Shown in pieces: positions 1-64,000 of a DNA stretch of 64,000 nucleotides (positions are counted from its first letter, which is position 1; every line of letters begins with the position of its first letter). The notes under the pieces were generated by a model. That model made no database searches. It saw only the letters and a program-made list of their open reading frames with translations, and was not told where the DNA came from. This DNA is from Picochlorum sp. SENEW3 (Eukaryota). The stretch spans positions 620,001-684,000 of the forward strand of contig CP120459.1 of NCBI GenBank assembly GCA_034226945.1. Reading direction: 5' to 3'. Position numbers and translations under genes: made by a program.

Positions 1-1096
1 TCTCTTCCCATATCATCTCATCTATGATTTGCTGCACGGCCATGCGATCAAATTCTTCCATAGCTGCCAGAGCAGCCATTCTATCTTCTGGAGTGACCGA
101 CATGAGCTGTTTCGCCCACTGTACATGGTGCTCTTCTGCCATGAAATCACTCATTGGGGTGTCAATGATAGATCGCTGTCTGGAATGCTTTTTGCGAGAT
201 GCACGAGCATCAATTCTAGATTGCACATCCCGAGCAATATTTTTACTTGTGTTAAAAAGCCACTTTTTTCCGATTTGTAAAGCTTTCGCTGCCTTGTGTC
301 CAATATCTGCCATAGCCTCTCCAGCATTGTGATGATGAGACGATGACTCTGGTTGTTTAGATGCAGCCACGCTTGGCTGCACATCATCCCTCATGGATCT
401 TTTCTCAAGATGTTCAAACACTGGTAACGAGTTCCCTCGCGAGTGATTTGGAATATGTTCAGTTTCGAGTTCTCTGTATTCATGGGTTGAGCTTGCCACA
501 TCGGATTCACTTGGAATACTCTCATGCGTGACTTGCTCAATTTCACGAGAGGGTGTTCCACCAAAAATATCAAGAGGATCCTTAACGATGTCATTTTCTC
601 CAGTCAACATTGCTTCTCGCGCATCTAGTGAGAGGAAAGGGTCATCATGAAGTTCAACATATTCATGACTCCCAGAACATGGCTCCTGCTCGTCCATGGA
701 ATCTACTCCAACGCCAAACGGATTTTCCGCCTTTGATTTTTCGTTCAAGTTAATATCTTCAAACCTTGAGAACACATCAACCCCACTACAATGGCATGCA
801 GAACACATCAACTCCTGCCACAAAAGTTGCCTCATCCAAAAACCAACATACCTGTCGCTATTCGAATCATTTTTGACATCTCCCATCTCTAACTGAGACC
901 AATCCAGATCATCAATCTGATGATGCATCATATCCTCGACCCCAGCAGCAGGTTCTTGCCACTTCTTCTGTTGGACAGCACCTGCAGGAAGTTGACTTTG
1001 ATCTGTTCCCGGAGAACTTCGACTCGGCTTTGGTACATTGGAACCATTTTTCATATCAGTCCTCTTCATTGTCTTTAATGACTTTGGACGTGACAT
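1..1096 (-). CDS. Hypothetical protein (5' part; runs off window)
   Basis: Open frame from ATG at 1096 (MSRPKSLKTMKRTDMK...) to the window edge; probable 66-nt GTATGT..TAG intron 786-851; absent from the ORF track because there is no stop in the window. Confidence 0.6.
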   Translation of the reverse strand, partial: MSRPKSLKTMKRTDMKNGSNVPKPSRSSPGTDQSQLPAGAVQQKKWQEPAAGVEDMMHHQIDDLDWSQLEMGDVKNDSNSDRYVGFWMRQLLWQELMCSACHCSGVDVFSRFEDINLNEKSKAENPFGVGVDSMDEQEPCSGSHEYVELHDDPFLSLDAREAMLTGENDIVKDPLDIFGGTPSREIEQVTHESIPSESDVASSTHEYRELETEHIPNHSRGNSLPVFEHLEKRSMRDDVQPSVAASKQPESSSHHHNAGEAMADIGHKAAKALQIGKKWLFNTSKNIARDVQSRIDARASRKKHSRQRSIIDTPMSDFMAEEHHVQWAKQLMSVTPEDRMAALAAMEEFDRMAVQQIIDEMIWEE

Positions 1097-1431
1097 TATT
1101 GATCCCTCTACGCCATCGAGCCCGCTCAACAGCCTATCGAGAGACTCGGGTGCCCCGGACTCCCCCATATATCGCTCTAAAACACAAAATGAATCTTCTA
1201 TGGAATTATAGTATTGTTTCCTCCCTCTCTCTTGACGCCTGCCACCTTCTGAGCAGCTTGGACCCATTGCAAAACAGTAGCGACACACCTTGAACGGTCA
1301 AAGAAACGTTTGATCGGTAGGTAAAATTTGAAGCCACGTGGCCCTACTTTGTCCCCACCGTGTCATCAAGACCATTTTAATTTTCATACATCATTCATAG
1401 ATCTAAAATTGAATTAAAATATACTGTGAGA

Positions 1432-1991
1432 ATGAGCGCTCGAACGATCATTCCTTCGATAGCTAAAAACACTCGCTTTGGGTTGGCACGAAGCAAAACT
1501 TCTTTGAGTACGTGGTGAATACAATCCCAAGATTGTAATATTATGTACAAATGATAGTGCATTACCGGGATTTATGATTTCTAGAGGGCGTACTGACCAA
1601 TAAGACACGGTGATACTACAACGCAGGGCCTTTTCGAACAATAGGAGTTAGCGTGCAGGCCTCTTCCGCTGATCCTGTGTCACTGATCAAGCAGAAGAAT
1701 GAAGAAAATCCAGTCATGGTGTATTCGAAGACCTACTGTCCATTCTGCTCGGAAGTCAAGTCTTTGTTCTCCAACCTGGCTGTTGATGCCAAAGTGGTAG
1801 ACTTGGATACCCTTGCTGATGGCGATGCAATCCAGGACGCATTGATGGAGGTTTCTGGTATGAGAACAGTCCCACAAGTGTTCATCGGAGGGGAATTAGT
1901 CGGCGGATGTGATGATACCATGGGCGCGTACAGGAATGGCACACTTGTCACCCTGCTGAAATCTGTTGGAATCGCACCAAAGGCAGACTAA
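1432..1991 (+). CDS. Glutaredoxin, class I (CPFC active site), probable organellar transit peptide
   Basis: YSKTYCPFC, TVPQVFIGG and GGCDD motifs; exon 1 1432-1507, GTACGT..CAG intron 1508-1626 restores the frame. Confidence 0.9.
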
Positions 1992-2019
1992 TCATCCTTT
2001 TCTTTTTCAATGCATTATC

Positions 2020-2577
2020 TTATATTATGTCTTTTTTCCTTGTCAAGAAATCAGGATCATTTCTCAAACGGTTTGATATCCGATTGAACCACTTGTCTAG
2101 TACATTTGTTGGGCAAACAATCTGATCTGGGCCAACTTGGCTGACTCCCGAGTATGATTGCATGTATTGGAATAGATCCATCCCAACTCGCCTACAAAAG
2201 TCCTCTTTTGCTCCTATCTTTGCCCCATGCTTTGCGGATGCTTCCTCCAATGGCTCAATGCCAACACCAAGGATGATGATGGGGTGGCGTGTGCCCTCCT
2301 CATTTCCCCATGACAGTGGCATCACATCTGAAGGATGTGAATTACTGACAAATCCTCGGAATACGAAATCACTCCCTCCTATGGATGTGTACAGCGAGAG
2401 GGCTGCATCTGCTGGGAGAGAATTTGGACTTTCCAAGGAGAGGAAAACTTCCTTCAATGCATTCGCATTAGCACCTACAGATGAGGATATGTCAAATACA
2501 AACTGGGTCGGGCTTGTCTGTTGGAATGCTGTGGAATGAATGAGACAGCTGGTTCCAATGAAGCTAATTGCAAACAT
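2020..2577 (-). CDS. Hikeshi/OPI10 (DUF775) family protein
   Basis: N-terminal MFAISF, 'FRGFVSNSHPSDV', and C-terminal 'VLDKWFNRISNRLRNDPDFL' typical of the family. Confidence 0.8.
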   Translation of the reverse strand: MFAISFIGTSCLIHSTAFQQTSPTQFVFDISSSVGANANALKEVFLSLESPNSLPADAALSLYTSIGGSDFVFRGFVSNSHPSDVMPLSWGNEEGTRHPIIILGVGIEPLEEASAKHGAKIGAKEDFCRRVGMDLFQYMQSYSGVSQVGPDQIVCPTNVLDKWFNRISNRLRNDPDFLTRKKDII

Positions 2578-2937
2578 GTGCAAATCGAGCACAATCGAGC
2601 GATGCGTTAGTCACAGCGATATAATAAGATGCATCATTTGAATGGATGTTCTAGATTTGTTATATTGTATACAATTCTAGATCCCAGGTTTTGCTGGCTG
2701 TTGATGAATTCCACAAGACATGCAATTTCTCTCTGGATGGGAGAACGACCCTTCGATGCCGGATTTGATAGGAAAGTATTTTGATCTCCGTCAAACAATG
2801 ATTTGATCGAAGAAGAACTTCCGTTATCTCGTTAACGCGTCGTAGTAGACTTTGTGACCATCACAATGCGCACCACCGTTGAAGAACACGCGCTTGTCAC
2901 CCCTTCCGGGCAGTAAATTAATGCGATATTCTACAAA

Positions 2938-3756
2938 ATGATGAATCTTTTCAACGCAGGACTTGTTGCAGTTGGTACGTTGGGCAGTGACAGTGAATTG
3001 GCCAGAGATCTCGTTGGAGAACCACCCATATCTGACCTAACTACATTTCATGGATTACGCTTGCGAAACTCATAATCACAATATTATGAATTTGATGCAG
3101 TTTTGGGAGCGGCTGGAGTATCCGCTGTGACGGTTGGCGATCTCCAAGGTGCTTTGTGCAGTCCAGGGGTGGAAGCGCTTGGAGGGGAGCAATTCTCCAC
3201 ACTGGTTGCTGCTCTTGATGCGGCCAAGGATGTGGAGGTGGGGGATATTCCATCTGATCAGAATCTTGTGATTGTGGCACCAACCAATGATGCCTTTGCA
3301 GCTGCTCTCGAAGAGCTCGGCGTGACAGCAGAGGCTCTCTTGAGTGATACCGATACTTTGGCCTCAATTTTGAGTGTGCACGTCGGGTTTGCTGAGAGTG
3401 ACGAAGCTACATCCGCAGTTGACCTTGCGAAGAGTAGCTTGACATTCATGGTTGATGGCCAAGAATCTCCTCTTGAATCTACCTGGCCAGTGGATGGCGA
3501 ACAGGTTGCTGGAGTGTCTATTATGGGACCTGTCAACACTGCTGATGTTGCATCAGTGATCAGCTGCGTGGGTGGAGAACAAACCTTGTTCGCAGCCGAC
3601 AGCGTGTTGCTCCCCGAGAGTTTGGCACCAACTCCAACACCAACACCAACACCAACACCAACACCAACACCACCAACTCCAGCAGGGTCAGCACCTGCCA
3701 CATCCATGTTGGTGTCAGCTGGAGCTCTTGTGCTCGGTGCTCTCCAGTTCTTGTAA
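2938..3756 (+). CDS. Fasciclin (FAS1) domain cell-surface protein with Pro-Thr repeat, signal peptide and GPI-like tail
   Basis: 'VIVAPTNDAF' H1 motif and 'LASILSVHV'; (PT)n tract; hydrophobic C-terminus; exon 1 2938-2974, intron 2975-3100. Confidence 0.8.
3628..3681 (+). repeat. (CCAACA)n coding microsatellite encoding Pro-Thr repeat
   Basis: Tandem hexamers visible in the sequence. Confidence 0.9.
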
Positions 3757-3938
3757 ACATCTGGTGAACAAGGCCGTGTAGCCTGTTGAACTAGATTGTC
3801 AAGATTCCATACATTACTAGCACCATGTCGACAATGAGCATACACTGCAGAGCAGTGAACACTCCATGAACATTGTACTATTGTATTGTATTCCTCACAT
3901 CCAAAGTTTCTTGTTACATGTCGATAAGTCACACACAA

Positions 3939-4783
3939 TCACTTTTTACCAAACAGATTTCCCTTTTTCTTCTCCGTCTCGTCCGACCCATCCGTCTCCT
4001 CTCGAGCATGTTGAATCATTTTCACTGCCAATGCTCCTCCTCCCAAGAGGACTGCTCCCATGAACAACTTTGGAATAATACCTCCACTCCTGCAGCATGT
4101 ACAAAATTAGTTCCTCATTTCTTTACTCAACATGCAACACGCCAGTGCAACAAGAAAACGTACTTTTTCGTGCTCTTTCTACCCAAAAGGCTATCTGGGT
4201 TGCGGACCTGGTCTGGCTTCAAATAATTCATGGAAATTCTGATGAATCCTCCATCCGCACCCTCCCCAGGCTTAAACAGTTCGAAATACTTGTCAATTGG
4301 AACAGCATCAAGGATATCTTTCATATAAATACCGCAAGCAGCCAACACAACAGAAGATGATTTTTCTCCAGGCTGCTTTGGCTTTGGCTGACACAAGAGG
4401 ATTCGAAGCTCCCCAGACCCTTCAAAATGCTCCAGTGCCAACTGCTCCTCCCATGTCACAACCCCACCAGCTACTCGTGACACGGATGTTTGCTTCTGCA
4501 CCCAACATCCATAACCATGAGACCATACCCAACCAGAAAAACAGCAAGACAACTCCCACATACCTTGACAGGACGGGCCTTTGGTCCTCTAATCTCGACT
4601 GCATGCGATCATATCAAAGATTTAAAAACTGATTTCATCGTCATCGTATAGACAGTACTGGCACGTACTCTTGGCAAAGACATTGCGGACAGATTCATCC
4701 CAAACCTGGTCGTCATCCCCATTCTGACCTGCTGCTTCTAACACTTTCACCACCAAATATCCTTGCAGCTTTGATTCACTCAT
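3939..4783 (-). CDS. C2-domain-like protein with C-terminal membrane anchor (multi-exon)
   Basis: MSESKLQGYLVVKVLEAAG..., 'VTWEEQLAL', 'GFIRISMNY'; last exon GIIPKLFMGAVLLGGGALAVKM; about 3 GT-AG introns. Confidence 0.6.
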
Positions 4784-5066
4784 ATTGTATATTCTTTCGA
4801 TAGTTCACGATCTGTAATAACCAATATGCCGAGCACTCGACCGTGGACACCTCGATCGGAGGTTGAAATTGCAAGGGCGACTACAACAAGGTAGATGAAA
4901 AAACAATCAGTTGATCTAAAATATTTACTTGGAAATATATAAAAGGGAAAGTCCATGCGCCATGACCATCAGTCGTCCGCCGAGGTGACATTTGAAAGAT
5001 TCTACGTTGTTGATCATCTCAAATCTCAACAGCAGTCTTCGTTCATCTGGAACATTGTCACCATGA

Positions 5067-6214
5067 TCACTTCGATCCCATCATCATCATACCACTGGTA
5101 GTACTCAGTTCGACATCGGCAACAGCAGAGTTGTCGAGTTGGCGGTATTCTCCTGTTCTCTTTGCTGCACTGTTGAACTGGACATCCCTCCCATACATGG
5201 CACTGTACACCTTTCTCATGATCAGTAAAAGAACAGCGCTTGCTGCACAAATCCATAGCATATGCATGACAAATACTGCTGGTACCATCATTGTACCCCC
5301 CATGTAGTCTGGATCATATGCAGGGTCTGCTGTGAACATGATGAAGGCAGTTTGAATCCACCATACACCCTGAAGGAATGTGAGTATAGGCCTGAGTGAT
5401 GCGACGACAATGTTACTCCGATGCGATGCTTCCGCCAATATGCTCAGGAATGTTGCAAAAATCTGTAATACGAGGATCAGATGCACCATGACCTCGATGG
5501 CTGGCCCTTTGAGATGGAACACGAGAAGGATACCTTGTACCAAGAATGAAAGCGAGAGAAACCCGAGCTCCAAGGACTCTGGTACTTGCGAGTAAAATCC
5601 AACTAAATCAATCACACCAGACGTTGCGAAAGCTAGATACATTGCCGAATGCTGCCAATCGTTGATATTGTCCACCACAAACTTGCCATCCGTTGCAATC
5701 AGAGTCCTCCATGATTCATGCCCCAACCACAACTCTCCAAGGATACCAAATGATGGTAGAATCACTTTCAACAAGGGCTCTAAAGGGATCCTTTGAAGCC
5801 AAATTGGACCAAAGAAAACATAGTACCATGGCCTCGATGAAAACTTTCTATTCAGTGCTAGAGCCTTCAGGTAGGTGTCAAACATTGCCACCAGCCACCA
5901 CAGCCCCCATACCTGCATCATTCAAAGCACGAGACAATCACACATGTATACGCATTGTGGACTAACCAGTACTTGGGACTCCTTGTCCTTGTCAACGTAC
6001 CGCAAAGAAAAGTCCTGGGACAATGTGTCCCAGAAAAGCTCCATGCGTGTAATAGTAACTACCATCTGCATTTCGTCCTACAGATCCATGGTCATGACCA
6101 CCACTGCAATGGAATAAACACAAAGTGACACGTGAACGAATGAACGACTGTTACAAGTTTGAACACGTACTCGTGGCCCATGGCTTCGCTTCCATGGTCA
6201 TGTCCGTGATCCAT
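5067..6214 (-). CDS. TMEM45/DUF716 family membrane protein with His-rich N-terminus
   Basis: 'GAFLGHIVPG' exon, 'WQHSAMYLAF' and 'LQGVWWIQTAF' motifs; two 5' exons joined by GTACGT introns. Confidence 0.8.
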
Positions 6215-6408
6215 TTTATCTACTATGATTACTAAAATATAGTCTCGCTTGCTCAACTGACATGCATCTTGAACTCGCGCGTGTCTCCATGCTTCATGGG
6301 ATCTTGTAATTAAGAGATCTGTAGAAGAGTCTCGTAGAACATGCCAAGAGTTTGACGAACATCGCGTTGAATATTTAAAACAGGATAAAGTATCTAGTGT
6401 ATGAAATC

Positions 6409-7416
6409 ATGACAATGTGGGTGGAATTAACAATCCTGTTGCTGGCAACGAGTACCCTAGGTTCTGGCTTGACCGAGGGTACCAGAGGTAGTATACACGT
6501 GAGAAAGGACACTGGTACAAGTACATTTGCTACAACTATTATTCGGGATTCAAATTACCAAGAAAAGATTGTTGGAGCCAGACCATACGTTGAGAAAGAG
6601 GAAGAATTGCCTGAAGAGTTCTTCTGGGGAAACGTGTCTGGAGGGAGAAATCTTCTCTCTCCGATACGAAATCAACATGTGCCGGTGTACTGTGGTAGTT
6701 GCTGGGCGCATGCAGCGACAAGTTCACTGATAGATCGATATAATATACAGATGGATGGGGACTGGCCTGGTCCTCAACTATTGTCCGTTCAAAATGTTAT
6801 TGACTGTGGAGAGGCTGGTTCCTGTCAAGGTGGCTGGGATTCTGGTGTATATAGATATGCAGAACTGTATGGGATTCCGTCAGAATCATGTAATCCATAT
6901 ATGGCGGTAAACCAAGAGTGCTCGAAGCGCCATCAGTGCTATACGTGCTGGCCAGGGTCAACCCCGGATGCCAACTGCAAGAGCTTGAACGATTACAAGA
7001 GATTGACTGTGGTTTCCCATGGGAGAGTCCATGGAATCAAGGATATGAAGGCGGAGATCTATGAGAGAGGTCCAATTAGTTGTGAGATTGATGCCACTGG
7101 TGGACTTGATGCATACACTGGGGGCATTTATGCAGAATACAAGCCAGATGCGTCCTCTAATCACTTGGTTTCTGTGGTTGGATGGGGAAGAGAATATGGT
7201 ACAGAATACTGGATTGTTCGTAACTCGTGGGGTTTTGAATACGGTGAGGATGGATACTTTCGCATTGTGACAAGCAATGCATTTGATGGAACTGGTAACG
7301 ACTTCAACCTGGCGATTGAGAGCAGCTGTGGCTTTGCTGTACCAGGTGATTGGCAACATGCGAGCACCTTTGAAACCCTTCCTCATGATCTGCGCCCACA
7401 GGTCATGGTTATGTAG
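6409..7416 (+). CDS. Cathepsin Z/X-like papain family (C1A) cysteine protease
   Basis: 'RNQHVPVYCGSCWAHA' with the cathepsin X mini-loop insertion, catalytic 'NHLVSVVGWG' and 'YWIVRNSWG'; signal peptide. Confidence 0.9.
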   Translation: MTMWVELTILLLATSTLGSGLTEGTRGSIHVRKDTGTSTFATTIIRDSNYQEKIVGARPYVEKEEELPEEFFWGNVSGGRNLLSPIRNQHVPVYCGSCWAHAATSSLIDRYNIQMDGDWPGPQLLSVQNVIDCGEAGSCQGGWDSGVYRYAELYGIPSESCNPYMAVNQECSKRHQCYTCWPGSTPDANCKSLNDYKRLTVVSHGRVHGIKDMKAEIYERGPISCEIDATGGLDAYTGGIYAEYKPDASSNHLVSVVGWGREYGTEYWIVRNSWGFEYGEDGYFRIVTSNAFDGTGNDFNLAIESSCGFAVPGDWQHASTFETLPHDLRPQVMVM

Positions 7417-7689
7417 CTGAGACGGGATACAGCAGACTGCAGAACAGTTTTTAATGGAGCATAACTGACAGAAGCAACAACAGCGGGCAACCCACATGGC
7501 GATTTGGAAACGTGGATTTCCAAAAAGAATTAGTGTGGGTTACAGCACCGGTGCTGGTCACCAGTCCATCCACATGGCGAATGGATTGACTATTCTCGAC
7601 AGAACCCGACAACCGTCTCATATCAAAAATATTGTTTTTAAATAATAACACGACATTATTATTATTCCATCTCCAAACCCATACGAGGG

Positions 7690-7896
7690 ATGAATTCATC
7701 TTCCGGCAATAACTCTTCATCTCCAGCTTCCGGCAACACCGGTGGAGACTATCCAACATTGGTGACGGGTCCAGAGTACACGACTTACACAAGAAATTTA
7801 TCTGATGACAGCAGATATGTTTACCAAGGGAAAGACTCCAATGGAGATATGACATGGGTCGACTATGGTCCAAAGAGTGCACAACAGAACAGGTAA
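7690..7896 (+). CDS. Small hypothetical protein (68 aa)
   Basis: ATG-initiated ORF in an otherwise empty gap, followed by TGTAA signals; no recognised motif. Confidence 0.35.
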   Translation: MNSSSGNNSSSPASGNTGGDYPTLVTGPEYTTYTRNLSDDSRYVYQGKDSNGDMTWVDYGPKSAQQNR

Positions 7897-8150
7897 AGGA
7901 CCACTTGGTTCTCTCTTTACTTGTACACTGTAAGAGTAGTATTCTATTCAAGCGTTGTAACAATATGATTTGAGACACTGTTTCATCTTGATGACGTGAG
8001 GGATGCCCCTCGTATCATATATCTCAAAGTGATTTCGTGGTATGAAACTTTGCTCTTTCCCACCTTTGGATGTCATTGTCCCCCATCCATCGAGGCATTC
8101 CATTCTTTACAATTTCATTAAGTTTAGTGTATTTTCTATGATATGTCAGT

Positions 8151-8981
8151 ATGAGAAGAAGCATATCAGTCGTACCCTCCTGTCCCACATTTTCGAAACG
8201 ACCACAACTGCGGCTTTGTTGCCAGCGTACCACTGGCAGAAAGAAATGTGTTGTCGTGAGTGGTGCATACAAAGATCCTTACTCTATACTAGGTGTTTCA
8301 AGGACAGCGAGTAAGAGTGACGTGAAGAAGGCGTACAGGAAGAAAGCGTTGCAACTGCACCCAGACGTTAATAAGGCACCAGATGCTCGAGAAAAGTTCA
8401 TGGAGTGCAAGAATGCGTATCAAGAAATCATAGCTAATAGAAGGAGTGATTCATTCGATAAGGAACCCCGTCGAGCTTCAGGGACACGACAAAACGAGCC
8501 TCGTCGGCAACAGGAGAAGGAGGAGGAGTTTTATGGTTTGGGTACGTGGTTGATTATATAACTTCATTGTTTCTAGATGTATCATCGATGCGCCATGTAC
8601 TGTCTGCAGGAGATTTATTCAGAGATTTAGAGCAGGAATGGGCCACATCGCAGGGGACTTCAGGGGAGCCGAAAGGCTTGTGGGAAGAGCTCGCTGATAT
8701 CGGCGAAGAATTTGTCGAATTTTTAGAAAAGGTATCCCCCAATGACCCGTTTCTATATTGTTCAACACATTTTTTGAGACAAGGTATAACTCATGTTACT
8801 CATGAATACAACGTAGGGTATTGGAATCGATAGCAAAACTCCCCAAAGTTCAGCACAGAATATGCGGGATGAGGAGGCAAAGACACGATACAGGGCTGCA
8901 CCGCAGGATGGCACAAAGCCTACTCGGAAATTGGATATAGATGAGGAACTTGAAGAATTGAGACGCAAAATGGGACTTTAA
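8151..8981 (+). CDS. Chloroplast DnaJ (J-domain) protein, CDJ2-like
   Basis: Transit peptide, 'DPYSILGV...HPDVNK' J domain, acidic '[18 protein letters not shown]'; 2 introns. Confidence 0.85.
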
Positions 8982-9001
8982 ACGATTAAATTGTAATAAA
9001 A

Positions 9002-10223
9002 TTAGAGGTCATCCTCCTTCTTTCCGAATGAGAAGATTGATTTAATTGCATTGATAGCCCCTTCGTTGATGATTGGCTCGTCGTATTTGTTTATCAATGG
9101 CTTGAATTTATCGCTTTTTCTCAGAGTCTCCAGGTTTGGATCCCTGCGAATCTTATCAAAATCCTCAAACCCACTTGCCATGGCAGCATCCAGCGCTTCG
9201 AGACCACTTTCAACCTGCCCAAGGGTGGAATAACAGCATGCAATATTGTACTGAGTAATTCTGTACACTCTTGTCACGCGAGAGAAGTCATCTCCGACAT
9301 AGTTCTTTGGTTCCATGGAGAGAACATTCTCAAAACCAATGAGGGCTTCTTCAATTGTGCCAGACCTGAACTTGGCAAGGGACTCATCAAACAGCTCTCT
9401 TCTCTTCCTCTCTGCCTCCTTTCTGCTAATATAGTTTTGCTCCTGCATTTCTTTTGTTCCCATTCCATAATTTCCTCCGGCTCTCTCCTCCCTAAACTGC
9501 CTCTCAGCCTCTGTAAGCTCTTCCTCCTCCAGTGCAGACATGTCACCATAGTTGCGCTTCAATCGAAGATACACCTGACCATTTCTCGTCTTAATGGCAT
9601 AGATGACCTGTCCGAAGTTCAAAGCATCCCAAACATCTCCTCCAAAGGACGCGCTTACCTTGACAACTTTGTCTCCAGGGGTGATATCACTGGATGTGTT
9701 TCCCATGGCTGGATTTGAAGCAATCACATACGCACCCCCATCGTTTCCACGAGCAAATTTCACACCGAGTGGCTTGTCAAGATACACCTCGTATTCTTCC
9801 TCACCAGATGTGGCCTTTGTTTGCACAGTCTCTGAACTACTTGCCGAGACCCTCCCTGGGAGAAGCGCCACAGGCACCTGTCTCTACAACACCACCCACA
9901 CATTTCAACGTCAACCTCCCACCGTGATAACCCGAATTATGGACGAAATTTCATTTTAATCCAAATATTAGTGGCATTCTCCATGCATCCGCACCTGCAT
10001 CACCCCTTGTCTCAACGTGACATTTCCACCCACAATTTTGGAAACCGATCGTCTGCAGTAAAAGACATCAGATGATCCTCACAGACATCCATATAACCCA
10101 ATCATACAGTAATCTAGATCTCAAGGACCACACAGATCAGCACAGTTTCCAAACAAACGGGACGTACTGATTTCCACGTTGCACAACTGGAAGTGCTACA
10201 GCAGTCTTTGTGGATGCAATCAT
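9002..10223 (-). CDS. MET1: Thylakoid PDZ/K-box/TPR protein MET1 (TEF30)
   Basis: '[22 protein letters not shown]' PDZ and 'YNIACCYS' TPR; transit peptide encoded in upstream exons. Confidence 0.85.
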
Positions 10224-10476
10224 TGTAGATCTCTTCGCTATGTAACAACAGGATGAGAAAGAAAAATGGGTACAGAGTGTTAGCGGACAGAATTGAAAGT
10301 GATCAAGTCCTATCAAGACGAACATATCAAATCCTATCAACAAAACATTTCATGGGACTCGCCCAGCCGTCTTCGCTCATCCAGGCGACAGGCCAGGATA
10401 TATCATCCAATGCCGCAATTCTGATAGGACATTCTACAAATACAGTCATAAGACGTGTAATAGAGTACAAGAGATA

Positions 10477-12077
10477 ATGGATAACGACCCTAACGCTCCT
10501 CCTACTGCTAAAAAGGTCGGGAAGGCTTCTAATGCTGAATGTACGTCTGCTTGTCTTTGTAATACACGATTGCAGCCATGCCACATTCAATATGTGAATC
10601 AATCTGATTGGATGTGGTAGTTGGGGGGCATAAGGCTCTATCGTGAACCCCATCCCTGGTGATAGCGTTGGCAGTTTGGCGTCCACGCTGCCAATTGTGA
10701 CTCTTTGTGTTTGTATGTTGGCGATGCGCTGTCGATGACTTAACTTTATATATATGAATCTGTAGCGAGAAGCCCCAAAGATCCACAGTGGTGGTTGGCT
10801 GGGTCTGTGCACCCGTACGCCCCATTTGTCGGAAATGCTTTGAAATGGGAGAGTTATGTCTACGATGATGGATCAACGTATGTGCTTATGAGTTCGAGTA
10901 TTAGTAATGTAGTATAGTTTGCTAATGGATGTGCGATACCTGCAGATACGAGGGCACAATGCTCTTGGATGTACCTCATGGGAAAGGAACTATTGTCTTT
11001 GGAAATGGATTTGGAGGAGGCATTCAGAGGCCAGAAAAGAATGATAAGTACGAGGGCGAATTTGATACAGGATTTGCGCATGGGCTTGCTCAGTACACAC
11101 ACACATCCAAAGGGAAATTGTTTAAAGGAGAGTACAATGTTGGACAGCGACATGGATGCGGTGCAGAGTATGATATGAGTCCATTTTTGAAGAAAGTCAA
11201 AGGAGGAATGGACCCATCGCAGGCATGGGAGGAAACAAAGGATACGATTGAAAGTAAGGCAAAGTACGGAACGTGGCTTAGGGATGCATTCTTTACTGGG
11301 CCAGATGAGAGCGGGCGATGGTGCCACATCAAAGAAATCACGTATGTTGTCACGCTCTGTGTCAGAATTGCACCATGTAAGTTTATTACTATATCATTAC
11401 GTTTTTCTTACTGCAGGGGAACAGTCAAGGAAGTAGACGAAGTTGTGGAAAAGGTTAGGATGTTCCAGTACAAACCAGATGGTGAGGTGACCCTTCGCTT
11501 TGCTAGGGATGCAAAAGGGTTCCCTGCTCCATTGATGCAAGATCCTGTGCATTATCCACATGGATCTACATTCCTTGCCCCAGGTCCTTTGGGGCTGTGT
11601 CATTCAATCCCGAATGACTCCAAGTTGAAGAATGCCATGTCAAAGGCAGCAGCAGTGCAGCAGCATATTCATGACATGTACAATATCCCAGAGAACCCAG
11701 AGCCGGGATCCATTCTGGAAAAAGCAATGAAACTTTGGAAGAAGAAGCAAGCTAGAAAACAGAAGGCGCTTGAGAAGAAACTTCAAAGAGAGATGCAGCG
11801 CATTCGCAGAACAGAAGCTGCAGTTGCAGACGACGAGGGAGCAGCTAGTGCAGACATTGTAAAAGAAGAGGCTAGCCCTCAGGTGGAAGAAGAAGAGATT
11901 GATGATGATGATCTGATTGCGTTCAGCGAGTCTGGACAAGGAAGCAATGGCCCTAGCATAGTTGCCAGTGCATCTGTTGGACTCTCCAGAGCTGTGATAT
12001 CAATGCAAAAAGCCCTTCATGCAGCTAGGATCAAAGCACCTCGCTTACCAAGCTTCTCATCTCACAGGAATCAATAA
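10477..12077 (+). CDS. MORN-repeat protein, Tic100/EMB1211-like
   Basis: 'YVYDDGST-YEGTMLLDVPHGKG', 'KYEGEF' and 'VRMFQYKPDG' resemble Tic100; several introns including in-frame 11342-11416; start uncertain. Confidence 0.65.
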
Positions 12078-12124
12078 CTATAGTCACTTTACAGCTGTAA
12101 CAGAAAACAAAATCTAAAATATCA

Positions 12125-12679
12125 TCATGATGCATGCTTTGCCAACCAACTCAAGGTGACATCCAAATTATTCTTATTCTTGCAGGATATACTGTACAGA
12201 CAGACCTCTCTATCCTTCAAGCTCCTCAGCTCTAGTCTACTGATCAATTCTTGCGAACTCAACGCCCCTTCCAAGTCATTCTTATTACCCAGAACAAGAA
12301 GTGGTATCCCATGCAACGATGCTCGACCCAGCAATTCGTGTAAATCCTGCTTCGCAACATCAATTCCATCATAATCCGCTGAATCCACCACAAAGACAAT
12401 TACATGAACCCCACGGCAGTAACGCTCCCACATGCTTCGAAATCTTGGCTGACCTCCCAAGTCCCACATCTTTATGGTCACCCCTTGCTTCGTTACTTTG
12501 CGCATATTAAACCCTACAGTTGGTATCATTTCTTCGTTGAAATCTCCACCGGATAATGCCGTGACAAGAGATGTCTTTCCAGCGTTTTGTAGTCCCACCA
12601 AGGACATTTCCATCTCCTTTGAGAAGAACAGGCTCTTCAGGTACTCCCATAGAGCCTCCCACCAGCTGAATAAACCCAT
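12125..12679 (-). CDS. ARL8: ADP-ribosylation factor-like GTPase ARL8
   Basis: GLQNAGKT, '[14 protein letters not shown]', '[19 protein letters not shown]', NKxD. Confidence 0.95.
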
Positions 12680-12999
12680 AGTGTAGATGAATTAATGTAA
12701 ATAGGTTTAGAGGGAATTGTTACTCCATTGCATGGGCAGTGCTTGAAATGATCTTCGATTGAATTCAAGCAGGGTTGCATGTCTAAATAAAGAATTAAAA
12801 AGCATCCAAAAGCACCATGAAGAATCTAGAGATTCCTACACAGATTCCTGACCCTCTACCTTCATCAGCAACTTTCTTTTTCTCCAATTTTTTGCATACG
12901 AATATATCATCTTGTGTGTCTGCTCCTAGGGAGACCAGTACCAGTTGAGTCAACGACGCTGCAAGTTGTCATCAATCAATAAATTTGCAATACGTGGAG

Positions 13000-14460
13000 A
13001 TGGCATCACGCGTGTGTATTGGTCAGAATTCCTGTTATAAAACTGTAGCAGGAATTCCTTTGAGAAATGTGAATCGCCTGGGATATCATCATGGCAGTGT
13101 CCAGGTGGGAAAGGTTGAGGTTGCCAAGAGGTGCCTTGCCAAGAAATCCTGGCGAATCGAGACTGCTGCTGAAGGAATGTATTCTGACATTGCTCCAAAT
13201 GTTCCAAAGAGAGTATGCATTATGGTGGAGCCTAGTCCTTTTACCTATGTTTGTGGGTATATGAACAGGTATAGGAACACAATCAAGTATCTGACAGAGT
13301 TGGGCTGTGAGGTTATGGTTGTCGCTCCTGGGAAGGGGGTTAGTGTGCCTGGCGTGGATACCTCTGCCTTTGTCGATCAGCCAGAGGAATACTGCGGGGC
13401 ACGTGTAGTAGAGGCATTCAGTTTCAGTTTCCCCTGGTATGGTCCCCTGCCATTATCGTTTGGACTGTCGCCAAGGATTTACAAGGAGATCAAAGAGTTT
13501 AATCCAGACGTGATTCATTGTAGTAGCCCTGGAGTTATGTGGTTTGCAGCTTTACTTTACTCGAGGTTCTTGAAAGCTCCATTGGTGTACTCGTACCATA
13601 CTCATGTTCCACAGTACATGCCCAATTACAATTTTGGTGCATGGTTGGTGCCCTTGATGTGGAGCATTATTCGTTTTTTCCATAACGCTGCTCACCTGAC
13701 GTTGGCGACATCATCCGTATTGGCAGAAGAGCTCGCTGAAAATGACGCACCTGGCAAGGAAGGAGTATCTGTTTGGAAGAAGGGCGTGTGCTCAGAGACT
13801 TTCCACCCTAAATTTGAATGTGAAAAGATGAGAGAACGTTTGACACAGGGCAACCCCGAGGCACCACTCTTACTTTCTGTTGGAAGATTGGGATTTGAAA
13901 AGAACCTGACATTTTTGAAAGGAATTCTTGAAAGAAACCCTGGGGCCAGACTTGCATTTGTTGGGGATGGACCTGCTAGAGAGGAGTTGGAGGAGTACTT
14001 CAAGGGGACCCCAACGTATTTTGCTGGATTGCTGATGGGAGAAGAATTGGCAGCAGCGTATGCGTCAGCTGATGTCTTTTTGATGCCATCAGAGTCGGAG
14101 ACACTTGGCTTTGTGGTGTTGGAAGCCATGGCCAGTGGAAAGCCAGTTGTTGCTGTGAGGGCTGGTGGGATTCCAGACATTCTGACCAAAGAGGGAGAAA
14201 CAGGTTTTCTTTATGAGAGTGAAGATGTGGATACTGCCTCCTCGCTTGTTCAAAAATTGCTGGGAGATGAGCAATTGAGGCAAAAAGTTGGGGAAGCTGC
14301 TCGGGAGGAAGTAGGATTATGGGACTGGAGAGCTGCGACAAAGCATCTCATGCATGTACAATATCCAGCAGCGATGGCCGCAGCAGCCATGTACTATGGC
14401 AAAGCTGTATCAGAATCTGTTGGACAGATGGATATGGGGAACACTGCCCAAGCGTACTGA
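13000..14460 (+). CDS. SQD2: Sulfoquinovosyldiacylglycerol synthase (GT4)
   Basis: 'VEPSPFTYVCGYMNRY', 'SYHTHVP' and 'MPSESETLGFVVLEAMASG'; transit peptide. Confidence 0.9.
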   Translation: MASRVCIGQNSCYKTVAGIPLRNVNRLGYHHGSVQVGKVEVAKRCLAKKSWRIETAAEGMYSDIAPNVPKRVCIMVEPSPFTYVCGYMNRYRNTIKYLTELGCEVMVVAPGKGVSVPGVDTSAFVDQPEEYCGARVVEAFSFSFPWYGPLPLSFGLSPRIYKEIKEFNPDVIHCSSPGVMWFAALLYSRFLKAPLVYSYHTHVPQYMPNYNFGAWLVPLMWSIIRFFHNAAHLTLATSSVLAEELAENDAPGKEGVSVWKKGVCSETFHPKFECEKMRERLTQGNPEAPLLLSVGRLGFEKNLTFLKGILERNPGARLAFVGDGPAREELEEYFKGTPTYFAGLLMGEELAAAYASADVFLMPSESETLGFVVLEAMASGKPVVAVRAGGIPDILTKEGETGFLYESEDVDTASSLVQKLLGDEQLRQKVGEAAREEVGLWDWRAATKHLMHVQYPAAMAAAAMYYGKAVSESVGQMDMGNTAQAY

Positions 14461-14596
14461 AATGTGGCATGCACGGATCTTTTTGATGTTGATTCCTAGC
14501 GCACAAATGATACTTGATATTTTTGTTTCCTTTACGATGCTTCTCCTTTTGATTTGATTTATTTGATCTGTAAGTGAATACAAGTTTGTGTACAAA

Positions 14597-16099
14597 TCAT
14601 CCTTTTTTCTTCGCTCTCTCACGATCCCGTTTGATCTTCTGATAAACTTTCCTGCATTGTCTATCTGTTCTGCCAGGCAAGAGTTTTGCAATTTTTGCCC
14701 ACGGTATTCTACCAGTATACTTTGCCACTTCGTTGACAACTATATCGCGCTCTTCTTTCGTGAATGCCACTTCACTTTGCACATTTGGATCTAAATGATT
14801 CACATAGCGTTCTCTACATTGAACCTCAGTTCGCCCCGGAACAAGTTTGGCAACTTTGGACCATTCCTTACCACTGATTGCCACTGCTTTTAGCAGCATT
14901 TCATCTTCACTTTTGCTCCATGGTCCTTTTTTGGCGACCAAAATTCCCCCCTCTGTCCCCTGTTGGTGTTTTCTCCACATATACATGAGTTTATTGGCAG
15001 GCCAGGCACCTCCAAACTCACTTTCAATTCTTTTCCAAGCCTGGCCGTGCTCTGCTACAAGTTTCTGGAGCTTTGATGTATCCCGCTCGGTCCAGTCTAC
15101 ATTTTTCTTATCGCTTTGCTGTTTTTCTACCTGTATCTTTTCGTATTGGCGAAGGCAGTCAATGGGGACACGGCCTGGAAGACGCTCAGCAACTAGAATC
15201 CAAGAGTGCTCTCCATGTTGCTCTACATATTCAAGTAACTTCTGATTCTCCTCCTGACTGAAAGGACCATCTTTTCTTAATGGATTAAGTCTATTCATCC
15301 ATTGCAATTTGCATTCCACGCCCGTGCGCGAAGCAAGGTGTCTCGATGCCAGGGTTGCCCACTCACCATCAGTGAATGTCTCTGCTATTTCTAATATTTT
15401 TGATGATTCCAATGACAGAGATCTCATCGGTCTTTGCATCTTCTCAAAATCCTCTATAGTATCAATAGACTTGAGCATCTCATTTGTCATACGCTCCTTG
15501 GCAATCTCCTCAACACCCTTCCGAAGGCTCTCACATTCATCAGGAGCCCAAGCACCTGATCTGTTCACAAGAGGAAGATGTTTGGAGATGAATATCATAG
15601 AACTAGCATCCTTATAGCCAGGTAATTTTTCACAATTTGCATGGGCCCAAAACCAAGATTTCCCGGAGTATTCCATCTTTGTATTCCCCACAGAGTATGT
15701 ATGAGGAACAGATGCCTTTTTCCTTTTCCTCAACACTGACAAATCCAGCATGTCTTGTATGGCATCACGAGATACCCTAGACTTCTCAACAGTACTCAGA
15801 AGAAGCTTAACTCTATCTTGCAGCTGTATATTGACTTCCAATGCACGTTCAACGCGAGCCTTTTTACTCCAACTTGGCATAGCTTCGTCCAAATAGAGCA
15901 CACTCTCGTCATGATGATGCTTTATTTCATCGTCGCTTGAATCCTTTATTTCCGTTCTATCGATATATACGAAATCTTCTCCCAAGAGTTTCCTGATTTC
16001 CTCATTCTCCGCTTCATACGCAGCATTTTGCTGCCTGAGAGCCTCAAGCTCGTCCAATTCAAATGGTTGAACGCCCTCTTCTGAGGAGCGTTTCCCCAT
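14597..16099 (-). CDS. Multi-repeat MYB protein, SNAPc subunit 4 (SNAP190/MYB4R1)-like
   Basis: About 4.5 MYB repeats (e.g. 'KGPWSKSEDEMLL...PGRTEVQCRERY') after an N-terminal coiled coil. Confidence 0.75.
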   Translation of the reverse strand: MGKRSSEEGVQPFELDELEALRQQNAAYEAENEEIRKLLGEDFVYIDRTEIKDSSDDEIKHHHDESVLYLDEAMPSWSKKARVERALEVNIQLQDRVKLLLSTVEKSRVSRDAIQDMLDLSVLRKRKKASVPHTYSVGNTKMEYSGKSWFWAHANCEKLPGYKDASSMIFISKHLPLVNRSGAWAPDECESLRKGVEEIAKERMTNEMLKSIDTIEDFEKMQRPMRSLSLESSKILEIAETFTDGEWATLASRHLASRTGVECKLQWMNRLNPLRKDGPFSQEENQKLLEYVEQHGEHSWILVAERLPGRVPIDCLRQYEKIQVEKQQSDKKNVDWTERDTSKLQKLVAEHGQAWKRIESEFGGAWPANKLMYMWRKHQQGTEGGILVAKKGPWSKSEDEMLLKAVAISGKEWSKVAKLVPGRTEVQCRERYVNHLDPNVQSEVAFTKEERDIVVNEVAKYTGRIPWAKIAKLLPGRTDRQCRKVYQKIKRDRERAKKKG

Positions 16100-16203
16100 A
16101 TTCTTACTATTTTCAGTGTTTAACAATTATAATAGTATGATTATTTCTCAGCATGACGAGTAACGGCATTGAATCAGCCAATCTCAATTTGATGGCACAC
16201 AAT

Positions 16204-18768
16204 CTAGTTGCTGCTCACAGTTCCATCGTCGTTCACATAGTATCCCCTTGATGTTTCAACAAAGTTCTGGCCATTCATCACAGAAGGAACGGCTTCCGAT
16301 GTTCTCGGCGGCGTGGGGTCTTCGAAATCCAAATACCTACCATTTCTCCTGTCATAAGACAGTGAACAGTTGCCAATGGTTCCAGCGGCTTTATTTCTCA
16401 CTTTCCTGACCAAGATCTCCACAGAATCAGGAGATTCTCCATCAGGATCTCTATTTCTATGAATGACAATACCATTATCAGCCTTGTTGATAAAATGAGC
16501 GGATCCAGATATATCATACAAATTGGGTGCTTCTCCTTTCCACTGATGCAGTTGCCTAGGATGTGCAACAAACCACACATGGACACCTGCTGTCTGAGCA
16601 AATCTCTTCACTTTGGTCAGCATTTTACTAACGTATTCTGTTTCGCTCATAGAAGAAGGCCGCTGATGATCTAGTTCATTGTACGGATCAATCACGAGTC
16701 CTCTAATGCCATAACGATAGACTGCTGCTCGCGCTATATCTAAAACCCAATCCACACTTGGCAATTCGTCATCCTCGTAGCGAATTAAATGAAATCTGTC
16801 ATCCACCCAATCCATCGCACTATCAAGCTCCTCGAAAGACATTCTAGGAGTACCCTTACTATATGGCAAATCGAAAAAAGGTTTGCCAACATACTTCTCT
16901 GCCAGCTGCCTTGCATGGTCTGTTGCCCTCTTCTCCATCGAGCACATGGCAAACTGCCATCCCTGTTGCTCGGACAAATTACAAAGCAATGCGTCAATCC
17001 ATTCACTTTTACCGCTATTTGGTACCCCAGTCACGATGGTAAGTTCTCCTGGCACTACTCTGTAGTACCTGTCTAAAGTGGGCCACCCTGTCTTTACACC
17101 TTGGCCATCTTTCAGTTCCAGGTAGTAATACTTCATAATATCGTCATAATACTCATGAAACCTTAAAAGCCCTCGTATTGGCAGGGGCTCGGCGCTTTCT
17201 ACGAAATTTTGTAACATCTTTGGTCCATCTTTCATGAGCACTTCATTGGCATCTTTTCGATACCATGCCGGGTCTGGCTGCCCTGGCTTGACAGATTCCG
17301 TTTCTGTTTCAGATACATCAAAATTTCGTTCGTCTCCAAATGTCCTTGCAATGAATTCGTGGTCTTCTCGAGTGAAAGGCCACCGTACCCTCCAGCATCT
17401 CTCTCTACCAAGCCTTCTTGCCAACTCCTCTGCCAAAGCATCACCTGGTGCATCATTATCTGTCGCGATGATGATTCTGACAGCTTGATCCAACCAAGCC
17501 CTTGAATTCCATAGATATGAATACTTTGTATCCTCTTCTGCTGTGGGCAACTCACCCTCCTTCACCCTGGCAGGTGCCCCGTCTGGCACACTCACAACAT
17601 TGGTGACTCCTGCTTCTTCCATGGCAAGTTTATCCATTTCACCTTCGACAATTATTAGCTCACTTTCTCCCACAACGTCATTGAGTCCATACAACATCTT
17701 TTCAGCCCCTTTCACTTGCCAAAATCTCTTGTCTAGAGATCTATATTTCACATTCACAAGCGTGTCATGTGTGTGATATGGAAAGCCAATGACTCGAGAC
17801 TTTTTCTTCAACATCGGATCGTATGTTTCAACGCACGAAACTCTGTTGCGGTCGAGTGTCTCCTTTCTGATACCTCTGGAAGAGAAGAAATCCAACATTT
17901 CTTGGGTCAATGGCTCCAATTGCACTTGAGGACGCACAATGGGTTCCTCCTTTCTCTTTCTTGAAGATGGCGGAACTAGAAAACCTGCCTTGCTTGCTAC
18001 ATTTTTATTGTCGGCATGACATCCCCCGGAGAAGCCACAAGTTGCCCGAAAGCAGTTCCACTTTGCAGACTTCTTCTCTGGATCGATTGTCACACTCAAA
18101 CTCTTTTCTCCACTGCTGCCACCTTGACATTTCGGACACAAAACTCGGTGTTCTCCAGAATTATATATTGGAAGATCAATCATATGCTGCTTTAGAGCAT
18201 TTTCAATACTATTGGCTGGCATCAGGTTTCTTTCTTCATCCTTCTTTGGCTCCACGCTAGGCTTTAATTCCTGTGGAGGATTTTTTGCCGTCAACGAGAC
18301 ATATCGGTCGGCTGGCCTTCTTTGTGGCAATGGAATCATACGATCGAGTTCGCCTTGCTCAGGATGCTCCGGGTCAGCTGTGTACAACAACTTCTTGGCA
18401 GATTCAAAACCCTTCATCCCATGATTCTCAGGCTTCCTCATCAACCTCGCAAATTCAGACTCCGGTATACCCATCTCTTTCAACCTTGGCCCATCCTCAA
18501 GCAAACGCGGAAGGACATTAGCCTTGGCCAAGGCAAGCAAATACTGCCGATGACGAAACTCTACAGGAGGCTCTACCTTCTCCCCTCGCTCCTCCTCGAC
18601 ATTCCTTGCTCGAACCGGTTTCTGATTGAATCCTGCATTACAAACCATTACATTGGTCACCACGTATTCGAGTTTTCCACACGTGTTTGCATGTTTGAGA
18701 CAGGAAGTAGAACTGCATTGCATACAAGCACAACGCACGTTGCCCCCTGTTGTTCCAAGTCGATGCAC
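16204..18768 (-). CDS. Twinkle organellar primase-helicase (T7 gp4-like)
   Basis: Zn finger CPKC...CFRATC, TOPRIM 'IIVEGEMD' and 'ATDND', Walker A 'TGVPNSGKS', 'VIDPYNEL'; true 5' exon(s) near 18.9 kb uncertain. Confidence 0.9.
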   Translation of the reverse strand: MHRLGTTGGNVRCACMQCSSTSCLKHANTCGKLEYVVTNVMVCNAGFNQKPVRARNVEEERGEKVEPPVEFRHRQYLLALAKANVLPRLLEDGPRLKEMGIPESEFARLMRKPENHGMKGFESAKKLLYTADPEHPEQGELDRMIPLPQRRPADRYVSLTAKNPPQELKPSVEPKKDEERNLMPANSIENALKQHMIDLPIYNSGEHRVLCPKCQGGSSGEKSLSVTIDPEKKSAKWNCFRATCGFSGGCHADNKNVASKAGFLVPPSSRKRKEEPIVRPQVQLEPLTQEMLDFFSSRGIRKETLDRNRVSCVETYDPMLKKKSRVIGFPYHTHDTLVNVKYRSLDKRFWQVKGAEKMLYGLNDVVGESELIIVEGEMDKLAMEEAGVTNVVSVPDGAPARVKEGELPTAEEDTKYSYLWNSRAWLDQAVRIIIATDNDAPGDALAEELARRLGRERCWRVRWPFTREDHEFIARTFGDERNFDVSETETESVKPGQPDPAWYRKDANEVLMKDGPKMLQNFVESAEPLPIRGLLRFHEYYDDIMKYYYLELKDGQGVKTGWPTLDRYYRVVPGELTIVTGVPNSGKSEWIDALLCNLSEQQGWQFAMCSMEKRATDHARQLAEKYVGKPFFDLPYSKGTPRMSFEELDSAMDWVDDRFHLIRYEDDELPSVDWVLDIARAAVYRYGIRGLVIDPYNELDHQRPSSMSETEYVSKMLTKVKRFAQTAGVHVWFVAHPRQLHQWKGEAPNLYDISGSAHFINKADNGIVIHRNRDPDGESPDSVEILVRKVRNKAAGTIGNCSLSYDRRNGRYLDFEDPTPPRTSEAVPSVMNGQNFVETSRGYYVNDDGTVSSN

Positions 18769-19135
18769 AACGAATGCATCCTCTCACTACTTGTTCGATA
18801 CTTTTTTTTCTGTACAACAGCATGGAGTTCATCGTATTCTGGCGACTCTTTCCTGGTATGTTCATACTGCCCCTGGTCTGCTACTCAAAAATAATCGCCT
18901 TGCATGAATCATTGAATCATCGTTTTTTAACCACTATGCTTTGTTTATTTTTTTTCCTTAACATGCAGCAGGGATGCAGTTCGACTGGAAAACATTCCAG
19001 CCTATTTCCGTAAATAGATATGTTTGCCTGAACCAATCCCACCGACCGAAACACACACAAATACCCTCGACTCTGTCATGTTCTGATTGAATATCAATCT
19101 ATATTTGTCAGTACGAGACGAAGAAGAGGAATACA

Positions 19136-20839
19136 ATGACAGGGCCTCAGTTACAAATTCAAGGAGAGCGTTTCAGTGGGCAAGACGTCCGCTCGCAAAA
19201 CACGACGGCAGCTTTGGCTGTTGCAAATGTTTTAAAATCTAGTCTTGGTCCAGTGGGTTTGGACAAGGTATGTTTGAATAGAGTGGCTGTTCAAAGTAGA
19301 CTGATTGACGGTGTTTGACGGTGTGGGACGCAGATGCTCGTGGATGACATTGGGGATGTGACAATAACAAATGATGGTGCTACAATATTGAAGTTATTGG
19401 AGGTGGAACATCCTGCGGCGAAGATTTTGGTGGAGCTTGCCGACCTTCAAGATCAGGAAGTGGGTGACGGGACAACGTCCGTGGTCATCGTAGCTTGTGA
19501 GCTGCTCAAGCGCGCGAATGAGCTCGTGAAAGCCAAAATACACCCTACGTCGATCATTAGTGGCTACCGTCTCGCTATGCGCGAGGCATGCAAGTATGTG
19601 AAGAACACACTGGCACGAGATGTGGGTTCTTTGAATGAAGCAGTGCTTTTAAATGCTGCCAAAACGTCCATGAGCAGTAAAGTGATCGGGGGGGACTCGG
19701 ATTATTTCGCATCTCTGGCAGTAGAGGCTGTTACATGTGTCAAGTCTATCAAAGACGATGGCAGAGTCCACTACCCAGTGGGTGCAATCAATGTGCTGAA
19801 AGCCCAGGGGAGGAATATGAGAGAAAGCAGGGTTTTGGACGGATACGCATTGAATTTAGGTCGAGCTGCTCAGGGTATGCCAAAACATGTGTCAAATGTG
19901 AAAATAGCGTGCCTTGATATGAACTTGCAGAAGGCACGCATGGCAATGGGAGTGCAAGTCTTGGTCACTGACCCTGCTGAATTAGAAAAGATTCGTCAAA
20001 GGGAAAGCGATATAACCAGAGAGAGAATCCAAAAAATACTGGATGCTGGTGCAAATGTGATACTGACAACGAAAGGAATAGATGATATGTGCTTGAAGTA
20101 TTTTGTAGAGGCGGGTGCTATTGCCTGCAGGCGGGTCGCACGTGATGACATGCGAAGAATTGCCCGCATGACCGGCGCGACAATTGTTTCTACTCTTGCG
20201 GATGATGAAGGCAATGAATCATTCGATTCAGAATGCCTAGGATCTGCTGAAGAAGTGTACGAGGATTCCATCTCTGACAATGATATGATTCTAATTAGAC
20301 CTCACTCGACAGCAGAGGCGAGAGCTGCAACTGTTTTGCTGAGGGGTGCGAACGATTACCTCTTGGATGAGGTTGATAGATCCCTTCATGACGCATTCTG
20401 TATCGTGAAAAGAGTGTTAGAGAGTGGAAAGGTGGTTCCAGGTGGCGGAGCTGTTGAATGTGCTCTCAGTGTGCATCTGGAAAGTTATGCAACCACCCTT
20501 GAGAGCAGGGAGCAATTGGCCATCGCAGAGTTTGCTGACGCATTGCTTGTCATTCCAAAGACATTGGCTGTAAACGCTGCTAAAGATGCAATCGAGTTAG
20601 TTGCAAAACTTAGAGCATACCATCACGCGGCACAGGAGGCTGGTCAAGGAAAAGAGCACTTGGCTGACTATGGGTTGGATCTAATCAATGGTGTGGTGAG
20701 GAATAATGTTGAAGCAGGAGTGCTAGAACCGATGCTTTCCAAGGTCAAGATGATTCAATTTGCGACAGAGGCAGCAATTACAATTTTAAGAATCGACGAT
20801 CTTATTCGATTGGATGAAGATGAAGAGCCACAGGAATAG
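19136..20839 (+). CDS. CCT1: T-complex protein 1 subunit alpha
   Basis: '[29 protein letters not shown]' and 'GDGTTSV'; intron 19268-19333. Confidence 0.95.
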
Positions 20840-21342
20840 CTATGAATTGATGGATGGGGCCCACGAAACAGATAGGATCATCATGTTGTCATAGGCAAAC
20901 CCATCAAGTACATCAATTGCTCGCTGGGCATCCTTAATGTCTGCGAAAAAGACATAAACATTTCCAACGAAAACCCCACTAGGGTTCCTGACCATGTAAA
21001 TTCCCTTCACATGTCCAAATTCTCCAACAAGTTCGAGGATTTCAACCTCCTCTGTATCCTCGGGCATATTGGTGATTCGCACTGTCTCGTCCCTGATGCG
21101 CCCACATTTTTGTCTCCGTATAGTCTCCTTGTTCTGCTTCTCGATATCTCTCTGTGCAAGAGCCTTGGCAAGCAGCCGCAAAGACAATTGTCTCCTAGCC
21201 CGACGACCAGCTCTTGACTTGCTTGTCTTGTCCTTTCCTGCAACAAAAATAGGTACCCATAAGTCAACCTACCCTGCATGCGAAGTATCACATATGCATA
21301 TTTATACATGAAAAAAAGATTCTATGTGAATGTACCTTTCAT
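20840..21342 (-). CDS. Short RRM protein resembling the eIF3g C-terminal RRM
   Basis: 7-nt first exon ATGAAAG, intron 21238-21335; 'TVRITNMPEDTEE...AQRAIDVLDGFAYDNMMILSVSWA'. Confidence 0.65.
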
Positions 21343-21583
21343 ATCGTCCAATCACGAGAGAGGTAATGTCTCGGTTTGAATTCAGTTGGTGATCTGCGGG
21401 AGTCTTTTCACTCGATACAGAGATACTTTGACTAATGGCGGTCACGTAAAGTAAAGATGATCGTTACTTTTGTAGAAATCTTTAGGTAGTACGAAACAGT
21501 TCAGAGCTGAGGACACATCATCGATGGCCCCAACGTTGGCGTTAACGTCTGGGCGCGACGTTGCCATGCGCGCGCGTGATTTG

Positions 21584-21638
21584 CGCCATTAATGGCGAAT
21601 TGAATATTCAATGGCCAAATATTTGGCTTCTTGCAAGA
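21584..21638. repeat. Array of four perfect palindromes (14, 14, 14 and 10 bp) each separated by 1 nt
   Basis: CGCCATTAATGGCG, ATTGAATATTCAAT, GCCAAATATTTGGC, TCTTGCAAGA. Confidence 0.9.
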
Positions 21639-22040
21639 TTCCAGCATACTCATCCTTTACTAAAACAAACAAGTATCGAAATTTTTTGGTATCAGTGAAA
21701 TAACTAGGGTCAGTGAGCCCCGTGGCGAATTTGAGAATTTTCTTGAAAAAAGGACCACGGCGAGTGGGTTTCTCGAAACTATGACGAAGATCTGGCATTT
21801 TCTTCCGACTCAATAATGATTGTTATCCTCCCGTTCTTATTATCACTTTTTCGCAGACGATAGGTCCTCGTGGAGAATTTATGGAAACGAATTCCTCGCG
21901 CATTTCTAAGCGAGCGTACTTGATGTGGTGTTCGCACGATTTTTGCCATTCATTTGGTATCTTCTTTTGATTTTGGGTGCTTCTTGGAGAAAAACTCTTG
22001 TGTGCTAGGAGAAAGAAGCTCCGCCGTCGGAATAAAAACT

Positions 22041-22048
22041 TTAATATA
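22041..22048 (+). promoter_or_regulatory. TATA-like element upstream of the permuted tRNA
   Basis: TTAATATA about 45-50 nt upstream of the tRNA 3' half. Confidence 0.4.
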
Positions 22049-22090
22049 GGTCAAGAAATTCAAATGTGCAATTGCCCATGGGCATTAAAC

Positions 22091-22179
22091 AGGGAAAGGC
22101 CGGGAGTTCGAATCTCTCCAGAAGCACGAAGTTCTATTCTATGCTTCTGTAGTTTAGTGGTTATAATATTCCTTTAGTA
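22091..22179 (+). tRNA. Circularly permuted tRNA-Thr(AGU): 3' half (nt 38-73) at 22091-22126, 16-nt spacer, 5' half (nt 1-37) at 22143-22179
   Basis: Acceptor GCTTCTG/CAGAAGC plus A73; T arm GGGAG-TTCGAAT-CTCTC; T8 A9, A14 G15, G18 G19; anticodon stem TTCCT/GGGAA with loop TT-AGT-A|A. Confidence 0.9.
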
Positions 22180-22185
22180 GCACTC

Positions 22186-22190
22186 TTTTT
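22186..22190 (+). terminator. RNA polymerase III terminator (T5)
   Basis: TTTTT 6 nt after the 5' tRNA half. Confidence 0.7.
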
Positions 22191-22766
22191 GCATTGTATG
22201 ACCGGTAGATTAATTAATTCGTCCATGGCAAGGCCTCGATGACACATGTCTGATGACATGCAGTGTTTTGTTCTTCCATGGAATTCCCAATTGGAATACC
22301 TTGCAAGATATGCGACACAAGAGTCGTTACATGTTTTTTTCGGTTTTGATTTCTGTAGGCTGTACGAAGTACTGTTGATTGATTCATTGAACCATCAGCT
22401 ATCGCCAGGGTCTGAGCCAAGATCTTGCTTAATATGGATGCAAGGCCCCATCGTATGCCCATCATCTTGGAAGATTAGGCACATTACCAAGATTTTTTCA
22501 CAAGCAGAACTCTTCCCTGCTCATCAGCTTGCCTTTGGGCCGGACCAATACAGATGACGAGATAAGAATATACATTGTCATCAATGTCTATATAATTTAA
22601 TGTCCATCAAGAAGCAGATGACTGGGCAATTAGACAGTCAGTCTCACCCCAGAGAGGCCTCCAAACTGCCGCATCATGGGGCCATTCTTTTCTGGATGCA
22701 GCGCACGACATAATGCAGACGCAGTCGTAAATTTCGCTAGGTGTCCAATTTTAGCTACCCAAACAA

Positions 22767-23169
22767 TCAGCTACGAAACCGTCGAAGATGCTCCTGTAAC
22801 TCCCTCATAGAGCTAAAGCCCTGAAGTGTCAAGGGTGAGACAAACACTTGAGACATGTCCTTCACTATTCTCACCTTTGCTACTTCGTCCCTACATCTGC
22901 ATATAGTCATTACAGATGAAACAAAAGCCACAATGAATGGCCCCACAGGCGGTCAAAGTGTCGTACATGGCACAGGTGCTCATCTGCGACGCACATGAGA
23001 GGCAGAATACATGAGCACAAGGATCCAATAGCCCAATCATATCACTTGGAAAATCGCAATTTGAACAAAAGTATGAAGATTTCTTGGAATGCTGCCCGCC
23101 TGGTTCAGTATTATTGGGGCTTATGTTTTTCTCGAGTTGAGCCGAGAACTGTTCTCTTTCAGCATCCAT
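22767..23169 (-). CDS. HAKAI/CBLL1-like RING E3 ligase (m6A writer accessory subunit)
   Basis: 'YFCSNCDFP...GLLDPCAHVFCLSCA...CAI|CRDEVAKV'; one GTACGA..CAG intron. Confidence 0.7.
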
Positions 23170-23351
23170 TGTATTCTCTTTCTAGAAATCTTTTAATTTT
23201 CATATACTGGATTCGCAATATTGCAGACCTCTATCACAAATCATTTGCTTTATTTAATTCACAAATTAAGACAGTCTTGGATGGAGGGGTACAACTCATC
23301 ACAAGTGCCGAAGACGGCATCAAAACTTGGATACTAATAATCAAAATCAAA

Positions 23352-25484
23352 ATGTCAAAGGATGAGGTGAGGGTTTCCGGTGGTGCTATCGACAACGTCG
23401 AAATAATTCCACTGGGAGCTGGCCAGGAGGTGGGACGGTCATGCATTATCGTCAAGTACTTGGATAAGAGAATAATGATGGATTGTGGTATTCATCCTGG
23501 GTTCTCGGGGCATGCGTCGCTTCCATTTCTGGACCAAGTAAACCTTGCAGAGATTGATGTGATGCTGATTACACACTTTCACCTGGATCATTGTGCCGCT
23601 GTTCCCTTTGTTGTTGGCCATACGAATTTTAAAGGTAGAATATTTATGACTCATCCGACAAAGGCAATTGCACATACGTTACTCAAAGATTTTGTAAAAT
23701 TAAGCAAGTCTCAGAACTTCTTGTATGGGGATAAAGATGTGGAGGCTGCGACACAGAGAACAGAGGTGATCGACTTTCAGCAAACCATAGATATAGATGG
23801 AATCAAGGTAACGGCATATCGAGCCGGGCATGTTTTGGGTGCAGCGATGTTTATGGTGGAGGTTGCTGGAATGAGGTGCTTGTATACGGGGGATTATTCA
23901 CGCGTTGCAGATAGACATATGCCGGCAGCTGATTTACCAGTGAGTATGAGACCTGATATTGTCATTGTTGAATCCACATATGGTGTATCTCGCCACTTAC
24001 CACGGCGAGAGAGGGAGGAGAAGTTTGCCACCATGGTACATTCAACAATAGCAAAGGGTGGAAGAGTTCTCTTGCCTGTTGTAGCTCTTGGGAGAGCACA
24101 AGAGCTTTTATTGATTCTCGAAGAATATTGGTCGAAGCACCCTGAGCTCCATGGTGTGCCAATTTATCAGGCAAGCGGCCTCGCTAGGAGAGCTATGACA
24201 GTGTACAGGAGTTACATTGAGATGATGAATGATGATATCCGTGAAGCATTCACCACAGCCAATCCTTTCAAGTTCAAATATGTGACTCATTTAAAATCGA
24301 CAGGGCAATTTGATGATGTTGGGCCTTGTGTTGTGATGGCAACTCCATCAATGCTGCAGAGTGGAATGTCACGAGAGCTGTTTGAGAACTGGTGTGGGGA
24401 TGCTAGAAATTGCGTCGTGATCGCAGATTTTGCAGTTCAAGGAACATTAGCGCGAGATATTTTGTCGAGTCCAAGCGATATACTGTCTAGATCAGGAGCA
24501 CGCCTTCCATTGCGCTGTCAGGTGGATGCTATATCATTTTCTGCTCATGCAGACTTTCCACAAACTTCTGAATTTCTGGACTCGCTGTCTCCCCCACATG
24601 TAATACTTGTTCATGGCGAAGCAGCAGAGATGGGAAGATTGAAAAAGGCACTTGAACAACGCGCTGGAGCTCTTGGAATTTCCAGGACAGTGTACACACC
24701 AAAAGTAACTCAAGCTGTTTTAATTGCGCATGCCCCTCGTAGGACTGCACAAATCGTTGGATCTCTCGTTCAGGCAACAGAAATGGGAGTAGCAACAAAG
24801 AAAATACAAGGTGTCGCCGTGAAACGAGGAGCAAGCATTGCCATCATGAATCAGGAAGATTTGCCAAGATATACCAAACTCCACACAGGATCTGTCACCC
24901 AAAGACAATCCATAGCACTGCGGAGAGACTTTTCTGACGTTAGACTTGCCCTTGAACTTACATTTGATGATATCGCGGCAGTGGAATCTGCTCAGACTGA
25001 GCATGAAGTTTCACTCAGGATAGGAGACAGTGTCACAGTCACCCATAGCGCTGCTACAAAAGATAGAGTACTGCTTGAATGGCTCGGTGGCACAGAAGCC
25101 GATATGATTGCCGACGCTGTCATAGCTATGGTTTTGCAATCTGCAGGAGAACCTGCAGGTATCTGCGATGCAGAAGAACGAATGTTGGCCGCCATCAAAT
25201 CTGGAGACAACCAGGGTGCAGTACTCGCAGAAATGGGGCTGGTTTCCAAACTGTTGGATGCACAATTCGGTAAGACTAGAATAGACGAGAAACAAGGAAT
25301 AATATTTGTGGACGTAGACGGCAAGCATGTGATCCTAACAACAGACCTCGACACTGGTGATGTCGATATCAAATGTGCAGACACTCAACTCAAGGCAAGA
25401 GTGGAACGAGCAGTGTCTCGAATACATACAGCCGTCCATCCAAGCAAAATAATGATGCAAGACTCGATATCTCCAAAATTGTAA
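23352..25484 (+). CDS. CPSF3: Cleavage and polyadenylation specificity factor 73 kDa endonuclease
   Basis: 'PLGAGQEVGRSC', 'THFHLDH', 'AGHVLGA', 'FSAHAD' and 'LVHGE' (MBL/beta-CASP motifs). Confidence 0.95.
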   Translation: MSKDEVRVSGGAIDNVEIIPLGAGQEVGRSCIIVKYLDKRIMMDCGIHPGFSGHASLPFLDQVNLAEIDVMLITHFHLDHCAAVPFVVGHTNFKGRIFMTHPTKAIAHTLLKDFVKLSKSQNFLYGDKDVEAATQRTEVIDFQQTIDIDGIKVTAYRAGHVLGAAMFMVEVAGMRCLYTGDYSRVADRHMPAADLPVSMRPDIVIVESTYGVSRHLPRREREEKFATMVHSTIAKGGRVLLPVVALGRAQELLLILEEYWSKHPELHGVPIYQASGLARRAMTVYRSYIEMMNDDIREAFTTANPFKFKYVTHLKSTGQFDDVGPCVVMATPSMLQSGMSRELFENWCGDARNCVVIADFAVQGTLARDILSSPSDILSRSGARLPLRCQVDAISFSAHADFPQTSEFLDSLSPPHVILVHGEAAEMGRLKKALEQRAGALGISRTVYTPKVTQAVLIAHAPRRTAQIVGSLVQATEMGVATKKIQGVAVKRGASIAIMNQEDLPRYTKLHTGSVTQRQSIALRRDFSDVRLALELTFDDIAAVESAQTEHEVSLRIGDSVTVTHSAATKDRVLLEWLGGTEADMIADAVIAMVLQSAGEPAGICDAEERMLAAIKSGDNQGAVLAEMGLVSKLLDAQFGKTRIDEKQGIIFVDVDGKHVILTTDLDTGDVDIKCADTQLKARVERAVSRIHTAVHPSKIMMQDSISPKL

Positions 25485-25562
25485 GCCAATCTAATATTAC
25501 ATGATGCTATAAAACGCGCCACGCAGCGAGAAACAACAAAATGGAATTCAGTCAGACGACGA

Positions 25563-25736
25563 CTACATTGGTCCCAGAACCTGCGCAAGGCTAGGCTTGG
25601 GATCCGTACAAGTCATCCCAAATACTATAATTGTAGGGATGAAACCCCAATGAACAGCCTTCTTGGCATACGGACTGGCCTTTTCCCACGCACGGGAAAG
25701 TTGTTCCTTGATACGCTCAGACGCCGATGATCCCAT
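25563..25736 (-). CDS. TOM7: Mitochondrial import receptor subunit TOM7
   Basis: 'AKKAVHWGFIPTIIVFGM...PKPSLAQVLGPM'. Confidence 0.9.
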   Translation of the reverse strand: MGSSASERIKEQLSRAWEKASPYAKKAVHWGFIPTIIVFGMTCTDPKPSLAQVLGPM

Positions 25737-26099
25737 CACAAGTGCTCCTTTATTGATATTCTTTATCAATGATGTATCGAATCTCTGCGGATCACATGAA
25801 TTTTGACAGATTTCAACAATGATACAAGGGCATATGTCGTGTTTAGAACATTAGAATATCCACCCGATGTGGCCGCACCTGGCCATCTGAGGGGTATGAC
25901 GTCGATGATAAGAGCATTAATTCGTTATAATTGTTAATACAAAGTGGTACCACGTAACGTGGTCACGCCTCGAGACTCGACTGTTGTTGTCGTTGACCTT
26001 CACGTTCTGTTATACCAGAGAAGACAGGTGCTGATTTCACCCTTTCCTTTGTATTTATTCATAAAACTATACAATCAATAAAGACGTCGGTGTCAAGCG

Positions 26100-29000
26100 A
26101 TGACGTCGCTCAGGGTTGATGTGCCTGATGAGGAAGACAAAGCGTCTTCAAGCTCTCAATCTGGGAATATGAGGAGGAAGAAATCAGATGAGCAAGGGAC
26201 GAGTAATTCTTGGACTATGAAGGGTATTTTACAAAGTCCTGGTGCGATTATGAGCAGTCTTTCCAGGAAGAAGTTTGAGGACTTTGGGAGAAGGTCAAGT
26301 GTGGAACCGTACTCCAGGGCGGCCGATATGGCAAAGTATCGCTCTACCTTAGAAATGCGTGTTAGTCGCAAAGAAGGCGAGAAGTCCGGCAAGTCTGGCA
26401 AGGAGAAGAAATACAAGCCAGAGTTTAGGGAAATCCATTTTGAACCCAAGGTGTCCCAAAACCCCAACTTGGAGGCATTTAGGAAGGAGGACAATCGAGT
26501 CGTCACAAGTAAATATAATATAGTGACGTTTTTACCCATCTTCTTGTTTGAAATTTTCAATAGGGTGGCATATTTGTATTTCCTGATCCAAGCCGGCCTC
26601 TCGTGGTGGAGTGTTGTATCTCCCTACAGTGGCATAGGAGCAACAATGGCATTGGTTTTTGTGTTGCTTGTGGCCGGAGTTAAAGCTGTCTGGGAGGATG
26701 TCAAAAGGCATAGAGAGGATGAAATTTTGAACAAGAGTATAACACATCGATTGCTTCCTGATGGAAGTGTTGAAGATATTTCGTGGACTGATGTTAAAGT
26801 TGGTGATGCTATCATGGTGAAAGACGGGGAGAATTTTCCTGCAGACCTGCTTTGCTTGTATTCTGATCTAAAGGATAATGTTTGTTTTATTAGGACGACA
26901 AACTTGGACGGAGAGACAAACCTGAAGATTCGAAAGCCTGTAGACCTGAAAGACGGAAATGAGCATGTTACGTACCAGGATTTGCTCGATCTTGACTTGA
27001 CTCTAAAGGCAGAAAATCCAAATTCAAATCTCCATAGCTTCAAAGGTACTATCACAGTAAGGAACCATGTCTACAAGGACATGTCTTTCTCGCCCAGCAA
27101 AGATGGTGATTCCAAACCATCTCTTGATATTCCAGTGACAATGAATGAGATGCTTCTTCGAGGATGCACCTTGAAGAATAGCAATCATATCGTTGGTTTG
27201 GTGGTTTACGCTGGGAAAGAGACTCGCATTCAGAGGAATTCGACCAAAACACCCTTGAAGATTGGTTCATTCGACAGATTTCTGAATTTTCAGATCTCAC
27301 TTGTGATTCTGATGCAGTTGGCTATGTGTATTGTTTTGGCGGTTCTCAATTATGTTTGGATCAGAAATACTGGCGTGAATCATCCGTATCTGGCGTTGAC
27401 TTTTTATGTGGAGGGTGTATACTCAAATGGCTTTGTCCAGATTGTTCTAAACTTTTTTACCTTTTGGATTTTGCTTTCATACCTCGTGCCAATATCTCTT
27501 TTCGTGACACTTGAAATCGTCAAATTCTGGCAGGGATTTATATTCATCAATTTCGACAAGATGATGAGAAATCCAGTAACAAAGGAGCATGCAATCTGCA
27601 GAAATTCGAATCTGAATGAAGATTTGGGTAAGGTTGAGTATGTATTCAGTGATAAGACAGGTACATTGACATCCAATGAAATGCAATTGAGGCGTATATC
27701 AATAAAAGGAGATATGTATGGAGATATTGAGAAGAGATTGGAGGATGACCAGGATGTTGTTGGGATTTCAGCTCTGAAATACTTTGATCAGCGATTATCT
27801 ACGGCAGCAAAGGTGATGATGGGCCTTCCACTGCTAGACTCGGCAATCAGCAGAGGTGGAAGTTCGAAACAGGTCATGGCATTTCATAGTAGCAAACCCA
27901 GTGTGGGCACAGCGACAGACCTGGGGCTACCCCATCAGAGCGTGAATTTGGAGGATTTCCAGATAGAAGATGAGGATCCTGGCAGCCCAAAGCCCTCAAA
28001 GGATAGCGAATTGGAGCTGACACCACAGTCTGCACTTGCTTTAGGACATCATATGACGGATTTTTTCACAAATATCTGCCTGTGCCATTCTCTCATCTTG
28101 GAGAGTACCGCTGATTCAGACAAGCCAATTTACCAAGGACCATCACCAGATGAAGTAGCCTTAGTTGACGCAGCAAGACAGCTTGGATTTGAATTTTTGA
28201 AGAGATCACAAGGTAACCTCACTCTAAATATGCTGGGGAAAGAAGTGACGTATGAGATTTTAAATGTTATGGAATACAGCAGTGACAGGGGCTGCATGTC
28301 AGTTGTTGCCCGTACTCCAGATGGATCGATACGGCTGTATTGCAAGGGTTCGGATACAAAAGTAATGGCAAAAATCCGTGAAGGGACAGATAAGAATCTG
28401 TTGACAAAAACTGACAATGATTTGCATACATTTGCTCGAGAAGGCCTTCGCACATTGGTGCTTGCCTCAAAAGTGATCCCTGAAGATGAATACAATGAAT
28501 GGGACAATCGCTATCAAGAGGCATCTTGCCTTTTCGAAGGAAGAGATGATGCCCTCAATGACCTCGGACTTGAGATTGAAAGAGATCTTGAGCTGATTGG
28601 AGTGACAGCAATAGAAGACAAACTCCAAGAAGGAGTTCCAGCAGCGATTGAGACGCTCTTGGATGCTGGAATGCGTGTGTGGATGATCACCGGAGATAAG
28701 CAAGAGACTGCGGTTAATATCGCAGTATCCTGTAACCTTGTGAAAGATATTGAGAATCTCATAACAATTAATGTTGGAGATTCAGAAGGTATGTACCCTG
28801 TAGTGTGTCTATTTTTGCTTTGACATCATGTGAATGACAAGAGATTTCTGTTTTCTCAGATCCGGAGAAGTATGCCATGGAAATGCTACAGGGTGCTGAG
28901 AAAAGGATCTTCCACAAGTACACCCAGGAAGTTCAATCAGTCACGGATATTGAACAAATACCGGATTCATGGCAAGGGGTTGAGCTGACCATCGATGGAC

Positions 29001-30340
29001 CAACGTTGACGCATGTATTGGGCGATGATAAAATGAAATGGAAGCTGGCACAGATTGTAGCCAGGTGTAGTGGGGTTGTGGTAAGCCGTTCTAGCCCAAG
29101 TCAGAAAGCTTCTGTCATTCAGATGATGAAAGAGTACGAAATGACAAAGGCTGCTGGAAATAGCAAAAGATTCATCAGATGGTACAAAAGATATCGAAGG
29201 AGACTTCAAGGGAAAATGCTTTCAATTGGTGATGGTGCCAACGATGTCGCCATGATCCAAACTGCAGATGTGGGTATTGGAATCATGGGAAAGGAGGGAC
29301 GCCAGGCCGTGAATAGTTCTGACTATGCAATTTCTCAGTTTAGATTCTTAGTACCACTGCTCCTAATCCATGGAAACTTGTCGTACTATCGCCTGTCTCG
29401 TCTAATTAAATACTCTTTCTATAAGAACATCACGTTTGCTTTTGTGATGTTTTATTACCAGTTCTATAATGGTTACTCTGGGCAGGCATTAGTGGACTCT
29501 ATCACAGCAGCAGTTTTCAACGTGGTTTTCACATCTTTGCCAATTCTTTTATTTGCAGTCCTGGACCGGCCTGTTGGATCGTTATCTGCTTTCATCCGCT
29601 ATCCCCAGCTTTATGACAAGAGGAATAACAAGTCTCTGACAACACTTTCATTCTGGAAATCTGGAGTTTTCCTGGGGGTTGTTCATGGAGCAGTGTGCTT
29701 TTTCATTCCATATTATTGCGTCACGACTCTAGGTAGACGTTCAATCACAGATGTATATTCGCTTGGTAAAGTGACCTTTGCAGCACTGCTTGGTGCAGTA
29801 ACTCTGGAGGTGGCTCTGATTGCACGTTATTGGACATGGGTATTCTTTTGGATTGTTCTCCTATCGTACTTCCTCATGTACCCATATTTCCTCATCTTCC
29901 CATATGTTGAGCTGGCATTGAGCTTTTACGATCCGGCCAACATTGGTGTGGCCATACAAGTGCTAGGCTCACCAGTCTTTTGGTTTGTTATTCTTGTTTG
30001 CTATATCATAACTTTTGGAATGCGATTCATAGAGAAGACGGTGCAGTGGATATTTTACCCACATGATTCAATGATATTGGCTGAAAAGGAGCATATTGGT
30101 GAAAGAAAAGGAAAGCATTTGTTATCAGATTTGTCAGGAGCAAGTGCCCATCGCCTGCGAGCTCTTGCCACGATTGGTCGAGATAGTCGCCCAGTGCACG
30201 ACTCATCAGATGTACTTGATGAGACAGAAATCACGCAGCAGTCTATGTCTGCCGACGGCGAAGAAGTGTCCAGCGCCCCAAATGAGACTGATTCTATTCA
30301 AAATTGGGCCTCTTTGAATTCCAGAAAAGTCCCTGTGTGA
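26100..30340 (+). CDS. P4-type phospholipid flippase ATPase (ALA family)
   Basis: 'NLDGETNLK', 'VPISLFVT', 'FSDKTGTLT', 'SPDEVAL', 'ITGDKQETA', 'IGDGANDV'; intron 28789-28859. Confidence 0.95.
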
Positions 30341-30384
30341 GTTTCTACTTTTGAATTTGTTTTGTTCCCATTGCACCATGAAGA

Positions 30385-30610
30385 GCATCGTATCTTTTGA
30401 GATGCTCGACATTTCTTATTGTAACGCAACAGTCTGAATATAATAAGGGATCTCTCATGAGAGATACTTGGAAGCAGTATACTTCTCATGAGAGAAGTTG
30501 AGCAGCCGATCCCATCCAACCCTGCATGGGATCGGACTCAGCTTGGCAATGCCCCTGCCGCCGACTGACAGACATTCCACACAGAAGCCATTCACGCTCC
30601 CTGTCACCAA
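30385..30610 (-). ncRNA. Candidate structured non-coding RNA (multi-hairpin) downstream of a TATA box
   Basis: Consecutive strong hairpins, including 10-bp CCGATCCCAT/ATGGGATCGG and a TCTCATGAGA-based long stem; (TA)n TATA at 30625-30640; no credible ORF. Confidence 0.4.
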
Positions 30611-30945
30611 TAATTTCAAATAGTATTTATATATATATTACAAAAGGTGCGTCATTATCTCTAGATCATAACGAGAGGTACCTCGTTTGCCCACTTGGCT
30701 TGTGACGGCAGGAGCAGCCATGAAGAACTCGTGTTCACTGCATGCCCCAGAAACGCATGCTAGCAAAGTTGAAATGGCTCTGTTGTTGAAAAATCTAAAG
30801 TCAATTCGGCACATGGGACAGAATGATACAGTCGTCGTCTTTCTCTAGAGAGCAGCCGTACTGTCGTCCGAGCACTCAGCGAAGCACGCTCAAACAGATA
30901 GCCTCGAATATACAAGACTAATGAGATAAAATATCTATTATGCAG

Positions 30946-31284
30946 ATGGCAAGAGATAAGAAGACCTCTGTGGTCGCCAGGGAGTACACAATCAACCTCC
31001 ACAAGCGCCTGCACGGAGTCACCTTCAAGAAGCGTGCACCACGTGCGGTGAAGGAGATTAAGAAATTTGCTGGAAAGGTTATGCAGACTAGCGATGTGCG
31101 CGTAGATGTGAAGCTCAACAAAGCCATCTGGAGCCAGGGTATCCGCAATGTTCCAAACAAGTTGCGCATCGTTATTCAGAGGCGAAGGGATGAGGAAGCT
31201 GAGGATGAGGCCATGTACTCTTTGGTCACCCTTGCAGATGAGCAGGTCTTTGCCAACAGAGGTGTTGTTTGCATTGAGAGCTAA
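30946..31284 (+). CDS. RPL31: 60S ribosomal protein L31 (eL31)
   Basis: '[31 protein letters not shown]'. Confidence 0.97.
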
Positions 31285-31391
31285 TCGTGCAATGTTAGAA
31301 TTTAGATGTGTGTAAAAAAATACTCATTAGCAGCATGTGTACTCACAAGTTACACCTCTATACGAAAAATACATTATCTAGAATCATATGA

Positions 31392-32060
31392 TTAGAAGCG
31401 CAGTTTCGTGAAGAACCATCTGTTCTTACCGCTCTTGAACTTCTCCTCGAGGATGCCCTTGGCCTCCTTGTTGGCCTCCTTGCGCTTTGAACTGTTCTCC
31501 AAGCAGTCATGGGTGATCACATTCTTCAAGTCAGCGTCCAATGTGTAACGAGTTGGCATCAAGTGCTGATAGTTAATTACCTTGGTGAAAGTCTTCAAGC
31601 TAGAGCGGCGTGCCTGCTTCAATTGAGAAGATTTCTTAATTACTTTTCTTGGCTCCTTGGCCAGACCGCACACCAGGGCGTGCCCATACGAGCGGCTACC
31701 ATGACCATCGTCATAATTCTTGACAATGACCGCCTTTTTACCGGCGAATCTACCGCTAAGAACAATAACGACCTTTCCAGGCTGCACACAATACATACAA
31801 GTCAATGAGGCGTGAACTCAAATGCTCTCGCGTGCGTGTCCCCGTGTCGCTCTCCCAAGCTCCCGTTTCCAACCCACGCCATCCATACCGCATATACAAA
31901 TGACATAACACATTGCAGATAATTCGGGCGGCCTGAACGCATCCAGGCACGTGGCGGCATCCCACCTTCCACTGCCGCCGTCCAGGAGAGCGCCGAACTC
32001 TAGTCTTTCCAAATCAGATGCAGCGTCGACAAATGAACATACCTTGAGGAACTTCACCAT
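31392..32060 (-). CDS. RPL27: 60S ribosomal protein L27 (eL27)
   Basis: [26 protein letters not shown]...WFFTKLRF; 261-nt intron 31782-32042. Confidence 0.97.
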
Positions 32061-32441
32061 TTTGTATACAAATACCTATTTTTATTTGTCCGATTGCGCG
32101 AAGAGAGATGATATGGAATATCATCTCTCATTGGCCAAGGACCAAACATCCTTGGCCTTTCCGTCCTGTCATGGATTGGCATTGATGGGAACATCAGCCC
32201 AGAAGCACAGAGGCCACTACAGCGCAATTGATCAATCGGCTATATCGCCAGTCTTCTTCCGATCTAAAATCGAAGAAATATACATCCTACCGAGTGGATG
32301 CAGATAGCTGTATAATCTTCACGTCCACCAGACGATACGTACAAGATAGAGGGTGCAGGCTTTGGTGCCTCCAATAGACACGCTATACTATCCTGGGTAC
32401 AGTAGATTGGTTACATACACATATTAATTGTATAGTATACA

Positions 32442-33697
32442 ATGATACATGTGGTAGGAGGGTCACGCGTTGGCATGCCACTGCCACTGTGTGCTCGTTG
32501 TCAGAAGAGAAACTCTCACCAGGCTCTTGGTCAAGGCCTTGGAATTCGAAGAGTAGAAATGGGTGTAATTAATCCTTTTAGAGGTATAGGTACACATAAG
32601 ACACAGCGTATACTCATCGCCCGGGATGGGACAGCATCTCTGAGTGGAGAGGGTGGTGCTCAGGATGGCTCTGAGAGTACAGAGGTTCATGGGGATGAAC
32701 ACTCTACAGGCGGGGCACAACAGAAGGCAACCAGTAGTTTGACCAAGAGGGCTATATTTGGAAGTATTTTAGGGGTATCTGCTGCCGTCATCATCGTTAT
32801 TGGCGGGTGGCCATTTGCTGCTGTGACATGTTTGTTGGCATATCAGTGCTCACAAGAGTTTCTTGGGCTTGTGAATGCAAAAGGAATATCTAAAGGCATG
32901 ATTCCTCCGCCTCCGGTGGTGAGTTCTGCCATCAGCCTGATGTGTGTGGGGCTTTGTGCGTGGTCTTTTATGTCTGGAGGTAAGATGGCATCTGCTATGG
33001 CGGTTGCATCATTTTTGGTCCTTAGTTTACAACTCGTTGCGGTGGAAAAGCCGAGATTTGCACAACTAACATCATCTGTATTTGGCCTCTTGTATTGTGG
33101 TACGTGCATTTTTTATGTGTATCATAATTTGATGGAATCCACATTGAATTCCTGGTCTACTTGCTTGCAGGTTACTTGCCAAGCTTCTGGATAAAGCTTA
33201 GACTTCTTGCCATTCCCGCCAGCAATAGCTATCTATTACAGTCGTGGCAGGGCGTTATGGGCGGTGTGACCCATGCAACAGTTGGGCTTGTGGCAACCTT
33301 TACTGCAGTTGCCTGCATTATTGCTGCGGACACTGGTGCATATTTTTGCGGTAAATCTCTTGGGAAAACACAGCTTATCAGTGTGAGTCCGAAAAAGACT
33401 GTAGAAGGAGCTATTGGTGGTCTACTGTCGAGTATTTTGGCAGCAGTTACGTGTTATAGATTTTTGGGCTGGCCAGACAGCACGTTAGGAGCGGTGGCAT
33501 TAGGGGTGATTGTATTTATTAGCAGCATTTTTGGAGATCTAATTGAGTCAGTAATAAAGAGAGACGCGGGTTTGAAGGATGCAAGTAATCTGATTCCGGG
33601 TCATGGTGGGCTCCTGGACAGATTGGATAGTTACCTCTTTACAGGTGCTTGTGTTTACTTCTTCATGAGATTCTTCTTGGTAGGATTTGGGGTTTAA
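32442..33697 (+). CDS. Plastid phosphatidate cytidylyltransferase (CDP-DAG synthase)
   Basis: 'DTGAYFCG', 'SPKKTVEG' and 'KDASNLIPGHGGLLDRLDS'; one intron about 33100-33170. Confidence 0.92.
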
Positions 33698-34078
33698 TGA
33701 ATCAAGATTGTAATTCACTTGATGGAGTATCACTCCAAGACATTTCTTTCATTCTTCTATACCGTGGCCAGAAATTCGTTGCAATCATGCAAACGATTGA
33801 TCTCTCCTCATGAGGATTTCAAATCTTCATCTACTAAACAAAATGTACTTGCACACACTCAGTGTAGCCGAGGCGCTGATGATCAAATCGTTTGAATCAA
33901 ACCGTCGTTGAAACGATATTTGAGTCAAAAAATATTTATTTGAGGACTAAGACAAGAGCACGAGTAGAGTAATCGCGTTAGACTTTGCTGAGCGCATGCA
34001 TCTGTGTCCTCCCGCAACTCCGTCTTCGCGAATCTGAAAACTCTCCATCCCGCATCAACTTCAATTATCTGATTCAAT

Positions 34079-35488
34079 ATGATGATTAAATTACCACAAG
34101 GACGTCCGATATATACCCCAACTCGGACATCTTTGAGGACAACGAGGCTAGTCCAGTGCAACTCAGGCAGTGGAGGTCTCAGTTACAAATCTGCTGGAGT
34201 TGACATTGAAGCTGGCAATGAGCTTGTCAAGAGGATTCAAAAATTGAACCCTAGCATCGGTGGCTTCAGCGGCATGGTGCCTTTCGGTAGGTTTTGGACC
34301 TGTGGCCAGATCCTGGAATGAGCTGGCATTGTGATGTTGTGATCTATTGCTGCAGGCGACTCTTTCTTGGTAGCTGGAACGGATGGAGTTGGAACGAAAC
34401 TCAAACTTGCATTCGATCTGAATAAGCATGATACTGTCGGGATCGATTTGGTAGCCATGAGTGTGAACGACATTATCACATCTGGAGCAAAGCCAATGTT
34501 TTTCCTGGACTATTTTGCAACAGGCAAACTGGATGTCGACACTGCCGAGCAGGTACGATACATGCAAGCTGAATTTGTGGTATGCAAACTAAATTGCAAT
34601 GTTCCACTCATCCGTTTATAGGGTGGAATGATCATGAGTTTGCGACAGTATTGTTTGGCAACTGATTTCCACAACAGCTCAGTCATAGCTGAGGGAGGAA
34701 TGATCCCCAAACGACACCTCAGGAGACTGAAAACACTTTAAAAATTTCCTGATATTGATGTAGGTCGTCAAAGGCATTGTGGATGGATGCAAGCAATCCG
34801 AATGTCAGCTCCTAGGCGGTGAAACTGCTGAAATGCCAGGATTCTATGCTGATGGTGAATATGATTTGGCTGGATTTGCGGTTGGTTCTGTCCTGAAAAA
34901 CAAAGTAATAGATGGATCGAGAATACAGGCTGGGGATGTGATATTAGGATACAAATCAAGCGGAGTTCATTCCAACGGATTTAGCTTGGTCCGTAAAGTT
35001 ATTGAAATGTCGGGGTCAGACTTCAACCAATCAGTGGAGTGGAGTGATCAATCTTTGGGCCTGACCCTTTTGACTCCCACAAGGCTGTACGTGAAGGATG
35101 TTATGAATTTAATCGACATGGTAGACGTCAAGGTACGAGTTATGTCTTCATCTGCACCTGTGTCAGGGCACTCATGTGATGTTTTCTGAGACAATTGCAG
35201 GGCCTTGTTCACATTACAGGAGGAGGATTCCCGGAAAACATCCCTCGAGTGATTCCCAAGGGCCATGGAACGCGAATATTCAATAATTCCTGGGAAATCC
35301 CCCCCTTGTTTAAATGGATTCAGGAAAATGGAAACATCGTTGACTCTGAAATGTTTTTGACGTTCAACATGGGTATTGGAATGATTGCTGTTGTCTCCCC
35401 ATCAGACGCAGAAAAAGCATTGTCCTTGGGAGTGGATGCAACGATCATTGGAGAAATAGTTGAAGGTGGGGGAGTAGATATTGTTTGA
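34079..35488 (+). CDS. purM: Phosphoribosylformylglycinamidine cyclo-ligase (AIR synthase)
   Basis: 'YKSAGVDI', 'GTDGVGTK', 'GGETAEMPG', 'SSGVHSNG' and 'HITGGG'; 3 introns, including 34553-34763. Confidence 0.95.
34602..34738 (+). ncRNA. Structured intronic element in purM intron 2 (candidate snoRNA or splicing switch)
   Basis: Two hairpins (GTGGAA/TTCCAC; TCAGTC/GACTGA plus CTGAGG/CCTCAG), ACAACA and ACA boxes, ATGATC/CTGA boxes. Confidence 0.45.
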
Positions 35489-35772
35489 TCGGTTCAAGTG
35501 TAAGCTAAGGCAATTGATCAAGAGTCGTGAGGACGGTTGACCAATCCTTGTATGATCTCTAGCGTCTCAAGCACAGAATGAATTCTATTAAACATTGTTA
35601 GGCTTCAAATGTTGAGTTTTAGTGTCCATTGATACTCCATAGCAAACACGCTCGCGCAGAACACGATGCGAAAGCACTGTTGTTGACATTTTGGAAACAA
35701 TTCTTGACGACTGACAGTGACGCATCCACAAAGCTACAAATTAGCATCTAATACTCTTTTCTATCGGCAAGT

Positions 35773-38700
35773 ATGGCAGGAATTCCTGATAAACAGTCAA
35801 ATCTGCATTCTGTTGGCTCCCGCGTGTGGTTGCGTGACTTGGAGCACGGCTGGGTCCGCGGAGAGGTCCTCAGGCTCCATGAAGACGGGAAATTGATTGT
35901 GAAAATGGAAAATGGCACTGAAGAATCATTCGACGAGTCTGAGATACCGCTACAGAATCCGGGGGAACGAGGGGTAGAGGTTGGTTGTGTACACGTATTT
36001 TGCGCTCAGAATCACTTCTGACATTGTAATGAGACTGCAGGATATGATTACCCTGACCTATTTGAACGAGCCTGGAGTACTATGGAATTTGAAAGTAAGG
36101 TATCAGCAGGACGATATTTACACGTACACTGGTTCCATTTTAATTGCTGTCAATCCGTTCACACCAATGCCTCACCTGTATGGCACACACATGATGGAGC
36201 AATACAAAGACGCCCTTCAGGGAGAACTCTCACCGCATGCATATGCCATTGCTGACGCTTCTTACAAGCAGATGATAACGAATCGCAAAAGTCAGGCCAT
36301 TCTGGTGAGTGGAGAATCTGGTGCAGGAAAGACTGAGACAAGCAAACATATAATGCAGTATCTTGCCTGGTTGGGAGGAGAGCTTGATCGATCAACGATT
36401 GAAAAAGATCGAAATATCGAGCAAAAAATACTAGAATCGAATCCACTGCTAGAAGCGTTTGGAAATGCAAAAACTGTGAGGAATGACAACTCATCCAGAT
36501 TTGGGAAGTTCACTGAAATTCAGTTTGATCAAAATGGTAGGATTTCAGGAGCAGCGATCAGAACATATTTACTGGAAAGATCACGAGTTGTAAGCGTCCT
36601 AGATCCTGAAAGAAATTATCACATATTCTATCAGATCTGTGATGGTGCTTCTGAAGAGGAAAGGAACGCGTGGAATCTTAGAGAAGCCAAGGATTTCTCT
36701 TATCTCTCCTCTAGTTCTTGTTTCGAGCTAGATGGAGTCAACAATGCAGAGGAATATATCGTATGTCCATTGGTTTGTGTGGTTCTGAAAGGAATATGAG
36801 ATGTGCTAACAAATTTACATTGCTGCTTGCAGAAAACAAGGCATGCAATGGACATTGTTGGAATACCCAGAGAAACACAGGAGTGCGTCTTTAAAGCTGT
36901 TGTTGCAGTCCTTCATCTCGGTAACATTGTTTTCGAAGCAGTCGATGATGATGAATCAAAAGTCGCTAGCATAGGCGAGGAATCGTTATGTACTGCTGCA
37001 AGCCTTTTAGGGGTCCCTGTGGAAGGATTGAGAAAAATTCTGACGACACGAACCAGGAAAACTGTCGATGGGCCAATCATTAGTCCAATAAATGTAGATG
37101 CTGCGATAAATACAAGGGATTCTTTCGCAAAGACTCTGTACAGTCGTACTTTTGACTGGCTTGTAGAGTGTATTAACAAGTCAATTGGGCAAGATCCATC
37201 TCCATCTTCATTAATCGGTGTTTTGGATATTTATGGCTTTGAAGAATTTGCTAGGAACGATTTTGAGCAGTTCTGTATAAACTTTGCAAATGAAAAGCTC
37301 CAACAGCATTTCAATCAGCATGTCTTCAAAATGGAGCAAAAGGAATATGAGGATGAAGGCATTGAGTGGAGCTACATCGAATTTGTCGACAATCAGGATG
37401 TTTTAGATATAATCGAAGGTTCAGGCTCAAATCGCTCGAAGATATCGGGAATCCTCGATTTACTAGACGAGAGTTGCAAGTTTCCCAGATTCACCCACAA
37501 GGACTTTTCGCAAAAGTTGTACTCATCAGATTTCATCTCAAAATCCAACAGATTTTTCAAGCCGAGGTTATCTGAAACTGAATTTGCGATTCAGCATTAT
37601 GCTGGCAAAGTTCAATACGATACACTCAACTTTTTAGAGAAGAACAAAGATTTCATTGTATTTGAGCATCAAGAACTTTTGAGCCAGTCAACTGAAGAAT
37701 TTGTGTGCCTGTTGTTCCCGCATGAGGAAGCATCAGGTTCACAAGCATCTGTTAAATTCAGTTCAGTGAGTTCTAGATTTGGTAAGCAATTGTCAGAGCT
37801 GATGCTATCACTCCAAGAGATGGAACCTCACTACATCCGTTGCATCAAGCCAAACAAGGATGGTGTCCCGATGGAATTTGACAATTCTAGCGTACTCCAG
37901 CAACTTCGCTGCGGTGGTGTTCTTGAAGCTGTGCGAATATCTTGTGCTGGATATCCATCAAAGCGTACGTATGAGGAATTTTATGATCATTTTTGGATGA
38001 TGTGTTTAGATGCTGGTGATCTGGAGGAGAAGGAGCTTTCCAAGTACATCATTGACAAGCATCTGCCTCAGAAAGATACTCAATTTGGTAAAAGCAGAGT
38101 ATTTCTTAGAGCCGGTCGGATGGCTGAATTGGAGAAGAAACGAATGGACTTGCAAAACAGTTCAGCCACCATTATTCAAGCTTATGTCAAGTCATGGCTA
38201 GCTGAGACATACTATTTGAAGGCAAAAAGCTCCATACTCAAGATTCAGTCCAATTGGAGGAGTTATATTGCTCAGAGAGAGCTTAACAGAAGAAAGCGTG
38301 AGAACGCGGCCATCACAATTCAATCCAGATATAGGTCCTATCAAGCAAGGAGGCGACTGTTAAGTGTCATTCATGCTGTGGAAACCATCCAACGAGCGTA
38401 CAGATCTTATGTGCATGCAAAGGCTTTGGAAGCTAGAAAGAGAGACTTGGCCTCTCTGAAGATTCAATCAGAGTGGCGAGGATATTTGGCTCGCAAAGAG
38501 TACCAAGGTTATCTTAGAGTTGTGGTCTTATCTCAGAGTTTGTGGAGAGCCAAGATGTCTCGAGCAGAAGTTGCCAGAAGACGCATGGAGGCCCGCGAGA
38601 GTGGAAAATTAATGAAGGATAAAGAAGCGTTAGAAAGTAAGCTTGAGAAACTCAGGGTTATATCAGAAACAGTGACAAACCAAAGAAATGATTTAAGGAA

Positions 38701-40582
38701 GCAACTTAAGGAAGAAAAGGCTGCCAAGGAGAAAATGCAATCAGAAATGTTAGCCCAGATCTCAGAAACGAACCAAAAAGCATCCAGGCTAGAAATGATG
38801 CTGTCCGCTGCTAATGAAAACCATCGTTCAGAGACAGAAAAGCTAAAAGAGCGCTTGTCGAAAGCAGCCCATGATCATCAGCAAGAGAAGGATCTCTTGC
38901 TGCAGGAGCACCAGAAGAAAGAGCAAGCACTCGTGGAGCAGAACAAACATTTTGAGGGCATCAAAAGTCAATTGCTTAAATCTTCAGAGGAATTAAAAGG
39001 CAAAATTTCGGAATTAGAGGCTCAACTTGAAAAGTCAATGGCTCAGCGGGACAAGGCTATGGAAGAAGCACAAATTGCAAGTGGTCTTCAGGGACAGGGA
39101 GCAGTGATGGGTACTCCCATGTCAGGTCATCTCGTAATGTCAAGGCCTGCATTGTCTGGAGAAAGCTATAAGGACGTGAAGAAGCCAAGGAGCCCATACG
39201 CTCGCGAGCATATTTCTGACATGGATCGCAGGCAGAGAGAGATTCTTGCAAAACAGCAGCAATTGCTGAGAGAACAGAGAATTGCAGACCAAGAGCTTCT
39301 TATGTCAGCACTGAAAGCTGATCTTGGGTTCCAGGAAGAGCGTCCAGTTGCAGCAATCGTTGTTTTTAGATCTTTTGTTCATTGGAAAGTCATTCAGCAG
39401 GATAAGGGGACGATATTTGAAAGAGTAAGCGAGGCTATTGGTCGGCAGATTGAGGCCTGTCCAGATGACAACCGCAAGTTAGGTTACTGGCTTACAAATA
39501 CGTGTGCACTCTATTATCTGATGCAAAGGCACACCAAACCAGCTGGTACAGCGGGAGAGAATGGCATCACAGCACGTCTACGCCTTTCTGGTCAGCAGGC
39601 AGCAAAAGGTCTTCTTGCCACAGCTGCTTCCTATTTGACAAGATCTCCAATAAAGCCTGGTGATGGACCAGATGCTTCTGCCCACGGAGGAACAAATGGC
39701 CTCTCTGTTCAATTTGAAGCCAGATATCCTGCACTGCTGTTTAAACAGAGACTAGGAGTATTTGTCCAAGAAATATTCCCAGGGTTGCGAGACAACATGA
39801 AGAAGGAAATTTCAGGACAACTAGGAATCTGCATGAACATGTCCAACACGCATGGGGGAAGGTCTGCAGCAAGGAGAGCATCTAAAAATCCCCACGACCA
39901 TGAGAATGAGCATTTACTTCCTTGGAGAGAGATTCTGAAATCCTTCACGAGTTTACTGGATGTTCTCAAAGAAGACTACGTGCCTCACCTGCTTGCTTCC
40001 AAATTGATGGAGCAACTGTTCACGATAATCAATGTGAATCTATTTAATCAGTTGATGCTAAAGAGAGATTGTTGCTCCTTCAGTAACGGAGAATATGTCA
40101 AATTGGGGCTTGGAGAGGTGGAGCATTGGCTTGAGAAAGCTGGACATGAATGGGTTGGGAATTCATGGGACAGTTTATCCCATCTGAGGCAGGCTGTGAC
40201 CTTCCTAGTCATCCATCAAAAGGCAAAAAAGTCTTTGGATGAAATAAGAAAAGATCTGTGCCCGTCTTTAACTGTGCAGCAAATATACAGGTTGAGCACA
40301 ATGTATTGGGATGACAGGTTTGGCACTGAATCGGTCTCCCATGAGGTGCTATCTGAGCTCAAAATAATCATGAATTCTGCTGGACAGCAATCCCAAAATC
40401 ACTCTTTCCTGCTTGATGAAGACTCTGCCATTCCCTTTTCCGCAGAAGAGCTTAGCAGGACATATGATGGGCTGAATCTGCTTCAGTCAATACGAGTGCC
40501 AGAGCCACTCCAGCAGTCTGATGACGAGAGGAAGGATAGATTCCAGTTTTTAACCAAAAATTTGATAACTCCATCAGTTTGA
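35773..40582 (+). CDS. Myosin class XI
   Basis: 'GESGAGKTE', 'LEAFGNAKT', 'NSSRFGK', IQ repeats, coiled coil, DIL domain '[11 protein letters not shown]'; 2 introns. Confidence 0.95.
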
Positions 40583-40690
40583 TTACCATATTGTAATATT
40601 ATGAATAGATTATGTTGTCTGGAAGAGCTGATTTCGCGAGTTGTCAGTTGAAAGGACCCTGACGATGGAAAAGTCCAACAAACGGGGACC

Positions 40691-41405
40691 ATGAACAACG
40701 CTGAGGACAGGCACCCTCAAATACCTGGCCCAGCAGGAGATGATAATATACCTGTTTCTTTGACAGGAACCCAGCCTTTGGGATTGGCAGAAAGTGGGCA
40801 CAACCAAGCAACTGACTCAGCTGGTGGGAGCAAGAAATCTCTCTGTCATAGTTTGAAGACTTGTGAAGCTCAAAATGTGACTGTTGAAGTCCTAAAAATC
40901 ACTCCCAGTATCAATGGAGAGACTTCTTTGCTTCTGAAAGATGCTGTTGGGGTCATGAAGGCCTCGTTGACAAAGCAAGCAACAAGCTATTTAGGATCCA
41001 TACATGTCGGGGATATCCTGATTCTCAACAAGGTATGACTATCACTTTTGCTCATTTATTATTCCATGAAGATTCTGTCATCGCCTTACAGCGTCTTCTG
41101 TGTCCTCGAAGGTGTACATTGTGGCATCAGGCCACTACAATCCTGTTCGTTTAGTATGCATCGATGATACCTCAGTCTCATCGAGACACGAGTCTTCGTA
41201 TCAAAAGTTGCATGATGAATCTCGAAACACAAATAATCATGATCTATACCAGTTCACTGACAGTGATCCCGATCAGAAATCCATGCCATCTTCACCAAAG
41301 CAATTTCAGAATGGAACAGCAACACAGATGGATGATTTACAGACGACATCTCCCCCAGAAGACGAGATAGACGCTCTCTTTGATGGTCTAGAAGACCCAT
41401 TCTAG
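40691..41405 (+). CDS. Possible HROB/C17orf53-like OB-fold protein
   Basis: 'LLLKDAVGVMKASL...IHVGDILILNK|VYIV' resembles DUF4539; one intron. Confidence 0.45.
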
Positions 41406-41661
41406 AGCGAGTCACCATTTGTGGCAATGACTCATTCTCAGCCAACTCAGTGAGTATATAGCACAGATACGAAATGATCACTTCTCTCCTTCTCGTCACA
41501 ATAATGGGGCACAAAGAAGAATACCCGCATTTTATTTAGGATGCAATCAATAAGTATACATTTACGTACATATATACAGTACACGATGCAATAATGAAAC
41601 ACAGGGCGTCTCGAAAGACAGCACTGCCTTGTACAAAGTATTGAATGCCCTTGATAGGAGC

Positions 41662-42985
41662 ATGAATCAGAAGATAGAACTCAGTCCCATTGATAGTACT
41701 GAAAATTTTGGTGATAGGCCTGTAGCGATGCCTTTAGATGATGATGAAACAGAGACCACGAGGCTGTTACCGGACTCGACAGCTTCAAGCAAACACGAGG
41801 AGTCACAGGAAGAGTTGGTACGAGTGGTTTAGAAAATGTGTTTTAAATTATTTATGTAGTCTAAATAATGCTTGCCTGATGTCATGCCAAATAAGCTCTT
41901 GCCACTCTGTGTGCAGAGAGGTAGACAACTGTTTTTCTACCGTACGCGTCGAGTCTTGGGTTTCTTGCTAGCAAATTGGTATAAATTTGTCATCTTGGGG
42001 ATAGTCATAGCTCTCATTGTTCTCGTGTCGATTCATGTACGTGGCGGTGGTTGAGAAAGAGGGTCTTTTTGTGTGCTTGAGTCTCACCATTTTTTTGTTG
42101 GTGCAGGGGTTTTCAATCTTTGGGACCATTCTGGCCTGGTTCAAGAATAGGAATGGGTGGGGTGGATGGGGGGTATATGTCGGATTTTATACCGCGATTG
42201 TAGCCCTGTATTTTCCCGGAGTCGTCTTCATCATGGGTGCTGGGTTTGTGTTTGGGTTCTGGAGGGGATTGCTAGCTGTGTGGATTGGAGGTGCCATTGG
42301 CCAGGCATTGGGATTTTTGCTCGCGAGGTACCTTTTGCGAGACTGGGTGGAGTCTTTTGTTCATCAAAAATGGAAGAAATGGAAATATATTGACGCGGCC
42401 ATAGAGCATGATGGGTGGAAGTTAGTTCTGATCATGCGCCTTTCTCCCATTATCCCTTACAATTTGCTAAACATTGCCATGGCGACTACAAGTATGCACT
42501 TTTGGTCCTTTTCAATTGTATCTGCTATAGGTATAGTGTTTGAATGCGGGATTTTCTGCTACATTGGGACTATCGCTGATAGCATAACCTCGATTGTCTC
42601 TGGGCAGACTGGCAAGCCAAAGGCAGTTCAGTGGGTGTTACTGGGCCTGTCGATTACCATGGGCGTCATTGGAGCATTTTTTGTTAGTTTTATGGTGCGA
42701 CGAGCTATTAGAAAAGCTGAGGAATTATCAGCATTGGACGATGATAGAGTGAGCTCGCCCATACCTAGGTTGCACACCCTCTCTCCTGAGAGGCTGCTGT
42801 TTTCCAAACCTTCCTCCGTGAATGACGAGATGGATAGCGACAACGATATGGAGCGCGGTCAGCGTATCACCAAGTTTAAGTCATCACCTCGCACATTGAG
42901 TGTTGATTCGTTAGATAGTGATCCAACAGGACAATTGAGTGCAAAGAGCAACAGGAGGAAATCCAGAACAGAGGAGTTCTACTGA
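41662..42985 (+). CDS. TVP38/TMEM64 (DedA/VTT, SNARE-associated Golgi) membrane protein
   Basis: 'GAGFVFGFWRG' and 'MRLSPIIPYNLLN'; 2 introns. Confidence 0.88.
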
Positions 42986-43039
42986 AGAAAAAGTCGTTTT
43001 CAATAAGCACCCGCACAACTTTCTTTTACATTACTGTAA

Positions 43040-44670
43040 TCACGAGGCAACTTCTTCCCCTTCAATACCTGCTGTATGTGAGGTATCTGACATCCCAGAG
43101 ACATCAGCACCTAGCTGTTCAAACTCATCAGAGTCAGAGTCTGGGACATCCAAATCATAGTAAGGTGTCACATGTGGTCTGGGTAATACTGCCTCAAATT
43201 GTCTTATCTCAGGGTTTATGTAGTCTGGGGCCTTCAGGATAAATACAGCTGCCTTGTTCTTGTATCTAGATGCGTCAGGGTTGATGAATTGGGGGTAGTC
43301 TGGTGCACTGAAAACAGTCATCAAAACTCCTTCTGATGTTTCATGATCTGTCGTATATCCTTCCAGCATATTTGGCATTTCTGGTCGTGCTTCTCGAGCA
43401 TCTGGCCCTTCATGAGATCTAATAATGAGCTTGAGTTTGTTCTCTCTCAGGAAACACTGCATTGACCATAGAATGGACTAAACCCTTATGTATGTATATC
43501 AGGCAGTCAAAATACAAGCCAATTACATACCTCAGTCACCTCTGGACCGAACACCATCCCAATTCCTCTTCCATCATTTTCTTTGAATCCTGATTCTTTC
43601 GCTGGATCGCTCCACAAGACGTCAGCAGCAAGCTTACTCTGTCCAAAACCGCTTGGGTCCAAGCCTCCCTTAGAGCCATGCCTCAAATCATCAATGGAAC
43701 CCACCACAAAATCTCCTGCACTCAGCATCTCAAATCTGAGATAAAATGATAGTTCGACGGCGTTTGAAAATTCTCGCACGCACCAGTATGCTTTCTTTTC
43801 TGACCAGCCCTGGCCGTGTGACGGAATAACCCCCCATGTAAAACTAAGGTGTTTCTACTGATCAATGCAGCCAAGGGAAGTGCCTTGAAAAGCTGCTTAC
43901 AAGCAGCAAAAATACTCTGTACCGCAATAGTGATCACATAATTGCTTCCGGGGAAAACAAATTAATACTCATTTACTGCATACCTTGCCAGCAGTCTTGC
44001 CATACTTTGTCTCCACCTCCTGTTTGAACCCATACATGATTGCGCATGTAGCAGTCTCGTGATTTCCCCGAATTATATGCATATGGTCAGGCATTTTTAA
44101 CTTGTGTACACAGAACAAAAGCAAGGTTTCCAGGCCCCATGCTCCCCTGTCCACCATGTCTCCATTCACAATGTATCGTTTTGACTGTGATGGATCCCCA
44201 GCGACTCTAAACAATTCACAAACATCGTGAAACTGACCATGAGTATCCCCAACAACGACAACATCAGGATCTGTGTGGTCAGGAATGATCTACAACGTCA
44301 TACATGCCACGATAATGAAGAAAACCAAGGTCAACGAGATGTATGAAGCCCCACCAACGCACCTCCACCAAAGTTGCTTCCTTCGCTACAATCGCTTGAG
44401 TTCGCCGCAATATATCCAATACAAAGTCTTTGGGAAGATATTTTCTTAAATGAACTGGATTCGCATGTGTATATTGATGCAAGGAACGTCGAAATGAAGC
44501 AACAAACTCGTCGTCAACAACCTCAGGAATCGCATCAATTGGGGTCAATGTCACCATGTTCTCTCTCATCTGTATCTATGTGATAATGTCAATATAAGAA
44601 AATAAAAGATACCAGAGCTACGCAAACTCTCATGCTTTGATATGGCCTTGTTCCTAGTAGTTGAAACCAT
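43040..44670 (-). CDS. PP7: Ser/Thr protein phosphatase 7 (PPP family)
   Basis: GDTHGQ, 'GDMVDRG', 'RGNHE', 'RSHEGPDAR' and 'FSAPDYPQF'; multi-exon, start approximate. Confidence 0.88.
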
Positions 44671-44860
44671 GTCGTCACGGATCCGTTCGGACGGATGTTT
44701 TCATTGACCAGCCCTGCTAGCTGCCGAGACATCATATGATGGCCGCTCCCCATAGCAAATAGCATTTACTATTTACTTCAGATATTGGGTGGAAGAATAT
44801 TGGTCGACATATTGCATTATTCGTTCTTTTCTTCTGATCTCTCTACTTAAGAAAACGGAA

Positions 44861-45849
44861 ATGTCGCTTGATCTATCAGTTACACAGACTATTTCATGTG
44901 AAGCAGTGGTTGCGATTGCCGAGGATGCAGCAAAAGCAATTCTAGATGTGTATAATTCAAAGGTGGGTCAACCTCTGGAGTTGCTCTTTCCAGCAAAAGC
45001 AAGGTGCTTTGACGTATTTATTGTGTAGGACGAGGATTGGAGCGTCGAGATGAAGGCAGATGATTCTCCTTTGACTCGAGCAGATAAAGAAGCCAATGAC
45101 ATTATTTGCAAAGGCCTCGCTGCTCTAGGTATGTGAGCATGGTGTGTGTCTTATTGTCTTGTGTTATATTGGCCATCAATGTATCTTGTGCAGCTCCTCA
45201 CATTCCAATCGTTTCTGAGGAAAATAGGCAAGTTTCGTTTGATATCAGGAAGAATTATCAGTATAGCTGGTGTGTGGATCCTTTGGATGGAACAAAAGAG
45301 TTTATCAAGAGGAATGGGCAATTTACAGTCAATATTGCATTGTTAGAAAATGATACGCCCATCTTAGGTGTTGTTCAGGTGCCAGTATCAGGAAAAGTAT
45401 ATTATGCTGCCAAAGGCCAAGGTGCTTTCGTGAAGGAAGGGCCAAGCGCACCTGCTACACAAATCCACGCTGTCAAGTTTTCTATGGGTGAGAAGGGATT
45501 GACAATCGTTGGGTCTGCATCGCACAGCTCTGCCGCGACAGAGGAGTTTATATCGAGATTTGATGACCCAAAGTTTGAACAGCTAGGAAGCTCGTTGAAG
45601 CTACTGATGGTGGCCGAAGGTGTTGCTCATGTATACCCAAGACTAGCTCCAACATCTGAATGGGACACTGCTGCAGCGCATGCCATCGTGACGGAGGCCG
45701 GAGGAGTTGTCCTCCAAGCGGGTAGGTGTGACAATAAAGGTGTAGCTTTGGAAGACTGGAAGGAAGTTCTCCCCAAAGAAATGAATGTTGTGTACAACAA
45801 GGAGCACCCATTGAACCCTTACTTTGTTGTCTATGGCCAGCGGGTTTGA
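44861..45849 (+). CDS. cysQ: 3'(2'),5'-bisphosphate nucleotidase, CysQ type
   Basis: 'KADDSPLTRAD', 'SEE', 'WCVDPLDGTKEFIKRNGQFTVNIAL', 'GSSLK' and 'PTSEWDTAAAHA'; 2 introns. Confidence 0.88.
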
Positions 45850-46082
45850 TGCTCTCGAGAGGTATCATTGAATTTGAAAGACACTTACGTAAGTATACTT
45901 GTCTGAATGTAACAACTGTCATTGAGAGCCATGTGTAAACCATTGCTCTTGCTGTAATTGCAAGTTGCATTGGCAAATGTGCTTGAGATGGATACAATCT
46001 TGGCTGCATTTGAGGTGAATAGACATAATAACTCTTATCCATGTAGGAATAATTATTTTATGCTTCTATAATCACTAGAACC

Positions 46083-48701
46083 ATGAGTAGGAACGGATAT
46101 CAGGGACAGCGTGGCAGGCGAGGTGGATTCAGAGGCGGTTTCAAGAGAGGAAGAGAGGAGCAGGCGGTTCTTGATCCCCGTAAGGTCCTCTTATCCACGT
46201 TATTATATTTAGGAGACGATTGTATGCCGGTATGTCGTCGCTGATCGATGTGTCCCTTTGCTCTTTGTTCGATGCTTCCTGTCTTGAAGTTTGATTTGAC
46301 CTCTCTGTCGTTCAGGAACTACACGTGCCCCACGCGATTGTGAATAATGTTTGCGGAGAGATAAAAGAGATGATTAAAATGGACAGTGAATCTGTTGAGT
46401 CGATGCTGGTCAAGGTTATTGTTCAAGTGAGCCCCAAAATTCCCTTGTACTGTGTCTTGCTAGGTACGTTTTAAATGCTATATGAGTGCAGTATAGCTGA
46501 AATATTGTAACGTGAACTGACACTATGTACAAATTGAAATATCTTTAGGGATCATTAACACGGACGATGTCATTGGGGTGGAATTTGTGGAGACTTTTGC
46601 CAATAGATTAGCAAAAGAAGTGGCAGCGTCAGTCGATTCTCCAGCTGGCAGGTTTGAGACAGCTCCTCTGATTCGCTGCCTTGGTCAGCTTGTTGCGTAT
46701 GGCATCGTGGATCCCAAATCACTATGGGATATATTAGATGACATGGTAAAAATTGCAGAGGAGATATCATCAGAAGATTCAGCTGGAGCATTTCAACCAT
46801 ACACAGATCATTTAGTATGTCTTGTCTTAGGAGCTTTACCATTTGGCGGGGAAGAGTTGTTGTGCTCCGTGCCAGAGAAGTTCAATAGATTGCTAAATAG
46901 GTGCAACAAGTACGCAGATAATCGCCTTCACCAAACAAATGATGGCCTGAAGCCTTTTGCTGGTAAAGTAGGTGATGACGACCAGATTTACCAGAGCGAC
47001 TGTGGAGCAGCAAGTCACTTGACAGAGATGCTACGTGCTATTGAGGAAATGAGAGAAAGCTCTAGATACTCTTTCGATACTATACCGCGACTTGCGAGCT
47101 TTTATGAAGAGGATCTCTTGTCCAACACGGCAATGATCACATTAAGGCCTGTCTCAATGTCAGGTGAGTTATCTCTGCAGACGACTAACGCAGACATTAT
47201 AGCAAGAGATATAATCGAGTGGTATCCACCAAGAGGTATAATACGATTCTTAAAAGAAGAGCATACCAAAGGAGAAAGGCTTCTGATAGAGCGGATCATT
47301 GCTGAGGATTACTTTCTTCATACGATCCATTACTTTGAGGGAGACAGAGTGGAAAGTGCGAAGCGTTTAGCCCGTTTGATGCCATTAAATTATACCTACG
47401 ATCCTCTTCTATGCGAAGTGATATTCGGTCAAATGCTCAGGCTGCCAGACATGGAGTTCAAGACAATAATGTACGGCACACTCATGGTGGATCTGTGTAA
47501 GATTGTTCCCACTTTTCCACGGGCAATGAGTGCTTGTGTCAGGGAGTGCTTTTCTAGAATGGGTATTATTGATCCTTATTTACGGCAGCGATTGGCGGAG
47601 TGGCTAGCATATCATGTCTCAAATTATGACTTTGCTTGGCCATGGCAGAAGTGGTCACATGTGTTGGATGCTCCTGAGTACGACTGTCAAAGGCGATTCT
47701 GCGCAGATGTTGTCGCACGAATGATTCGCTTATCTTATTGGGACCGTATCCACGATGTGCTGCCTGAGTCCTTCAGAAAGCTACTTCCTCCAAAGCCTCA
47801 GATACAGGACTTGCCATCTGATCAGAGTGGGGATCTAGAGGCAATATGGGCCTCAAAAACTGTAGATTTGATCCGTAAAAAGACAAAAGCTGACCAGCTT
47901 GATGACTGGATGAAGTCTAATGCGCTAGAAGCGGTGCTAGGTGGCAAAGTGGCTGTAGCAAGGATGTTGTTGCGAGCACTTCTTGTCGCTGGACAGAAAA
48001 CATATTCTCATATGATAATTGCTCTGGAGAGATATTATGGACCTTTGGCTATATTGATCACTGACAGCGGTGAAGAAGCACAGATGGCATCGATTGATGT
48101 AATTTGGCAAGTCTGGCATGAGAATCTCCAGCGGGCTGCAATGGCAGTTGATAGGATGATGACCCTGCGACTGGTCTCAGCAAACACAATTGTTGCATGG
48201 GTGTTCAAAACTGGCACAATCTGTTCTTCTGATGACCGGTATAAGTATAACTTTGGCTGGGAATCTTTACATGTGGCAGTAAACAAGGTAATTGCGAGAG
48301 TTGATGATGTGAGAGCTGACATTGCCAGGATCCGGCAAGATTCTCCTTCAGACGATGCCGACAACAGAATAAGCGCAAAGCAAGAAGTTCTGAAGGAGTG
48401 TGAAAGGGATGCATCTGAGACTCTTGTCTTTGTTGTGAAAAATTTCGTGCAGGTGATTGATGACTTGTTCTCCGCAAATGAAACTATGTCATCCTATAGC
48501 AGCCTCGAGAGCATTGATGGTGTGCAAGGGAGCACTTCAAAAGAAAATATCCTGTTCTTTGAGCTTCTTCTATTCACAAAAGCTTTCATCCGCCATTATT
48601 ATCAGTCAATTGCCAACTGTACTGCGGAGATAAAAAAGCTAGCTGAAGGTGCAAAAATTCCACTGACACAGTCAGTCATAAAATCATCCCTGCAAGTGTA
48701 A
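46083..48701 (+). CDS. NCBP1: Nuclear cap-binding protein subunit 1 (CBP80/ABH1)
   Basis: Basic N-terminus, 'KIPLY', 'WLAYHVSNYDFAWPWQKW' and 'RLSYWDRI'; 2 introns. Confidence 0.88.
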
Positions 48702-49070
48702 AAGAGGGCCATGCACACAGTGAATTCGGTTCCTATCTTTGACATGTCAATCCATCTACATGACTAAGCACCGATCGTGACGAATCGAACCCATATGCCC
48801 ATGTCGTATGCGTATAATTGGATCATGGTTGGAGAGTACGCCTTGCTCCATGTCGACGTAGATCAAACTTGAGAGGGCGCCTGGCCTTGAATCGCAAATC
48901 ATCGAATCGTTGTAGGTTTCATTGTAGCCCGCCTGGCCTCGACGGCACATTCATATCATTATCTATGATAAAATACGGGGAGAAACTTCCAATTGACGCT
49001 CCTCTATCCCAGGCTTCCATTAATAAAGGACTGCCGACTTATCTTCAATACGACTGTGGTTTGTGCGCAA

Positions 49071-50669
49071 ATGAAGCTCTCTCAAACAGTACAACGTAGT
49101 CAAATTAGAACTACGAAATATTCAGGAGCAAAAGCTGTCCGAATAACATGCTCAGCTTCCCCGACGACCTCGAGGAGTCCTGCGGCTACTGGACAGGTGA
49201 GGGCAGCGAAGTTCTTTAGTCTGGCAATTGGTATTTCGTTAACTACTATCTTATTCTACAGGTCAAAAACGCATTGACGATGACGGAGAAGATCCTGGCA
49301 AAGCACAGCAACAATGCGAGTGTGGCTCCAGGCCAGAACATTTGGACCGACGTAGATAAACTTCTCACGCACGACGTGTGCGGACCTGGTACTTTCGGAA
49401 TTTTCCAAAAGGAGTTTGGTGAAAATGCTGACGTCTGGGACAATGAAAAGGTGGTGATCATCCCAGATCATTACATTTTCACTGCAGACCCAAGGGCTAA
49501 TAGGAACGTCGATATTTTGAGAGACATTTCCAAGCAGTACAATATCAAGTACGTTATTATTGCATTGATTTGTTTTATCATGTTTCGTGTCTCATTTTGA
49601 TATTTTGCTGTTCAGGTATTTCTATGACATAACTGACAGAAGTGACTTCAGGGCCAACCCCAACTACAAAGGAGTTTGCCACATTGCCATGGCTGAAGAG
49701 GGTCATTGCAAACCTGGAGAGGTTCTTTTTGGGACTGATTCCCATACTTGCAATGCTGGGGCATTTGGACAGTTTGCCACAGGGGTTGGAAACACAGATG
49801 CAGGATTCATTTTGGGTACAGGGAAATTGTTGATCAAGGTGCCACCAACAATGCGATTCTGTTTAGATGGCGAGATGCCACCATATCTTTTGGCAAAGGA
49901 TTTAATTTTACACATTATTGGAGAAATTACTGTCAGTGGTGGAACCTACAAGGCCATGGAGTTCACTGGGTCAGCTATTGAGAACATGAGTATGGAGGAG
50001 AGGATGACTGTTTGCAACATGGTTGTCGAAGCCGGAGGAAAGAATGGACTTTGCCCACCAGATCAAACAACATTCGATTATGTGACTGCAAGGACATCTG
50101 ATCCATTTGAGCCAGTGTATGCAGATGCTGGGGCAAATTATATTGCTGACTATCGCTTTGATGTATCAAAATTGGAACCAGTTGTTGCTGCACCACACTC
50201 CCCAGACAATCGCAAGTTGGCTAGAGAGTGCAGTGATGTGAAGATTGACAGAGTTTACATTGGCTCTTGCACAGGGGGAAAAACAGAAGATTTCCAAGCG
50301 GCAGCAAAACTTTTGCACAAGGCTGGTGGTCAGGTGAAGGTCCCTACATATCTTGTCCCAGCAACGCAGAAAGTATGGGGAGATGTTTATACCCTTCCCG
50401 TTCCAGGATGTGATGGCAAGACAGCGGCACAAATCTTTGAGGAAGCTGGCTGTGTCACACCAGCATCTCCATCATGTGCTGCTTGCTTAGGAGGCCCACA
50501 GGATACATTTGCACGAATGAACAAGCCCGAAGTTTGTGTCTCGACAACAAACAGAAATTTCCCAGGGAGAATGGGGCATAAGGAAGGACAGGTGTACCTT
50601 GCCTCTCCATACACTGCAGCAGCATCAGCATTGACTGGATTTGTCACAGATCCAAGAGATTTCTTCTAA
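49071..50669 (+). CDS. leuC: 3-isopropylmalate dehydratase large subunit, plastid
   Basis: 'MTMTEKILA', 'GTDSHT', 'YIGSCTGG', 'SCAACLG' and 'STTNRNFPGRMG'; 2 introns. Confidence 0.95.
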
Positions 50670-50740
50670 TTGTGCCCTCGTGTAATCATTAAATAATCCT
50701 CATCCAAGAATATATGATATTCTGAAAATCTGTAAGAAGC

Positions 50741-52220
50741 CTATGTATCTGGTTCCCATATCTTCAAGGTTCTATCATATCCCACGGTTGCCATCTTGAG
50801 GTTCCCTAATCTAGACACATCGCTACCCATTACCTTACCCTCGTGCCCAGCCAACGTCTTCGTCAAGGTGAACCTATTTCCAGACCATATTTTGCAAACA
50901 TTATCATATCCACACGTCATCAAGTAATTCCCTCGAATGGGATCAAATTTGACTTGTGAGATGAGAGATGTGTGACCTGGCAACACTGCCAATGTTTCTC
51001 TCTTCCGCAAATCATATATTCTAGCCGTGTGATCTTCACTGCCAGTGGCAATCATATATCCGTTCGGGCTAAAATCTACTGCCAACACCGCCTTGGCATG
51101 TCCCTTTAAAATTGATACAGAGCGCCCTGTTCTCAGGTCCCAGACTCTGGCATATCCATCCAACCCGCTTGAGACTGCAAGAGATCCATCTGTATTGAAT
51201 GCCAAAGCGTATACAGATCTACTATGCCCCTCTTGCTCTAAGATACAATGGCCAGTGTCCAAATCCCAAAGTCTCCATGTGCGATCAAAGCTGCAAGTTC
51301 CTAGATGGCACCCCATGGGGTGCATTGCTATCCTTGCAAGCCTCTGGGTGTGACCCTCAAGGCTCCTTAGCAGTGTTCCATCACAGCTCCACAGACGAGC
51401 GCAATTATCAACTGAGCCAGTTGCCAGATGTACAGATTTCTCATTCTCACAGGCAGCGTCAAACGAGGGATGCCAGGCAACACAGGTGAGACGGTCCTCG
51501 TGTGCTTCTATTGTAGTCTTCACTTTCAATGTCTCGGTGCACCAAATTTTCGCCCTTCCACTCCACGATGCTACAGCTATGTATTCATCCCTGGGTGAAA
51601 ATGAACAAGAAACCACAGGCCTACTATCTGCAAGCTCTGATGCTGCATTTGTCATCGCTTGAAGCATGTCACTGCTCTTCTTTTCATCCCCCGATCGAAT
51701 CCTCTCGTCGTCTAACCTCTGGCGGGCTCTGAATAAGGAAAACTTGGCGACATCTCTCCGAAACGCAAGCAATTCATCGGAACCCTCGGTGAAGAATAAC
51801 CCTTCTGGCTTTTTGTCAATGATCACATTGCTCGGTAAAGTCTGAGACACAGTCTCTGCATCACATACAAGGATAAAAAGATACCATCGTCAGTGCTGTG
51901 AATCAACCTAATTAAATAATGTATCACGCACGTAGGGATTCAATTTCTTTCTGATCTAATCCAACCAACAAGCCCCTCAATCGTTCCCTCCGTTCCAACT
52001 GCATCCACAATCATCAGCACAGTCGCATGAGAAACTATATCGAACAAGACGCCTGATACATCCTACGAACCTTTCCCTCTCCAAAGAATGTAACCGGTTC
52101 CTCAAGAGCTCTCAGAAATGCCCGCACCTCGGCATCAGAGGTGGGCACTACAACAGTCTTGAGCAGTCTCTTGTGCTCCAGTTTCCGCAGCTTATTCTCG
52201 TGCTCCTCTCTTCCATCCAT
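50741..52220 (-). CDS. PRPF4: U4/U6 snRNP WD40 protein PRP4
   Basis: SFM motif 'VPTSDAEVRAFLRALEEPVTFFGE', 'FFTEGS' and 7 WD repeats; start uncertain. Confidence 0.88.
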
Positions 52221-52625
52221 ACCAGACTGCATTAAATATACTTGTACATTACTTGTGACTGTCGCAGAACCTGAATCATGCCACAACAGGACACCATACC
52301 TCTGGGAGCAATGCTTCTTGTGCATCGCCCAACTGCCTCTTTTCCGCAGTCATGATGCAAGGCTGTTATAATATATATATTTAAGCATTAATTCAATAAA
52401 AAAATCGCAGTGGAAATCGTTGTTCACCAAGGCATCCAAGTACCTTTGATCACCTAGAAAACTAACCATCATCTGATTGCAGGCCTCATCTTCGTCTAGA
52501 CCCTCATGCCAATGAGTAACAGGCTATGTAAAATCCACATAAAATAGTACTATATTCAGCAGTCGAAGGATACTGACCTTTGGTATCCAATATATACAGT
52601 GGGAGACTGTTTTCAATTCGGAGTG

Positions 52626-53134
52626 ATGAGTTCGGTATGTCATATCCCGTATGGATGCACGCTGATAGCCAACTAACAAAAAACCATTTATCTATGTTAC
52701 AGATGCCTATGGATGGAGTCCCAAGGGACCCACTCAGAGACGGTTTGTATGCCCATAAAGATGTGTCCCGCGTGACGCATCCCGTAGAGAATATTCTGCG
52801 GGAGTCTGACACTTCTGCACGAAAGAGTTTACAAGAACAAGTGTATGGGACTGCACTTCCTGCTCGCGCGGTCATTGAGCACCAGATTTTGAATAGGTAC
52901 GAATCCTGATCACCCATCTTGTTGCTGTGGTCAAAATGCTCAAGAGTCGTGTGGACAATGTGTTGATGCAGAATTGAAAGGCTTCCAGGATTCCCTTCAT
53001 CCAAGCTTGGACTAGAATCACTCACAGGAGAATTAGATCATTTTGGGTTCGAATCCTACCTGCCTTCCTTGGAGGAGAAGATTGATGTTCTCAAGGAACC
53101 GCACGAGGGAATGGAGAAGAAATGTGGCTTATAA
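52626..53134 (+). CDS. UMP1: Proteasome maturation factor UMP1/POMP
   Basis: 'DPLRDGL', 'HPVE', 'VYGTALP' and 'RLPGFPSSKLGLESLTG'; 2 introns. Confidence 0.85.
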
Positions 53135-53184
53135 GAATTCGTATATGAGTTAAATGATAAATAAATAACGGCATCCTGCTTCAA

Positions 53185-53651
53185 TCAACGCTTATGGCGG
53201 TTCAATTTCCTCCTCTTTGCGTGCTTGTGCTTGTTCATCTTCTTCTTCCGCTTCCTCCGAACGGAATCCGCCCTCCACTCGCTATCGTCGTCCTCACTCA
53301 CAGGGTGTACAGGCCCACACAGCATGCTCCAGCGCGGTGGCACCACGACCCCTCTCTCACCAACGGCAAAAGAGCCCAACAAGGCACCATCTACTACGCT
53401 CGTACCCGTGCAGAGCACGGCATCATTGCTCGATCCTGAAGAAGAAGGCACTACGTGATTGAAAGTCGATCGCAGATGTCATCTACCATGCACGTACCTC
53501 GAGTATTCTCAGAGACACCTCCAGAACAGGAATAGAGTTGGTCCAGGCCACCGTCAACCTTGGGCGCGGCCATCCCTGACCTCTTTCCAAGCTCTATCAA
53601 AACATTGTCAAATAATTTATCAAACGACTTGCGCAGCGATACACGAAGCAT
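53185..53651 (-). CDS. Mitochondrial ribosomal protein mS38 (COX24/DUF1713)-like
   Basis: C-terminal 'DSVRRKRKKKMNKHKHAKRRK'; short GTACGT intron about 53451-53497. Confidence 0.8.
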
Positions 53652-53975
53652 CGTGGCAACTATCGTTCACGACTGAGACAAGTGTAAAAAGGGTTGGCAA
53701 AACCCGACTTTGCTCGTCTTATATGGATGACTCTTATTTTTACACTACTGAGAATGAAAAATCAATCGAATATAAACTTGCAGAAGGCGGATATGAGACA
53801 GGAATTGAAGGCGGATGTGGGACTTTGATTTCCAGCAGTCATTCAAGATCTTTCGAAGGATGGCTTGGATTACTCTGTACTTCATGGGCCAGTGAATCCT
53901 CTTCATTACAGTACCCTCTACTATTTCATACATTAATTTATGTATACTTCTATCCAAAACAGTTGATGACGGGGA

Positions 53976-56694
53976 ATGCCTCGCTCGATACGACTTTTGG
54001 CAATGGTACAAGGAAAACTCGCTGGGCTTATGACCACGACTCTTCGGACTGGAACGAGGTCTATTCACACATATGCGAGAACGTTTCATTATGACAAGAC
54101 ACAGCAAAGAGCGCTCCCGAATGCGCTGCGAGGGATACTCGTAAGGGCGAGGTTTCCGGTGGACTTGCCAAGAGCTATTAGCACCGACACAAGTTTGGAT
54201 GCTCCGCCAGAGAACGCAAGCACAGCGCCAGACAATGTAGTGGTCTTGGATGTTACGAAGATGATGTGTGGAGGTTGCAGTGCATCTGTGAAGAAAATGT
54301 TGTCGCAGCAACCAAAGGTGAAGGAGGCATCTGTCAATCTCATTACTGGAACAGCAGTGGTTCATTTGGCTCCGGAGTCGAGTGATAAAGATGTGGACGA
54401 TATTGTGCGAGTGATAAGTGATAAGGGATTCCCTACTTTCTTGCGTACTGCAGAAAACAGTGCTGAGCAGATGGAACAGATTCGATTGGAAAAGGTGGAG
54501 GAGGAGAGGAAAGAGTACGCTGCTTGATTTCCATTGGAATGAGTCTCGTATTTCTAGCGCTTATTTGTTATTGTATGGCATGCAGGAAACTGTCTTTACA
54601 GTTTGCATGGCTTTTGGCGGTGAGTTGTTATGGCCACCACTTGGGGCATTTATTGCATGGGCTAGGATTGCATCAATATGCCCACTCTGAATTTATGTCT
54701 TGGTTGGGGACACCTGCTGTTGGAGGTGCTCTTGGAGCTATCGCTATTCTCGGCCCCGGGCGTGCGTTGTTGAGGGATGGATTCAATGCATTTGTGAATG
54801 GTCGACCTAATATGAATTCATTGATATCTCTTGGAGCCACTACATCATTCTCAACAGGTCTGCTGTCAGCATTCTTGCCCAACCTCAGCATTGATCCCTC
54901 ATTCTTGGAAGAGCCTGTGATGCTTCTGGCATTTGTTCTATTGGGGAGGTCTTTGGAGAAGAAGGCGCGTGCTGAAGCCTCGAATGACCTGACAAGTCTG
55001 GCAAACCTCCTCCCATCACACGCGCGTCTAGTCAAGGAAGAAATTGAACATGATGCGAGCAAAGTAGAGGCGATCGGTTCGATACCAATTCCCACTTCTA
55101 TGATTCGAACAGGTGACGTGATTCAAGTATTTCCCAGCGAGACAATACCGGTTGATGGAGAGATTATCACAGGCACATGCTCTGTGGATGAAGCCCTGCT
55201 CACTGGAGAGTCCAGGACCATCCTCAAGACGGCTGGAGACAGCGTGACGGGAGGTACAATTTTATTCGACTCTCCTGTACTCATCAAAGCTACCACAACC
55301 GGGGAATCCTCTACCTTATCCAGAATAGGACGATTGGTGGCAGAAGCTCAAGGACGTGAAGCACCTATCCAACGGCTTGCTGATCGGGTAGCTGGGTGGT
55401 TTTGCTACGGAGTCATGTCCGCTTCGGCATTCACTTTTGCATTTTGGTACAGTCTCGGAACCCATATATTTCCAAATGTTCTGTACAGCGACATGATGGC
55501 AGACGTAGATGGCAGCATAGAGCTTCTGAGTCTTAAGCTGGCAATTGATGTCCTAGTTGTTGCCTGTCCCTGTGCCTTGGGGCTTGCGACCCCTACAGCT
55601 GTATTGGTTTCATCTTCGGCGGCAGCAAAGAGAGGTATCCTTGTCAAAGGCGGTGAAACACTCGAGAGGATGTCAAGTATATCATCGATTATTTTCGACA
55701 AAACAGGTACTGTTACGGAAGGCAAACTCCAGGTGTTGTCTGTGTCGAACTTTGCGGGCACCAAAGATGACGTCATTAGACTAGCAGCCACAGCCGAAAC
55801 TCAAACAATTCACCCGATAGCAGCCTCTTTGCAAAGTTACGCTCAAGAGAAAGGTATGTCGCTATATTTGTTCGCAGACTTGATTCCTTAAATCAATTGT
55901 TGATTTGCGCTAACGCAGGAATAAAACCCGGCAAGATCGCAAAGTCTACCACAGAGCCAGGGAATGGGGTGTTTGCGAAGATCGACGGCGAAGATATATA
56001 CGTTGGACGGCAGGAATGGGTCGGACTAAAGACAGGAGATTCGAGCCTCCGTCCTTCACAGTCAGAATTCACCGAGATATGGGTAGGTTCTTCCAGTGCT
56101 GGTGTTCTTGGCAAAATTTGCTTGTCAGACACTGTTCGTGAAGATAGCAGAGAAGTCATCGAAGAATTTCTGACAGAAGGAAAGAATGTCTTCTTGTTGT
56201 CTGGCGATAATATAGGAATCACCCGCCGTGTAGGGACAGTGATTGGAATTCCCGAGTCCAATATTTTAGGTGAAAAATCACCCGAAGAAAAGGCAAGATT
56301 TGTTGAGAGTTTGAAGAGCTCAGGCCAAACTGTTGCGATGGTTGGGGACGGCGTCAATGATACAATCGCGCTGGGATCGGCTGACATTGGTATTGCAATG
56401 GGTAGAGGAACGGATGCAGCTGGGTCTGCTGCCGATGTAATTTTACTTGGCGATAAATTAACGCAACTGCGAGAAGCGATCTTCATTGGTGATACAACGA
56501 TGGCGAAAATCAAGCAAAATCTTACACTCGCATTGATGTATAACTCTCTTGGTATTCCAATCGCAGCCGGTGCCTTGCTACCAAAGTTCGACATCGTCTT
56601 ATCACCCGCGCTGGCTGCAGCGATGATGGCATGCAGCTCAATTGTCGTTGTTGGAAATAGCGTGTTGCTGAAAAAGAAGTTCGCAGATCAATGA
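53976..56694 (+). CDS. Chloroplast copper-transporting P1B ATPase (PAA1/PAA2, HMA6/8-like)
   Basis: HMA 'MMCGGC', 'TGES', 'CPCALGLATP', 'DKTGT', HP, 'GDGVND' and YN; introns 54515-54585 and 55854-55918. Confidence 0.93.
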
Positions 56695-58333
56695 TGTAAG
56701 TACGCCTCGGAGATAATCGGGCTCACTTCAGGTTTCAATGGCCTGGACATGTTGCTCGCAACAATTTCAAGAGGATCTGCGCCCTCGTGTATGACCTGGA
56801 CAAGGAAAATTGATACATTAGTTGAAATGAATCCTATGGATATTTGTGTAATTTCTGTAAGCTCACCTTGTATATGCCTTCGATGATGTGACATTCGACA
56901 CCAACCTTCTCCGCTAAATGATGTGCACTTTTGGAAGTCAGTATACCTTCGGCTACGGCCGACATGCTACTCTGTATGTCTTTCAACTTTTCTCCTTTTC
57001 CAAGTCGCACGCCCACTGTACGGTTCCTGTGAAATACATCAAATCGAACAGGTGTCGAACATCTGATGAAAATTCGTCAGCTTAACGCACGTACCTGCTT
57101 AAGTCTCCAGTGCAAGTCAGAATAAGATCGCCAACTCCTGAGAGCCCTGCCAAAGTAAGAGGATTGGCACCGCATTTCACTGCAGTAAACCATTCACATG
57201 TTAGCCGCCACCAATGAGCACATTTGTGTACGAATTTCATACCTGCCAATCTTGACAACTCGTCCAGTCCTGCAGTTTCATAGGGATTCGTGAAGATCGT
57301 TAGGGGTGGATGATCGTGCGATGATTAAGAATTTTCGAACCTCTTGTCATGAGTGCAGCACGGGCATTAAATCCAAATCCTAATCCATCTGAGATTCCAC
57401 ATGCGATTGCCAGTACATTTTTCAACGCGCCTCCGAATTCGACACCCACCGTATCATCTGTTGTATAACAACGGAACCGCACGGTGGACAGCAGATCTTG
57501 GACTCTCTTGGCTACAGTCTCATTCTTACTTGCGATTGTCACAGCCGTGGGCTGCTCCTGAGCAACTTCAGCTGCAAAGGAAGGTCCACTTAGAAATGCC
57601 AGCCTACGAACACATGAGTATTATTAAAGAGGTCATGGACAAATTCATGTGCAGCAATGAAAGAACGCATTACCAACCTGTCGTGAAGCTTATCTGGCAG
57701 AACTCGCTTCAATATTTGATCTGGCGTTTCTAGGGTCTACAATTCCACACCAAGATCAGAGTTAAGTACGTTGAGATCTATTAGATGATGTATTGATCTA
57801 GTTTCACGATCAGCGCACCTCATTCAAAATTCCCTTGGTGCAGCTACACAGAATCTACACATGCAAGTAGCGTTGTTATACTTGTTATCCATAGTTGGTC
57901 ACATCAGGTTTTCATGACCAGAGCATCAAACCCAACACCTAATTACCCACCTGATTACCGTTGAGATCATCGACAACCTGGCTCAAAACTTTTTCAACAA
58001 ATGGGGTTGGTATCACAATCAAAATCAACTCTCCGTGCACCATAGCAGCGTGAATATCTTGCGTCGCTCGTAAGTTATCAGGAAGGGTAAAACCCTGCAG
58101 CAGTTGCTCAGACACAATTGAAGACATCGATACCTGGGCCATTTCATACTGTATCCTGAAGCAACCTGACACACCTTGAAGAATACCACATTTTCGTGAT
58201 GTATATTAATACCGTCTACAACTTCTTGCTCTCGAGCCCAGACAAGAACATCATGTCCTTTTCTAGCACAATGGAGGGCCAAGGCAGTGCCCCAAGCACC
58301 ACCTCCCAGAACAGCAACTCGATCTGTGGACAT
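56688..58333 (-). CDS. NAD(P)H-dependent glycerol-3-phosphate dehydrogenase (GpsA/GLY1-type)
   Basis: 'GGGAWGTA', 'SGPSFA', 'GGALKNV', '[12 protein letters not shown]' and 'VAEG'; about 8 introns. Confidence 0.9.
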
Positions 58334-59182
58334 TTCTTCACAAGCAGATTTCCTTTAAAAACCCTGCGACGTATAAAGCAGTCAGCACAAACAGTTACGA
58401 GGTTACAGCATTTCCTTGGGGATCATTCTGAGATCAAAGTTTGTTTCCTCTGGCGGAGATTTTGCAGAAGTAATTCCACAACCTGATCACAGCATTACTA
58501 TCGATCATCTGTCATGGACGGTAGAAATCCTCCAACCCACAGTCCATTTCGACATACAGATCAGCTACATACAGATGTATTCAGATGTGCGCAGCATACA
58601 TTTAAGTGCTTCAAAAGTAGCTGGGGGTTTACCATCTGAACTGCAGTGACTTTGAAAACAGGGAAAGTTTGGCTAGGAAACACGAATGTCCACATAGCCT
58701 CGCTTCCAATCAATCCACCAATCAAACCTTTTACTAGCTAATCACTTCCCACCGCTAAACGGAAAGCACAGGAAACCGAATATTCTCCTCCGCACCTTGA
58801 AGAGCTTGTAATTGAAGCAGCAGTATCACTGAAATTGGTTTCAGGGAATTTTTTGAGAGAATTCGCAGAATTTAACGCGTATTGGGTTCTCCTGGACGAG
58901 ATATCGCATGTATGTGGACCGAACCGAATCGTTAGAGATTTCTCTCATTCGTTCGAATGTGTCACGGGCCGTGGGTACCAACCGATGAGTAACTTTCGTC
59001 AATTTAAGGAACATTTTTGAATTTTCCGTCGTTCACTAGATGCGCGATTGTTATACCTTCACATTAGTCAAAATTAAATCCAATTAATTCGAAGCATTTC
59101 ATGGATTGGCTGTTTTCGAGGTGACGACAATTTCAAATTTCAAGCTCAGCGGAACTGATTCGAGCACAAGTCGTCAGTCGTG

Positions 59183-62182
59183 ATGGCATTTCTCGAGGAC
59201 AGTGAGGAGAGAATTATTAGTGATTCAGAAGACTGGGCCGGCTATGAGTCTAACCCCTTTTGCTCGAGTAAGAAAGATGAGTTTGAAGGCAAGGAACGCA
59301 ACGTTTTCCTGCGGAATCGCTCTGGGCTCAAGGACCGCAGGCGAGAGCTGTCGACAGGAGAAAAGCGTTCGAAGTATCAATGTCAGGTGGACGAGGACTC
59401 GAGTCTTGCTTTTCGGGAGAATGACACAAGTGGTGCTCGTGTGCCTGGGCTTTCTTGGGAAGTAGATTTGTCTAGGAGTAAGGCAACCGTCAGGTCTTGC
59501 TCAAGAAAGATTGCGAAGCATTCTTTTTTGGACAAAGATCCAAAAGTTTTAGATGCGAAGCTCGAGCGGGAAAGGAGTGTGAATGTCGACTCTGGCGTCA
59601 AGCCAAGTGTTGCTGTGTTTCCTCAAGGCAAGCAGGCTGCAGAAGCAAGCGCAGTTAGAATGTGTACGAGGGAGGATGGTGCGACCGTTATTACTGCATC
59701 ACATAACCAGGGAAAAAGTCGTGATGATCCGGTCAAGGTGAAAGGGAACAATGGTTGGGGGAATAATTTTGTTCGTCTTAATCTCAAAGTATGTGATCGT
59801 GTGATTTAAGTTCTTTGTTTTGTATCACTGACATGTCTAATACTTGGCTTCCAGAAATTCAACAGTAACATAGGACGGGTCAAAGGAGCACGCAAGTTCA
59901 AAAGAAAATTTAAATCAAAATGGAAGACTGAGCCTATGAGACAAGTTGGAGACGGAGCAAATTACATGTGTGGTTGGGAGCATGGCAGTTCCCTGAGGTG
60001 CTATAAATGTGGACAAATGGGGCATTTTTCGTCCTCTTGTACTAACAGTCAGATGGTCGATGCAGATTCTTGCTCGATGGACTTGCTCTCAAGCAATGAT
60101 GACGAGCCTACTAATCTTCCATCATCGAAGGACCTTAACCCTTCGGATGACACATCTTCTCAGAAAGGACCGTTGTACAAATGGAGTACAGAGAGATGTC
60201 AACAGGACATTTTAAACATATTGGAAGCTAAATTTGGATATAAAGCATTTCGAGGGAGCCAGGAAGAAACGATCCTGAAAGTATTGCATGGGGAGTCATG
60301 TTTGAATATCATGCCAACTGGTATGGGTAAATCTTTATGCTACCAGCTTCCTGCGTTCTTTTTAGAAGGTCCTGTGGTAGTAATATCTCCCCTGATTGCT
60401 TTAATGCAAGATCAATGTTCTGCAGCACCGCTGGAGTTGAATGCCGCAGTCCTTTGGTCAGGACAATCTCCTATGGAAGCAAAACGTATTCTTGATGATT
60501 TAAAGAACGGAAAAATAAGGCTTGTGTTCATTAGTCCTGAAAGAGTAACTAATCAGCATTTTTTGGAGGCAATCAGACCATGGCTCCCCCTGCAGCTGTT
60601 AGTGATTGATGAAGCACACTGCATTTCTGAATGGGGACATTCTTTCAGGCCATCATATTATCGATTGGGAAACGTTATCAGATCCGAACTCCTGTCCAAA
60701 AGTATTCTAGCATTGACAGCGACTGCTACTTATGATACAGAGCTATGCATGCGAGATTGTTTAGGTATAAGTGCAGAAAACACTTTTCGGTGCACTGAAA
60801 TTAGGCCAAACATTGAAATCAGTGTCGAAATGCTCAGTGCTTTTCCGACGAAAACTGACAAGTGGCAGGACATAACCAAAAAGTTGAGCGTGATAATATC
60901 AACCTCCACTAGGGCAATAATATACTGCAGTTATCGGAAAGATGCTGATGATTTGACCAGATCCTTGACTGTGGCAGGAGTCAGGGCCAAGTCATATCAT
61001 AGTGGGACTTTTGCCACGGAAAGGGAAAAGATTCTTTCTTCATTCGTCAAGGGAATACTCAAAGTTGTTGTTGCTACTACTGCTTTTGGTATGGGGGTGA
61101 ATATTGCGAATGTTGATTTGGTGGTGCATGCATCCATGCCCAGGAGCCTTGAAGAATACGTTCAGCAGATAGGTAGAGCAGGACGAAGTGGGCAGCACTC
61201 CAAATGCGTGTGCTTTTTATCTGAAAGTGATTTTTTTACTCTCAGATCATTGGCTGTGAATCCTTATTTAAACCAGAAGGTAATCAATAAGGTGGTAGAT
61301 GCTACCATAGGTGATTACAGAGGGAAGTATCAAATCATACATTTGAAGGAATTTTCATCTGCTAGCGTTCCAGAAGAGACTATAGAGAGTATCATCTGCT
61401 ATTTAGAGAATGAATATACTCCGCTATTGACGTATTTTGGGAAAGTCCCACAAAAAGCAAGGGTTTCCTTCTATGCAAAACCGCCAGAGGAGATGAAGGA
61501 TATATCACTGGTTAACACGATTATTCAGTGCACAAAACCCAGATCTGGAGTATATCATGTTGACATCGCCGCCTTGTGCAGTAAAAATGGTTTATCTCCC
61601 TCGAAAAATTTCGAGGAATTGGCAGCTTTGTCCCAGAGAGGCCTCATTGGCTTTCAGGCCTCAAAAGAGGTTGGGTTCTGTGTTCGAATTGATAGCATTA
61701 TCGATTCTGGATGCAAAGACAAAGTTGCTGCAGGTGTGTTAAAGTGGCTTCGAAAAGTCAATTCTATTTCTATTCAAAAGTTGGACACTGCATTCAAAGC
61801 ATTTCAAGCAACCTCGCTGATTGATAAAGAAAGCCAAGGGAAAGCTCTTCAGTCTGTTTTAAATTGTTACTTCAGCGTCAATAACATTGATCAAGTAGAA
61901 AGTACAATCAATAGCATTATCTCAGCTCATAATTTACAGTCAGAGTGTGTTTTCCCTGTGAAGCGAGGAGGAACAGAAATAACTGGTGCAGTAAAGGCTG
62001 TGGAACGAAAAGCTTGTCAGCAAGGTTTTGAAATCTCAGCCGTCGAAATCGCCAATATTCTGCATGGAGTTGGCAGGGACAAGTCCTTCAAGAATAGCAT
62101 GGGACTGTTTTGGGGCAGCATGAAGAAGTATGACTATATCGATGTCCTTACAATTGCTCATAATTTATTTGAATTGAAATGA
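59183..62182 (+). CDS. RecQ4-like DNA helicase (Sld2-like motif, Zn knuckle)
   Basis: 'NFVRLNLK', 'CYKCGQMGH', 'MPTGMGKSLCYQ', 'DEAHCISEWGHSFRPSY' and 'QQIGRAGR'; one intron about 59789-59854. Confidence 0.88.
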
Positions 62183-62228
62183 ATCAATATTCATGTGGAC
62201 CTGTACAAAGTTGAATACAAGTATCAAA

Positions 62229-64000
62229 TCATTTATCAAAAAGCTTTGCAAATGGCCTTTTCTCTACAGTTATCTCTTCCTGAGCATCAGTTTTTGCTGC
62301 ATTGTCATTGTCAATCATTCCCATCCATTTTGAATTACTCAATCCATCTAGGAACGAGAGGATCGATGTTGTTGGATGAATAACGTCTAGTGCAGAGAGG
62401 TTACACTCCTCTTTCAAGGTCCCAGTGCCCTCTTTTCCTTGTTCCCTTTGTTTGCTATTATTACCAGGTGACTCTGTTGGGTAACAAGAGTCGAATATTC
62501 CCTTCAGAGTTCGAATGGGAGAGCTATCAGCAGCATCAAACCGATGAAACTCGCTAGGCAACTTGAAAGACGAAGGTGGTGAAAGTGAAGCAATATTGAG
62601 ATGCAAATCTTCCTGCATATTTGATTGTGGTGTCGATGCTGGGGGCATCTTCTGAGGACTGCTCAAATTCTCTGGCGTAGTTGTCTTTAGTGCCTCAGCG
62701 ATCGAAAGTCGCACTTTAGGGTCTTGATTTTGCAAGGCTTCAAGCAGTGATTCTTCCTTTTTGTCCGCAATGGACCAGGAAGGATCAAATGCTGGATGTT
62801 TCTTAATGGACACCTGAGATGACCCTCTGGCAGGAAGATGAGATGGACAATACTTTCCTTGCATCAGGTTGTAGTTTTGAATCTGCTGCATTGCACCAGC
62901 ATATTGCATCCAGCCGTTTTTCAAAATCTTTCCTGGTGGTACCTCATTTGGCAGGCCATTAGAGACCCTCTTCTTCTGCCTTTTTGCTTTCTTCTCCTTC
63001 TCCACCGGCTGTGATCCTAGGAGTCTATTCAGGCCTATTGGAATTCTTTTCTGTTCTACAAATTCAAAGACGTTGTTGCCACCTGGTCGCTGTTTTGGTG
63101 AACTGTCAATAGGTGATGGTGGTTTCAACTTTGATATCGGGCTAAATACAGGCAAGCTGTCAGAATTCAAAATATCCATCAGCGATTTCCTCCCATCCTC
63201 CTCGGGACTCGCCCTTGACTTCTTCTCAATATGATTCGTATGGATAACAGCAGTCGCTGGTATAGAGGTTGGAGCATATGATTCCCAAACATACCCTAAT
63301 GTTGATGGTGAAGAGATTTGCAAAGCAAACATTAAATCCACCAGCTACAGGCAAAGAAAGAGGAAATAAGTTCATCTACAGGATATCTGTATAAGACTAT
63401 ACAAAGAACGCACCGTGAGCTCTCTATCACGAATGGGGTCACCCCAGCTAAGTGGCTTTAGGGCCACAGGCCCCCCTTCAGGTGCCTTCAACCTGACACC
63501 ACCTTTTCCCAGATGGCGCAAAGCCACGTCCCAAGAATTACGAAGCTGATCTATGATACCAACAATCTTTTGAGAAGGATTAAAGCTCAATCTCGGACAT
63601 GGATCGCATCCAGAAGAAGCTATACTATTTGCAAGATTCTCATCAAATGGCACCAGCAAAATTTCGACACGTTGCGCAGCATACAGATTGGCCATGGCAT
63701 CTGCAGGCTCCTTGACATGATGACTTTCACTTCCTATTTGCTGTGGATTCGATTTACTTGTTTCTACAGGAGGTGATACTATCCTGTCAACACCGGACAA
63801 CTCCTCAACAGAATCCTGTTTCTTTTGAGTCCTCTTTGGGGCAACAAATGTATCGTAAAATTTTATCAGGATACTGTGCATCTTTCTGTTTGTCATACCG
63901 CACGTTTCTTTACCCTTAACTAGCCATTGGAATGTTTTCTGGTAAAAGGCACAAACTTGCTCGACCGTCTTAGAGCCAAGGGTGCTCGAGATGTCTCGAC
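62229..64000 (-). CDS. TSL-kinase interacting protein 1 (TKI1)/Cramped-like protein, 3' part
   Basis: 'VEILLVPFDE...CDPCPRLSFNPSQKIVGIIDQLRNSW' resembles the TKI1 ubiquitin-like segment; intron about 63347-63413; 5' end outside the window. Confidence 0.55.

Follow-up and report, generated by a model that had tools for sequence, protein, structure and literature searches.

Circularly permuted tRNA genes, which have the tRNA's 3′ half encoded ahead of the 5′ half, number 34 in Table 1 of a review whose available text also describes how they are expressed (PMC3978253). In the red alga Cyanidioschyzon merolae and in prasinophytes, experiments have established that a precursor is made, that its ends are cut at a junction motif and that the product is ligated into a circle, after which RNase P and tRNase Z remove the intervening sequence and CCA is added (PMC3978253). 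Because the A and B boxes of such genes stand in the wrong order, their transcription is believed to rely on a TATA-like element upstream, and the same text proposes that they originate by tandem duplication, with the outer segments then being lost (PMC3978253). In 2025, the tRNAscan-SE set of the green alga Auxenochlorella UTEX 250-A was found to be incomplete and permuted tRNA genes were then recognized in this genome, according to the accessible part of the publication (Plant Cell; PMC12636532).

Here we analyse a locus in a window of Picochlorum DNA (the whole 64-kb stretch under study) that was originally predicted, from its letters alone, to encode tRNA-Thr(AGU) in circularly permuted form, with the junction at 37/38. 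This core claim is strongly supported by a syntenic locus in another alga, by a compensatory base change between the two halves and by the retention of the splice-site context. We conclude, with a probability of roughly 0.88, that the locus is a functional circularly permuted nuclear tRNA-Thr(AGU) gene of type II (37/38), a reading that draws on sequence comparison. The sequence features that define the type II permuted tRNA genes of algae are present, the junction motif in a relaxed form. Its transcription, circularization, order of processing steps and modifications are proposed on the model of red and prasinophyte algae.

Layout and tRNA identity

On the forward strand, the gene begins with the 3′ half (nt 38-73 of tRNA-Thr(AGU); 22091..22126), continues with a 16-nt intervening sequence that loops the acceptor stem shut (22127..22142) and ends with the 5′ half (nt 1-37; 22143..22179). 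The 3′ half comprises the 3′ strand of the anticodon stem, the variable loop, the T arm, the 3′ acceptor strand and the discriminator A73, with CCA left unencoded; the 5′ half comprises the 5′ acceptor strand, the D arm, the 5′ strand of the anticodon stem and the anticodon loop through A37, with the anticodon AGT at 22176-22178. The intervening sequence is free of runs of four or more T, and between the halves there is neither promoter nor terminator, as is characteristic of algal type II permuted genes. A trailer on the same strand (22180..22190) consists of GCACTC and a run of five T (22186-22190) that starts 7 nt past A37 and is probably a Pol III terminator. The halves, the spacer, the anticodon, the T run and an upstream TATA-like box all lie in the sequence exactly where the original prediction had placed them.

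When the halves are rejoined in the order 5′ then 3′, ARAGORN calls a tRNA-Thr(agt) of 73 nt, as had been expected of them, with 7/7 acceptor pairs, five pairs in the anticodon stem, seven nt in its loop and five nt in the variable loop. The canonical bases U8, A14, G18G19, A21, U33, A37, G53-T54-T55-C56, A58 and C61 can be read in the rejoined tRNA, as can the G15-C48 pair. A cytosolic eukaryotic tRNA-Thr(AGU) is identified by an AGT anticodon with U33 and A37, by the pairs G1-C72 and C2-G71 and by A73. All of these are present both in the window and in the orthologous locus described below. The D stem is imperfect (U13.U22 and G10.U25), and for the bare 73-mer the cloverleaf reaches −16.0 kcal/mol against −20.0 kcal/mol for the minimum-energy fold, with a z score of only −2.1. 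In the 20 longest open reading frames of the window, ACT and ACC together account for 219 of the 512 threonine codons, so the isoacceptor is one that the cell needs.

In its native order the gene escapes detection. ARAGORN reports no tRNA in the whole 64 kb, also when introns are allowed, and no Rfam family reaches its gathering score in the native window. Across 21900-22400, a search at E ≤10 gave not even a partial match to the tRNA model; the weak matches at this threshold were to YrlA, GAIT, Ocean-V and RFPL3-AS1_2. Although the genome is compact, ordinary tRNA genes are absent from the 64 kb of the window, in which the permuted locus is the sole tRNA-like one.

How often such an arrangement might arise by chance was gauged by scans of both strands for a T arm (TTC..A) directly followed by a 7-nt strand with a perfect partner within 90 nt. 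This strict scan produced five candidates in the window and, with all junctions tried, ARAGORN called a tRNA at one of the five, the permuted locus. Relaxing the scan to 6/7 acceptor pairs, a looser T loop and a spacer of up to 120 raised the number of candidates in the 64 kb to 462, and ARAGORN again made calls at the permuted locus alone (1/462). Across 40 dinucleotide shuffles of the window there were 214 candidates and a single ARAGORN locus in all. At ≤3 mismatches, either half has a single occurrence in the window, with 0 expected by chance, and neither a second Thr(AGU) copy nor a further permuted tRNA gene was found in the 64 kb by matching of the halves or by the relaxed scan. The permuted arrangement is thus unique in the window and beyond chance.

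As ARAGORN accepts many junctions at the locus (441 constructs in the strict scan), it does not by itself decide where the junction lies. Joining g22180 to 22092, at 38/39, likewise yields a 73-mer, and the ligation point, placed at 37/38 by analogy with described genes, is formally ambiguous with 38/39.

Genomic setting and assembly support

The neighbouring open reading frames are eukaryotic nuclear genes, encoding the chaperonin CCT1 (19334-20839), the cleavage factor CPSF73 (22995-25484), a Twinkle-like helicase, a P4-ATPase and myosin XI. The CCT1 frame shares 99% identity with proteins of Picochlorum sp. BPE23 and P. renovo and ~76% with those of Auxenochlorella, Micractinium and Chlorella. 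The DNA of the window is therefore Picochlorum nuclear DNA, in agreement with the original prediction, which had guessed a Picochlorum-like trebouxiophyte. Counted from its first ATG, the CCT1 frame encodes 501 aa, compared with 545-547 aa in the named Picochlorum proteins that nearly match it, and an additional short exon upstream, set off by an intron, is probable.

We compared 21600-22800 with contigs assembled from four public runs (X2, X12, X16 and X17), a type of data that shows small RNAs poorly. Contigs from the DNA run X2 cover 21683-22115 and 22129-22429, and those from X12, which is probably also DNA, cover 21867-22126 and 22169-22485. These contigs from other studies confirm the order of leader and 3′ half (X2 21683-22115; X12 21867-22126) and that of spacer, 5′ half and trailer (X2 22129-22429); 22116-22128 is bridged by no contig of either run. 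The unitig breaks inside the tRNA may reflect 31-mers that recur elsewhere in the samples, in another Thr tRNA copy or in other organisms, or they may reflect filtering of the records.

Within 21600-22800, the contigs of X16 (marked ‘RNA?’) cover 22339-22624 and 22760-22800 only, and X17 gives no coverage. None of the four runs shows a joint in this interval. The two X16 stretches have a word depth of 86-382 and lie 5′ of the start of the CPSF73 frame at 22995; they may represent its 5′ untranslated region or come from an unannotated transcript of the tRNA-CPSF73 interval.

An orthologous locus in a related alga

We scanned metagenomes for a T loop and a 3′ acceptor strand followed, after 1-31 nt, by the 5′ acceptor strand. 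The single match was a 1,436-bp contig, L001, in which pattern scan and alignment place a 3′ half of 36 nt at 1348-1313 and a 5′ half of 38 nt at 1282-1245, both on the reverse strand. The halves are separated by a 30-nt spacer that is unrelated to the 16-nt spacer of the window. As in the window, ARAGORN finds no tRNA in the native contig; rejoined, the halves give a tRNA-Thr(agt) of 74 nt. About 1 kb downstream, L001 encodes the N terminus of CPSF73, with 28 of 39 residues identical to the protein in the window (E 2e-13). Because CPSF73 lies downstream in both cases, we regard L001 as the orthologue of this locus in an alga that is related but clearly distinct.

The two tRNAs differ at seven positions, none of which breaks a pair. 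Three differences fall in the 3′ half (nt 42, 47 and 59), and the 5′ half differs at nt 13, 22 and 28 and by one additional D-loop base. Pair 28-42, the sides of which belong to different halves, is U-A in the window and C-G in L001 and is thus compensatory, and pair 13-22, which is U.U in the window, is C-G in L001. The additional D-loop base, nt 47 and nt 59 are differences confined to loops. When the permuted structure is laid on the alignment of the two sequences in native order, 53 of 54 cells are paired, compared with 47-57% when the partners are slid by 1-3 columns. As two sequences only were compared, a shuffle control for covariation was uninformative (232/500). Together these patterns suggest that the stems have been maintained across species as those of a tRNA, by selection. 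At closer range, a contig of a related strain in X12 has 13 differences from the window over 21867-22126 (16 further differences lie outside those listed), and none of the listed differences falls inside the 3′ half.

The same pattern has no match in 596 Gb of prokaryote genomes, and a pattern composed of the leader and the 3′ half has none in the prokaryote genomes or in a viral collection. The only match in the viral collection to the tRNA-half pattern, L002, was rejected as a false positive: it is an ordinary pair of adjacent Cys and Asn tRNA genes in a phage tRNA array. This array holds seven tRNAs in 3 kb, and tRNA-Cys and tRNA-Asn abut without a spacer (L002:1448-1602), the 3′ acceptor strand of the former being complementary to the 5′ acceptor strand of the latter. 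ARAGORN sees both genes of this true tandem pair.

Processing site

Outside the mature tRNA, conservation between the window and L001 is confined to the last nine bases of the leader, the first two bases of the trailer and an upstream 10-nt block; the spacer and the remaining flanks are unalignable. The precursor leader, as delimited by a constrained fold and the comparison with L001, spans 22066..22090 on the forward strand. Its positions −9 to −1 are identical to those of L001 at eight of nine sites, and trailer bases +1 and +2 (GC) are identical. A small hairpin is predicted in the leader by the constrained fold (22073-22084, forward strand), and the L001 leader has a hairpin of other sequence in the same place.

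The conserved bases are those that would form the processing site. With the cloverleaf arms enforced, leader TTAA (22085-22088; −3 to −6) pairs with nt 32-35 of the anticodon loop as a 4-bp helix in both precursors. In the constrained fold, A22089 and C22090 (leader −2 and −1) form with A38 a 3-nt bulge that contains the predicted 3′ cleavage site, and leader GTGC (22066-22069) is complementary to trailer GCAC (22180-22183). Trailer +1 and +2 (GC) pair with leader −8 and −9 (C22083, G22082) in the window and in L001. The 37/38 introns of eukaryotic tRNA genes are typified by a bulged 3′ site and by a pair between nt 32 and position −3, which serve as a recognition feature for the endonuclease. 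At the 5′ site the bulge is of 1 nt (A37 in the window, U36 in L001) rather than 3 nt, and the modelled junction motif is a relaxed bulge-helix-bulge, not a strict one.

Six pairs in the leader/trailer region are present in both sequences and are invariant, so this helix shows no covariation. Two changes in the related-strain contig of X12 bear on it, both in a single contig at depth 6: T>C at 22085 turns G35.U into G-C, and A>T at 22084 would shift the 1-nt bulge as in L001.

Upstream elements

A TATA-like, AT-rich box, TTTAATATAG (22040..22049, forward strand), lies 42-51 nt 5′ of the 3′ half and includes TTAATATA at 22041-22048. The original prediction had pointed to such a box upstream and to the T run downstream, and both are there (22040-22049 and 22186-22190); a TATA-like sequence within ~50 bp upstream combined with a downstream T stretch is what algal type II genes have. 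The box itself is weakly conserved: L001 aligns with it through a different, less TATA-like sequence, and the related-strain contig of X12 carries A>C at 22043 and G>C at 22049. By analogy with the genes treated in the available text of the review, we consider it a candidate upstream Pol III promoter element (PMC3978253).

Closer to the gene, a 10-nt block, CAAGAAATTC (22052..22061, forward strand; 30-39 nt 5′ of the 3′ half), is kept in L001 with an identical sequence and at a nearly equal distance from the 3′ half (29 versus 28 nt). Among the listed differences of the X12 related strain this block is unchanged, with changes beside it at 22049, 22062 and 22064. Its conservation suggests that it is probably a promoter or start-site element, and it may carry more weight than the AT-rich box.

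Proposed maturation pathway

Every sequence requirement of the pathway known from C. merolae and prasinophytes can be recognized at the locus, the junction motif in a relaxed form, and we propose that the gene would be expressed as follows. A single Pol III transcript would start 3′ of the 10-nt block and the TATA-like box, run through the leader, the 3′ half, the 16-nt spacer, the 5′ half and the trailer, and stop at the T run. Its halves would fold as a cloverleaf whose acceptor stem is capped by the spacer loop. Pairing of the leader with nt 32-35 of the anticodon loop (nt 32 with leader −3) would create the 3-nt bulge at the 3′ site, which would then resemble that of an ordinary 37/38 tRNA intron. 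The tRNA-splicing endonuclease could thus remove leader and trailer, and tRNA ligase would join A37 to A38 to give an 89-nt circle, from which RNase P and tRNase Z would excise the spacer before CCA is added. Deamination of A34 to inosine would allow the tRNA to read ACU and ACC.

Origin of the permuted gene

L001 retains what appears to be the outer 3′ half of an ancestral pair. Its 5′ half is followed by 25 bases that can be aligned, in colinear order, with nt 38-64 of the 3′ half of the same contig, with 18 identities that include a run of 10/10 in the T arm. The match is significant by shuffling (p 0.0008), two of 15,990 control 25-mers score as high, and local alignment gives p 0.004. A semi-global alignment over the whole 36 nt gives p of only 0.066, because the acceptor strand of the remnant is gone. 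The T5 run of L001 sits after this decayed half, ~40 nt later than that of the window. In a computed fold the remnant trailer (L001:1190-1244, reverse strand) forms a long hairpin of ~15 bp right before the T5 run.

Vestiges of outer halves were not found in the window, whether the upstream sequence was compared with the 5′ half (p 0.46) and the downstream sequence with the 3′ half (p 0.16) or anchored tests were applied to the outer 5′ half (p 0.94) and the outer 3′ half (p 0.96). The leader of L001 gives a weak signal of an outer 5′ half in its match to nt 11-37 (p 0.048), which the pairing requirement partly explains. A decayed outer 3′ half in L001 and none in the window is the pattern that the tandem-duplication model predicts. 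[quoted passage not shown] An orthologous pair of which one member is clean and the other retains a decayed outer half offers direct comparative evidence on the origin of permuted genes.

More tentatively, and at clearly less than even odds, several of these observations may belong together: Picochlorum could depend on the permuted gene alone for its essential tRNA-Thr(IGU), the gene could be one of several permuted genes that explain the small tRNAscan-SE counts in the genus, and the permutation between CCT1 and CPSF73 could predate the split between Picochlorum and the L001 lineage. If so, L001 would be a caught intermediate of the pathway of outer-half loss, and the model could be tested across Chlorellales genomes. 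Nuclear tRNAs counted by tRNAscan-SE number 42 in P. costavermella and 24 in the SENEW3 assembly, according to the accessible text of one genome paper (PMC6141220). Because standard annotation overlooks permuted tRNA genes, Picochlorum genomes have probably been annotated with a tRNA set that appears incomplete. Picochlorum species are chassis strains for biotechnology, which makes the completeness of their annotation relevant.

Alternative explanations

A tandem origin also allows for a different outcome, in which the locus is a relic without function, left from the inner parts of a tandem pair of ordinary tRNA-Thr genes, and the tRNA is supplied by a normal Thr(AGU) gene at another site. The tandem arrangement did exist, as the decayed 3′ half after the 5′ half of L001 indicates, but erosion has struck the outer half, which is decayed in L001 and gone in the window (p 0.96), and has spared both inner halves in each of the two diverged lineages. 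All seven differences between the tRNAs are neutral for pairing or improve it, one compensatory pair across the halves included, and the splice-site context in leader and trailer was kept while the spacer diverged. Contigs of the runs marked RNA cover no part of the gene, which would suit a silent locus, although contigs show small RNAs poorly. The unitigs of two DNA runs break within the gene, and its words could recur elsewhere in the samples, as they would if a normal copy existed. On balance we consider a relic improbable.

Another reading is still harder to sustain, namely that the RNA is tRNA-like and serves in another role, as a mimic of the Y-RNA/YrlA kind or as a cis-element of the CPSF73 gene. 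YrlA is the top Rfam match over 22065-22198, and its tRNA-like domain has the same order of T arm, acceptor and D arm; at 16.6 bits and E 1.1, against a gathering score of 69, the match is not significant, and the order of the arms alone is its likely reason. Both lineages have kept the anticodon stem, in which the compensatory change sits, U33 in a 7-nt loop, the AGT anticodon and A37, features for which a mimic would have no use. The contigs of X16 (‘RNA?’) begin only at 22339, well downstream of the gene. We therefore regard this reading as very improbable.

A mis-join or a collapse of repeated tRNA copies in the assembly can practically be dismissed: no single X2 or X12 contig spans 22116-22128, but DNA contigs from other studies confirm the joins of leader to 3′ half and of spacer to 5′ half to trailer, and the same order, with another spacer, recurs in an unrelated contig of another organism from a metagenome. 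The reading of the locus as a functional permuted tRNA-Thr(AGU) gene is the one that we carry into the comparison with described systems.

Comparison with known systems

The original prediction held that the gene might extend permuted tRNAs to a new lineage. For the trebouxiophytes as a whole this did not stand, and the claim of novelty is weakened, because a 2025 paper had already described permuted tRNA genes in the trebouxiophyte Auxenochlorella (available text, PMC12636532); for Picochlorum no report was found in the literature searched. A literature search that combined permuted tRNA with Picochlorum, Trebouxiophyceae, Chlorella, Nannochloris and Chlorellales returned only the Auxenochlorella paper (PMC12636532), judged on the accessible portions of the records. 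In their available text, Picochlorum genome papers treat tRNAs only as tRNAscan-SE counts or as organelle genes, a 2026 review of tRNA repertoires in photosynthetic organisms lists permuted genes only for O. tauri, B. natans and red algae, and the PlantRNA 2.0 preprint lists them only for rhodophytes.

Auxenochlorella UTEX 250-A belongs to the same class as Picochlorum (Trebouxiophyceae, Chlorellales), and its tRNA halves are likewise ‘organized in reverse’; the example given in Fig. S1 is trnP-UGG, and the genus is a different one (accessible text, PMC12636532). The permuted tRNA-Thr(AGT) gene of C. merolae shares with that of Picochlorum the type II 37/38 junction, the lack of an intron, a TATA-like box and a T stretch, and differs in having an intervening sequence of 24 bp rather than 16 bp and a circular intermediate that was demonstrated experimentally, whereas that of Picochlorum is predicted from sequence (Soma et al. 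2007, as given in the available text of PMC3978253). As C. merolae is a red alga, an independent origin of the two genes is likely.

The permuted genes of Ostreococcus, Micromonas and the Bigelowiella nucleomorph also belong to the green lineage; in the available text of the review they have a 37/38 junction in 20 of 21 cases, an ambiguous AT-rich upstream region and intervening sequences of 5-64 bp, a range that includes the 16 nt of Picochlorum (Maruyama et al. 2010, as given in PMC3978253). Their isoacceptors differ, being Ser, Leu, Cys, Arg, Asn and iMet and never Thr in Table 1 of that text (PMC3978253), and Ostreococcus and Micromonas are Mamiellophyceae, a class other than that of Picochlorum. 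Thermofilum pendens likewise places the 3′ half ahead of the 5′ half (PMC3218864, PMC3978253, both in their accessible parts). This organism is an archaeon, with a 59/60 junction, an encoded CCA and intervening sequences of 1-7 nt (available text, PMC3978253).

Ordinary 37/38-intron tRNA genes resemble the Picochlorum gene in the position of the cleavage site, the pairing of nt 32 with −3 and the 3-nt bulge at the 3′ site. In the permuted gene, however, the ‘intron’ corresponds to the two ends of the transcript, so that splicing would yield a circle and not a linear tRNA, and box A and box B stand in the reverse of their order in ordinary tRNA genes. The picture of how permuted tRNA genes work is unchanged by this locus. 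On the available text of the published reports, Picochlorum is the second trebouxiophyte genus with a permuted tRNA gene, and, as far as our literature search reaches and with Auxenochlorella known by its trnP-UGG example, the gene described here is the first permuted Thr(AGU) of a green alga.
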